Shown here: piece after piece, positions 1 to 64,000 of the stretch | Numbering within the stretch: position 1 is the stretch's first letter | How the letters are laid out: each line of letters begins with the position of its first letter | Program-made: the position numbers and the translations under genes | The notes under the pieces: model-generated | The model's database searches: none | The model's input: the letters and a program-made list of their open reading frames with translations, nothing else | Told to the model about the DNA's origin: nothing | Assembly: GCA_010356995.1 (NCBI GenBank) | Contig: ML996688.1 | Coordinates: 744,001-808,000 of the forward strand | Direction: 5' to 3' | From: Trichodelitschia bisporula | Taxonomy: Eukaryota | DNA: 64,000 bases

Positions 1-1204
1 GCTTCTCTCCCGTATGCGAGTGGTTGTGAATCCGCAGCGAGCTAGGCCGCGAAAACGCTTTCTTGCACGTCACGCACACGTACCGGTCCTGTGACTGCGG
101 AAACTCGGCCGCGCTGGAGGGCGAAATGTAGTGGTGGTGCTGCCACGGATTACTCGTCGAGGGGCCCATAGCGGATACCGACGCGCTGTGTGGGTGAGGG
201 TATGACATTAGGTTTACGGATAGCGGAGGCGGGAAATTCGAAGGCAGCGGCCGTTGCGCGTACATGCTCGAGTTCGGTGCCGAGTATACTTGAGAGTCGG
301 AGGGGTGGAAGTAAGGGTTGGAAGAGAGGGCTGGAGAGGGCGTGAAGGTGGAGGAGGCGGCGCTGGGTGACGGGTGGTAGCTCGATGCCGATGTCGGCGG
401 TCCGTAGGGCGAAACGGCATAACCGGACGAAGCGCTGTACGGCGATCCGGGGAACATGCTCGACAACGGTGGTTGTGTGCTTGCGTACGTGGGGACCTGC
501 TGCTGCTGTGCAGTCGTGTACACGCTGTTGATCTGCGGACCGCTGAGTCGAGGCCGCTTGCGGGGGCCGTCGGAAAAGCTGTGTCGTTGGTGGTTCGGCT
601 CAATGCTGCCGTTGTTCGTCGAGTTGCCGATGTAATATGGCGGCGCGGATACGGTCGAGTGGGGCGACGTTGCGGGAGGAGAGTTGTGGTTATGGGATTC
701 GATCACTGTGGTGGGGTCCGGGCCCAGAGGCGGGGTCAGAGGAGGGACGACTCGCGAGCTCGTTACTGCTGGCGCGTACGTCTGAGTGAGGGTCTCCGGC
801 TGAAATTCGGGGCTCTGTCCCGCGTTGGTGGCCTGCTGCTCTTGCTGGGCTTGAGTTGCTAGAACTCGTCAGAGCTATTTCTCACCACGCTACCGAAGCA
901 CTCTAGGCAGCTACTCACCACCTTCAGTCATGCCCAGAAGGCTGGAAATCGATGGTAGAGACGGCTTGTTGATCTCCTCGCTTGGTGGCGACGGCGGTTC
1001 CTGCGGTGCTGGCACCTTGTGGGTGTAGGTGAATTCGAAGGACTGCGTGCTATGATTTGAATACGGATTCGAGAGAAGACCAGATGCTGCGTTGTACTGA
1101 GCCTCGTACGGACGCGATAGCGAGTGAGTGGATGCTTGCCGCATGTAGCGGGGCGGCTCATGGGGTTCTGCTTGTGGAATGTGCACCATGCTGGCGACTT
1201 GCAT
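1..1204 (-). CDS. mtfA: C2H2 zinc-finger transcription factor, MtfA-like (3' end runs off the window)
   Basis: Exon 1 1204-919, intron 918-859 (GTGAGT...CTGAC...TAG). Exon 2 is open to base 1 and ends NPWQHHHYISPSSAAEFPQSQDRYVCVTCKKAFSRPSSLRIHNHSHTGEK, the WQHHHY plus first finger signature of Aspergillus MtfA. An LPSISSLL motif is in exon 1. Confidence 0.85.
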
Positions 1205-4200
1205 TGCTCAGTAACTTCAAAAAGTCGAGGAAGGCGAAGGAGGAGATGCTGGGGAGATTATGAATAGTCGCAGGCTGATGGACGGAAAGGGAATGACGTC
1301 TAAAAGTGGAGTTGCGACCAAAGCAGATGGCGAGCAAACCTGGGGTAGGTGACGATACGAGGTGGGGTGGGGGGAAGGAAGAACGGTCCGGCTGTATCAC
1401 AGCCTTGATGGGGTAAAGAAACCAAGAGAGGGACGGACGAGGAAGGTTTCAAAGCTCGCAAGCGGGGAAGGGGAGGTGAAAGCAGAAGGAGGTTCGGGAG
1501 GTTCGGAGGAAGGCTGAGCGCTTTTGGAGTCTTTCTTTGGCAAGGCGGGTTTGGTGGGACTTTTTGGCAACGGTGATGCAGCCAGATGCTTGCCGATAGA
1601 TTGTCCCATCAGCCGTGCCCTGCTTCACAACGGTGGCCAGGGGAGTCGATCCGCCTCGGGATCCCGGCCTGTCAATCTCTAATCCGCTGGTTATCACTCA
1701 GCAGGAGCCTTTGAAGGTCGGCGCGGGCCATGCAAGGGTAGCCGGCGAGAAAGACAGGCAAGCGATGTGATGCGCGTAGATCGAACAAGACGCTATATTG
1801 AGGGGCTAGGCCGTTAAGCGTCTCAGAGGTAATAATGGCCTCGGTTAATACAGAGCTAAACCCAGCACCGCGCGTCCGGGTTGATGTGGGATTAGACGAG
1901 GGAGTTTTTAGACCTGTGCAGAGTAGGTGGTCGCTGCTTTCGTGCCCCGTGCCTCCCTGTCTGTTCCAGTTTTCAGTTGCCGACGCTTTGGGCAGTCGAG
2001 GGCTGTTTTCTCGGGTTGACCGGGGAATTTCGAGAGTGGGGGGCCAGAGATCGATGAATGGGGAGAATGACAAGGAAAATGGAAAGGGCCACAACTTGCA
2101 CAAGAATGTGGAGTGCGATAGAAGCAGACAGAGTATAGAGATGGGAGACGGCACGGCCCACTAGTGACTTTCCTGTATCCGCCACAACGCTTGCCTCTCC
2201 GCTTCTGGCTTGCAGTGTTTAGACTCTAGGATGACCGTTGGTGATCGTAGTTGGTAGGGGAGAAGGTGGAGGGGTAGTTGAAGCGGGGGAGTGCGTTGGA
2301 AGAGAAAGAAGAAACACGAGGAACATGAGAAGACCAGAAGAAGAAGCCGGGAAGCCTTGTTACCTGAACTGGGGTGTGGTGGGACTTCCTTAGGGAGCCC
2401 AGAAGAGCGCCCATACGCCCCCATACATGCTCCTGCTTCGGCCGGCGCAGCAGCAGCCGCTTAGTACGCAGAAAGAAGCTGATGTTCGTTTGCCTGCTCC
2501 AACGGCCGCGTATCGGAGGTGGGAAACACATGATTGACAACATGGGGCAATGATTTCCAAATAACCATTCGAGAGATGACCCTTGTCCAACGGAAGGGTC
2601 GGGGTGCAGAAGACTCGCTTGCTTCAGACAAGCAGCAAGTGGCAGAAGATGGTGCATATGGGGGGGAGCGGGTAGACTGGGGGAGTTGAGAAAGCAAGGC
2701 CTTACGGGAACAACTTGCAGCGAGCAGATGGGAGGGGTGTGGTGTGTATGGTGGAGAATGGGGCGCAGACGACAGATACCTACACCCGCACACCTTCTCC
2801 GTCCACGCTCCGTCATGGGCGCAGTCCAGAGGTTGCATGGCGGGACGGGTTGGAGGACTGGCGGGCTGCATGGCGGGGAAGGTGGAGGAGCCTGGAGGCA
2901 GTAGTGGCATATGTGCATGTGCGTGTGGCTTACTAGGGTTGCATAAAGTGAGATGGGATGAGCCTGAATGGGTGGATGAGGGAAGAGTAAGGTGAATGGC
3001 GTACGGTAGTAGTGTGTTGGTGGTGGGGGAAGAAACGGAGTAGGAGTTGAGATGGGCCAGTCGGGTCATCATCTCATGCCTGAGGAAGTGCCTGAGGAGG
3101 CGAGAGCAGGGGTCTGTCTCGGCATGCTTCAGAGGGGAGGTGGTTAAGGGGAGAGGGAGTGAGAGAAAGGGAAGAGCATGGGGCGGAGCTGTGAGGTGGA
3201 AAGAGGAGGTGGAGTGCGGAGGCGGGGGAGGGGTCTAGGGTGGAGCGGGGGCGGGAGCGGGGCTGAGGATGTTGTTGTGGGTTGCGATGGCGGTGGCGGA
3301 GAGAGAAGGAGAGATCATGGGGGAGGAGAGGAGGGGAGGGGAGGTGGAGAGGAAGAAACGGAGAGAGAGAGAGGAACTCTGCCCCCGCCCAGTTGCCAAG
3401 AAATAGGATGAAGCCGTGAAGAGTGGAAACAGAGCCCCGCCACGCCCGCTCCGCCCTCACTCCGCCCAAAAATTAATCCCCGCCACGCCACACCAACGCC
3501 ACTCCACAACACAACCAAGCCACGTCAACGCTTCTCATCTCCTCTCGGTCTTCTTCCCTCTCTGTCTTCTTCCTCTCTTTCCTTCGATGCAACAGTAGTA
3601 GTTTACCTCCTTACTCGGCACGAAACTCCGTGGAATGCTCAATCGCCATTGATGATCAGCATCCTGTTACTGCTCTCGTCGCTCACTCTCCCATCCCAGG
3701 AGGCGCTCAGGAACGCTCGCGGGGGGCTGCTCGCGCTCAGAGCACCCACCGCTGTCAAACTGCTGTCCACGACACCTGCGCATCTCGCGTCAGGGTGTAC
3801 CTTTCCACGGCATCTCATGGGTGGTACCTGGGTGTGGTCTTTGCTTGCCTTGCCCTCCCCTTGTCTCGTCTCTCCTCTACTTACCCCTCCTACTCTCTTT
3901 CCATGTTACCGAAGTGCCCATCCTCGATCCATGATCCCATGGCCCTAAGGCCTCAGGCCGTGTGTCTGTTTCGACTTTCTAACGGCGGCCCGTCTCCGGA
4001 TAACGGCAACACAAGATGGCAGCGAACAGTTTCCACCACATGCGATCGAACACCTTTCATCGCACGGAAGTCGTTCTTTCGACGTGGATTGTCCCGCAGT
4101 AGTCGCTGATACGAACACTGTCGCCATCTACGTCGTAGCGGCGGATGGGCCAGCCACTCGGCTGAAAAGAAAGGAAAAAAAAACAGGTGCTGCGGCCCCC

Positions 4201-7200
4201 CCCCCCCCCTCCACATCTCCATGCCCTACTCCCCCACCCCCGCTTCGATGCTCGCCGTTTCTCCCGTTGCTGTTGATCACCCGCCACGCGCGCCAAGCCC
4301 GTCGATGGGGCGCGATGGAGGCTTTGACTGGCTTCAAGCCCTTGATGCGCTTCCCGTCGGCCTTACGGGCCCGGCTGACCCCCGTCCGACGCCATGTCAG
4401 CCAACCGTCAACTTATGCTCTGGTGAGCAGTATGGTTTGCGGCATTGTGCCTTACGAAGCTGCCGCCTGTGCGCGGTCTGCGGTGCGGAGCGGCTTGTGA
4501 GGAACGGAAAGCGGAATTTCCCGCACTGCCCGTCCTTACTCAACCAAGTAAGCATGCATCGCTTCCGTTATCTTCAACGGACGCTCGTCTCTCGTCGCTT
4601 GTCTGTCCCCAACTTTTTTTTCGCCAAGTACGTACCCTATCCTACCTTCTAAGCGACAGGACGAGCACGCCTGTTTAGGAACAATGCCCGTGCTGGTCGT
4701 GCGGCTTTGGCCAGGGGTGGCCAGTTGACGGATTTTGCAGAGGTTCCGGCGGTAGGTACGGGATATAGCGACAGGACGCGTCTCAGACGGCACCGTATTG
4801 CCGCCCCGCGTGCGGAGTGGGGTGCCGTGGGCGGGGTGAGTGCAATATGCCATGAGTGTGGTGACGCTGTGTGACGCACAACCCCCCCGCACAAGTTCAC
4901 CACCAGTTTGCTGGAGACACGGCACCTCCATTTAATCTGCATTCACCTCGGGAAATCAGCACAGGAACACTACGAATAGGTCAATACTTTGGATGAAGAA
5001 GAGGGGCAGCCACGCGTTTCTAATCATAGGCCAGGCGGCCACTGCGCGGTACGCGCACAATTATTGTGCTGGAGATTTGAGGACTGATGTCGCGTCCCCC
5101 AATCTATTTCATACAGGTACCCGGGCGTACTCGCAATCCCGTAGCCGAAACGACACTCGCGTGTGGGCTGGGTGTGCGCGGGCGCAATAGCAGGGCGTGT
5201 TATCTTCACAGCGACCGCTCGAGCTCGAAGCGGCGACGCGTTGGCAACATTGGCAAAACGTTCAGCGGTCGCGATGACGCTTTTCCAGGCGGCGCAGCAC
5301 GACGAGGATGCGCATGCGAGGCGGCCCGGAGAGGTCGTTTTCCGGCATAAAGCTGCACGGGTTGGGAAGGCTGCAGAAAGCGGTGCAGGAACGAGAGATG
5401 TCGGCCATCTCCCTACCGACCTTTGGCCGAGCAGAAGTTCAACACCTGATCAGCGAAGATGGCGATATCGCGATATCGACCATCATGGCAGAGTGGCGCC
5501 GCTGTGTGACGCTCTTTGATCGACCGGGTGAGCGTCGATCGGCTCGGCTGCGAACAGGCCGCGTGCAGCGTGGGCAGAGCCAGAGCAAAGCTTGTTGTGT
5601 GGATGGGATGGGGGTGAGCAGGCCATCCTAACGGCTGACAGGGGTGAATTGGAGGGGTTGATCTCTTCGTTACAGGCTGGCGTACCGCGTACTGCATAGC
5701 TGCGAGCTGTGAGTGTCATAGAACTTTTTGAGGAACTCGGCGCTATTCCACACACATACGCAGCACACAGCCACCTAGTCGCTCACCTCACACCCACACA
5801 TACTGCACACTGCACCGCTGCACGACTGCACGATACGGCTAATGCCAGCAAGTCGACGGCCCACTGAGAGAGAGATAGCGGCCAACGGCGAAGAGGCAGG
5901 CGCTGCCTGAAACCTGCGCCAGATATGCACGGGTAAGGATTATCCCGGCTTCCGGCGTCTTGACCTCACTCGCAGCAATGTTCCTTCATGTCCCCATGTC
6001 CTCTCCATGTCGGATTAACCACCAAACTCTGCTCTCTCAACTCTCCTTCGACTCTCCCACCCCCGTCTTCCTCATGCCCACGGCACCACTAGAAGCCCTG
6101 CCTCGGCTGCAGCCATCGAGATCCCCTCACCCACGTCCCTCCTCATGCCCCCCGGAAGTACTATGGGGATATGGCGTCCCACGCACGCCATGACTTATGA
6201 GGCGCTTCGAAAGGGCAGATTCCCCCAGTCTCGGATCTTCTCCCGCTCGTAGATCCGCCCACCGCTGTCGAGGCTAGCATCTGGTGGCTACAGGCGACAC
6301 TTCAGCCCTGGCTTCGTTTCGCAACTCCTGGCGACCTCGACAAGCCACGGGCTGCGGGACCCAGACTTCAACACACCTTTCTCTCGATGCACCTTCCTGC
6401 GAGGCCCTCGACTGGTTGCCAACAACGAATAAACGCGCATGCTGCCTTTCCAAACGCGAACGTCGTATGCGAGGCTGAGCTGCGCCACTTGAATGCCCCG
6501 GCGTCGCTTTTCGGAAACGTCTACCGTGTCTGCATATTGGTGCCTCTACTGCTCAGACCATATGAGAACTTTGCGCTACTTATTCGTCCGTTCCCGGAAC
6601 CGGGATCGGACCCACCCGAGTTGATGCCGAAATCACCCTCACTTGGGGCTACGTGAGATGATCTCTTCAAATTCCGGGAGTTTTTTTTAATGGTGTGCTT
6701 ATTTGGCCTAGGAAGGACGTGCTGAGGCTCTGGCGGATCCCTTATCATGCAGCAGATTTCTTTCGCCGCGCCGGGCCTAAGTCGCCGTTACCAGCATATT
6801 GAGGTTCATGAACCAGAGTCTTTGTTTGTTCCTGCCCTGGGAGGACTGGAACCCTGCTCTCCTCGTCCATTCCTGGAGGTCTGGGGGCCGATGATGATTT
6901 TCAAAACAGCCCAATCCGGAAGGTACTTTTGATTCCCTGCAGCGCGTTCAGGAACCCAAGGTACCTTGGGAGGAGTAAACTCCTCGAGTTGACATTTCGA
7001 AACACAATTGCGCAAGGATCTCACTTCCATTCCAGGAGGACTCGCGGGAATATCGAAGCTTTCTACATGTGCTTCTGGCGCCTATGTGAGGCGCTTGCTT
7101 CACCTGCACACCAGCCTGTGCCGTGGTTGCCGCGCTATCTCCCACGTTCATATACGACGCAACCAGTTTCCAGGAAAAGCCGGTGCACGTAAATTGCCGG

Positions 7201-7797
7201 CGAGGAGATTGGACTCAAGAGGTACGCAACTGCCCAGACATTCATATCGATCCCATATGGATCTTCCCGTCGATTGACGGAAGAAACCCGTCTATCCACG
7301 GCAATCCTCATGCTTCGTAGCTTGGTTTACTACGTAGGCCCCTCTCAGCGCCCATGCGCGTCCGGAATGCGCGTCTTCCGCCCAAGCATATTCACCTATC
7401 TCGGCCCCCCGTATATTGCTGCTTCCGGCAGCCGTGATTCAGTCACTCGCGGGCCCTGTTACTCGGTACCACACCACACAGCTCGCACGTTGCTATCTTC
7501 ATGAAGGACCATTATGCCTGGCTAGCTTCACTGGCGCTGCACCATGTAAGCACGCATACAACTCAGCGTAGGCCACATGTTCCGTGGCCGTCATCACAAC
7601 CTTTGAGTTCGCCTATCCCTCACACAATCGTCTCCACTTCGCAACCGCACGACGGTAGACCGCACCAGTCTCGTTCGATGCTCGCAGGGAGTCCGCAGGG
7701 GTGATCACCTGGCAACCCGGTCCGCGCCCAACGGCATTTGCCATCACTTTGCAGCGCCGCGCTCAAACCTCCGACAGGACTTCTTCTCTGCCCCTCC

Positions 7798-7902
7798 NNN
7801 NNNNNNNNNNNNNNNNNNNNNNNNNNNNNNNNNNNNNNNNNNNNNNNNNNNNNNNNNNNNNNNNNNNNNNNNNNNNNNNNNNNNNNNNNNNNNNNNNNNN
7901 NN
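7798..7902. other. Assembly gap (105 N)
   Basis: Run of N characters. Confidence 1.
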
Positions 7903-10900
7903 GGCTCACTGGCCGCGGGAGTGCGCTCGCGGAGATCATACCGTGCGGTATATGGATATCTGCCAAACAAGGCTCTGGTGGCGGAGATCTGGGTCGTTGG
8001 TGAGGGGCGGGGTGAGTTTACACTCGGTTGTACGGTAGGATGCTCTTTTGTCTACTGCTTCCAGGGGACAGCTCCCATGTGATGCCGCACAGGGGGGGTG
8101 CTGCGGTGCCTAGCACGCCTAGCATGCCTAGGTCTTGCAAGGCGAGACGGCGCGGGCGGCGCTGCTGCACCGAAGGCGAAGGTTCTACGTTGGGTTGACG
8201 GGGAAGGGGCCCCTGGTCTGTGACCTACGCTCACGCAGGCACAAGCGGGTGGAGGCTGGCCTATCATGGGTCGGGCATGTCTCGAATGGGGAGTTAGGTC
8301 CGATACAGTGACGTTTGAAGGACGGGGGGTGGGCAGGTAATATACGGAGTTTTTGCTCGTCTTTCATGTGTGTTGGGGTGGTAACGGTACTTGGGTCGGG
8401 CAACATGGTGAGGTACTGACAGGAAGGTAGTTCGCGAGTAACGGTCTGGTCTCGTGGGAGCTCAGAGAGCGAGGTTTGTATGCTGCTTGCCTTGTCTCCT
8501 CTCCCTTGCCTTTCCCTTCATCGGCCAATATTCACCCCGTTTAGGGTCTTTTTCTCGCCCCCACCTAATATCGACACTGCACAGCAAACTCAATCTAGCG
8601 CCCGCTGCGATCCGCTAATCTACGCGTGCTCCGGCCTACGGCTGGCGTACTGCGGCGTTTGATCGTGGCAGCTCTCAAACGACTCGTATCTCGACTTTCT
8701 TCGCCCGTGGCGGTTTCGTGGCGGGCTTCCAGGGCGAAGGAAGGGCGTAGATGGTCTCCCTTTCCCCAGTCCCTCACTCTGGGGGTATACTGTCTTTCGC
8801 AGCTGGCATCTGAAGCAAGCTGCATGGAACAGAGCATGTGAGGGAAGGGACAACCCCAGGGGCGGCTGCCTCGCGCACCTGACGGGCAAGAACGAGTACC
8901 CCTACCGCACTTTCCCTGCCCCTGGGGCAGCGAGGCGAGGTACCAGGTACGTGACGTCGGCGAAGGGGAACCTGAGGGTGTTGGTACTTTGTCATGTCCC
9001 TGGCTGAGGATCGGGGGCTGGTTCCGCTCAATACTCAAGGCCTTCAGCTCCCTCGCCTCCGCCTCCTGGTTCTGTGACAGCGGTGTTAGGCTCGCCGGCT
9101 TAGCTTAGCTCAGCTGCTGCTGCTGCTGTGCGCAACGGGTAAGGCGGGCGCGGGGGCAGGCGAGGCGGCCGGGGCGGAGTGGCGTGCGGCCCAGCTGTCA
9201 TGCAACTGCCGCTGTCGCCGTTGGCGCCGTCGCCGTTGGCGCTGCGGGCTGCGGCTGAGGCTGACTTCCAGAACCGACGTCGAGTGTACCAACGTACATG
9301 TTGCGACGGTGGGGAGGAGGAGCCCTCGCGCGTTGGTGGCCGGCCTGAGGGATGAGAATGGAATTCGGTGATGGGCTTTCTGGGTTCCTGCGGGCTCGCG
9401 TAGGGGCAGTGGGGGACTGGTGGGCTGGGCGGTTTGTCTGGTGACGAGGGGCCGGTTAAAGACGGATGGGCGCTGGGAGGAGCTTTGCTGGTGGGGGAGT
9501 TGACGAAGGGAGGTACCGATGGGGGAACATCGCTATTGGTGTTGGTGGCAGAGACTGTGGTGTTGGACTCGACGTCGGTGTACCGTCCGTCGTTCCCAAC
9601 TCCTTGATGCCACCGGGACATTCGAAGGCACCATCGTCAAGTACCTGGGACATGTCCCGTCGTCGCGCACACCTTCAAGCTCAAAGCTCAAACCATCCAC
9701 CCTCGTCCGGATCTTCCTCCTCCCCCTTCATTATCATCTCTTCTTTCCTACATCCCCGTGCGGATTACGGATTCCACTTGAATTCTAATCGAATCACATA
9801 TCTCACTCCCCTCAGCTTAGCTCACGTCTTGGGGAAGCGCGCCAGGCCGTGATGATCTGCCTTTCCAGCTTGTACCCGTCCCTTTGGCAGACACAAGCCT
9901 TGCTGTGCCGTCGAATTCTCTCTCCCGCATGCTCATACATCGCCGTGACGGTCGTGTATCAATCCCGCTCCCGTCCACCGTCCGTCCCATACACCCCATT
10001 GTAAAAACGCAAAATCAACCCCCTGACCCTCACCCCCCTCCCCTTTGCGCCTTCCCTCGCCCTCGCTGCATGACCGCCCATCCCATCCCCAGCATCTGGG
10101 ACTTGTCTCTCGTCCTTTCCATCCCTAAGCCGTAGAGCAGGAAAGGGAGTCCCAGACCATCGTCGAGCGCAGGAAGGCGCCCTCCCAGAACAGGCACGGG
10201 TGGTGCGACCCCGAGCCCGCTTGCTACCACTGCATCCCGGGATGCGAACCCGTCGGTTCCCCGGGCCTGGAGTTCATGCGCGTGGAAGTGCGAGGGCTGG
10301 GCTTGGATCTTTGCCTTTGTGGATGAGGGAGGGTTGATCTGCTGTGCTGTCTCTGTTGGCAAAGATCTGATGCCCATTGTGATGTTCTCTGGGCGGGCGG
10401 TCGCCGCGTAGGCTTGCTAGCCTGATGGTCGTCCTCTGGAGGTAGTCTCTGCTCTCGCCTTGCTTGCGCTCACCCTACGGGAGGCAGTCTATGCTCTAGA
10501 TCTTGCCTGCGCTGGTCCTACATGCAGGAGTGTACGCCCCGTTCTAGCCTGAAGCTCGCGGGCTCCCATCCAAGCCTCGACAAGCTCCAAGCGGTGCTCC
10601 CAACACCAGTTCTAGCCCACGATCCCCCTCCCCAGTGTATGCTCCCATGCCCCCATCCTCTCACCACCCTTCAACGTTCGGCACACACGCACATCCATCG
10701 CTCCTCCTACCCCAAATATTGCTCGTCCCTCCCTCCCCGAACCAGTATAGCCTTATCCACACTTCCTTATCCGTCGTCCCAAGCTGCATATCGCATCATT
10801 CACCGCCCCGCCATTCCTGCAGGGGGTAGTCTGCCTTATGCCTCGCCCAGCGTGAGCTACAGACGGTGGAGCTGCACACGCTGCTATTGTCGCTTGTTAG

Positions 10901-11800
10901 GAGGCCTGGGTAGGGGGCAAGGGGGCAGGGGTGCGGGGCGGGTGATCGGTCGGTTGGGGAGGGGTTGGTGGGGGATGGGCGGATGGGAGGAAAGGAGGGG
11001 TGGGCGGAGGGGAGGAAGGTGGGGAGGGATGGGGGATGGATGGGGGATGGTTGGAGGGGGAGTGGCGAGTCAAGGGTTGACTTCACGTTCACGGCCGCTG
11101 TATGAAGGATGGTTTGAAGTGGCGACGTCGTCTCCTCCGGCTTGTTCCCGCCGTCGAAGCGCTGGTGCTGGCAGCTTGAGACGAGTCATCGCGATGCCGG
11201 GTACACACCTGGGAGACGGGTTGGTGTTGGGCTGCCACCTGGTAGGCTAGGGAGGAGCGAAGTCGGGCAGCTATCTTTCTCGGAGGATGATGCCGTCGCT
11301 GCTCGCTGCGTGTGAGAACAGGCGCAGTCTTACGCTCACTTGCTGCCCTAGGGGCGGTGATGCTCTTCTCATCGCTATGCTCCTCTCATCTATCCGCTCG
11401 CCTCACTCAGCGAAGTCCTTTCCTCCCACAGTGTGCCCTGCTTAACGCCATTGCTCCGCGGGGCAATACGAGCAGGCTGGGCTGATCAATGATCCGCCCG
11501 CTTGCCTGGTGGGCTTCCCGTGTTGGCCCCAGTGGGGGATGAGGCAGATCGTGGGGCGAAGCTGGGAGGGTCGTGTCGAGTTGCGGTTTGTAGGCTATGA
11601 GGGAAGGGGGCGTGAGGCAATGATGTGATGATGTGTCTTGCTTGTCCTCGCCGTATTCGGCACGCTGGGGATTGGCAGAGGGCAGGAGCAACGGGGGCGT
11701 GTCTTACTCTAGCTTGGACTTTGGGAAGGTCGGGACGGTTTACGGGCGTAGGCGCTGGTGACACTGCAGACTGCAGCTAGGTATTGGAGGTTCTTGGGGT
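7903..11800 (-). pseudogene. Several decayed Pro/Arg/Gln-rich reading frames of unknown origin
   Basis: Frames at 9653-8595, 8406-~7905, ~10570-10030 and ~11800-11050 read as low-complexity protein interrupted by isolated stops. No recognisable domain. Confidence 0.35.
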
Positions 11801-12604
11801 AGTTTGACTGAGCAGTGGGCTTGCGCTGTCCGGCACTGCTTATAGTTGAAATTTGACTCGGGCCGGCGTCGCTCTATCCTATGGGACGACTTCGCCTAGA
11901 TAAATGACGCACTACATGTATCTACATCGTGAAGTCTAACTGATCACGACCACTCTGATGAAGCTTGCATCTCCACCTTTTCAGCCGTATCAATGTTTTC
12001 TACAGAGTGCTCAACTGCAGAGGCTGAGTGCTCAGTGTCTACAGTGCACCTGCTAACTCGTCTTTATTTCTTTTTTCAAGGTGCATCCTGTGGCAACTCC
12101 GAGCTCAACGCTTCCTGCCTAGCTTCACCGGGGCCCACTCCCCTCATACACTATCCGCTGGCTTACTCCCAGAATAAGGTCGCAGTATATGCGGTTCTCA
12201 ATGAAGCTATCGACTCTGCTGCACACGTACCATCATTAAGACATCTCGCCGATCGCCTGCCTCGAGCCTCGTCGCGGCGGGCAAAAAAGGTGGCCATGAA
12301 AACGGCACATCAACCCATTCTGACCTTGAGCAAAATGCCGCCTTGGAGCTCGGGTCTCGTGGCAGGCAAGAGCCGGCAGTTCAGATCCCGTCCGATAAAA
12401 TGCATTCCGACGGCAGGCGGCCCGCAAGATTCGTCTCCGTCTCCTTGACTCGGAAGCAAGCCAGCCTACGCCTCCCGGCCGCAATACCCACAAACACGCC
12501 GAACAACATGTCGCACCCTCTCTCCACCTTCTGTGCTCCCGTCCAAGTGCATCGCGTATACGTCCAACCCCGCGTACAGCACCCCCGCTCGTACCTCGCC
12601 GCGA

Positions 12605-13207
12605 TCACAAGTCCCATCTGCTTACGAAGTCAAACCTAAACCAGCCAACCCACCCTTTCGCATCTAACCACCATATCCCTCCGCCTAATTCCCCATCCCC
12701 ATGTCCCTCTCCCCGCCTAGCAGCTCTCCACACCGCAGCCTCGCAGCGGATCTGCGCCCCCAGGTCCCGTCGCACCCGTCCCGTCACCGCAAACAGCAGC
12801 CCAAAATCAACGTCAAAACACACCGGGCGCATGTGATGACCGTCTGCTGTCATCTCCAGCTCGGGCACGACGTCCACGCAGCGTTGTAGCCGGTGGCGCC
12901 ATACACGCGACGCGATTCGCGGACCGCGCGAGGCTGAACGCCACCACGCTGCCGCTAGTGGCCAGTGGGCCGTGGGACGGCAACCGGCATGAGGAGGGCG
13001 TAGAACGGGCCATGGAGATAGGAAAAGAGATGTACTGGAAGGTTTGTACTTATGGAAGTGGATGCTGGTGGGGTTGCCGCTTTCGTGCGGGGTGAGGATG
13101 GAGGTGGGGCTCGGGATGCCGAGGCGGTAATCGGACCGGTGCGGTTCGGGCCGTAAAGGTGGGGCGTGGCTGGATGGTGGCGTCCAGGGCGACTTGAAAA
13201 AAGGCAT
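12605..13207 (-). CDS. Hypothetical protein
   Basis: ATG-initiated 200-aa ORF with a protein-like C-terminal half and a possible intron from ~13049. No domain recognised. Confidence 0.3.
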   Translation of the reverse strand: MPFFKSPWTPPSSHAPPLRPEPHRSDYRLGIPSPTSILTPHESGNPTSIHFHKYKPSSTSLFLSPWPVLRPPHAGCRPTAHWPLAAAWWRSASRGPRIASRVWRHRLQRCVDVVPELEMTADGHHMRPVCFDVDFGLLFAVTGRVRRDLGAQIRCEAAVWRAARRGEGHGDGELGGGIWWLDAKGWVGWFRFDFVSRWDL

Positions 13208-13500
13208 GGCTACTTTGCCAGGTCGTCTTTGCGGAGGGGCGGAGGGTAACAGCTATGACAGCTATGACTTTCCACGTCGCCTCTGGGTGATGGATTCGAC
13301 CGAGACTGTAGAGCAAACGAAGTAGCGACTGGCACGATGATCAGACAGTGGATGATCAACGAAGAAAATGTATTTTGTACAGTCGTCCGGGACCAAATGC
13401 GGTCGCAGATAACATCCCCGGCATGCAATCACCTCATTCCTCAATGCATCCCTCTCCCTTCATCCGCTCATACACTCCAAGGAGCCGCCTACAAATCCAT

Positions 13501-14852
13501 CTAACTGCTCGGCACAAACACAAAGGTCATAATCCCCATGCCCTCCTGCGCCTCACCATGCGACTCGCGCAGCGGATGCGTCTTAGTATCATACGACGCC
13601 GTGATAAGCACGTTATCGCCCTTTTTGATCGCGATCGGGTCCGCGCACTCCGACATCTTGGTGATAGTCTGCCACTCCTTGCCGTTGACCTTCAGCGTGC
13701 TCCCCGCGCCGCCGTACGTCGCCTTCGACGCGCACACCAGCTTGTCGTTGATGTACATGTTGACCGCCGTGCCACCGTCGTGCATGTGGCCGCCTGACCC
13801 CGTTAGCTTCGATTTGGGCGGAGAGGAGATGACCTACGCGCTGCGATGATTTTTCCGTCGGCCGTCGCTGGGTAGACTTTGCTCTTGATTTCGCCGGCTG
13901 TGCCGGGCTGCGGCTTAAAGCTCTGGGTTGCACTGTCGCAAGCTGCGAATGTTAGTCCGATGAAGAATGAGGTAAATGTGAGGGGGAAACTCACAAGTTG
14001 CTGCCAGTGTCGCCTGGCTGGCGTCCGGCCCGTACTTGCCGGGCACCCACTCAATGTCCATCTGCAAGAACACGTTCTGCGGCTCCGGGTGGTAGTTAAC
14101 GAGCTCAGCCTGCATGATGAATTCGTCGTTCTTGATGTAAAAGCCCGCCTTAAGCTGACCATCAGGTGTCGTATACCACTGACGGAACTCATCAACCGCC
14201 CCACCCAGGAACGGCGAGATCGACGACGCAATCCCGGGGCAGCCAGTGATGTAGCTCTTGACCGGCTTCGTCACATCCATGGCAATGACGTGGTGCAGAT
14301 ACACCCCCTTGCTCAAGTCCGCTCGCGTCCCGTTCTCGAACACAACCGTCGTCTTCCCCGACAGCACGGTGCAGTCCTTGCACAGCCCCGTGGCTAGCCG
14401 CTTCGTCGTCGACCACCCGTTCGGGTCCATGGGCTTCTGCCCCGCGAGCAGGCTGAGCGTGTCGCCGAACCCACCGCCCGCCGCCTTGGGTGCCGCTGGC
14501 GCGGCTCCGCCCATGCTCATTCCGGGCATGTCGCCGCCGCCGTGGTTATGGCCGGCCTCGGGTGACGGAGGCGCGGCGCCGTCCTATGCGTGTGAGCGTG
14601 GTCCGAAGTGCGGGAGGCTATGAGTACCTTGTTCCCGGGGATGGTGAACGGGCCATAGCGGATCAACTGCCGCTTGATGCCCGCAACCTTGAGGCTGCTC
14701 TTCTCCTCGATGACGATGCCGTTGGCCGCCGGCATCAGCTTCGCTGCCATGCCTAGCATGCTGCCGAGCATGTTGGACTGGCGTGCCTCAAGGGGCACCG
14801 CCGCAGCGGTGGTAAGCGCGGCAAGGGCTGGAGTGAGGAAAAGGTACTTCAT
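13501..14852 (-). CDS. Secreted protein with PHM/Nod19-like His/Met motifs (candidate copper protein)
   Basis: Signal peptide MKYLFLTPALAALTTAAA. Exons 14852-14628, 14583-13995, 13942-13838, 13793-13501 splice in frame. Motifs GVYLHHV, RGHMHDGG and C-terminal SHGEAQEGMG. Confidence 0.8.
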
Positions 14853-17165
14853 GGTTAAGGAGTGACGAGGGTAGGATGGGAGGGTGTGGAGTGGAGAGAC
14901 GAAGGGCCGGAGGTGCGCCTTTTGAGCATCACCGTTGATGTGCCAAAGATTTATGCGGTAGGCTGCCCTCGTTGCCGGAACTGGTTAGCAGGCTCCCTCG
15001 TCGGGGCGAAATGAACACGGGACGTTGCTCGCAAATTGAAGGCATCGACTAATAGACGCGGTGTGGCTGTCATTGCTTCCGTGGAGTGAACTGCTGGTCT
15101 AAGATTGCTGGTCTGGATGGTGAAGTGAACGGTACGCACCACTCTATCCGTCTACCGTAAACAGGTCCAAAGGGCTAGTTCGACCTATCGGGGCGCGAAC
15201 CGTAATGTATACAAGACGCGCCACCCAGCCTGATGAATATTGCATTCCCCGGAATCTCGCCAAGACATTGGACCGTGTTGCCATTGGCTATGGGAGACTC
15301 TGTGGGTGAGATGCATTGATATGAAAAGGAAGATACAGTATCAGATGAGTTGAAGGTGTCGTCGTGCACCGCCAGAAGGGGCAGCTAGCAAGAAGAGTTG
15401 GAGTGGGAAGCAATGTTCCATGTTCAGCCTCGGCCACGTTTCAACGCCTCAGCCATTGGGGCTCCTCGGAGGGAAATGAACATAGCTTCAAGTTTAGCGG
15501 AGTTGAATAGGTAAAATTCTATGATGACGACACGTGGGCAGCCAATGTCCTGATGTTTGTAAGCAGAGTTCCAACACTAACTATGCATTCATGGCGGGGT
15601 TTACCGTCCTGCATCGGCAATAGGTGTTTCCGGATTTTGCAATCAAAACTTCAAGAATAGACTAAGTTGTGCAGTTCCATAGAGCGCAGGGTGGCGGTAC
15701 AAATTGGCAATGCTTCCCGTCTATGCCGCTTGACGCCGAGTGAGGAGTTAGAACTAACCGTTGGGCGGGAAAGCATTTCCCATGGCCGCAGCATCTCGCC
15801 TTCGGATGACTGGACTCTGGACTGCTGAACATGATGAACGACGCTTAAGACTGAGAATTTCAGCATCCAATATTGTCCTAGAGTGCCGATCCGCCCTACC
15901 GCACGGGTCATGGACAGTCTGGCCTCTGTGCACCTACTGCCGAGAATGCGGAATGCGAAGTGACGTTGATTAAGAGGCACGCGTGGCGCCCTTAGCTTCG
16001 CGGTTGAGGCGCCGTCAGGGCTGGACCGAAGATTGTGAGCTGCAACATGTCAGCAAGTCATCCACGGTAGCCTAGGATACTTGCGTGCGAGACCTAAGCT
16101 CATTTGATTGCCAGAAGCCTTTGTTGCGGAAAGAGCCGCCGGGCCCGTTCGATCCTCGGAATCCTGTTGATTCAGCAGAGTCCCAGGAGGGGCGATGCTG
16201 GATAGGGCTTTCAGCTCCGTCATTCCTGACCCGGTTCGATGGAGGCTGTTAGGGTGCGTGAGGCTCGCATTGTTACATCGGTATGCGAGGTTGACTGGTT
16301 GGGGAGGAGCTGGAAGCAATATCAGGGACACGATCGGCATAGGATATGCCCGGGCCGAATGAAAGCCAGGGTAGCGGATCTCCAGGGACCCCACACTTCA
16401 CAACGACACGCGACGCCCAACCCGATCATCGGAAACGATACCCGACAGTGATTGTAGGATAGATGCTGCTGCTACTGCTTGCTGTTGAATACGAAGATCC
16501 GGAAGCCTTGGTTTGGCCGAGTAGCCGACGTTGGGTCTAGGTCTAGGCATAAAGTACGGCAGGCGCGAAGGGCGAAGTACGTCGCGGCTTATTCACCGGG
16601 AAGCCTGCTATTAGTCGAGAGGCGGTTGCTAGCATTTCGAATGGTTTGCACTTCGCAGACGAGTCAAGCCTTAACCCGCGCAGGAAAGACTAGAACCACA
16701 CTACCCCAAGGAACGTCACCAGTCGGAGAACATATGCACAACTCCACCGTCTGTAATACCTCTGGCTTTGGAAGGTATCGAATAGCCAGAGATGTTTCCG
16801 TCCAGCTTTGGTCCTCTGAACTTACGAGCAGTCAACAGCAAATCGGCAATCCATATCAGTCTCGAAAAGGCTTTAAACGCCGACTTTTCCTCTATTAAAG
16901 TCATCCTTCTATGAAGCTACTCCCAAAGCCCAGATGATCATAACAAATACAAACTAATCGTACACAACAGGTCCTGAACCATACAAGTATTCCTAAACGG
17001 TGTCGAGTCCGGTACAGTGAGTCTTTGGGAATCGCGTCGCAGAACTCCGCCGCTTCAGTCCAATCCAATCCCGCATTATCGCTCGTCAGACATTTCGTAA
17101 GTCGTAAGTCGCGTCCGCCGTAATTCGTATTCAAAGCGATCATCCTTTTCGCCCATCAGCTCCCA

Positions 17166-17462
17166 TCATCTCCCCCTCTCCTCCCGCTCCACCACCGCAA
17201 CTGCCATCGCAGCGGCAGTCTCATCTCCCGTAACAGCATTGCGGCGCACCCATGGTCGCGCAGGCGTTAATCCCGAGGCCGATGCCGCAGCATTGAGATG
17301 GAAATCAAAGTCGAACTGCGGAAGCAAAGGAGTGCGCTTATGCCCCATCGCAGGAGAGGGATGCGGCGTCGGCGCCGCAGGAATAGACGTTGTTGGCGAG
17401 ACGAGCGACATAGCGTCTGAAGGGAAGGTCTGGGTTATGGAGTAGATGGTGTTGGGAACCAT
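17166..17462 (-). CDS. Small (98 aa) disordered hypothetical protein
   Basis: gccATGG start context. Ser/Thr/Pro-rich ORF containing LPQFDFDF and WVRRNAV motifs. Confidence 0.45.
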   Translation of the reverse strand: MVPNTIYSITQTFPSDAMSLVSPTTSIPAAPTPHPSPAMGHKRTPLLPQFDFDFHLNAAASASGLTPARPWVRRNAVTGDETAAAMAVAVVEREERGR

Positions 17463-18264
17463 GGCTCGCTGAGGCGGCACAAAGGTGGTCTTCGAGAACG
17501 TCGTAGTCGGACTGGGGACCTGAGACAAGGTTTCTTCGGCGCAGGTTCTTGCTCGAAAAATCTTTTTCCTTCGTTCCGATCCGTCAGATCGATCCCCCAT
17601 TCCCTCCTTATATCCATCAACCCCCTCCCCCTTTCCAGAAGCCACAAAACTAGTGTGACTCACGTCCCCTCATAAACATTCCGATTCCATTACCAAGGAT
17701 CCACTCGCCCCCACGCCGCGTTGATTGGCCCCTTATCCCTAGGCCCTGCATGGAACATTCGCCGCGCCTTCTACGCAGCCGCCGCCTGCTTTCGCCCGAT
17801 CTGTGATCATTGTGCGCTTTGCTTTTCCCGTCTTCCCCGGTCCTCCCGCTGCGAGATGCGATGGCGCCTTGTGTGGCTGCACGCTGCGGCTGCCCGTTTC
17901 CCGTTTGCGATTGTTCGCATTTCGGTGCGGGCCCTGCCGCTGTGTCACCGTCGAGGACCGGGTGGCGATGTCGCTTGCCATGATGGCTCACGTGGGGCGC
18001 GGATACTGCAGATGGATACGAAAGGGCGTGCGGGCAAGATGTCAACTATGCTTACGGGGAATGGCCTACACTGTTGATCGAATCTACGCGCGTTCAAGTA
18101 ACTGTGGTCAAGGGATATAGCTAGGTACCATACACGCTCGCATCGCAAATGGCCGTAATCCATCATCCCGGCTACCTACCACCATCGTATAACCCTCACC
18201 GCAGGCCCATCCCAACCCAACCAACCCATCGCCAGCAACAGCAAGCACAAAAGCCCAGCAAACG

Positions 18265-19370
18265 CTAACGACTGAAATTCGCCGGCGGGGCCGTGGGCGG
18301 ACCTTCGGGTGTAACGTAGGCCTACCAGTAGAAAAAGGGCTCGTTAGCAAAACTTCGTGGCATAAAATTGCGAACCCGGGCAAGTGCAGCTCACCTTCGT
18401 CATCCCGCCGTCGACCACGAAATCCGTCCCGTTGACGAAGCTGCTCTCATCGCTGGCCAGGAAGACGACCGCGTGCGCTTGCTCAATGGCTTCGCCGAAG
18501 CGCCCCGTTGGGAAATGGATTTCGCGGCGGTGGCGCTTGGCTGCGTCATCGCCGAGCCAGTCCTGGAGGAGGGGAGTGCTACGAGCGTCAGGCGGTTACA
18601 ACGAGATAAGGTACGAGATAGAACTCACTTCAGTGGTGCCGGGCACAGCGCATTGAACCGGAAGCCTTCGCGCGCATGCACAATCGCCAGCTCGCGCGTC
18701 ATAGCAAGCACAGCGCCCTTACTCGCCGTATACGCGAGTTGGGGCGTCGCGCTGCCCACCAGGGCCACAACACTCGCAACATTAATAATCGACCCGTTCT
18801 TCTTCCCGTGCTTGCGCAGACTGAGAACCGCATGCTTGCTCCCGTACCACACGCCCTTGACGTTGATCGCCATGGTCAGGTCCCAGATGCGCTCCGGGGT
18901 GTTGACCGCGTCGGCGTCGTCGGCGTGCATGATACCGGCGTTGTTGAAGATCACGTCCAGGCCGCCCCAGGAGTCGAGACTGGCTACGGCGGCGGCTACG
19001 CTGGATTCGTCGGTCACGTCGCAGATGACCGTTTCGATGCGCGGGGGGTTCGGCACCACGGAGAGGAGCTTAGATCTAGCACGCTCGAGCGCGGGCCCGG
19101 AGATGTCGGCCATGAGGACGAGAGCACCTTCACGGGCGAAGAGGATGGAGGTCTCGAGACCGATGCCGCTATGGAGGTTAGTCGATTCTCTGCAGCGTTC
19201 AGGGCAGAAAACAGATGGTAGGATATGCACTCAATGCATGAGACTGAATACTCAAAAGGAAGATATTCGTAATCCGAAATCCTCATATTGAATCACTTCA
19301 CCTACCCAGCAGCTCCGGTGATAAGGGCATTCTTGCCTGCCAGACGGCCCTTTGGTGCTTCAGTCGCCAT
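18265..19370 (-). CDS. Short-chain dehydrogenase/reductase (classical SDR, Rv2857c/SCO1611-like)
   Basis: Exons 19370-19306, 19168-18629, 18578-18395, 18321-18265. Motifs TGAAGGIG, NNAG, YTASK and C-terminal VVDGGMTKAYVTP. Confidence 0.93.
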
Positions 19371-20200
19371 ACTGAGTTACGTTTCGAAGTCGAGAAGTAA
19401 AACTGAGGTACAAAACCACCGAGCACTGGGAGCTACAAGGCGTATAAGAACCCGGGGCGACGTTGTGAGGTGGTGGCCGGATATGACTAATTTCTAGCCG
19501 CCAGCCTATGGCGGGGCAAGATGGAGTATCACGCGTCCGTTTCCGGAAAGAGTTGTAAATTCCAGAAAGGCGTAAGGACCCTGGACGAAGGACGAAGCAA
19601 GAATCACACAAAAGTTTGAACTGCTAGTTGGCATGAAGCAGCCGCGGACGGAGTCGAGCTTTCATATAGTGAGGTCCGCTATCGCTTGTCGATAAGAAAC
19701 CGCTATGACGGGGCACCGTACCCCTCCAATGCCTCACCCTTCAGGCATCCATAGCGGAGCAGTACGACGTCACCGCTGCCCAGCTCGATGTCCCTGATGT
19801 ACCGATGAGCCGACCATAGCTGGAGGAGAGAGAAAGAGAGCAGTACAGCAGTTACATGCTTTGGTCAATCTCGCATATTTTGATACGCTATCTCGCATCT
19901 AGCCTATCGCCAGCCTTGCCTTTCTTATTCCTTGTCGCCAATCCACTGCGCGCCGGGAGCTGATTATCGCGCACGCCGTAGCGGTCCAGATACGGACAAG
20001 CATGGCCCCAAGCTTTGGTAGGGTACCATTCCAGGGTTTCTCTGCCGCATCGCGTCCCGCCCGGTTTATCACCGCGCTTCCACTACGTAAACAGATGGTC
20101 TTGTGCCCCGTGTGTGTTCCCTTTTTCCATCTCACCTCGAATCCTTTTGCACTTATCCCCTACTCCCTTTACAAGCAGTTCTTCAATCCAAACCGGCGCA
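19371..20200. promoter_or_regulatory. Bidirectional promoter with clustered HGATAR (AreA/NIT2-type) sites
   Basis: HGATAR on either strand at 19679, 19690, 19888, 19904, 19964 and 20066, between two divergent ATGs. Confidence 0.5.
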
Positions 20201-21884
20201 ATGGCTCATGCAGGCGAAGAAGGAGAAGTCAAAGTCGAGGATCTCCCGCGCATCCTCGAAAATGACATCAGCGTCAAAGTCGCCGGAGTCGACGTAGACG
20301 GCGTGCTGCGCGGCAAGCTCATGGCCAAGAAGAAGTTTCTCTCCATCGCAAAGGAGGGCTTCGGCTTCTGCTCTGTCATATTCGGCTGGGATATGCATGA
20401 TCAGACCTACTTCCGCGAGCTCAAAATCAGCAACAAGGACAATGGTTATCACGACATTCTTGCCATTCCCGACCTGAAGTCCTTCCGGCGCATCCCTTGG
20501 GAGAACAATGTTCCCTTCTTCCTTGTCAGTTTCTACGACCCGGATACCCAAGAGTCGCTCAGCGCATGTCCGCGCTCGCTGCTGCAGCGTGCTGTCGCGA
20601 AGCTGGATGAAAGGGGCTACCGCGCTATGGCTGGAGGTGAGCTGCATCGTCCGGATGCGAACGAAAGCTGGTGCACAGCGACCCCCGAGGCTGGCATAGC
20701 TAATTGCTAGTCATCCAGCGGAATTCGAGTTCTACCACTTTCGCCCTCCGGCAACGAACAATGGCGGCGAACGCAACTCCTCCGCCACCGCAGTCTTCCT
20801 CAAAGACAACCCACCCCACGCTTTGCCGCACATGACTGAGGGAATGACGGGATACAGCCTGACGAGGACGGTGCATAATCAAGACTACTTCTACGGCGTT
20901 TTCGATGCATGCGAGAAGTTTCGTTGTGGAATTGAAGGATGGCACACGGAGAGCGGACCGGGTGTCTTCGAAGCGGTTAGTTATGGTCCGCTTTGGAGGG
21001 CGAGACCTAATTCCAGCAGGCGCTGCAATTCAATGAGATCACTGAAATGGCCGACAGGGCGGCGCTCTTCAAGTATGCGAGTTCCATAACGTCTTCGCAT
21101 CGCTAACACCAATGCAGGCTCACCGTAAAATCGTTAGCCAGCAGGTCCGGCCTCACGCCCTGCTTTATGGCCAAGCCCCGGGAAGGTCTGCCGGGTAACT
21201 CGGGGCACATGCACATCTCCATTGTGGACAAAGAGGGCAAGAACCTCTTTTACCGCGAAGAAGAAGACAAGGACACCAAGTGGGGTGACCTGCGATATCT
21301 GTCTGACTTGGGACGGCAGTTCCTTGCCGGCATTTTGGACGGATTACCCGACATCATGCCCATTGTGGCGCCTACCATAAACTCGTACAAGCGCCTCGTT
21401 GAGAACTTCTGGGCGCCGGTTACGGTTTCGTGGGGCTTGGAGCATCGCGCGGCCTCAATACGCCTCATTACACCCCCCTCTGCAAGCCCAAAGGCTACAC
21501 GACTCGAGGTTCGGGTACCAGGAGCAGATGCAAATGCTCACATGGTGCTCGCCGCAATCCTAGCATTGGGTTGGCGAGGTGTGGAGAAGAAGCTTGAGAT
21601 TTCGGTGCCCCCGCTCGGCAAAGGAGAGGATGTCGGCGGCGAGTCGGACCAGGGCATTCGGTTGGCAAAGTCGCTGAAGGAGGCGAACGTGCGGTTCATG
21701 GCCAAGGACAGTGTTGCGCGTGAGGTCTTTGGTGACGAATTTGTAGAGCATTTCGGCGGAACGAGGGAGCATGAGGTGCGGCTGTGGGACGAGGCTGTGA
21801 CGGATTGGTAAGAATACACGCATTTTTTGGTCCTGTTGCTAACCCGCGAATAGGGAGGTCAAGCGATATATAGAGATGGTGTAG
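20201..21884 (+). CDS. Glutamine synthetase-like gamma-glutamyl-amine ligase (type I, GlnA4/PuuA-like)
   Basis: Exons 20201-20636, 20719-20975, 21020-21072, 21118-21807, 21854-21884. Motifs DVDGVLRGK, AEFEF, HTESGPGVFE, FMAKP...GNSGHMHIS, NSYKRLVENFWAP and RLEVRVPGAD. Confidence 0.93.
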
Positions 21885-22395
21885 CTTTCGAGTGCGTTAC
21901 TGGTTCATCAGTCCCAGTTTTGGTGACAGGTCATTCCTAAGCTGTACATTAGCTAAGCAAATTGATGCGCGACGTTGCATTATATCGCTTCATGAAGCTG
22001 ACTATCCCTCGTGCTTGGTCATACATGGCAAAGAGGGCTGGCTGAGCGGAGGTTACAAAAGATCAGAATCCAGCCTCCTTGGCTCAACCCCCCCCCCCCG
22101 GACAGCAATGGCCAATGCCAGCGGACCGATTGACTGACCCCGCCCCCGGCAGCTGTATATGACGCAAGCACGGCAAGGTAAGGTCGCCCAGTAGCTCTAC
22201 CCGGCTTCTTCCTCGGCGGTAGCTATGCGGCAGAGGCTCAAGATGCATCTCTTCCGACCCCACTATATCTGCCAATCCCCACCCACGACCCTACTCCAAC
22301 TTCGTCCACGAAACTTTTCCCTTCCGGTTTGACATTCAATTGCTTTCTCTAAATCTGTACCTTGGAGAATTTCAATTTTTCGGTACAAGTGCACA

Positions 22396-23318
22396 ATGAC
22401 TTCCCACCCGCTGCACTCAGCTGCTTGTATGTTGATTTCCCGAGGTCGAAGTGCGGGGTAGTTTTGCGCATACTGACGATGCTATCAAGGCTGCTCTGTC
22501 CCCGCAGTCGTGACGAAGGGCTATGAGCCCAAGGGGACGTATACAACTGTCGATGGGCTGAAGACCTGTACGTTATTCTCAACTCCCGTCTCATCTGCCT
22601 CACAATCTAACCCCTACAGACGTCACTGGTCCCGCCTCCGCCAAACACGCCATCCTGGTCGTCTACGACGTCTTCGGCTACTTCCCGCAGACATTGCAAG
22701 GCGCAGATATCCTGGCGCACGGCGATGCTGAGCGCCCATACCGCGTCTACATCCCGGACTTCTTCGATGGGCCGGCTGCGGATATCACCTGGTACCCGCC
22801 GGACACGAAGGAGAAGGGCGAAAAGCTGGGTAACTTTTTCAACACGACTGCGGCGCCGCCTAGGACTGTTCCCCGCGTGCCGAAGGTTGTGGAGGAGCTG
22901 TCCAAGGCGAATCCTGACATCCAGAGCTGGGGTGTTGTGGGATACTGCTGGGGCGGAAAGATCGTCAATCTCACTTCGCAGTCCGGCACTCCCTTCAAGG
23001 CCGCCGCCATCTGCCACCCAGCCATGGTTGACCCAGCCGATGCGCCTAAGGTGACGATTCCGATCGCCGTTCTGCCGTCCATGGATGAGGACAAGAAAAC
23101 GATTGGCGAGTACGAGGCGGCTTTGAAGGTTAAGCACATCGTTAAGTGGTTCCCGGACCAGATCCACGGATGGATGGCCGCGCGGTGAGTACTCCGATCC
23201 ACTGAAACGAGCAGGATGTTAATCCAGGGTCAGTTCGAACCTCGAAGACCCCAAGGTTGAGGCCGAGTACAAGCGCGGCTATAAAATCCTGCTGGACTTC
23301 TTCCATGAGAATCTGTAG
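22396..23318 (+). CDS. Dienelactone hydrolase family protein
   Basis: N-terminal HSAACCSVP, YDVFG, PDFF, nucleophile motif GYCWGG, HPAM and catalytic HGWM. Three GT-AG introns. Confidence 0.9.
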
Positions 23319-23931
23319 GTTGTTTTTCTTTTATCTGGCGACAAAGCACGCACGGTAGGCTTGACCTCATTATGCGTTGTTTCCTTGTAGATCCTCTGGT
23401 TGAGCGAGGCTGATGGTACGTAGGGGCAGCGGTGCTTCGAAGATCTGAGGGACGGTCGCTTCCTGTCGGTTCTCTTACAAGTGATATGAAGGGAAGATCT
23501 CTAAGACCGTAGTGAAGCAATAAATTAAGCTGCCTTGACATCTTGATGTTCCATGCTGTCGTGTTGTGCACCGTCCGCTTAATCGCAGCTAGCCCAACGA
23601 GTGCGAATGAACACCATGAACGGAATCTCGTAATATCAACGCCAGCATGCTATCGCAAGAAACGCTCAAAAGAACTAGCAAAAAGTCTCCTGGCGCGCTT
23701 ATAAACTGCCAAGCCAATAAGCCAGCACTTCACTGCTCTCATGCCCAAGGCTGTACATAAATCACATGCTTCAATCTCTTTAGCCAATCATGCTCCCCCC
23801 AAATAATCCTCCGCCACTAACCCTAATCCGGAATCTGCGATGTCATCTCTCCAAAGCTTCAAACCCGCAATCTCCAAAAAAAACCATACCCAGCATCGGA
23901 CTCGCGCAATTGAACCCATTACACCTCTAAA

Positions 23932-24777
23932 ATGTCGACCCCGTTCGGATCCCTCTGTCGCACCATTGCCGCGCAGTCTACATACTTCACAACTTCACTC
24001 CGTACCTGCCAGCCTCACTTTGCGACAACACACAATTTCACCCGCAGCTTCACCACTACCGCTCCCCGCTCCTTCGCCCCCTCTACCTCCTACTCTGTGC
24101 ACATCCGCCGCGCACCCCGCACACACGACCGCGGCCCCGCATCTTCGGAAGACACGCAAACCGACTTCGGCAAGCTGAACGTGCTGGGCGACGTCCCAGT
24201 CCCGGCGACAAGCATCGACGCGTGCCTGGAGGATGGGTTTGATTTGAGCAATGGGGCACGGGTGGCGGGTGCTGGGGTTTTGCTCGTCGGCGGAGAGGCG
24301 TTTCGGTGGAGACCGTGGGTGGAAGAGAGTGGAGGGAGGAGAGGACTGCTGAATGAGAAGGGCGCGTGGGAGGTTGATCGGCGGGCTTGGGGGGTGCTTG
24401 GGGGGCTTTGGCCGAAGCCGGGTATGTACCTGTCTATCTGCTTTCCTGTGAAGGGTTGGGGGTGGTTACCCGGGCGTGGGGGCCTGAGGACGGATGGAAC
24501 GGCACCGCGGCGGAAGGAGATGCGACGCATGCTTTTCACGCCCAGAGAACACAGCTAACGACCAACCCTAGATCTGCTCATTATCGGCACCGGCCCGACT
24601 ATCGTACCCATCTCCCCGGCGACGCGCAAGCATATCAATGGGCTGGGAATCAGGGTTGAGGTGCAGGACACGCGGAATGCAGCCAGCCAGTTTAACCTTC
24701 TCGCGACGGAGCGTGGCGTAGAACAGGTTGCGGCGGCGCTGATTCCTATCGGATGGACGGAGGCAGTCAAGAAGTGA
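23932..24777 (+). CDS. NDUFAF3: Complex I assembly factor NDUFAF3 (Mth938-like)
   Basis: Mitochondrial presequence-like N-terminus. WPKP|DLLIIGTG spans intron 24422-24570, followed by DTRNAASQFNLLATERG. Confidence 0.9.
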
Positions 24778-25347
24778 GGAGTGAGGGTAGACGGGGAATT
24801 GAGAGTCGTTGATGCTGGCTTTGCGCCGTGTGTTTGATTATGGCTACAGTGTCAATTCTGGGCTTCAACTCGCAAAAGTGGAAGATACATCGAGATCTCG
24901 ACAGTGGGCATACACGACCTGGCGACGGCCGTAATTTCGCACCCGCGTCGCGGAATGTCACGCCACGACAACTCCACGATAACGACATTCCAGGCCGCGC
25001 ACACCCAATCAATCTCTCCTCACAACACACCCACCCTCCCGGCGCGCAATGCTCTGCGCGTTGCCCCGGCGTCCCCTGCGCAGGAGGAATTCCCCAGGAA
25101 AAGGATTTATGACCTGCGCAGCCGCGGAAGGAGGGCGGGAGAAGGAACCTGGCACATACGCTCGCTTGCTTCCTTTGCTCACATCCTATCCTATCCCTTT
25201 CGCTGCTACTACGCTCGCTGATTCCTCCTCTCTTCCTTCAATCCTTCTGCAATCCTTGTGCGTGAGCGTTGGCTTGTGGCGTTGCATTTCCATTCGCTTT
25301 GACTCGGCATTGGATACTGTCGTTACGCTGATAGTGTTGCCCGAACC

Positions 25348-26568
25348 ATGACGCGGGCCAGCATCCTCCTTCTTTATTTTGCAGCGATAACGCAGGCGGT
25401 TTCGTTTTCGTCTTCGTCTTCGAGCTCGAGCGGTAACTCCTCCTCAGGCACCGGTCGGGAGGGAATGCTGACGCGGTGAACAGATGCCTCATGCCCTGCC
25501 ACTGTCCCCGTGACAGTGACCCGCTCGACCGGAGACTCGAGTACGAGCTCTGACTCGGGCACCTTCACGGGGAGTGACACGGCCACTACTACGAGTGCAT
25601 CGGACAGCGCGTCGGAATCGGGATCGAGTTCGACATCGGATACGGTATCCGTATCCGACACGACGACGGCCTCTGATACGGCAACCAACTCCGATACGGC
25701 TTCATCGACAGACTCGGCAACGTCCGCTTCCGATACAGCAAGCGGCTCGAGCACGGTTTCCGGGACAGACTCGGCGACGTCCGCTTCCGATACGGCAACC
25801 GGCTCTGACACGATTTCGGCGACGGACTCGGTAACGTCCGCTTCCGGTACGACAAGCGGCTCTGACATGGCTTCGACGACAGACTCGGCAACGTCCGCTT
25901 CCGATACCGCATCTGCTTCGGGCTCAGGCACATCATCGGAATCCAGCTCATCTGCCTCCGACACGTCTTCAGATACTGCGACCTCCGCCCCCACCACCTT
26001 CTCCAGCTCCACCGTCATGACCTCCGTGACGACGTACAACCCCACAGCGACAGGCGATGGGCCTATCCCCGCCGGCAGCGGTGGTGGTGGTGGCGGTGGC
26101 GGCGGCGGCTGCAACGCCGCTCTGACCAGCCCGACGTGCCCAAGCGACAACAACACGACCGGCGTGTATCAGAACTAGTATTACCGGACGCTGTGCGATG
26201 GCGTACCCATTGGCGTGGACGACGTGATTGACGTGCGCAACGAGCCCACGACATACACTCTGCAGGACTGTGTGGCTGCCTGTGTCATGTACAATCTGGC
26301 GCCGTTCCCAAGTCCGGGCTACTGCTCTCTTACATGGTTGGAGGCGACGGAGACGGAGGTTAACGTGCCGTTTATGCGCCGCTGGCTTTATGGCAGGTAT
26401 ACGGTTGCGACGTATGAGGTGGCGAGTGCTCAGAATTCTTATGCGGTTTTGGTCAAGAATGCTACGGCGGAGGCGGAGCTTTGTTCGGGTGGAGGTGGGG
26501 GTGGGGAGACGCCGCCGACGAAGCGGTCGGCGAAATTTTGGTATGGGGATAGGGCCGGATTGGAGTAA
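25348..26568 (+). CDS. Secreted Ser/Thr-rich repeat protein with a C-terminal Cys-rich (PAN/apple-like) domain; in-frame TAG at 26176-26178
   Basis: Signal peptide MTRASILLLYFAAITQA and phase-1 intron 25433-25483. ORFs 25510-26178 and 26215-26568 are in the same frame. CPSDN...LC...TLQDCVAACVMYN...C pattern. Confidence 0.7.
25655..25920 (+). repeat. 57-bp (19-aa) coding tandem repeat, about 4.5 copies
   Basis: GACTCGG..ACGTCCGCTTCCG recurs at 25711, 25768, 25825 and 25882 (TDSATSASDTA units). Confidence 0.9.
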
Positions 26569-27597
26569 GGCTTTTGGTTAGGAAGTTGGGGGTTGGAGTG
26601 TTTATGGGGTCAGTTATGTCTCAGCAGCAATTGGCAGTGGTGTTTTGTGGCTTTCTGATTCGAATAGAGTCTAATCATTGCTTTTGGTCCCGGTTTAGTG
26701 CGGTGCTGGTGTTGATGTATGGTAGACATGCGGTTCTCAAAGCTTCTGTGCGTTCTGAATGTGTGCGATGATTGCTGCGGGGGGAGGATGCAGTGAAGAC
26801 TCAATATGGCGTCCGTGTTGCTGCTTGATGTGCAAGCCATACCGCATGCATATCATGGTGCGCCACTGCTACTGACGACTACCTACATCCGTACTTAAAC
26901 CTGGATGAAAATGCTTGTTCTTCCTTCCTTGTGCCAGCCGTCTTCTTCGTGTCTTCTTCGTGTCTTCTTCGTTTCTTCTTCGTTTTCTTCCTTTGTCGGA
27001 ATGGTGTTTGTCCGTCCGTCCGTCCGTCCATCCCAAAGAAACTTTCCAGCCACAGTTCTGCAGCCCCTCGGTTCACTGTTCAGCCTAACGCATCCCACTG
27101 CGAAGTGATACTGGTGTCACATGGCCCTCCAAGTTTCTTGGGCGAGTCTTGTGCGGTATCGGCTGAAGACGATAAGTGCAAATTCAGCAAGCGTGGAAAA
27201 GCATGCATGGGAATGAAGAGCTAGAAGAATTGTTGTAACTTGACACCTCAGGCCCTCCACGCAGAATCAGTAAAAGAAATGGAATGAGACACCACAACGT
27301 CATCCCGCCCTCCCCTCTCTCATTCAACTGACAGCCCCCCGCCCCACTGACGCACCAGCCTGAGCCTGGAGTGTCAGTAGTCACCAGCCCCAGCAAATCC
27401 TCCCAAGCCTCCCAAGGTCACTTTTTGCTCCTGCCCCAAAAGAACAGCCCCAGGCAGACGCCACCCCCGACGCCACCGCCTACTACGACATCGTCATCTT
27501 CGCCAGGACAACCTCGAACCTCGCGCTTCCCTTACCGAGCCACCAACGACTCCTTCTTCCAACCTCCACAGTTCGATAACCACTGCGAAACGCAACT

Positions 27598-29512
27598 ATG
27601 GTGCTGGGCCACAGACGCCACTCTGCAGCCAGCATGCTCAAAGGTACAAAGCCTCACCCTCGCTTCCCCGCACCCCCCCACCTTGAGGCCTCCCTACAGG
27701 GCATTGGGCTGACATATTCGCACCACAGGAGGTAGCCGGTCGGCGTCGGTGGACGACAGCAGAGACTCAAATGGTGAGGACGAGACTGTCGTCGACCCTG
27801 AGCAGGGAAATGGTGCGTCTTTCTCGTCTGCCAGCCGACTGAAGAGTCGCGGCACTACACCTAGCTGTGCGCCCGGCTAACACCATGAAGTCCTTATGCA
27901 CATCATTTCCCAGCTGCGACCGGGCGCCGACCTCAGCCGTGTGACCCTTCCGACTTTCATCCTTGAGCCGCGCTCTATGCTCGAGCGGATAACCAAGTAC
28001 GTGATCGTGGTGTGAGGGAAGGGAGAGGGACTAACACTCGCAGCTTCATGGCCCACCCCGAAACCCTGCTTCCCATGCCTACGATTGAAGACCCTGTCCA
28101 GCGCTTCGTGTCGGTCGTCAAATTCTATTTGAGTGGATGGCACATCAAGCCGCCGTACGTAGGCCCCAACTTTCGCCCCAGTGTTCGACTGTAGCTCACA
28201 GTTTACAGAGGCGTCAAGAAACCCCTGAATCCGATCCTCGGAGAGGTCTTTACCTGCTACTGGGACTACCCCGACGGCACGCGCGGATACTACATCGCCG
28301 AACAAACATCTCACCACCCTCCTAAGTCGAGCTACTTCTTCATGGCACCCGAGCACCACATTCGCATAGATGGTACACTGAAGCCTAGGAGTCGGTTTCT
28401 CGGAAACTCAGCGGCTAGCTTGATGGAAGGCATTGCCGTAATGCACTTCCTCAACCGAAACGAGAGATAGTACGTGCGCTTCGTATTTTATGGATCCTTG
28501 GTCTAACTGGTGCAGCTTCGTCACGCAGCCGAACATGTACGCCCGCGGCATTCTGTTCGGAAAAATGAAGTACGAGCTCGGAGATCACAGCTTCGTGCGT
28601 TGTCCCGAGACAGGGTTGGTTGCCGATATCGAGTTTAAGACCAAGGGGTACTTTGGCGGGACGTATAACGCTATCGGCGGGTTCATCAAGGACTCCAAGA
28701 CGGACAAGAACTTGTTCGAACTCTCTGGCATGTGGAATGGGGAAATGTATATCAAGGACTTGATAGTACGGATGACCATTCCGTCTCACGACTTCGCTGA
28801 CTGTTGCAGACCAACAAGAAGGAACTGCTTTTCGACGCTACACGTGCAAAGGAGACGCCTCCCAAGTCCCGGCCTCTGGAAGAGCAAGACGAGCGTGAAT
28901 CGCGGCGCCTCTGGGCCGATGTAATAGCTGCGATTAAGAACAAAGACCATAACGGGGCGACGGAGCACAAGTCCAAAATCGAAGAGCGCCAGCGCGAGGA
29001 AGCGGCGAAGCGTGCCGATGACGGCGTCGACTGGCGTCCTAGACTTTTCCGGGAAATCCAGGGCGTGCCAGGAACAGAGGGGGAAGAGGACCTTGACTGG
29101 ATTCTTAGCGCGAAGATGTAGGTTCCCGCAACTTCTGAGACGCTTAGTGCTAATGTCTATCAGCGATGGGAAGACGCCTGAAGAAAGAACGAAGCAGATT
29201 CTGAGTATTTACGCCATTCTCCCGGGCCAGGATCCTCCTCAACGGTTTGTCATCCCTTCTCGTCGAGAGAGCCTCGCCAACTCGCCGGTCCTCAGGGCGA
29301 AGCAACCGCATGGGGGACAGCCGCCCCAGGAGCAGCCTATCACCGAGGGCACGCAGCATCCTGACGCCGTGAGCGAAGACATGGCCAAGCTCAATCTGGC
29401 GCAGCCAGCGCGGGGACATGCCGTCGACGACGACAGCATGGCATCGCACCCCGTGCGGCGGCACGATTCGCAGACAAACGATATTGACGAATTTCACGAT
29501 GCAGAGCCTTGA
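27598..29512 (+). CDS. OSH7: Oxysterol-binding protein, OSH6/OSH7 type
   Basis: [59 protein letters not shown] and IEERQR motifs over multiple short introns. Confidence 0.92.
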
Positions 29513-29874
29513 GCTTGCTGGTGTTTCGACACATGCTTCTTTCAACAGTTAGACATGTTTCTTTGGGCGTTTCGACTACCCCCCGTTTCGGCTATGTCGT
29601 GGATTCTTCGGCTGCTGTTAGATTCTAAGTTGGCGCCGGCGAAAGTTAAGCTTTTATGTGATGATGATGGCTGTTTGCGAGATGATGATGCAGGGCGCAA
29701 AATGGGTTCAACCTGAGATGAGGAGATAGCAAAGTGGGATGGTGCATGGCTACGGATGGACGTTGGCTACGTGATGAAGAGCATGGGATCACGTGTTCAA
29801 GACCTGGGTGTTAGAGGTCAGACTCTCGAATTAGGGATTCCATAATGTCAATCCATCAGTCCCTCTGCAAGCAC

Positions 29875-30876
29875 TTATGATCCTTTAACTGCCATGATGC
29901 CCAGAATCACAGCCTCCATCTCCTTGATCGTGCTGTTCGCCGCCATTGCCCCGTTTGGCTGACCTTTCCCGCCTTTGCCCTTCCGCCCCCCGGCATCACC
30001 CCCGCTATCCAGCTTGTAGATTTTGCGTACGCGCGGGATCTCGGCGGTCAAGGCCAGGGTGGCGTCGTTGAATGGGACGCGCTGGCCCTGAACGTGGGTT
30101 GCGAGGTGGGATGAGGGGTCCGGGATGGGATCGGTGGCGGGCGAGTTGAGGACTTTGATCGCGAGGAGGGTGCGCGTGGTATCGGATATGCCGAAGCGGC
30201 GGAAGGACTCGGCGATCTGGTCACGCGAGGATCAGCTTATGCTGGGGATCGTGCTTTATGCGCTGGGACACGGGGAACAAGTTCACGGGGACGGGAAAGA
30301 GATGTATGCCTAAAGCGAACCCGACTGGTGCACTTTGCAGCAATAGTCGAGATTAGAAAGGCAGCTTTTGATCTCCGCGACTGTGAAATGAGGTATGTCA
30401 ACGGATGTTTGGCAACCCTTGCGTAAGCCGCGGGATATATGTGCAGAGCACATTGTGTGTCCGAAGACGATGAAGCAAAGCGAAGTACGTGAAGGAAAGA
30501 ACGACGCAACCGCACTCCAGCGCCGTAGCACTTACATTGTTGTTCGGGCTGAGCGAGAAGACGATCTCAGAGTGCACATTGCGACTCTTCAGCCGGCCAT
30601 GCAGCAGGTCGTTGACCGCGCGGAACACAGCCGCCAGGACATGATTCACGGAGATTATCTACTGGGCGGCGATCAGAGACGCTTCCTCCTGCGGAAGGAA
30701 GAGAGAAGGCGTGGTGATGATACCGTTGAGGCGTCTAGGAACGCGTACTCGAAAGCGCTGTTGCCTTCCAGCAGCTGCTGACGCAGAAACGGCGCGTTGG
30801 CGACGTCGGCGAAGAGCGAGATGTGCACCGGGTGCGAGGCCAAATGTGGGAGCTGGAGCGTCGTACCGTCGGCCAT
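29875..30876 (-). CDS. CGI121: EKC/KEOPS complex subunit Cgi121
   Basis: [46 protein letters not shown] and ending MAVKGS. Intron 2 spans 30217-30535. Confidence 0.92.
30300..30438 (-). ncRNA. Intronic box H/ACA snoRNA, snR5-like (LSU rRNA pseudouridine guide)
   Basis: Hairpin 1 closed by CCGCGGCT/AGTCGCGG. H box AGATCA at 30374-30369. Hairpin 2 with TGCCT/AGGCA and CTCGACT/AGTCGGG stems. ACA at 30305-30303. The 3' pocket is complementary to conserved LSU rRNA AAAGCGAA-UG-AUUAGA. Confidence 0.82.
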
Positions 30877-31158
30877 GATGTGCGCTCGCAGTCGCAGCAC
30901 AAAGGCTGCGGAACTCAGTAGATGAAAATGAAGTGTGCACTTGAGGTCATCTCAAAGCCGCCGAAAAACTTCTCTTATAAACCCGCTCGCTTGCTGCCTG
31001 ACACGCCTGAGGCCAAGGTGCTTATGTACGCTAGCGCCTTTTGCGGAAAGTCCCGCTATCCCATCATTCGACTTCAAGCCGAGCTCAACCTACCTCCTCC
31101 TCTACAATTCCAGCTACCCACTCCCCTCTACCACCACTCCCTCCCAATTACAGGCACC

Positions 31159-31999
31159 ATGTTCCGCCGCACCGCCCTGTCCGTCGCGCGCGCCGCCCCG
31201 CGCGCCCCAATTGCCGCGCGCAGCTTCTCGGCCGCGCGGATCGTGCGTCGTACGTCGCCCGTCCCGCCCTTGCAGACCCAGCGCCGGGTGTCTCCAGTCC
31301 CTCAGAACAGAGCTAACATGGGCTTAGAGGAGGCGAAGAACAGCGACCCTGTCCCGGGGCAGGCATCGGCGGACCTCAAGTCGTTCAGCGGTGCGTAGCG
31401 GGCCGCCCACACGGGCCTCGGCGCCTATTGAAAATGACCAACGCTCATTGCATTGCAGAGATCAAGACGGAGGAGGATCTTCTCCCGCCCGGTGCGCCGC
31501 CCGGCACCATGCCCACGGATCTGAATCAGAGCACGGGTCTTGAGCGTCTTGAGATTTTGGGCAAGATGCAGGGGATTGATATCTTCGATATGAAGCCGCT
31601 GGATTCGTCGCGGAAGGGTGGGTTGGGCACTTGCTTGAGTTGGATGTGGGGACTAATGTGTGGCAGGCACCCTTGCTGATCCGATCGTTGTTCGCTCCAT
31701 GGGTGAGGAGCAGTACGTCGGCTGCTGCGGTGTGCCCGCCGACTCGCACCACCAGCTGTGGCTCGTTATCTCCCGCGACCGGCCTATTGAGCGCTGCTCC
31801 GAGTGCGGCAACGTCATCAAGATGGAGTACGTCGGCCCGGAGGTGACTGACCACGGCCATCACGACCACCACGGCGCTGGTAAGCTTCTCATCCCAGCGT
31901 GCATGTCTAATCGCTAATGACCAAGACCACGACGGTGTCCACAACTATGAGGGTGAGCCCAAGACCATGGCCGACTTCGTGAAGCCCGAGTACCGGTAA
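31159..31999 (+). CDS. COX4: Cytochrome c oxidase subunit IV (COX5B family), mitochondrial
   Basis: Presequence MFRRTALSVAR, PTDLNQSTGLERLE, and zinc site YVGCCG...H...RCSECG. Four introns. Confidence 0.95.
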
Positions 32000-32441
32000 A
32001 TTGCTGCTGCTTATTGGCGCGTGGACAGCGTGCTGGTAGGGTGTGGCAGCCACGTCCACGGGCGTATGTACATGCATGCTCGATTTGGGCTATCTTGAGT
32101 TAAGTCGCATCGCAGATTGTAGACTAGGTAGAATTGACGGCGTGGTATGCGTGGTGCAGTACGTTAGGCTGTGTTGCATTGTGATGTTCTTGCGGTTCTA
32201 CTCTACCGAGATCTGCCTCGGCTCTCAAGCATGTGGGTTCTCTATTCACGTTGTCTTACCACAAGAGGGGAGGTTAACGTTTTGATTCTGACCAGTCTAT
32301 GTCTCTCTACTAGTCACGATGAGCGCGTGCACGTCGTGAGCCTCGGGATATCAATAATAGGGGGAAAAGGACCGCCGACAAGCCAACCACCAGCAAAGCC
32401 AATGTATGCGAGTCTCGCGGTACCCAGGAATCATTCTCGAG

Positions 32442-33436
32442 TCAAAGGTTGTTGTCTTCCTTTCCATCGCCCAACTTCGGAAGCGCCGTGTTCAAGAAGC
32501 CCTCAAGGTGGTCGATCTCGTCCATATCGGCCGAGTGCGCGAGGTTGCTATCACCGTCAGTGTCCGTCTGGCTCAAACCACCCAACGTACGGATAGGTCC
32601 TGAAGTCCACCTTGTACCCCCAATCCTTGAGCAACTTGGACGACGTGGTTCCCCACTCGTACTTGACCACCTGATCCTGATCGCCATGCGCCATGAAGAC
32701 CTGCGTCTCTTTGTTCGCATCACCCTTCGCGTCAACCAGGCTCTTGAACTTCCCCGGCATGAGTACGTAGCAGCTGAGCGCAAAGATGCCGCCCAGGCGC
32801 TCCGGATAGCTCAAGCCCGAAAGCAGCGCAATCGCGCCGCCCTGGCTAAATCCGCCGATTATAATGCGCGAAGCCGGTATCCCCGCCGTGACTTCGTCAT
32901 CGATTAGGCTCTGGAAGAAGTCGCGGGAGCGAATGATGCCGGTCTCGTCTTCGGGCTGGTTCGGGGCAGGGTAAGAAACCTAGGCCGTCAACCTCCAAGG
33001 GTGCTTGGGGGAAAGGAAGCGGGTCTGCACCCTTCTTACTAGGTCGTACCAACCCGGCATACGCATCCCGCCATTCTACACCATAAGTGTTATGTCCAAA
33101 GGCCCGTGGGCCGAGGAGGCTGACTACGCACCAGCGTGATGGGGATGTTTGGCGCGTTCGGGAAGACGAACTTGACTTCTTCGAACTTGTTCCGTCGGCG
33201 CCAGTTCTCGGCGAGGAAGAGCCTGACATGGAGCTCACCGTTAATGGCATCTTTCTGGGGATGGTAAGGAGTGGTGGAGCAAGGGACGCTCACCAGCCTG
33301 CTCCGCTGCGGGGTGTTAGCCTGGGGGTCCAGCGCGGGGTAAGTCCATCCTACCTATCTCCCAGGCCGTGGGCTACGATCACAGTGGCTGTATGGCGCTT
33401 GAGCGCCGGAACCACAAGGGCCGCTGCACTGGGCAT
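32442..33436 (-). CDS. APT1: Acyl-protein thioesterase 1 (phospholipase/carboxylesterase)
   Basis: AHGLGDSGAGW (with a 12-nt exon at 33305-33294), FVFPNAP, MPGWYD, GGFSQGG, FMAHGDQD and LAHSA. Confidence 0.92.
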
Positions 33437-33706
33437 CTTGTCAATACACAGGATCTTGTGATACTAACGAAGGACAGGTTGTTGGAGCTGTTCAATCGTC
33501 TTCGCCCTGTCCCCTCCACTGTTCAAAACGTCCCAGCAAGCCACGGCGGTTTCGGCGCCCGGACTCCGAAGAGGGGGTGTAGCGCTTTGTCACGTGAACC
33601 CGCTAAGGTTACCCGTTACGTCCTAGCGGCCCTTGAGCACACTGGCCAATGAACGTGCTGCATTTTGGAGCGTAGATAAATTCCAACGTCCAATGTCGAT
33701 ATTCTT

Positions 33707-33990
33707 CCATCCCAAACCTCCTCTCCGTGAACCTTTCCTCCCAAACCTTCATCATTCACCGTTTTCTGCAGTTAGGTACCAAGCGCTGGGCACGTGACGG
33801 CGGAAACCCACACATCGCGACCACAGACAGCGAAAGCAAGCTTCCCGTCCGAAGCCTCCTTTCTACGAACTTTTCATCCCAAACCTTCACCATTCACACT
33901 TCGAGCCAACGAATCACACAGCGCATTCACCGTTTTCTACAGTGAGGTGCCAGGTCACGGGCACAGGGCAGCGGACACCCACACATCACG
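33707..33990 (+). repeat. Degenerate direct duplication in the APT1/glycosylase intergenic region
   Basis: A ~68-bp unit starting CATTCACCGTTTTCT occurs at 33753 and 33924. GAAC.TTTC.TCCCAAACCTTCA.CATTCAC occurs at 33729 and 33867. Confidence 0.7.
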
Positions 33991-34345
33991 TGCTCCTACC
34001 GCGACAACCTCAAGTTTCCAAGATCAAACCTTTCCGCCAGCTTTCCAGAAGCTCAGACGTTCCTGCCTCGTTCTCTCGACTCCGGAGGACTCGGCCGAAG
34101 GTTTTTCCTGGTCATCTACGGTTCAGGGTGGTCATTGTCACCAGAATCTTTGTAAGTAAAACCCGAGGCCCTCTCCTTGACTTGCGAACTCCACACATCA
34201 TCACTCCACATACATCTTTCATTACTATACATATACCCAACCCGCAAACTGAACAGGATCATTACTGTTCCTTACCTTATGATATATATCATTAACCCTG
34301 AACTATTGTGTTCAGTCTTTACTTCCTCGCTCAATCTTGAGCACC

Positions 34346-35935
34346 ATGTCATCGTCTCTCAGGTACTGACAATTAATATCTCAGATCTCCGGTCCAATTG
34401 CTAACTCAGGAAGAGACGTGACCATCACCATGACTTCGTCGCCTCAGGACGCTGTTGCCTCGGCCAATGGCCCTGTAAGTCCCAACCCCCCCTTTATCAT
34501 TTCCACAATAACTCACACCACTCAGTCCTTCCCTCCGAAAAAGTTGGCGCCGATCTCTCTTGGGCGTTCTCCGTACCCCAATCATCAGCATCCGACCGCG
34601 GAGGAGGCTACAGAGGTCACCAACCGCCTCATGAAGGTACACGAGCCCGTGATCCAGCCGACGAAGGTTCCACCGCCGTTGAAGAACGTCGCGACCTGCG
34701 GCGAAGTCCCGTCCGTCCTCGACGCCCTCGTTCGGACTCGAATCTCCGCGGCGACCACTTTCGACAAGGCGAACGCGACCATTGCCGCTCTCGTCAAGAC
34801 TTTCGGCGAGTCGGAGTCCTGCTCGGGCACCGTCAACTACGAGAAGGTGTACCAGTCGTCGCCGGACGAACTGGAACGCGTTCTGCGCATCGGTGGTCTT
34901 GCAAAGATTAAGACCAAGGATATCAAGGAGATGCTGGACTACTGCTACCAGCTGGTTCAGAACAGGATCGATCCTGCCGATCCGATGTCCGCAGAGCGTG
35001 AGCTTCTGGAGTCGCTGCAGTACATGTTCAACCTTTCGAAGGAAGAGGCATACCAGGAGCTCAACAAGTTCCCTGGTGTCGGCGTCAAGACGGCGGCGTG
35101 TGTCATGCTCTTCTGCCTTAAGCAGCCGACCTTTGCAGTCGACACGCATGTCTTCCGCATCGCGAAGTGGCTCAACTGGGTGCCTGCGAAGGCTAACGAA
35201 ATCAAGACCTTTGCGCATTGCGACATGCGCATCCCGGACCATCTCAAGTATCCGCTGCATCAGCTGTTCATTACCCACGGGAAGAACTGCCACAAGTGCG
35301 TAGCTCAGACCAAGCCGGGTTCGAAGGAGTGGAATGAATCCTGCTGTGTGCTCGAGGACCTCCTCACGCGCACCAAGTCCGAGCATTCGAGGCCGACTCA
35401 CCGTTCCTCCGACGCTGAGGCCGTAGCATCCCCCGTCGACGCTGAGGCAGAGGCATCTCCTCCCGATGCTGAGGTAGAGGAACCCCTCCCCTCCTCCTCT
35501 TCCGACGAGTCCGACTCCGACAAGATCGTTATGTCGCAGGATCCCAACCAGGGTATCATCAAGAGCGAGCCCGGCAACCCTCGCAAGCGCTCCATAGCCG
35601 CCCTGGCCCCGGTTGAGGAGGATGATTCCGACCACGCCGACGACGCGGATGCCTTCCCTCCGGAGACCGACGACTCGGGTGATGACGACTTCTCCCCAAC
35701 CGGCAAACCTGCCAAGCGCTCCAAGGTTGCAAAAGGCAAGGCCGTCGCCACTCCTGCCACGCGCAAGGCTCTGCCGCGCAAGGCCAAGAAGGAGTCTCCG
35801 AAGCAGATCCATCGCAATCCGCTTTACACCGACATGCGCCCCTTCCCCGGTATGCCGTACAAGAAGGACGAGGACGACAAGGACGACGGCGTTCCGGGCC
35901 TGTTGGGTGCTGGCAACGCTGTTGACGCCAACTAG
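34346..35935 (+). CDS. HhH-GPD superfamily DNA glycosylase (endonuclease III-like) with acidic/basic C-terminal tail
   Basis: VLDALVRTRISAAT, HhH motif LNKFPGVGVKTAACV, FAVDTHVFRI and LHQLFITHGKNCHKC. Start is either 34346 (with intron 34363-34413) or 34430. Confidence 0.88.
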
Positions 35936-36288
35936 CACCCCACTGGGGCCGCTCTTCGGTCGACATCTAGGATGGTTTTTTTTCCCCTAGTTTTATCATG
36001 TATCGTTGTGGGTGGGCGGCTGATTGCATTGCGTTCCAGCATGGCGTTCGGATATGGGGGATCTAACTGGGTGTTGATCGTGTGGTATGTTTTCTGCTTC
36101 GGGCGTTTCGGACAGGATCACAGATACCCATGGGGGGAGTTTCGGATCTTCATAAGAAGTAGAATACACAATATTCTGCAATTGCCTTCCCAGTGACCGT
36201 GAGACAAGCATGTATCAAGTTCCTAACCGCAGACAATACACGATAAAGCCCCAACGCCTTCCCATTCCCCTTTCAGGTGCAACCCAGC

Positions 36289-37630
36289 CTAGAACCAAGC
36301 CAGCGTCCACAACGCCGGCAAATGCGGCCACCTCTCCTGCCACTCAGCCAGAAGAACCGGCACCCGCTCATCAAAACCAGTCCTGCTCCCCTGATCCCAC
36401 GTCCCAGGATTCTTCTCCCTCTCCTGTCTCGCCGCCTCATTCAACCGTCCCGCCAGATCAAGAATCGCCTTCCCCCCCACCAGTGCCTCCTCGTGATTAT
36501 CCTTAATGTCCACGTTGAACACATGCACAGGACGATTCATCGGCGCGCCCCGCATGAGCAAATCATCCACCACGGCATCCCAACACTTCTCCTCACACGT
36601 GATAACCACATCCACGACGCCCGCCTCGGTACCCTGCGAACCGCTATCCGCCTTAAACCGCTCGGACACGCGCGGCGTCCCGACTTTCCAGTCTTGCCAT
36701 CGCTCGGGGCCAAATTTGACGTTGCGGTTGCGGTCGAGCATGGGGAGCAGCCCGTTGGCGCGGTACAGGCGTGGATCTTTGGTCGCGAGTTCGGTGTAGA
36801 TTTGATCGTAGGAGGTTTTGTTGAAGTTGTAGACGTTGGGTTGGGTTATTGAGGGCCCTGGGAGGCGGACGAGGGAGCCGGTGCCGAAGGATATGACGGG
36901 GTAGTTGGCGGAGGCGAGTTGGAGGTGGGCTTCCATGGATCTGATGGGTTAGCGGTGTCATGAGGGAGGGGGATGGGCGTGACATGTTTAAGGGATTGGA
37001 TGAGAGATATGCTTGGGAACGGCTATGCTTGGGGACGTTGGGATGAAGGTCTCGGACAGAGCAGGAGAAGCGAAAGAGGCCAAGGGCCATCCGAGAAAAA
37101 TTGTGGCCGTCCTCTCTGAGCGCCTTCGCGGACGGGGGCGGCCACGACATTTTCTGGTGGCCATTTGGCATCGTGTGGACCATAATTGATTCGTGTATTA
37201 CAGTAATGATGTTATAGGCACAAAGCAAGAGGTTGCGTTTAGCGTAGTCTCTGAGAGCAACGCAGCTACAATCGAGACGTTCAAAGCCGCAAGCGAGCAC
37301 CGACAGCATGGCATAGCTATGCCCTTCTGCATGCTTGACGAGCAGCACCAGCGTTCCACCAAGCATAGTCACAGCCATAGTATATATCGCCTGGGCAGTA
37401 TGTGGGCACGAAGATGCAACATACCGATTGTTGTTACTCGCACAGACCGTGCAGAATTTGAGCTTGTAGTCGTCACCGCTGTTGGACTTGGCCCCAGCGG
37501 ATCCATCGCTCGGAGCTTGAACCTGTTGTGTTGTGGTATCTGGCACTGACTCTGGTGGTGGCGGTGGGGGTGGTGGAGGTGGCGCCGCAGCCCGCGTACG
37601 TGCAAGACGAGGGTCGGCCGGAGCAGCCAT
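36289..37630 (-). CDS. SSU72: RNA polymerase II CTD phosphatase Ssu72
   Basis: Catalytic [13 protein letters not shown] is split by intron 37424-36941. [12 protein letters not shown] and [10 protein letters not shown] also present. Confidence 0.96.
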
Positions 37631-40568
37631 GGCGGAAGGGTGGAGGACTGTGAAGGTCGATGGAAGGCCTGAGGTCGCTATTCAAGCAATACGGCAGTCT
37701 ACAAAGCAACTGTCAGTCTGTACTCAGTCTCGTGGCTAGTAAACAGCTCAAGCGTTTGCATAACAAGCAGTCGATCAGTAGTTGCGTAATATTAAGTATC
37801 CTCATTCCGCAGTAGGACAGCTCCAATAATAAGTTTCATCACGGACAACAGGCGCGTGGGGGACATCAAAAAGAGGCGCACATACCGTTACAATCAGACC
37901 AGGGATAGCAAGCCTTTGAAGTATGATGGCGGAGGATGGTGTGGTTGTGGTGATAGTTGGCGATGGATGGCAGATTTGAGGAACGTCAGTCAGCACCTGT
38001 CGTCGGCATGACAGTAGGCCCGAAGTCACATGAGCGCAAGGTGATGGGCTCGGCGATTTCAGAGTGTCCGTGCGTCCATCTGTCGCTCTGTGTGGCTCAA
38101 ACACGGTGGCGTCAGCTCTGCTGTGGCCACGTCTATTTTTGGCTCTGTCTTGCTGCCTCTCTTACCCGGGCCTCTCACATCTCACCAACGCCCTCCCCCG
38201 CCAAAGCATCTCTCGTCCGAACCGCCGGCCTCCGATTCCCCGCCAGCGCAAAGCACATCGTGTACCGTGCAACGAGGTCAGACTGCTGACGATGGCCGAA
38301 GGCCACAGCGGACGCGGCTCCAAGTCTGTGCTTCGTGGCCCTGCATACTGGACGACAAGGCTGGGTGTTCACGGACCTGGATGAAGGTTGCGGTTGTGGA
38401 AGGGCTCGTGGAAGCTGGAACGTCCACAGAAGACGAGGGAAAGAGTCTGGAGAAATGCGAGTGACCTCCAGACCTGGACACATTGGACGGGGATGTTAGT
38501 TTCTCACGGCGGGAAAAGCCCAGGCTTGACTTGAAACGCGCCCAAGCAATCGGCGTGGAGTCCAGGCGTCCATGTTGCATGCCGAGAACGGATGTACTTT
38601 GATCATGTACCTCCCCCGTCCGAACTGCAATATGTCCAAGGTGGGTTTGATTAGGTTGACACCTCGAAATAGCAAAGATTATAAGTCCGAGCGTTGATCG
38701 TTGATGGGCCCCAGGTTCGTAACATCAATCTGATGCCATGCTGGACCGGTGCGCGGTCTGCCGGTCTGTTTGGCAAAGACAAAGAGTTTCGAGATACTTC
38801 AACGTGTGCTGTACCAGCCCTATCGAGTCTAGTATCCCCATCTGCGGATCGCAGTTTCGGATTGATGTTGGCTTAACTCGACGTTGGAATGAGCAGTCAT
38901 CAACAGATTGCCCAGCATAGACTGGTGACTGTTCAACAAAACGGTATCACTCATCCGGCCGGAGGATGAGCTGGCTGTCAATCACGACGACGATGCAGAT
39001 GGACAGCAAACGGGGTTGATGTTGCATGTCGTCTCGCAGGCCATGGCAGCGAATCGGCTGATGATATGTGGAGAGGGGCGGTCAGGCACAGGATTCGTCG
39101 TGTCGCGTCCTTTCCATAATTAGGGAATCCGTCTCGTAAACCTCGTTCGCCTGCCATCCTAAGCTGAGGAAGAGTGGTGAAGGAGGACAACAGTGGGCAG
39201 GTGGTTTGCTGAAGGCAGCTCAACTTGAGTTTTATGGGCAGCTGTCAGAGCTGAAGGCGGGGGTCGAGGGATGATAACCTCACCGCTTGCTGATCGCATT
39301 CTTGCTGGACATTGGCTCGCTGGTCAGGCAGAGAAGTCGTGATCCAGCCTCCTCTTCAGAGATACGAAAGCAGACGAGCAGCAGGAAAGGCGCAAGATGG
39401 TGTTTGTTGCACGAATGGGATAGGACAGCGCAAAACAACTAAAATTTATCATCATTGCCATCCAGTCGTCCAGCCGTCCATCGGCTCTGCATTCCCCTGC
39501 TCCGCGTCTCTTGTCTCGTAGTTGGTGATCGCTTTCCCCTTCCTCTCTCGATTCTCAAGTCTCCATTCCCCGCCTCCCCTCCCCTCTCCCCCCTCCCGAA
39601 CTGATCTATCACTCCCGCTTCTCACCCCTCAACATCAACCCCACCCACAACATTCCCCGCACGCCTTGTCGTATTTCCCACGGACCACATCTTCCCCTCT
39701 ATATCTCCAGTCAACAACCACAACATCTTCTCCATTATCAGCCTCCCATTAGATACCTTAGGCTCTGTTCTCTTTACCATCCCCTCCCCCCCTCCTCTTA
39801 GCGCCGAGCCCTCAGACCCTTGCCTTCCGCCCGCCAACCAGCTCCGCCATCCCGACTCCCGAACTCTCTCTCACAAACCTCTCGCCTCCTCCCTCCAAAT
39901 CCAACACCTCTCACTGTCTCCCGTCTCGGGTCGCTACTCGCTCCAGCTGGAGCCGCGACCTTACTACACCCGCCTTGAGCCTCTCCCAGCCTCAGCCTCC
40001 CCCCCCCCCCCCCCCCCGAACCGCTCGAGTCAGCCCCCCTCTCCCCGTTACGTTGTGCCTGCATCTATTCACAGCCGCAAGCTGCCTTCCCTCTACGCAC
40101 ACCCAACCCACCTACCCACAGACAACCCCCCCTGGAAGCGATCACAGCCCAGCCAGCCTCCAGGCTACGAGCACAACTTACCGCTCAGATACCCGCTGGA
40201 ATCGCATCTCGTCGGCACTCGGCGCAAACACAGCCAGGCGCCAATACTCTCGTCGTGCAGGTGAGCGCGGCAAAAACGCTGCGCTTGCGTATCCCTTGAC
40301 CACGGTTGGCGCTTTACCCCATCTTTGCGCCAAACTATTGTCTTCGAGCATCGTGGCCGTTTTGAGTCTTCAAATTTCCTCACTGCGACTCCGAGCTCCG
40401 CCTCAACCACGTCTCGATTTCCTAGTCTTGCTGGCTGCCGCATGAACATCGGGTTGCCGCTCTTCGGTATCGTCTCGTCTCATCTCTTCCGTTGCGCCGC
40501 AGCGTCGGAAGGCATCCCACAACTGTTAGCTGCGGTCCGAACATTGTGTTTCGGACAGAGAATAACAG

Positions 40569-42164
40569 ATGGTAGAGCTGACAATGGCCGCGGTGCTGTC
40601 GCCACAAATGGCATCTCAGACGTCGCCAACCGTCGCATCCCCGCTCACAGCGGCTTCCCCGAACCCCAATCTCGCCGCACTACCTCCGCTCGTCACCTCT
40701 CCCGCGCTGCGATCGCAAAGTCTCCAGCGCACCGTGTACTCGAAGCACCGTCTATCGACCTTTTCGATGATGTCGAATGCCTCCGGCGCGCGGGGTAACT
40801 CGCGCTCACGGCCGCAGTCCATGGCCTTTCCGCATTTCCACTCAAGTCTGCCGTACACCCTCGTACGCGACTTTGCCTATCAGCCTTCCCACCCATGCCA
40901 TTACGGCCCGCCACCCGAGCAATCGGGCGTATCCACTCCGCAAAGCGAAGTACACCGCCGGTTATCAGATCCCGTGCCGAACTGGGACTCGAGGGGGTGG
41001 AGCGCGACTTCCTGGTCGGCCGGGGAGCACCTGCCAACGACGTCATTTGGCGACCACGACGGACCGCCCTGGAGCGAGGACGACGATCTGCAAAGCCCAG
41101 TAGTGACCAGCGCCCGTCACCGTAAAAACAAATCTAACGTCGTTGGATTCGACCAGCGCGGGCGCCCTCGAGACCGCCGGGACAACCCGCGGCGCGGCGC
41201 CTACACCGGCACAAACGGCGATGGCAGCCAGACGTACTACATCAGCGAACTGGATGAATCGGTCAACAGCCCCGGCGGCGAGTTCATCACCTACCCCCCC
41301 GCAACCGACTCCTCCCTCTCCGCGCCATCCAACGCAAACCGGCGCGACTCGCATTTCGCAACCACGCTCCCCAACCGGTCCTACACCGGCGTCACCTTCG
41401 AGGAAGAAACCTCCTCCCCTGGCTCAGCGCAAGACGATGACGATGATGATGCTTTCGAGGTGGACGAGAGCCGCTACAGCCGCGACTACCAATTCACAAT
41501 AGCGAGTCCGGACGAGGAAATGCACGGGCGCGCCGTCGCACTGTTTGACTTTGCGCGCGAAAATGAGAACGAGCTCCCGCTTAGCGAGGGTCAGGTTATT
41601 CTCGTGAGCTACCGCCATGGCCAGGGGTGGCTCGTCGCGCAGGACCCGAAGACGGGCGAGTCCGGCCTAGTCCCGGAGGAATATGTCCGGCTGTTGCGCG
41701 ACATTGAGGGCGGGTGGCAGAGCATTGTCAATGGCGAGACCGGGGTTGGGAGCTTGGATGCGGGTACGGGCGAGGCGCGCACGCCTACACAGGCGGATGT
41801 GGAGAAGGGGACGCCCGGTGGGCATCAGAAGACGCTGAGCATGGGTGGTGGTGGTGGTGGTGGTGGTGGTGGTGGTGGAGATGGGGAGTATTATGCGCCG
41901 GTTGTGAGCACGTTTTCGACTACGAGGGAGGATTTGGAAAAGTGGCCGCATCATTTGAGGGGGGGGCAAGTGCTTACGCCGGTTGTAGGGCCGGGGGAAA
42001 GGGGGGGTGAGGGGTTGGGTGGGGAGAAAGAGGAGGACAGACCCCGCACGGCGGTGCCAGATGCGAAGAAGGATGAGAAGAAGGCTGATGCTGTCGCTGT
42101 TAAGGAGACGGGCTCGCAGGCTGTGACACCTACGGGTGTGGTCAGCGAGAAGCCGATTTCCTAA
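40569..42164 (+). CDS. NBP2: SH3 adaptor Nbp2 (HOG pathway)
   Basis: SH3 domain AVALFDFARENENELPLSEGQVILVSYRHGQGWLVA...GLVPEEYV and N-terminal VRDFAY motif. Confidence 0.88.
   Translation: MVELTMAAVLSPQMASQTSPTVASPLTAASPNPNLAALPPLVTSPALRSQSLQRTVYSKHRLSTFSMMSNASGARGNSRSRPQSMAFPHFHSSLPYTLVRDFAYQPSHPCHYGPPPEQSGVSTPQSEVHRRLSDPVPNWDSRGWSATSWSAGEHLPTTSFGDHDGPPWSEDDDLQSPVVTSARHRKNKSNVVGFDQRGRPRDRRDNPRRGAYTGTNGDGSQTYYISELDESVNSPGGEFITYPPATDSSLSAPSNANRRDSHFATTLPNRSYTGVTFEEETSSPGSAQDDDDDDAFEVDESRYSRDYQFTIASPDEEMHGRAVALFDFARENENELPLSEGQVILVSYRHGQGWLVAQDPKTGESGLVPEEYVRLLRDIEGGWQSIVNGETGVGSLDAGTGEARTPTQADVEKGTPGGHQKTLSMGGGGGGGGGGGGDGEYYAPVVSTFSTTREDLEKWPHHLRGGQVLTPVVGPGERGGEGLGGEKEEDRPRTAVPDAKKDEKKADAVAVKETGSQAVTPTGVVSEKPIS
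41844..41876 (+). repeat. (GGT)11 coding microsatellite (poly-Gly)
   Basis: Perfect trinucleotide run inside NBP2. Confidence 0.95.
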
Positions 42165-42958
42165 CGCGAGTGCGGCGGATGTTGGATCCCCGGCCCTGTC
42201 TTTGGACCAGCGCTGGATTCTGCTGTATACAGCCGCTCCGACTGCCGGCTGTAGAGCGTCGTCGTGAGGCACACGCTCTCCCCTTACCGCTCCGCGCGCG
42301 AAGCGTGGATCGGGACTCCCGTCCCCAGCGGCGCGGGAGCAGGCAGGCAGGCGGTCGGTCAGCAGTCTTTTGGATCGACTACAGGTCTTCTTCCGTGTGT
42401 TTGGTGTTTCTGTTTTGGATTTTGCATGGCGCGTGGGGCATGGTGGGAGCGCTTGGTGGCTAGCGTTTGGGTTCGGCCGGCGGGCGGTGGTGGATCGCGG
42501 TTTTGCTGGTGCATTGGTTGGCTGGGGGGGGGGGGGGGGGGGGGGCATTGGTGGAGCGTTGTGTCTTTAGAGATGGTAGTAATAGAAGGGATGTGGAAGA
42601 TGTACAGTGTTGCGCGTGAGACCTGATACTGCAAAGTGATGTTATGTCCAGCTCTCCGCCGTTGCTATCTAGACTAGATCTAGCACCTCGGAGTACAGCC
42701 TTGGGAAAGTATGTCTACGATTTCAGTCATCTCCTGCTGTAGCTTGACCGCATATCTCGCCGTCAAATCGTCAATCCACCGGGTATCGTATCATCCTCAC
42801 CACCAGCCTTCTTGGCATCCACCCATCTCACGCTCTCCCACCACCGAACCATCCCACGAAAAACGCCCATCACCATCGAACCTCCTCCCCAAAAAAAAAA
42901 ACACCATACGCCCATCCGCCGTCATCTAGACAGCAATGCAACTCCCTCCCACAAGCAC

Positions 42959-45925
42959 CTACATGATCATACAGTCATCCCCATTCTTCCGATCACTCCT
43001 CGAATGCCTCTCCCTCCCACGCATAACACTCCTCCCCCCCCTCTTCAACTCCTCCAACCGCTCCTGCGCCTTCGGATACCCATGCGCTACGCACCCGTTA
43101 GCCATCATCCCACACCCACAACCCCCCAAAAAGGGATCACCCCAAGGGGAATACTCACTAGCCGCCCGCCCATACCACCTCATCGCATCCTCCACATCCG
43201 CCGGACACCCAATCCCCCCCTCACTAAAATACCCCATCGCAAACTCCGCCTTGGGCAACTCACTCATCGCCGCCCGCCGCGCCCAAAGATACGCCTCCGC
43301 ATCGCTCTGCTCCAGTATCCCCGCCGCACCCGTGAGATACCACCCGGCCAGGGCTAACTCCGCTTCGTGATCCCGCTGCGCCGCGGCTTTGGTGTACCAG
43401 TAGATGCTGAGCCGGTTATCCACTGGACACCCAATCTCGCCGTACTCGTACGCCCGGCCCAGACGTGCTTGGGATAAGCGGTATTTCCACCCCGCGGCCT
43501 TGGTGTACAACTCGCGGGCATACCCTTCGTCGCGAATCAGTCTCCCCCCCGGCGGCGCATTCTCGTACAAACACGCCAACTCGTGCAACGCATGCGGATT
43601 ATCAGCATCAGCCTGTTGCGCCGCGCGCTGCAGCCAGGACACCGCCTCGCCCACGCTCGCCGGCTGCCCGAGATGGCCCTTCAGCGAAATCATGCCGAGT
43701 TTGTACATTGCGCCGACCTCACCCAGGTGCGCCGCGCGGCGGTACCACTGCACCGCCTTAAGCGGATCCCTCCTCGTACCCCCTCCATTCTCAGACCCCA
43801 TTTCACAGCACACAGCGGTGCGGTACGCACTCGGCCCATGCCCCAACTTCGCAGCCGACTGATACAGCGCAAACGCCTCCTTCGCGTCCTCCGCCAGACC
43901 CAGCCCCCCCGTCCCATAGCAGTCTGCAAGATAAAAAATAGCCTCAGGGTAGTTGTGCCCAACAAGCTTCTTAACATGCCGATGCGCCTCAAAGATAAAC
44001 TGCTCTCGCGCCTTCGTCCGCGCGCGCACATCCCCGCTCTCATCCACTAGCACGCGCGACGCCTCGACTAGCTTCTTCGCCAGCGCGAGTTCGAGCGCGT
44101 GATCGTCCGGACGCTCCTTCAGCTCGGCGCGCAGGCGGTGTAACTCGTTGTGCGACACAGGCGCGGATTTGCGCTTCTCTTCAAACGATGACACGGACCC
44201 GTTGTTCGGCGGCAGGCTCGCGTTCACCTCTCCATATCCACGCGACGGCTTCGCTGACTCCTGCATCAGTCCAGGCCGAACAGGCGTTGGATGCGCGGGC
44301 AGCGCGTCCGGATTAGCGCCGGGCACCGGCGCACCAGGCGGCGGTGCACCACGACCCGCCTGAGCGCGCATCGGTCCAGGATCGGAATACCCGGGTTCAC
44401 CAGCACGGGACATAGGCGGCGCACCAGGGCGATGGAATTTGTGCGCGGTAGGGGAGTGCATAGGTCCAGGCATTACATTAGGACCAGGCGGACCACGAAG
44501 CGAACCGGGCACAAGGGGCGGGGCCTTGGGCATAGCGGGCGCACCGGGAGGTGCACCGTAGTATGGCGCCGGAGGACCGCCGCGGAGATCGGGCTGGGAC
44601 TTTGCGCCGCGGACTTGCTGGCCCGGACCCGGACCCGAGCCGAAAGGCGGATCGGTGTCGCTGCGGGTCGGTGGGCGCGGAATACCGGAGCCTACGTCCA
44701 GCGGTAGACCGATGTGGTCGACGACGGGCGGGGCGCTGGTGGGTGCTGCGTCGAAGTTCGGCATGTACTCATCCAGATTAGAGGCAGGCGGAGCAGGGTT
44801 GTACATGCGGGGCGCAGCAGAAGAGGGCCCGACAACAGGAGCCACGCCGGTCTGCAAACGCGGAGGTGCGGGACCGCGAAACTGGCCGGGACCGGGACCG
44901 TAGGCACCGTTCGGCGGAGGACGCGAACCCATACTCGACTGCGAGCGCGGCGGCATGGCGTGCATGTCGTCGCGTGTGCCGAGGGTAGTGTACGAGCGCT
45001 GCTCGATGGGGTCGCGGCGGCCGGACGGAGGGAACGGATCACCACCACCGCGCTGCCAGCCTTGATCCGCCTCGTTCGGCATCGTCATGGCGCGCGAGGG
45101 CGGACCGCGGGGATCGAACGGCTGACGACCTTCAAAGTGCTGTGGCGGTCCACGCGCGTACGGGTCCTGCGGCGGGGGGCGAGCGAAGCTGCGCGGGTCG
45201 ACGCCGTAGTCAGGGCCGTTCGACTTGCTGCTCGTGCGGCTGTTGGCGGTGCCTGGGCGCTGGGCGTCGTAGCTCGGCCGCCCGTTGAGGTCCATGCCGC
45301 CCATGCCGCGCTCGAGAGTTTCGGTTTCGGATTGGCGGGTGCGGGCGCCGGGGGTGTTCATCTGCGGAAAGGGGTTGTCGCCCATGGGCTTGGGAGGACC
45401 TGGCGGACCAACTATGTGCGTAAGTGAGCGCTTGCGTGCCTGGGCGGGATACATACCGGGACGCTGGCGCGGAGGACCGTTGGGCCCGGGGCCGTAGTAG
45501 CCGTTCGGGTCACGAATCGGGCCAGGACCGTAGCCTTGCTGGTAGCCGTTCTGTCCTGCAGCCGAGGGACGGGGCGGACGACCAGGCGCAGGACCGTAGC
45601 CGCCACGGGGTGGACCGCCGTTGAAGCCGCCGCGGGGAGGACCCGGTGGACCACGCTGGCTGTACTGGTCGTTGTAGCGAGGATCGTTGTTCTGGTATTG
45701 CTGGTCATCGCCGGACCCGGCGTACTGGTCCCAGAAGCCGTCTATGTCATAGCCGACGTAGCTCTCATGGCCCGGATGACCATAATGCGGTTCTTGATTG
45801 TAGGATTGCTGATCGTAGTGCCGCTGAGGAGGAGGACGGTTCTGCATCGGGGGCATCTGCTGTTGCGACTGCTGTGGAGGGTAGTTGCGCGGCGGCTGCT
45901 GGTAGGGACCTTGATTGTAGGCCAT
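42959..45925 (-). CDS. CHS4: Chitin synthase activator Chs4/Skt5 family (Sel1 repeats)
   Basis: Pro/Gly-rich N-terminus, multiple Sel1 repeats (AFALYQSAAKLGH, AVQWYRRAA, SIYWYTKAA) and C-terminal CAAX motif CMIM. Introns 45456-45412 and 43158-43087. Confidence 0.9.
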   Translation of the reverse strand: MAYNQGPYQQPPRNYPPQQSQQQMPPMQNRPPPQRHYDQQSYNQEPHYGHPGHESYVGYDIDGFWDQYAGSGDDQQYQNNDPRYNDQYSQRGPPGPPRGGFNGGPPRGGYGPAPGRPPRPSAAGQNGYQQGYGPGPIRDPNGYYGPGPNGPPRQRPGMYPAQARKRSLTHIVGPPGPPKPMGDNPFPQMNTPGARTRQSETETLERGMGGMDLNGRPSYDAQRPGTANSRTSSKSNGPDYGVDPRSFARPPPQDPYARGPPQHFEGRQPFDPRGPPSRAMTMPNEADQGWQRGGGDPFPPSGRRDPIEQRSYTTLGTRDDMHAMPPRSQSSMGSRPPPNGAYGPGPGQFRGPAPPRLQTGVAPVVGPSSAAPRMYNPAPPASNLDEYMPNFDAAPTSAPPVVDHIGLPLDVGSGIPRPPTRSDTDPPFGSGPGPGQQVRGAKSQPDLRGGPPAPYYGAPPGAPAMPKAPPLVPGSLRGPPGPNVMPGPMHSPTAHKFHRPGAPPMSRAGEPGYSDPGPMRAQAGRGAPPPGAPVPGANPDALPAHPTPVRPGLMQESAKPSRGYGEVNASLPPNNGSVSSFEEKRKSAPVSHNELHRLRAELKERPDDHALELALAKKLVEASRVLVDESGDVRARTKAREQFIFEAHRHVKKLVGHNYPEAIFYLADCYGTGGLGLAEDAKEAFALYQSAAKLGHGPSAYRTAVCCEMGSENGGGTRRDPLKAVQWYRRAAHLGEVGAMYKLGMISLKGHLGQPASVGEAVSWLQRAAQQADADNPHALHELACLYENAPPGGRLIRDEGYARELYTKAAGWKYRLSQARLGRAYEYGEIGCPVDNRLSIYWYTKAAAQRDHEAELALAGWYLTGAAGILEQSDAEAYLWARRAAMSELPKAEFAMGYFSEGGIGCPADVEDAMRWYGRAASEYSPWGDPFLGGCGCGMMANGCVAHGYPKAQERLEELKRGGRSVMRGRERHSRSDRKNGDDCMIM

Positions 45926-48132
45926 GGCTGCTTGCCGCGATGGCGAGCAAGCGGAGAGCGCACAAGGCTGTCAATGAAGAAGATGGCGGCTTCGCTGGCG
46001 GGAGGTTAACGCCATGCACTGGAGGTCTAGAGGGAGCGGCGCATGACCCGGAAGAGGACGAAGAGAGGGTGAAGATGCTGAGGCCACTGGAGAGCACAAA
46101 CACGAAATCAGGAACAGCCAAGTGGAGTGGCAGCGCTGCGCACCTCGCTAATTCGCACCTGGGAGAGCCTGACACAGCTACCGGCGCAGCTACAAAGAGC
46201 GATGTTGCGGAGAAAGTGGTGGTTGTGCGGGCGCAGGAAGGTGGGGACGTTTCAGGGTGGTGGGTGCGTTCTCAGTAAATAGTGCAGCAGAACGCCGACC
46301 ACCTCCGGCCAAAGATGATAGCGGGTTTGAAGGCTGTGGACGAATAAACAATGACTGACGATGGTGGGTTGATCGGGCTGATCGGGTTGTCGGTGGATAT
46401 GAATGCGCGATGGTGAGTGAAGTAGAAGGAGAGTTGGAGAAAAGCGAACGAGGACGGGGGACAAGTGAAGGGCGGCCACACTTTGGCGGTTCACACGCCT
46501 TCGTCTGCTCGAGGCGCCAGTACGCCGTTGGCAAAAAAACGGTGCTCGTGACTCGGGAACGGTTGGCTTGTCTTGTGGTGGGAGGGAAAAGGAGATGAGA
46601 TGAGATGAGGTGGACAAGGTCTGTCGACGACTCGTCTTGACGAGAGAGAGAGCGACCACACGAACAACAGTAGCACCAACAAACACAACACAACAGAGAA
46701 GCAGACACCACGATTTAATCAAGTCTTGTGGCCAACTGCTACAACGAGGCAAGTGATTACCGGTGTAATAGCCAGGGCAAGGTGCGTAGAGTAACAATAA
46801 AGACTGGCATTGGTTCGGTGGTCTTTGTTCTCCCTTGGAGAGCAATATGGCTATACAGTTATGGTAGGCCTTGATATTGAGCTGACTTCGTCCTCGCCTC
46901 TAACGCGTCTTCTGCGCACTTTGCCATTTGTCGCCATGTGCTGCCCAACGCGTATCATCCTTGCCGAGCATCAGGGGCAACAGGCGGGCCGTTGGAGATG
47001 CACGGCATGAAGCCATAGGCGCGCGCAAGCCACTGCTGCGCACACCACCAGAGTCCTGGATCTTGGATGCAGCATGTGGCAATGCTTCTTTGACTGTGCG
47101 ATGCTTCTCTAACTGTGCAACATTATCCTTGGATTTCCGCTTTCTCTCGCGCTCTCCTCTGATGGCCTCGATGTTCTTCACAGTCGGAGTGCTGTGCCAT
47201 CTCACTGGCAAATAGCGGCTGGGCCTCCTTGGTGTTGTCCTCGCCTCCATTCCAGGCATTCTTCGCCCCCCAAGCATAGGCATCCCTTCCAGCTCTCTCC
47301 TCCATCGCTGTCCAACCCACTTACTGCTCGTAAGTGGCTGAGCAGGGACACGGCAAACCATAAGGCTAGAATCGAAGGCCAGGCCGGGCTCTTCGTGCCC
47401 ACTCGGAGGACCAGCCGAAACAGCCCGACATTCGAGTAATACCCGTTTCAATCCAGCAGTGGTGGTCGAGTTAAAATCCACGCCTGGTCGGCCATCTGCA
47501 GATTCCGAGACTCGGAGACGGAAAGCTTGTGGCACCGGGAGTAGACGAATCGAATGGACTCTGTTCCCCAAGTCGCATCGGCCTCGCAGAATCAGCCTTG
47601 ACCAGAGATATCATTAAGCTTCCAGCCGCCGCATTCTGGAAACATTTTGAATCGTGTAGGCAAGGCGTCGGGTAGGGCGAGTACCGGATGTTTGCAGTGG
47701 CGGAGAGTGAAGCTGTGGAGATGAGATGGGAGGCCTTCAAGCACTACTTGAAGCAAGTGACGTCGAAGAGGGGATAAAAAGCAATACCGTCTTTATGCAC
47801 AGCTCAGCCTCAGATGTGTAGAGCGTACAGACATTTTATACAGTGAGTAGAGACGTAGTGCAGAGCGATGCAAGCGATGCAAGTGACGTACCCCGCTTTC
47901 TCACCAAAGAAAGCCCCGGATGCCTTGTCGCCTTACCAATATCAACCACCGGTGACCCAATTCCAACACCACCTCTTACCTTCATCGACAAACACCACCA
48001 CCGCCACCATCACCACCACCACCACCACCACCTTTCCTCCCATCTTCCCTCCTTCCCTCACCACATCTTTCCTCCTTCCCTCACCACATCTTTCCCTTCT
48101 GCTTACAGTCCAACTTGAGCACCGCCAGAACC

Positions 48133-49776
48133 ATGGCCCTCCACTCCTGGGCCCTCCCCAAGCTCGCCAGCTTCCTCCCGCTCGACAGCGACTCCCTCTC
48201 CCAAATCCTCACCCAAGCCGAATCCCTCTCAAAACCCGACGCAGCCGAGCACTTCAAGTCGCTACTCGGTGACTCCCCCGCCGTGATCGAATTCATCTCC
48301 GCCTTCAACAGTCGGCGCCCCGCACCCCGCTCTCAAACCTACGCCTCGGCCTCCGGCTCCACCGCATCCAGCGCATCGCGACCTACCACCACCCCATCCC
48401 AACCATCTCCCGCCCCAAAAGACAATGCCAACCCCCCGCTTCCTGTCCCGAAGAAAGGCAAGAAAAAGAAGGCCCCGCTTAATGCCCTCCCTCCACCGCG
48501 CCGTCCGGACAACTTCGGCAACACGTCCGGCGGATACCTCAAGCCGAACACAGACGAGGATTACATGAGCTCGCGCAGCAAGAGCGGCGGCAAGAACAAG
48601 ACACTCGCACCAGGCAGCGGCGTAGCCTCAAAAAGCACATCCCCCGCCCCGTCACCCTTATCCTCCGCCCCGCCCTCCCGAACCAGCACACCCGCCCCGC
48701 AAAAACTCCCCCCCTCAGCAGCCGGGCGACTCATCTCCGACCCGCAACCCAAACCCACCCCCAAACCCAAGTCAAAACCCAAGCCCGCAACCGCGCACCT
48801 CGGCACCTCCACCCTGCGCCCCCCCTCCACCGCCATCTCCGACCTAGACTCCGCCCTCCGCACCCTCGAAGCCCAAACAAACCCCACCCTCGCCCCGCCC
48901 ACCCCGCACCCATGTCCCTGCAATGCCACGCGTCACCCCCTCCTCGAAGCCGCACCCAACTGCCTCTCCTGCGGCAAGATAATCTGCACAAAAGAAGGTC
49001 TGGGCCCGTGTACCTCCTGCGGCACGCCGCTGCTCACGCCCGCCCTCGCCGCCGCCATGGCCGCTGCCCTGCGCGACGAGCGCGCGCGTGAGCGCACAGC
49101 GCTTAATAATGCAAGCCAGCGGAGGGCCGATGTCGCGGGCTCTGCCCCTAGCTATGCGACGCCGCAGCGCGGGTATGCGGGCCCGAAGCCAGGTGAAGCG
49201 GCGCGGCTGGCGCGGGAACAGGAGGCGTTGGAGCAGGCGCAGGCGCATCGCGATCGGCTGCTTAATTTCCAGGCGAATAATGCGCGGCGGACACGGATTG
49301 TGGACCAGGCGGCGGATTTTGAGACGCCTGACGCGGGGGTGCCGGTTTGGGCTGGGCCGGCGGAGAGGGCGGCGCGGTTGAAGAAACAGTTGGGGGTGCT
49401 GAGGAGGAGGGAGAAGAGTGAGAGGGGGGAGCGGAAGGTTGTTGCGTTGGAGATTGTGGGGGGGAAACTGATTAAGAGGGTTAAGAGGGTTGAGGAGGTG
49501 GGGCTTGGGAGTGAGAGTGAGAGTAGTGAGAGTGAGGTTGAGGTGGTGGCTCCTGAGTGGGTGGGTGGAGGCGCATTTAGTCGGAATCCGCTTGTGGGAG
49601 GGTTGTTGAGGCCGGTTGCTAGGGTTAGTGTGGAGAAGGGGAAGGGGAAGGTTGAGGTAGAGAAGGGGACAACGTGGCGTCGTGTGCAGGATGAGGCGGA
49701 TGATGGGGAGAAGTGGATTTTGGATGGGGGGAGGGGAGGCGGAGGAGGTAGGGCGGATGAGCCGGCATGTGGGTGA
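48133..49776 (+). CDS. RQT4: C2HC5 zinc-finger protein, Rqt4/ASC-1 (TRIP4)-like
   Basis: CPCNATRHPLLEAAPNCLSCGKIICTKEGLGPCTSCG, HRDRLLNFQ...RTRIVDQAADF and a PWI-like N-terminus. Confidence 0.88.
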   Translation: MALHSWALPKLASFLPLDSDSLSQILTQAESLSKPDAAEHFKSLLGDSPAVIEFISAFNSRRPAPRSQTYASASGSTASSASRPTTTPSQPSPAPKDNANPPLPVPKKGKKKKAPLNALPPPRRPDNFGNTSGGYLKPNTDEDYMSSRSKSGGKNKTLAPGSGVASKSTSPAPSPLSSAPPSRTSTPAPQKLPPSAAGRLISDPQPKPTPKPKSKPKPATAHLGTSTLRPPSTAISDLDSALRTLEAQTNPTLAPPTPHPCPCNATRHPLLEAAPNCLSCGKIICTKEGLGPCTSCGTPLLTPALAAAMAAALRDERARERTALNNASQRRADVAGSAPSYATPQRGYAGPKPGEAARLAREQEALEQAQAHRDRLLNFQANNARRTRIVDQAADFETPDAGVPVWAGPAERAARLKKQLGVLRRREKSERGERKVVALEIVGGKLIKRVKRVEEVGLGSESESSESEVEVVAPEWVGGGAFSRNPLVGGLLRPVARVSVEKGKGKVEVEKGTTWRRVQDEADDGEKWILDGGRGGGGGRADEPACG

Positions 49777-50118
49777 TATCTTCCTCTAGCAGAGCGACAG
49801 AGCTGGAGATAGACGGATGTGTGCGAACGAGTAGCATGGGACAAGTAGAGAGAGACAAGGCCCGAGTTCCATTCTAGACTTATACACAGAGTAAAAAGGG
49901 GGTATATCAGAATCGAAAAGCTTTTCCCCCTATTGACAATGTAACAATCCGTACCCGAGAAAAGTGAATCCGAAACCACCTGACAAACGCATAACGGACA
50001 GACATCCAACCCCTCGCAAGCCAGCGTAAAGACGCAAAGACACGAGACCGCTATTCCCACGAAGAAAGCAGATACACAAGACGGCGCAACTCACGAAAAG
50101 ACGTTATGCACAAGCCTC

Positions 50119-51885
50119 CTACTCTCCCCTTCCATCCCCTCTCGTCCCCGGCCTCGAACCCGGTCTTGAGCTCGCATACCCAGCCTGATCACTAAGCCCA
50201 GGGTCCGGAATCTGAATATCAAGCTATGCACACACACATTAGCCTCCATCCCACACCCATACGGAAAGCAATACTCACACTCAAATACCCCGTCCGTCTC
50301 AACGGCACAATCTTCACCCCTTCCCTCTCCCCAACTTCCCGATTCCACCCCTCAATCCACTCCTCCAACCCCCTCAACCGCTTCTTAACCCCGGTAAGAC
50401 CAAGATCATCCCAAACCCAAAGCGTCACCACCCCAAGCAGCGCATCAATCCAAGCCCTCCAACCCCACGGATCAAACGCCTCCCTCAACTCCGCATTAAC
50501 CCTCCTAACCACCCGTCGAAACTCCTCCTCCCCGACCCAAGGCTCCAATATCTCAGGATACAAATTCGCAAAAGCAGGCGCCACATCCCCCGCCGCCATC
50601 CAATCCCTCCTCACACGAATCACCCTCGTAGACGCATATAACGGCGAATCCTTAGGAACATGCGGATTCGGATGCGGAAAACAAGGATGACTCGGACCCC
50701 ACGCATATTCACTCTCCCCCTCACTCCCCTCCTCACTCCCCAAACTCGCCGCACTCCCCCCGCCCCGCTGCGGCAACGTCGCCCGACTACTCTGATGCAC
50801 GAGCCCAGGACTCGGCAACGCAATCTCCGGATCCCTGATCCTCCGCTCGGGGCCCGCAGGCGCGAACGGCGCCACAAACCCCGGACTAAGCGGCGGCGGG
50901 TATCCCGGCCCTTGTGGCGCGGGGTAACCGGGGTGTTTCTCCTCCACGCGGATGTCCTCCATGCCCCTATCCCCCATGTGTCTCAGCTTCTGCTCTGGCT
51001 CCTGCTCTTGCTCCTGCTCCGTGGGCTCGGGAAAGCGCGGCGACGGCAGCGGACTCACGCTCGCGCCGGTCCCGGGCGAAATAGCCAGCTCCTCCTTCGG
51101 GGGGAGATTAGCAGAGTGGGCGTCGGCTTGCTCGCGCGGGAGTGCGATGCTCGATCTCCTGTCTTCGTCGGGGAGTTGGAGGGAGGGGCGCGGGGCGAGG
51201 ATGCGATCTGGTAGGAGCGGCGAGGTGGAGAGCGGCTCTGGGCGTGGTTGCGGGGGCGTCTGTGGCCGCGGCTGGGGTTGCTTGCCCTGGTCTTTGGCTT
51301 TTCCTTTGCCCTTTCCTTTCCTCGGGTCGGAATCGTTTCGAGGGCGGGCGCGATGGTGTAGTGTAACTGGGGAATGTAATTCCACCGCCGGCGCGCGCGG
51401 ACTATAATTCTGCGGATTCCACAGTCTCGCCGCGGGGGGCGGGCGGTGGATCGGCGAGGGTGGAAGACTACCCGGCGGAGCAGGCGGCGCAAACGGCGAG
51501 CGCAGACTAGACGCAAGCGCGCTGATGCGCGTCGTCAGCGAAGCCCGAGCTGCAGGCGCGGAGGTCGAAGGCGAAGCGTGCGGCGAGTGCTGCAGAGCGC
51601 GGCGCGGCGTGTACGTCTGCACCGGCGAGCGGGGTCTCGGCGGTGTATTCGGATCGGTGGTGCGGCGGGGCACGCTGGGAGATGTTGGCGACGCCGTTGT
51701 GAGGGTGGGAGGAGACGTTGTGGTGATGGTGTACTCGGAGCGCGGGAGGATGTGCGGTAGGGGGTTCGGGCGGAGGAGCGGTCGAGTCGCGTAGGCGCGC
51801 GGCTGGGGGGGGGCGGCGCGGCTGCGTGGGGAGGGCTGGGCGTGGGACTCGAGGGTGCGGATGCGGGCGGAGGTGGGCGATGCAT
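50119..51885 (-). CDS. ERF4: Ras palmitoyltransferase subunit Erf4/Shr5 (golgin A7 family); 5' end uncertain
   Basis: WGPSHPCFPHPNPHVP, TRVIRVRRDW, FANLYPEIL and PLRRTGYLS|LDIQIPDP. The start codon and first exon could not be resolved. Confidence 0.85.
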
Positions 51886-52964
51886 ACTCCTGCTCGCGGC
51901 GGCGGAGAAGGAGAGAGGTTTTACGCCAGACTGGGACGGTAGGTATCGTGAGACTGGGAGGCGAGGATGTCAGGAAGGGAATCGAAGGTTCGGGGCACAC
52001 GGAGGTTGGTGGTGAGTGTCTTTTTTTCTTTCTTTCTTTGTTTGTTTGTTTCTTTCTTTCTCGGGGCGGCGCGGCGAGGGGAGAGGACTGGGCGATCGGC
52101 GCGGCGGGCTGGGAAGCTTGTGCGCTCTTTTTCGTTTGCTTCACTTTTGCGCCACTTGCGATGGGGCTTGTGGGGTGAGACGCGAGGGGTGTGATGGGAT
52201 GGAGATGGAAGTGTGTTGGTGGCCTTGGGCTGAGTAGTAAGGAGATGGTCGGGTGAGAGCTGATGGTTGGAAATAGAAGTGAATGGAGAGAAGCTAGAGC
52301 TGGAGCTGAAGATGAAGCTGAACAGCAAGCGTCAAAAGCATCAACAGATGAACAGTAATGGCATCAATGCACAATCTTAAAGCCTCCCGATCAAACGGCC
52401 GAATCCAAGCGGATCCTCCCAAAATCCCGGTTCCTGATCTTCCGGTAAGAAGGGAGAAAAAAGCAAAAGATATTCTGACCGAACGCCGACCTCCAACCTT
52501 GGCCTCTAGTATCGCCCATCGCCATCCGAAAATGGTAAGTAACAAAGATGTTGCAAGCAATTGTCCAATCGTCTCGCTCTCTCTTTCGCCATGCCACTCT
52601 CCGGAACCTCATCCTCCTTCCTGCCCCAGCCCTAAACCATCACCATATATTTCGCCCCTTGCCCATCCTATCATCCTCCCTTCTCCTGTTATCATTGCAC
52701 CTTGGAAATCCCTCCAACCTAGGCAAGTCTTCGTTTATCGTCAAATCCTCTAGGCACCTAGTATCTCGGCATCTGCCATGTGCCATCCACCGGTCGAGTC
52801 GACAATCCACGTGCGAAGACCAAAAGTCCCATGTCCTATTACTCCACCCTACACATATTGCTCCCTCCACTAACACCCGTTACACTGCACCCCACAGCCG
52901 ACATTGCACTGCACTGGCCCAGATCAAGCAACAACCCCCCGAATCTCGTAACCCCCAAAATCAC

Positions 52965-55946
52965 TCACCTCTCCTCACGCCCAGGCTCATGGCCTCTCCT
53001 CACGTCTAGGTTCATCGCCTCCTCTTGCATCTTCCGCATCGCCGCACTGTGTGCCTCCCGCATCCTCGCACTCTGCATCTCCTTCGCCCGCCTCAACTCC
53101 TCGTCTTCGAACATCTGCATCTCTAGGTCACGCCGACGCACATCCAGCTGAAACTGATCCATCATCGTGCGCCGCCTGAGCTGGTCCCCTCGATTCTTCG
53201 ACGTCTCGGGAGGGCCAGACATCGTTCGCCGCCACTCCTTATTCTTCCCCGCCGATTTAATAAGTGGCCTAATCAGCGGCTCATTCTGCGACTGCACCGA
53301 ATGGCGGCGGTTGAGTCCGCCAGCAGGTATCGGCCCCTTCTGTCCCAATCCATAGAACGGAAAACTCTCACGCTTCTTCGCCCGGCTGATATTCTCTCGG
53401 TCCGGCGTTTGCTCGCCGACCTGGCCACGGTCGTAAATGGCCGCCAGCGGCTCGTCATCTTGCAAAGTCGCTGACGTCAGACGGCTCGAAACCATCGTGT
53501 TTTGCGGTCCGTTGCCCGTCAGATCGGAGCCCGTCCCGCTCTGCCGCTGCAGGAACATTTCCCTCTGGCGCGCCATCAGCGTCTCCGACGGATCGGGCCA
53601 GCTGAGGCGTGCCGACCTCCGGCGTGTGGAGCTCTGGACGGATTCGTGCCGAGAGGCGCGCCGGCTGTCGCTGATCTGCGTGGCCGCGCTGCGTCTGTGC
53701 AAGCCGTACTCGTCCACAGTCTTAGGTACTTGGCTATGACGACGGAAGACCTCCGAGTGTCGAGCGGGCTGCTCCATCGTCTCAGCCAATCTAGCGAGCT
53801 CCGCCGGTGGCACAGGCTGAGCCTCTGGGGCGGGCTTCGCAGGCCAAAACCCATCTACGGGGTCCTCATACCGAATAGGCTCCGGGTCGGGCAACTCAGC
53901 CTCCACTAACCTCTTAGCCCATTCGTCGACGCGAACTCGCTTCTCGTGGTACTTGAGCGGTGGACTTGGAATTGAAGGTGGGCCCGGCCTCGGGTGTTCC
54001 TCATCCACTTGAGACTCGGCCTGCGACGCACAGTCCGCAGCGGGGCTCAGAGCCGGCGGTGTGGGGCCACGACCCTCCCCATCTACGGGTGACGTCATCT
54101 CCGCCTTTGCCACGTCCACCGTGGATTTCCGTTCAGAGTCCGCGCCTAAGGCCCCACCACATCCCGCCAGACCTGTCAACTGGGGAAGCTTGCCCGAATT
54201 CTGTCGAGGCACGCGTACTGTCGAGGTTCCCGTCCTCGGAAACATGCCAGCTGGCGGAGGTTGGCTCCTGCCTTCGAGCGCTTCCAGAGCCTGGCGGCTA
54301 GCGAACTTTCGCGACCGATATCTACTGGGAACTCGTGGTAATGTGTGCTCTAGCGTCTTGTCGGACTCCATGGGCGTGATGCAATCACCAAGCGTAGCGG
54401 CCGCGGAGGATGGCATGGGACCCGAAAGCTCCATCCCGGTGCTGTCGAATTGATCGGCCCGCCGGCATGCGAAGTGATGGATTTCTTCAGACAGCGTCTG
54501 TTCGACATAGGGGTGATGTGTCAAAGCAGGGTAAGTGCGCAGCGGCATCGAGGGGACACTGGTCGGCGCTGTCGAAGGACGCTCGTCACGGTCGGTTGAG
54601 CCGAGATCCGCTAGCGGAACCTCCTCGTCGCTTGTTCTGTGATTTGGCCCACGCTGGCTCGAAGAAGCGGACGTCTCCATCACCTTGGATGACCGCTGCG
54701 TTGGCGGTGTCGGTAGATTGCCGCCGAATGTTTGCTCCCACTCCTCACGCTCCACCATATCCTGCTGTGTCCTTTGGCCGATTTCCGCCTCAACGGCACG
54801 TCGCTCAGCTTCAGACTGCTGGCGAACTGCCTCTTCGTCGGCCCGCCGCTGCCGTATAGACTCCCAGTTTTGCATTTGCAGGGCGGCACCCACCAAGGCC
54901 AAGGGGATGATGCAACAGTTCTCTGCAAGGATCCCAGGGGTTGCCGGATATGTATGTGTGCCGATTGGGAACTCTTTCTTATTCACCCCTAGCTTCGGTC
55001 AATGACGGGCCCTTAAGAATGGATATGTCTTACCCCATATATATATCCAAAACTCTTTGAGACCAGCTCTCGTAAAGCAGTCAATTCCTACCATGGCCGC
55101 AGTCGCTCCGGAAAATGCTAGACACGCAATGAGGCCGTGGTAACGAGTGTGCCGGCTCAGCGTAAACCCCAGGGGTAGGACTGTGACTATGCAAATGAAG
55201 GCGACTTTCCCCGGCGCGGATTTGACCGTGCCGCCATCGGTGAGACAGAGAACCCACATGGCGAAGCAGAACCCGCCAAGCTGATAGACAACAATTTGCG
55301 TGTGTTCTCGAAATATCAGGCTGAATACTCCCCCAACCACTCCCGCCGCGAGAGCAATTCCTAGGTATGCCCCTTGAATGCCGTTGCTGGCGGGGGGGTT
55401 GATTAGGTAGAGGACCAAAACTATAACACAGATGCCTATGGAATACAGCGTAGAGAAGAAGAGATGGTAACTGGAAAGGGTCAGCTAAATCATGACATGA
55501 TTTTGAAGGACGAACGATTTTGACTTGATTCCGATTGTGCAATATAGCAGCCCAGTGACCAGTAGAAGTGCTCCCGCGACACCCACAGCAGGTGAGATGA
55601 CTGGGATGATGGGCAGTTTTTTAGGGTCTGAGAAAACGATCAGAATTTATCTTTCAACACCTAGTAGCATACCGGTGACTGTAATTAGAGTCCCATTAGG
55701 AAGAAGCTGAAGGTGTCCCAAGGATGTCTCAGCACTGCTGGAGTGGTTGCCAGAGTTGGAGGGAGCCTCTGGTTCAGCCTCATCTCGACGGATGGCATGA
55801 AGGAACGCCTCACGGCAGACCGCACTGGATATACCTGCGGATATGTCCTTCACCAGAGCATCCTTGCAACTGGGACGGCTTGTGGTGGGAGACACGAACA
55901 GCAGCAGGAAGCCGACAATCCAGAGAAGCGCACGGATTGAACCCAT
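52965..55946 (-). CDS. DUF4203 (TM7S3/TMEM198-like) multi-pass membrane protein with long disordered C-terminus
   Basis: Signal peptide, LPIIPVISPAVGVAGALLL, LGGFCFAMW and GIDCFTRAGLKEFWIYIW. At least three introns. Confidence 0.82.
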
Positions 55947-57162
55947 ATCGGCCGGCGGGCAACGAAGTCGATACTGTTCAGCTTGTCACTCGCATAATCT
56001 CGATACGATATGCAGGAAAGTACGCAGCCGCTTGACCGTGACGCACGGGTTCACCGGGAGAAACGAAGGGCTCGAGTTGTGAGGCGCCGAAGATGCGGTT
56101 GCGGGTTGGGTAAGGAGAGAACGGCAAGTGCAAGGCAGAGACGAGGGAGCGACAGAGAGAGCAGCGAGAGTAACGAGAGCAAGAAGTTTAAGCCGGTTCC
56201 GGTGTTGCTAGCGCTGCACGGATGAGAGATGAATAGTTCGAGACTCAGGAGTAGGGCCTCCGGACGGTGAAGCGCGGAGGTGGGGAATGAGAGTGATGCC
56301 GGTGGAAGAGGAGAATTACACCATGTTACATCTCCCCGCTATCCTATTCGTCTCTGAACCTTGAAGCTCGCCACGTTGTTGACTAGTTCGGGGAGTCGCG
56401 CTTGCTACTTGCGCGCCGGGTCGGCTGGGTCAGTCTCCGACAACCTCGAGATGTGGAACTCTTATCAGATGGAATTCCTTACCAGTTTGCCCTCCAAAGA
56501 TGCATCATCCGCGAGACTTTGCAAGTATACTAGAAATGCCATCATATATTCTAGCAATTAAATATGGTCGTAGAGGAGGTGAAGCCATTTGCGAACTCCC
56601 CCCATTGCTGGAGAAGCTGCGAAACGAACAACTGCTAACAGTCACAGATCCATGGTACAAAGGTCGATCCCTAACGCGAACATCTCTAGCATTACGTAGC
56701 CATCAGTGTATTGTAGGTGGCCATTAACATACCAATTAGATGACCGGACCACCTCCCTTTCACCAAATGCCTCAGCCTTGCCACTGGAAACCTTCAGATA
56801 TCTGGTGGCCAATTGTGGACGGAGCGGAACAATCCTTTGATGGAATCCAAAGGCCAATCTAGACGTCATCATCGGATGAGAGTGAGGCGTTGTGCTAAGG
56901 TTTTGCAAGTCCGAGATCACATTGCTTGGGACCGCAAACCCTGATATCCAAGGTTGGTGGTTTACCGGTGGTGGAGTTCGGGACGTTTCTGGGCCTCGAC
57001 GTTGCCAAGTGCGGTGGAGATTGTCTGTAGGGACCACCCACCAGCCCGCCAACATCAGATCGCTGTACCCGACATCGTCCTCCGCAAAAGTACGTAGTAG
57101 TGCAGTCCATAAATGAGAATGTGTAAAGGCTTGCGAATGGAAACAGTCGCTTCGTCATGCAG

Positions 57163-58848
57163 CTACACCTCGACCAAACAAACACTATCCACAGCCCCGA
57201 AGCCCGCAGCAACACCACCCTCCTCGCTCTGGTCACCTTTAGTCCTCAGCAAGTACCCCGCCTCCCAGTTCTTCAAGATTTCTCCACCGTGTCTCCACAA
57301 GCAAACCCCGTAGACCCCGAGCTCACAGATAACGCCGCCCTTCTGGATCTCGCCGTTCCGTAAAATGACATTCCGCTGCGCAGGTGGCTCGATCATCTCC
57401 ATCAAGATATACGCCGGCCAAGCACTTTCATCCAGATCCTCAAGGAAACCTGGAATGGACTTGCGATACACATTGTTCCCCCCTCCTTCGCGCTGCGGCT
57501 TGAGCACATAATGTACCGCCTTCTCCGGATCCGTCGCTAGGGTCCGAGCTTGCCGGCCGGCCTCACTCACGTCCATTGGGTAGATCGGTGCAAACGTCGC
57601 CGCCACGGAGGCCGCTTCAGTTTTGTCGGGAAGAAATCGGGCAAGGTGTGGTGAAGCGGGTGTGGCGAGCACCTGCTGTATCTTCTTACACCCCGCTAGC
57701 TGGGTAAGGACGCTGGGGCACTTGATTGCTCTGCTGCGTTCGAGGTGTATACGCGCGTTCCAATCCTCCGGGCCACGGTAATCGCTGGGTGTGTATCCCG
57801 CACGGAAGTAGACGGTAGATACTTCGAACGGCGCATCAGGCGCATGGGGCGGTCGATACAAAAGCGTCCGATCAGCAGTAAGTTCCGTGTCCTGTGCAAT
57901 TCGGTCGAATGGAAGGCGGAATGTACGGATGCCATGAGTTTCCAAAAGGCGATATTCAAGGTGCCGTTGGTCAAACACATTTCGTTCGGGGTACTGGACC
58001 AGAAAAATAACACAGGAAGGGTTGTTGGTGGAGGGAGAATACTCGGTGTGTGCTGCAGCCAGCCCTATAGCTAGAGAAGGGACAGACCTGCTCGCAGGAA
58101 GGGCATCCTGCTCCTTAATACATTTCGTCTCCGGCGGATATGCTCCAATCGCCAGCAAGTGCTTGTGGAGAGCAGAGACGCCGACCGACAAGCCACCGAA
58201 TGACGAGGCTATGGTGTTGAACTCGACTTGCTTGATGCCCGGTTTTGAGGAGTTCCCGGACGGATCCACATGAACCATGTAGTCCGAGCGAAAGAGCCCG
58301 AGGGAAAGATCCTACAAGCCATGAGAATAAGCCGTGGAGACATCGTTAAGGACTGGCCTGCGCATAGCCCTCCTTCGTTACAGCCAGGTGGACCTTCAGA
58401 AGATCCGAAACGAAAGAGTCTATCTCTGCTATTCTTTTACCGATATCATCAGCAGAATCCTGTTGGGCAAGAGATGGAAAGAGCGACGAGCGGATGGATA
58501 TGAACCCAAGTGCTCAGGAAACAGTATCACAACAGAGATGACGTACTCTTCGATGATCGGAACCAACCATTCCTCGTCTCTCGCAATAGCAGCGTAAAGC
58601 TTATTATAGGCTAGTTGAATCCGAAGACCTTCGTCAAAGCAGGACTTCGGGAAGAGGCTTGGGAACAAGGTGACGGGCGCCGTGGCCGCAAGAACTCCTT
58701 CGGGGTCCACGTTCGTAGACACGAACGAAGCGGGCGGTCTAACAGCGAGTCCATGGGCTATAGACCAATCCTTAAGACTTTCTATGAGGAATTGACGGTT
58801 TGGCCCTGCTAAGTCCGGCGGGTACTCCGGGTAGATACCGCGAGCCAT
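57163..58848 (-). CDS. GSH2: Glutathione synthetase (eukaryotic type)
   Basis: APVTLFPS, LGLFRSDYM, KQVEFNTIASSFGG, YFRAGY, KPQREGGGNN and EGGVAAGFG. Two introns. Confidence 0.96.
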
Positions 58849-60004
58849 GGAGACGATGTAAAGAAGAGAGCTCTAGTACCGGGCGGCTATGAGCAATCTG
58901 AAGATGCTCCTGCGAAACTCAGTAGTACTCGGGACGTAAGAATAGGTTGATGAGAACAGAAAGTTGAACCCGAACTCGGCAAGGGTAAGTGGATGACGAG
59001 ATCTTGATCCTAGCTTGCGTCGAATCGGCACCAAGCCCAGCGGCTAAAGGATACTTTCAAGTCAAGTTCCTCAAAAGAGATGTGTAGTTTGCTAAACTTT
59101 CTTATGCTAAGATTGGGAAACCCAGGACATTCAGAGCCTACATCGGTACAAGCCAACTGATGCATTGCACGACGAATACGGAGGTATGATGGCAAATATT
59201 CATCTGACCACCCTTTCGATGCTTGAGCTCAAGGACCGTGACCTTTGGTGCCTTGACGCCTGCGGCGCGTTACCCTAGCGCATTAAGACTGCGCGAAGGA
59301 TGGCCTGGATACTAGATTAATGTCTTTGTCTCTTTGCTACTTGACAAGTCTGCCCGAAGCGAGCAGCGTGTTTTTTATCAGTTCATACAACTCTAAGCAG
59401 CAACAGGTCAAGGCGCAACAGGGGGCACAACCTATCTGCCTCACGTCCCGCTTGGCGCCACTGGATTTCTGCAACATTCCCCTAACAGGTGAAGTTTCAT
59501 AACAAGAATTGTAAATCCGTTACCGCGGGTGGAATTCGAGGAGTCACGGGACCTGGCGTTCGACACCAGCTTGAGAGCAAGTCCGTTTTGCCAAACCTAA
59601 CATTTTCCGAGTCCTCAACCCCACATAGTCGCTGTTGCGCAACTTCTCGCCTGCTCTCCCAATTTACCTCCTCAAAGTAATTTGACTGAGTGGTAACGGT
59701 ATGTTAAATGTCACATAAGCTATCTCCGCTTCTTGCCTCGTAATTCGTACCCGCGTCTCCGGCTTGACGCGAGGGAACCGGTTCCTACCCGCAGAAAACT
59801 ACGAAACGTGCCTTGCTAAAACGTTCCTCGTTTCAAGCGCTTGCGCCTAAGCTTTGCATTGTCTTTGTTGCTTCTGCGCGTGAGATGTGCCCGTAATTGT
59901 GTGCAACATACCCTATTTCATGTTCCCATAGCAGATATGGTAGCTCTCTATGGCCGACTGACTAACACATTTTCACAGGCTGAGCGTTCACGAAGCTGCC
60001 GGCA

Positions 60005-63000
60005 ATGGCAGATACAGACGATCCATTCGACTGGTCCGTCGACCAAGTCATTGCCGTTGTCTGCCACTCACGCACACTTTGGACGCAGCACCGGCCCTAT
60101 GCTCGCCTGCCCGATCCCGATCATCTTGCTCAACTGCTGCAAGATAATGATGTCGACGGGGCCGCGCTGCTGTCCGCAATAAACCCCGCCGTGCTTAAGG
60201 AAGACTTTGGCATCAAATCTCTCGGTCAGCGCGATGCCATCATCTGGGGTATCGAGCGGTTGCGCCATCGGTCAGCGAAGTATCAAGCCCACAACGGCGC
60301 AAATGCCCGGATGCTGCATGCGTATCTCCCCACCGAGCACGCCGAGGCACTTCCACCTCCCTCTATCGATGAGACAGCTCTGGCCATATCCGCGCTCGTC
60401 GATACGGATCACTTGCTTGAACGGAGCCAGGATGAAGAACCTCCGCGCAAGAAGCAGAAGCGTCTTGTTCTGCAGCCCGACGTGAACGGTCAACCTGTGA
60501 GTGCGACAAGCCATCTTGTCCAGCAAACTCACCAACTCAACCCCGATCCGGAGACGGTACCCGCCTTCTTGAAGCCAGCCAAACTCACTGTGGACATGAT
60601 CTACTTTGGAAAAAATCGCATCGGTAGGGCTGTCAATCCTGAGATTGACCTCGCTCCAATCGATGGCAACATTGCCAACGTTCAAGGTATCGAGTTCTTT
60701 CGTGCGCCATGCATGACGTTACCTGGGGCGCAGAAACTTGTCAACCGTTCCATGAAGACACTCTTTCTGCGCTCAGAGGAGGTCAACACTACCGTGGGCA
60801 ATCAGCCCGCGATCGCCATGTTCCTAGGCCCCCGTATGGAAAGAAGCGTGCAATCTGTAATCCTCTTTCGCTCCTCTGGTCTTCAGGTGGATGCGACGAG
60901 GGAGCTCGCAACTGTCGAGGGCGACCGAACCCTCATCGCTAATGTCCCCGCTGTCGGAGACGATGACCCGCGCGCTGACGTATCTGATGGTCAGTGGGAC
61001 TTCCTGCTGTACCGGCCTCATTCGGACGACGAGGAGCTTCCGGCTTATGGTGAATCGGAAGCTGATACCGAGATGAGCCTCCAACTCGCGCAGATGGAGG
61101 CAGACAGGCAACAGGATGAGGACGAGGCTCATCAAGATGGCCCAATGAGCACTGAGGCGGTCACAGCGGTTATCGAGCGTGAAGTCTCGAATCTCGAAGA
61201 AATATGGACCGCCAAGATTCTTCCAAAGCGGCAACTGCACGCTCGCGCTGAGTGGCTCAAACCTGGATCGACAGGCGCCCGTTACGGACTCGCCGAGGTG
61301 GAGAAGGATGAAATTGACAGGCTTACCCGCCGTCTGTCCGGCCTAAAGGCTAACATCCTAGAAGTACCATGGACGCTTGAGGCGGATCTCGTGAAGATGT
61401 GCGACAATCTGGACCAGACCGTCAAGGATCTACAAGATTATAAGTGGAAGCGCCAGTTACTCCTGCAACGCGTTTGCCCGGACTCCGGCCGTATGCCTCC
61501 TGCTCAAGTGAGCCGGAAGCGTGCCCGTTCTGCATCATCGAGTGCGAACTCGTCACCAGATGACTTCATCGAGCATGATGATCAGATGGCCATGGGAGGC
61601 GAATTTCGGGTCCATGCATATCCGCATCTGGACTTCGACAGTGACGGTGAGTCCGATGACAGTCTCCTGCGCGGTGCGGTGGCACCCTTTCCGCCGGACA
61701 GTCCCGTTCAATCTGATTCTCCGGTTCCAGTGGGCACTCATGATGCACCCGTCTTGGAAACCGACCCGGATTTTGGAAGATCGAGCCCTCTTTTGCCAGA
61801 ATCGGGTTCTAAGACAGCTTCGCCGATTGAAGAAACCGTCACCAATGATGAGGCTGTCCAACTGGAAGATCACACGATCCAGCCTCCTCCTGCAGCTAGA
61901 AATATGTCCGGAAAGCCGCGCCGGTCACTTCCAGGTCCTGGAGAAAACGTCGTTGACTTGACATTTTCCTCTGATGAAGAGGGGGGCTCTAGTTCCCTTC
62001 CGGTATCCTCTGAAATTTCAGGGCCTGGCGATTACTCCAACGAAGCTCTTTCAACGCTAGATCTCATGCGTGCAGAAGGCGGCAAGTACCGCAAAGCTAT
62101 CATCGCAAAGTTGATCCGCGGATTGCCAACCGCTCTATACACTGAGTATCGAGAGTGGGTACTGGCGACATCTGTCAAAATCTTATGTGTCGAAGTTGTG
62201 ACAGGCGTCGAGCGGCTCCACAAGCACAGCAAGGAAGAGCAAGAATGGCCGGAGGACTTCATTCGCAGTATCGTCATGGGTCGATTGTACGTGTGCTGGT
62301 GCCGCGCAAAAGCGAAGCAATTCAGCCACAAAATTATCGACGGAAAGCTGTATTTCAGTGGACGTGTGGCCACGAATGTCTTGAAAAACATTCTTGAGAA
62401 ATGTCCCGGAAACCGAGCTCGTCTGCAGCATTTCTGCCGGTTCATAAAGGACCACGTCTTCGAGCCGTATGAATTTCCCCTCCCTGCACGGCGCATGGTT
62501 GCAGAAAGCCAGGAAGGAAAGCAACAACGCCAATACGCCATGGATCATTCGCGGCAGAATGAGGAGAGGACGAAGCTGACCCTGGAGAAAGCGCACGGCA
62601 GTCTCAGCCAAACCGGCCACGGGGAAATCATAAATCTGGGCAAGCGGGACCATGAGGAGTTCGTGTACATCAACAAGGCCATCAGTGACCAGATGCCTAA
62701 GCACCAACTCGACGGCGTCCGCTTTCTGTGGCGGGAGATTGCCGACCGCGCCGGCACCAAGAACGGCCGTATGCCTGGCTGTCTACTTTCCCATACCATG
62801 GGTCTCGGCAAGACTATTCAAGCGATCACCTTGATCATTACGATTGCCGAAACAGTGGCGGCCGGTGGAGACCTCAAAATGCAGCTGGCGAAAGAGCTTC
62901 GTGATTCCCAGACACCGGTTCCTCGGACTCTGATTGCTTGCCCGGCGTCTCTGGTCACTAACTGGCTCGCTGAATTTGAAAAGTGGACACCGGACTCGGC

Positions 63001-64000
63001 CGAAGCCTCACTTGGGCGTCGGTATGACCTGCGTGACGGTACACATGAAAAGCGCCTTCAGACCGCAGAGGCTTGGTACAACAATGGCGGCGTGCTCTTG
63101 TGCAGTTATGAGCTCTTGCGGGGATGGATTAAGCAGGGCAACCCTAATGTCCCCAAGTCTCACCAAGAGATGGTTTTGAATGGTGCTACTCTTATTGTCG
63201 CCGACGAGGCGCACAATTTTAAGAACGTCACGACCGCTAATGGCATCGCAATGCGTTCGTTCCAGACCAAGTTCCGTGTGGCTCTTACAGGTTCCCCGCT
63301 GTCAAACAACCTCAAAGAGTACCATGCTCTCGTCGACTGGGTCGCCCCAGGGTATCTCGGCCCGGCACGAGAGTTCAACGCTAACTACGTCAAACCCATT
63401 GCGGATGGTCTGTACGCAGAGAGCAGCAAGGCCGAGCTGAGATACGCAATGGTTCGGCTCAAGGCCATCGAAACCTTAATTGCCCCCAAGGTCCATCGGC
63501 GAGGAATGGAGGTCTTGGAGCAAACTCTGCCGCCCAAACAGGATTTTGTGCTTCGCATAGCCCTCACCGCTACCCAGACCGCCCTGTACAAAGCCTACAT
63601 CCGGTTTATAGCCCCGAACTGTCCGGAGGAGGGTGTTGTCCCGAACACAAAGCTCTGGGCGTGGCTGGGAGGCCTCGGCCTCATCGTAAACCACCCTTCG
63701 ATCTTTTGGGGTAATGTTCTAGAGCGGATGAATTCATCGAAGCCAGAGAAGCCTGCAACTTCCCCCCAAGCTCTGGACCAAGCCGATGCCGGAGGATCCG
63801 AGGAGAGTAATAACGACATTAATGCCGGGGACATTGAATCTGATCCGGAGCGCCTCTGGGCGGCCATCAGTCCGGCTCTCGAGATGGTAGGTGACGTCGA
63901 CAATATCACCTTTTCCAACAAAGTGACGATGATGCTCGATATCGTCAAAGGTTCCTTGAAGCTTGGTGACCGGACCATCGTCTTCTCTCAGAGCATCGAT
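60005..64000 (+). CDS. SNF2-family helicase, ATRX/ARIP4-like, with N-terminal SAM-like domain (3' end runs off the window)
   Basis: One frame from ATG 60005, still in frame at 62702: DPFDWSVDQV...DVDGAALL, HQLDGVRFLW, GCLLSHTMGLGKT, VADEAH, LTGSPLSNNLKEY, KVTMM...IVFSQSI. It is absent from the ORF track, consistent with having no stop in the window. Confidence 0.9.
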   Translation, partial: MADTDDPFDWSVDQVIAVVCHSRTLWTQHRPYARLPDPDHLAQLLQDNDVDGAALLSAINPAVLKEDFGIKSLGQRDAIIWGIERLRHRSAKYQAHNGANARMLHAYLPTEHAEALPPPSIDETALAISALVDTDHLLERSQDEEPPRKKQKRLVLQPDVNGQPVSATSHLVQQTHQLNPDPETVPAFLKPAKLTVDMIYFGKNRIGRAVNPEIDLAPIDGNIANVQGIEFFRAPCMTLPGAQKLVNRSMKTLFLRSEEVNTTVGNQPAIAMFLGPRMERSVQSVILFRSSGLQVDATRELATVEGDRTLIANVPAVGDDDPRADVSDGQWDFLLYRPHSDDEELPAYGESEADTEMSLQLAQMEADRQQDEDEAHQDGPMSTEAVTAVIEREVSNLEEIWTAKILPKRQLHARAEWLKPGSTGARYGLAEVEKDEIDRLTRRLSGLKANILEVPWTLEADLVKMCDNLDQTVKDLQDYKWKRQLLLQRVCPDSGRMPPAQVSRKRARSASSSANSSPDDFIEHDDQMAMGGEFRVHAYPHLDFDSDGESDDSLLRGAVAPFPPDSPVQSDSPVPVGTHDAPVLETDPDFGRSSPLLPESGSKTASPIEETVTNDEAVQLEDHTIQPPPAARNMSGKPRRSLPGPGENVVDLTFSSDEEGGSSSLPVSSEISGPGDYSNEALSTLDLMRAEGGKYRKAIIAKLIRGLPTALYTEYREWVLATSVKILCVEVVTGVERLHKHSKEEQEWPEDFIRSIVMGRLYVCWCRAKAKQFSHKIIDGKLYFSGRVATNVLKNILEKCPGNRARLQHFCRFIKDHVFEPYEFPLPARRMVAESQEGKQQRQYAMDHSRQNEERTKLTLEKAHGSLSQTGHGEIINLGKRDHEEFVYINKAISDQMPKHQLDGVRFLWREIADRAGTKNGRMPGCLLSHTMGLGKTIQAITLIITIAETVAAGGDLKMQLAKELRDSQTPVPRTLIACPASLVTNWLAEFEKWTPDSAEASLGRRYDLRDGTHEKRLQTAEAWYNNGGVLLCSYELLRGWIKQGNPNVPKSHQEMVLNGATLIVADEAHNFKNVTTANGIAMRSFQTKFRVALTGSPLSNNLKEYHALVDWVAPGYLGPAREFNANYVKPIADGLYAESSKAELRYAMVRLKAIETLIAPKVHRRGMEVLEQTLPPKQDFVLRIALTATQTALYKAYIRFIAPNCPEEGVVPNTKLWAWLGGLGLIVNHPSIFWGNVLERMNSSKPEKPATSPQALDQADAGGSEESNNDINAGDIESDPERLWAAISPALEMVGDVDNITFSNKVTMMLDIVKGSLKLGDRTIVFSQSID

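What the first reader, a model, noticed from the sequence alone, without database searches (positions are those of the whole stretch)
18265..21884. Head-to-head SDR and GlnA4-like ligase: a fungal counterpart of the bacterial amine gamma-glutamylation operon
Seen: two divergent genes 830 bp apart. The GS-like protein has YKRLVENFWAP where true type I glutamine synthetases have YKRLVPGYEAP, so the Glu327 flap is replaced by Trp. The SDR carries ATPQLAYTASKGAVLAMTRELA...NALCP...TPLL and ends AYVTP. Established (from recall): Glu327-to-aromatic substitution marks gamma-glutamyl-amine ligases (PuuA/PauA, GlnA3/GlnA4). Actinobacterial glnA4 (SCO1613, Rv2860c) lies in an operon with an aldehyde dehydrogenase and an SDR of this type (SCO1611, Rv2857c) implicated in ethanolamine utilisation. 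Inference: this fungus keeps a co-regulated two-gene module for glutamylating and then oxidising a small amine such as ethanolamine, possibly of bacterial ancestry and now intron-containing. I know of no biochemical characterisation of this pathway in fungi.
Basis: partly seen in the sequence, partly recalled or inferred. Interest (0 to 1): 0.8.

Follow-up and report, generated by a model that had tools for sequence, protein, structure and literature searches.

The report
Fungal glutamyl-tagging amine breakdown gene pair
Many filamentous fungi keep two back-to-back genes, a glutamine-synthetase look-alike and a small dehydrogenase, that most likely tag an amino alcohol such as ethanolamine with glutamate and then oxidise it to use its nitrogen, a route so far studied in bacteria.

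Summary
Observation confirmed: a 488-aa GS-like gene and a 281-aa SDR lie head to head, 830 bp apart; all seven introns are spliced out in public contigs. The pairing is conserved: 25 of 28 non-redundant fungal loci with 3 kb upstream carry the SDR, 23 head to head, out to Tuber. The ligase keeps all ten metal, ATP and glutamate residues but has Trp at the Glu327 flap. It is not GlnA4: it belongs to a pan-fungal clade nested among Myxococcota-group and Bacteroidota-like ligases, whose operons mostly use an iron alcohol dehydrogenase (AU test against a GlnA4 grouping, p=2e-11). The SDR nests among eight bacterial SDRs that all sit beside GlnA4-type ligases. An unlinked aldehyde dehydrogenase of the same genome groups with glutamylation-operon enzymes. 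The shared gap is GATAAG-rich (3.7-fold). Best reading: a nitrogen-regulated gamma-glutamylation and oxidation route for an amino alcohol, probably ethanolamine, whose two genes have different bacterial kin and were paired within fungi. No activity is shown and no dedicated hydrolase was found. The scan noted this pair before in four other genomes.

The parts
18265..19370 (-). SDR gene, 4 exons (19370-19306, 19168-18629, 18578-18395, 18321-18265), 281 aa; TGAAGGIG, Asp at the end of strand 2 (NAD preference, from general SDR knowledge), NNAG, Ser and YTASK catalytic motif; proposed gamma-glutamyl-amino-alcohol dehydrogenase
   Evidence: Gene model; introns; Pfam adh_short_C2; best NCBIfam PRK06057 but under its cut-off; tree and alignment. 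The NCBI model KAF2404355.1 lacks the first 40 aa.
19371..20200 (.). 830-bp divergent gap, likely shared promoter; six HGATAR sites (19679, 19690, 19888, 19904, 19964, 20066) and one GCGGGG (CreA-type, consensus recalled) at 19511
   Evidence: more HGATAR than any of 77 tiles of 830 bp in the window. Contigs of the two genes come to 19678 and 19741 in run X1; contigs cannot show starts, weak hint only.
20201..21884 (+). GS-like gene, 5 exons, 488 aa; proposed gamma-glutamyl-amine ligase. Kept: E147, E149, E223, E230, H279, H281, R341, R359, R364, E379, R381. Changed: Trp347 for Glu327, Pro274 for Asn264
   Evidence: under the cut-off of GlnA (224 vs 429 bits), PuuA (181 vs 650) and type III (201 vs 470) models; trees.
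22481..23314 (+). Dienelactone-hydrolase-family gene just downstream (GYCWGG nucleophile motif); ends approximate; neighbour of uncertain relevance
   Evidence: Pfam PF01738; introns; translation; downstream of the ligase in 10 of 40 loci with 1.5 kb downstream.

Best explanation
The two genes are the first two steps of a nitrogen-regulated gamma-glutamylation route for a small amino alcohol, most likely ethanolamine. Step 1 (chemistry inferred from family knowledge and kept residues): the ligase makes gamma-glutamyl phosphate from glutamate and ATP and transfers it to the amine, masking the amino group. Step 2 (inferred from the operons of the SDR's nearest relatives): the NAD-type SDR oxidises the free hydroxyl to an aldehyde, doing the job that an iron alcohol dehydrogenase does in the operons of the ligase's nearest bacterial relatives. 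Step 3 (inferred): the unlinked aldehyde dehydrogenase at G000:C20:~527.6-529.1 kb gives gamma-glutamyl-glycine. Step 4 (open): a general enzyme such as gamma-glutamyl transpeptidase frees glycine and glutamate. A GATA factor of the AreA/NIT2 type probably drives both genes from the shared gap. Shown: gene structure, residues, conserved pairing, kinships, motif enrichment. Not shown: any activity, the substrate, co-expression. The two genes have different bacterial kin, so the pair was probably put together inside fungi, at or before the split of Pezizomycetes. Ethanolamine itself as main substrate: about 0.45 overall.
For: Pairing in 25 of 28 (3 kb upstream) and 30 of 36 (2 kb) non-redundant loci, against 10 of 40 for the DLH neighbour and at most 6 loci for any other neighbour. 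The 7 best plasmid hits of the SDR (45-55%) all lie beside a GS-like ligase; 4 weaker hits checked (39-42%) do not. Fungal SDRs nest inside 8 ligase-linked SDRs (97/90) with Allomeiothermus as sister (99/96). Ethanolamine permeases (TIGR00908) over cut-off beside SDR relatives in L083 and L144, a cut-off partial one in L143, and beside a sister-clade ligase in L129. Sister-clade ligases are followed by an iron alcohol dehydrogenase in 9 loci, often with aldehyde dehydrogenase and C26 hydrolase. Own-genome aldehyde dehydrogenase L150 groups (SH-aLRT 100) with 8 operon enzymes including the Eto-type operon and Allomeiothermus; 9 of its 10 best plasmid hits lie beside a ligase hit. GATAAG 1.93/kb in 35 gaps against 0.52/kb in non-coding flanks. 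GlnA4 glutamylates ethanolamine in vitro and SCO1611 is its predicted dehydrogenase (PMC6529630, section 13 and passages).
Against: The ligase is outside the GlnA4/Eto clade, so no characterised enzyme is its close relative; an aromatic flap is shared by ligases for polyamines, isopropylamine and aromatic amines and does not fix the substrate. Only 1 of the 14 Myxococcota-group regions fetched shows an ethanolamine permease, and the 4 Bacteroidota-like loci have no dehydrogenase hit or obvious one beside the ligase. The SDR role of SCO1611 is itself only predicted in PMC6529630. No N-formylglutamate amidohydrolase was found and the only C26 hit reads like GMP synthase. No Eat-type permease. 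The aldehyde dehydrogenase is unlinked and has only 2 HGATAR in 1 kb upstream; its type was near the pair in none of 73 loci. The SDR is missing upstream in 3 of 28 loci and is on another contig in Aulographum. The genome has two copper amine oxidase genes that could deaminate amines directly. In M. tuberculosis GS4 showed only minor activity with amines and GS3 preferred ethanolamine (PMC13740247, passages), so clade does not predict substrate.
Confidence: 0.62

Rival explanations
1. Same ligase-then-dehydrogenase chemistry, but not for feeding on a simple amino alcohol: the pair makes or removes another gamma-glutamyl compound (from a polyamine breakdown product, an amino sugar fragment or a toxic amine), or a developmental signal as proposed for FluG.
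For: The ligase has no characterised close relative; amine-pocket loops are unresolved in the model (pLDDT under 50 at 59-69, 182-194, 337-361); no dedicated hydrolase found; related ligases sit beside polyamine transporters, P450s or aminotransferases; FluG is a fungal GS-like protein with a proposed glutamylated product (PMC6478659, abstract and passages).
Against: The only substrate-naming genes beside the SDR's nearest kin and one sister ligase are ethanolamine permeases; GATA enrichment fits nitrogen scavenging; the protein has no amidohydrolase domain (488 aa, PF00120 only).
Confidence: 0.2
2. The genes share a nitrogen-starvation promoter but act in different pathways; head-to-head order persists only because a shared promoter is hard to split.
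For: Head-to-head pairs are commonly kept in fungi (general knowledge); the DLH neighbour is also partly kept; the ligase is older than the known pairing and no SDR link was tested outside Pezizomycotina; pair broken in some lineages.
Against: Of the 12 other places in this genome that match the SDR query (one search lists 13 matches, 2 of them this gene), the partner is exactly the type whose bacterial kin always flank GS-like ligases, and the genome also holds the matching aldehyde dehydrogenase type. Chance would not pick that SDR.
Confidence: 0.1
3. Evolutionary rival: the pair is the remnant of a single glnA4-type bacterial operon taken up by a fungal ancestor.
For: SDR and aldehyde dehydrogenase both have the Allomeiothermus operon among their nearest relatives; bacterial sampling is thin (plasmids, one phylum, metagenome hits), so an operon with both gene types could exist unseen.
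Against: Ligase groups with Myxococcota-group and Bacteroidota-like proteins (100/99), a GlnA4 grouping is rejected; none of 17 bacterial regions around such ligases holds an SDR hit; in 151 genomes of that phylum the one strong SDR match lies beside a GlnA4-type ligase.
Confidence: 0.1
4. The GS-like protein is a second true glutamine synthetase for ammonium.
For: All metal, ATP and glutamate residues are kept; databases name it glutamine synthetase.
Against: Flap Glu replaced by Trp; far under the GlnA cut-off; a GSII gene exists; the probable orthologue MoGLN3 is dispensable and its loss did not lower glutamine (PMC8229676, passages; orthology not checked by sequence here).
Confidence: 0.03

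Closest known systems
Streptomyces coelicolor ethanolamine cluster SCO1610-SCO1615 (GlnA4 = SCO1613, SDR SCO1611, ALDH SCO1612, hydrolase SCO1615; PMC6529630)
   Same: GS-like ligase with aromatic flap plus an SDR of the PRK06057 neighbourhood; fungal SDR 45-48% identical to the SDRs of same-layout actinobacterial operons and in one clade with them.
   Different: Ligase only 28-29% identical and in another clade; flap Trp, not Phe; two genes, divergent and intron-containing, with no linked ALDH, hydrolase or permease. SCO1613/SCO1611 themselves were not fetched; same-layout operons stood in.
Proteobacterial Eto operon (Chromohalobacter Csal_0679 = PDB 5DM3; Phaeobacter MED193; PMC10132767)
   Same: Ligase, alcohol dehydrogenase, ALDH logic; 5DM3 is the second-best PDB sequence hit; the fungal unlinked ALDH groups with the ALDH of an operon of this layout.
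   Different: Ligase 29% identical and in the GlnA4 clade; uses an iron alcohol dehydrogenase, an FGase-type hydrolase and a TRAP transporter; FGase not found in this genome.
Uncharacterised Myxococcota-group and Bacteroidota-like GS-like ligases (loci L071-L080, L090-L114)
   Same: Nearest relatives of the fungal ligase, 42-46% identical, same FGWD motif and WAP flap; operons with iron alcohol dehydrogenase, ALDH, C26 hydrolase, once an ethanolamine permease.
   Different: No SDR; no biochemistry found.
Thermomicrobium roseum and Allomeiothermus silvanus plasmid operons (L083, L084)
   Same: Nearest relatives of the SDR (53-55%); ligase-SDR-ethanolamine permease in one, ligase-SDR-ALDH in the other, whose ALDH is also the closest to the fungal unlinked ALDH (47%).
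   Different: Their ligases are GlnA4-type, 30-32% identical to the fungal one.
Fungal 'GLN3' (MoGLN3 = MGG_02538, AniGLN3 XP_664258, UmGLN3; PMC8229676), earlier labelled MoFLUG (PMC3424150)
   Same: Probably this very gene family: third GS-like gene of filamentous fungi, cytoplasmic, dispensable for growth and glutamine supply.
   Different: Described as a glutamine synthetase or FluG orthologue with no substrate and no mention, in the passages read, of the SDR. Orthology rests on recall of locus numbering and on malate synthase beside the pair in L034, not on a sequence comparison.
Aspergillus FluG; E. coli PuuA; IpuC
   Same: GS fold with aromatic flap residue, gamma-glutamyl ligase chemistry shown or proposed.
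   Different: FluG has an N-terminal amidohydrolase (absent here; FluG sequence not compared); PuuA 25% and IpuC 35% identical, in other clades.

Membership tests
Type I glutamine synthetase (GlnA) | Glu327 flap | tested here: not met
   Trp347
Type I glutamine synthetase (GlnA) | Score over TIGR00653 cut-off | tested here: not met
   224 vs 429 bits
Type I glutamine synthetase (GlnA) | Asp50 latch and Tyr179 | tested here: inconclusive
   Both loops align poorly with E. coli GlnA and have low pLDDT
GS-like gamma-glutamyl-amine ligases (broad) | Metal, ATP and glutamate ligands kept | tested here: met
   E129, E131, E212, E220, H269, H271, R321, R339, R344, E357, R359 equivalents all present
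GS-like gamma-glutamyl-amine ligases (broad) | Non-acidic, aromatic flap residue | tested here: met
   Trp in 196 of 196 listed relatives; W296 in PauA7, F331 in GlnA4, W726 in FluG (PMC6529630, PMC6478659 passages)
GS-like gamma-glutamyl-amine ligases (broad) | ATP-dependent gamma-glutamyl amide formation | not testable with these tools
   Needs enzyme assay
GlnA4 / ethanolamine gamma-glutamylase clade | Monophyly with GlnA4-type and Eto ligases | tested here: not met
   AU p=2.4e-11, log-likelihood 83.6 lower (LG+G4, stand-in sequences)
GlnA4 / ethanolamine gamma-glutamylase clade | Linked alcohol dehydrogenase of SCO1611 type | tested here: met
GlnA4 / ethanolamine gamma-glutamylase clade | Linked ALDH, hydrolase and permease | tested here: not met
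   ALDH present but on contig C20; no FGase, no dedicated C26, no Eat
PuuA (NF045547) | Score over cut-off; clade | tested here: not met
   181 vs 650 bits; 25% identity
FluG | N-terminal amidohydrolase fused to the ligase | tested here: not met
   488 aa, PF00120 only; FluG ligase domain itself not compared
PRK06057 SDR (family that holds the glnA4-operon SDRs) | Score over cut-off 404 | tested here: not met
   Best family, but 268 bits for the close relative P0124; Streptomyces operon SDR 507, Thermomicrobium 356
PRK06057 SDR (family that holds the glnA4-operon SDRs) | Clade and signature motifs (Q-x-AYTASKG, H-x-P-x-GRF, AYVTP tail) | tested here: met
   Tree and alignment
AreA/NIT2-regulated nitrogen catabolic genes | Clustered HGATAR/GATAA sites in the promoter | tested here: met
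   which GATA factor binds is not shown
AreA/NIT2-regulated nitrogen catabolic genes | Repression by ammonium, dependence on AreA | not testable with these tools
   No condition-resolved expression data

The most novel reading that the evidence does not exclude
Filamentous ascomycetes run a complete, unrecognised gamma-glutamylation pathway for ethanolamine (the head group of a main membrane lipid) that was rebuilt from parts of different bacterial origin: a ligase as old as the fungi, from a branch whose operons use an iron alcohol dehydrogenase, later joined on one AreA-controlled promoter by an SDR from the other (GlnA4-type) branch, with an unlinked operon-type aldehyde dehydrogenase. It would be convergent re-clustering of a bacterial operon's logic in a eukaryote, kept since the split of Pezizomycetes, and would give the orphan 'GLN3/FluG orthologue' gene its function.
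Probability: 0.35. Interest if true: 0.75.

Novelty: new variant of a known kind. Interest (0 to 1): 0.6.

Why it matters
The gene is filed as 'glutamine synthetase' in hundreds of fungal genomes and has been treated as a third GS or a FluG orthologue; its probable deletion mutant had no phenotype under the conditions tried. The conserved partner, the matching aldehyde dehydrogenase and the GATA-rich gap turn it into a short, testable pathway. If true, it adds a B12-independent route by which moulds, lichens and mycorrhizal fungi recover nitrogen from phospholipid head groups or other amino alcohols, and it is a clear case of genes of different bacterial ancestry being clustered by shared function. 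The chemistry itself is known from bacteria, which caps the score.

Tried and rejected
The genome-contig scan with fungal patterns returned 1 locus, so the bacterial survey is limited to plasmids, 151 genomes of one phylum and 6 metagenome loci. SCO1613, SCO1611, Rv2860c, Rv2857c, GlnA3 and FluG sequences were not obtained; operons of the same layout stood in (the Streptomyces stand-in matches 5DM3 at 8e-117, the fungal protein at 2e-41). The mixture-model tree returned nothing; trees use LG+G4. AlphaFold model and Foldseek confirm the GS fold but rank true GS and ligases alike and leave the amine loops unresolved: no substrate information. TGTTGAA looked like a second motif but lies close to the start codons in the orientation of 5' leader context: dropped. 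CreA-type sites only weakly enriched (1.3 to 1.9-fold). L064/L068/L077 were first suspected to be basidiomycete; L077 is nearest to Tuber, so the pairing is not shown outside Pezizomycotina. The downstream MSC7-like ALDH (label recalled) seen in 5 loci does not group with operon ALDHs: rejected as the partner. DLH as the hydrolase: not excluded, unsupported. No RNA holder on record was listed; the two runs laid are contigs of one sample and cannot rank or co-regulate genes. Accession adjacency was checked mostly on pairs picked because they shared a contig length, so it is confirmation, not a frequency. Literature: 9 searches found no description of this pair or of gamma-glutamylation of amino alcohols in fungi; the library holds only open-licence papers, main text only, and supplementary expression tables were not searched.
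Full report
1. The observation. The two genes are as described. Splicing at GT-AG sites with branch points gives a 488-aa GS-like protein (exons 20201-20636, 20719-20975, 21020-21072, 21118-21807, 21854-21884) and a 281-aa SDR on the other strand (19370-19306, 19168-18629, 18578-18395, 18321-18265), with 830 bp between the start codons. The GS-like model is identical to database protein P0001, which NCBI lists for Trichodelitschia bisporula next to the SDR (KAF2404356.1 and KAF2404355.1). All seven introns are skipped in the contigs of the two runs laid (one sample, RNA status guessed by the tool). The NCBI SDR model lacks the first 40 residues.

2. The ligase. Against E. coli GlnA the protein keeps the equivalents of E129, E131, E212, E220, H269, H271, R321, R339, R344, E357 and R359, and has Trp347 at the Glu327 flap. 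The D50 and Y179 loops do not align well enough to call. The flap is YKRLVEN[FY]WAP in 196 of the 196 proteins listed by two searches. It scores far under the cut-offs for GlnA, PuuA and type III models. The genome has a separate GSII gene. Loss of the acidic flap with kept metal and glutamate ligands marks gamma-glutamyl-amine ligases (PMC6529630 and PMC6478659, passages read). So the broad assignment is sound; activity is not shown.

3. It is not GlnA4. Named representatives from the profile-free HMMER search include Funneliformis, two chytrids, two Zoopagomycota and two yeasts (10 of 150 looked up, 7 clusters named). In a 93-row tree these and the Pezizomycotina proteins form one clade inside a group of Bacteroidota-like and Myxococcota-group proteins, away from the GlnA4-type and Eto-type ligases. 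A 31-row careful tree repeats this (fungi 100/100; fungi plus those bacteria 100/99; GlnA4/Eto group 100/100), and holding fungi with the GlnA4/Eto group costs 83.6 log-likelihood units, p-AU 2.4e-11. Identity is 43-46% to the sister bacteria and 28-32% to the GlnA4/Eto group. Limits: LG+G4 only; operons of the same layout stood in for SCO1613; no FluG, GlnA3 or protist rows; the taxon labels of metagenome loci are my reading of their gene content. The ligase is thus old in fungi, and the direction or date of any transfer is not shown.

4. What the ligase's bacterial kin do. Around these ligases an iron alcohol dehydrogenase follows directly in L079, L080, L129-L133, L136 and L141, often with an aldehyde dehydrogenase and a C26 hydrolase; none of the 17 regions examined around Myxococcota-group ligases has an SDR hit. 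L129 has an ethanolamine permease over the TIGR00908 cut-off directly upstream; it is the only one among the 14 regions fetched. The four Bacteroidota-like loci lack the dehydrogenases; one was confirmed to carry a gamma-glutamyl cyclotransferase.

5. The SDR. Its seven best plasmid hits (45-55%) all lie beside a GS-like ligase; four weaker hits that I checked (39-42%) do not. In the tree the fungal SDRs nest within eight such SDRs (97/90), with Allomeiothermus as sister (99/96) and Thermomicrobium next. All of their ligases that were placed in a tree are GlnA4-type; the three not placed are 32-34% to the Rhizobium reference like the others. Ethanolamine permeases lie in the Thermomicrobium and Arthrobacter StoSoilB13 operons (over cut-off) and partly in Embleya; the Streptomyces viridifaciens and Allomeiothermus permeases are of another family. 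In 151 genomes of the Myxococcota group one strong SDR match was found, again beside a GlnA4-type ligase (at most 16 candidates scored per genome). In S. coelicolor GlnA4 makes gamma-glutamyl-ethanolamide in vitro, and SCO1611 is predicted, not shown, to oxidise it (PMC6529630, section 13 and passages).

6. The pairing. The metagenome scan kept the best 80 of 558 confirmed stretches, 79 loci, of which 73 are fungal and 66 non-redundant. Of 28 with at least 3 kb upstream of the ligase, 25 have the SDR and 23 are head to head; of 36 with 2 kb, 30 and 28. The downstream DLH gene is kept in 10 of 40, and no other neighbour in more than 6 loci. Nearest named proteins place paired loci in Dothideomycetes, Sordariomycetes, Leotiomycetes, Eurotiomycetes and Lecanoromycetes and, for L077, in Tuber at 89-90%. 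Consecutive accessions or locus tags confirm adjacency in Lindgomyces, Pseudovirgaria, Dendryphion, Paraphaeosphaeria, Cirrosporium, Emmonsiellopsis, Blastomyces, Histoplasma, Hypomontagnella and Biscogniauxia; Pleurostoma is three apart and Aulographum is on different contigs (mostly picked by shared contig, so not a frequency). The pairing was not tested outside Pezizomycotina.

7. The shared gap. In 35 gaps GATAAG was the top hexamer, in 32 against 10.7 expected from shuffles. Against non-coding flanks of the same loci GATAAG is 3.7 times and GATAA 2.1 times denser (the loci are related, so the p-values are too small). The window's gap has six HGATAR sites, more than any of 77 tiles. Such sites are the known targets of AreA/NIT2 (recalled), though other GATA factors bind similar words. 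This points to use of a poor nitrogen source.

8. Missing partners. A search with an operon aldehyde dehydrogenase gave 26 matches; six loci were placed in a tree. One, L150 on contig C20, groups with eight operon enzymes at SH-aLRT 100, including the Eto-type operon, and is closest to the Allomeiothermus enzyme (47%), from the operon that also holds the SDR's sister. Nine of its ten best plasmid hits lie within about 2 kb of a ligase hit (the tenth not checked). Its upstream kilobase has only two HGATAR sites. No FGase was found and the one C26 match reads like GMP synthase; two gamma-glutamyl transpeptidase genes are present. No Eat-type permease. Two copper amine oxidases offer a parallel route, which could hide a deletion phenotype.

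9. How it most likely works. Ligase: glutamate + ATP + amino alcohol to gamma-glutamyl amide. SDR: hydroxyl to aldehyde with NAD. C20 dehydrogenase: aldehyde to acid, gamma-glutamyl-glycine if the amine is ethanolamine. A general gamma-glutamyl-cleaving enzyme then frees the amino acid. Three independent genes of this genome each have, as nearest bacterial relatives, members of operons with this logic, and two of them are held on one GATA-rich gap across the Pezizomycotina. Because ligase and SDR come from different operon types, the pair looks assembled in fungi, the SDR taking the place of the iron enzyme. I put the amino-alcohol pathway at 0.62 and ethanolamine as main substrate at about 0.45. 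Rivals: other substrate or signalling role 0.2; shared promoter only 0.1; second GS 0.03; and, on origin, a single-operon remnant 0.1.

10. Against what is known. It works like the GlnA4 and Eto pathways (PMC6529630; PMC10132767, passages) but is a member of neither by clade or by gene set. The gene is probably the 'GLN3' of PMC8229676 (section 15 and passages), whose deletion left growth, infection and glutamine supply intact, and which PMC3424150 (one passage) lists as a FluG orthologue; I did not confirm that orthology by sequence. PMC3829961 (passages) states that filamentous fungi have only GSII proteins. PMC13740247 (passages) warns that clade does not fix substrate among mycobacterial GS proteins. 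Nine literature searches found no account of this pair or pathway in fungi; closed-access papers and supplementary tables were not covered. The scan's own notes hold the same pair from four other genomes and a Bacteroidota operon of the sister branch; these are unchecked notes, read after my trees and synteny counts, and the last one prompted the permease check.

11. Verdict. Real, conserved and coherent; a new variant of a known bacterial pathway, uncharacterised in fungi as far as these searches reach, with a corrected ancestry and a named third enzyme. Interest 0.6.

Noticed in passing
window 19370-19169: The NCBI model of the SDR (KAF2404355.1, 241 aa) starts at Met41 and misses exon 1 with the glycine-rich cofactor motif; contigs support the 137-bp first intron.
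   Followed up: yes
L150 1094-~2620 (G000:C20:~527.6-529.1 kb): Unlinked aldehyde dehydrogenase of the type found in bacterial gamma-glutamylation operons; best candidate for step 3.
   Followed up: partly
window 22481-23314; P0051, P0099: DLH gene follows the ligase in 10 of 40 loci, also in two where the SDR is not seen upstream (L042, L054); two lichen gene models carry both PF00120 and PF01738, probably mis-joined neighbours.
   Followed up: partly
L034 10952-12607; L064 4896-6167; L058 1293-2789 and 4 more loci: In different classes the pair lies beside malate synthase, a PrpD-family dehydratase or a citrate-synthase-family gene: an old block of C2/C3 metabolism genes, perhaps relevant to where the carbon goes.
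   Followed up: no
L074 6356-11483 (similar in L076, L078): Bacteroidota-like loci place the sister ligase beside a true GS, a gamma-glutamyl cyclotransferase (PF06094), an unassigned 345-aa protein and a HAD hydrolase: a different use of the same ligase branch, and a hint that a cyclotransferase can be the releasing enzyme.
   Followed up: no
L018, L049: In two loci the SDR is still next to the ligase but flipped to the same strand; both keep GATAA sites upstream of the ligase.
   Followed up: partly
G000 whole genome: The PF00120 search found only this gene and the GSII gene: no FluG-like ligase was seen, though the search is a lower bound.
   Followed up: no
P0248, P0252: Trichomonascus and Ramicandelaber orthologues have Tyr and Phe at the flap instead of Trp.
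   Followed up: no
window 23914-24777, 25480-26568, 27877-29512, 29875-30231: Further neighbours: a DUF498 gene, a Ser/Thr-rich low-complexity secreted-looking ORF, an oxysterol-binding protein and CGI-121; none recurs near the pair in other loci.
   Followed up: partly
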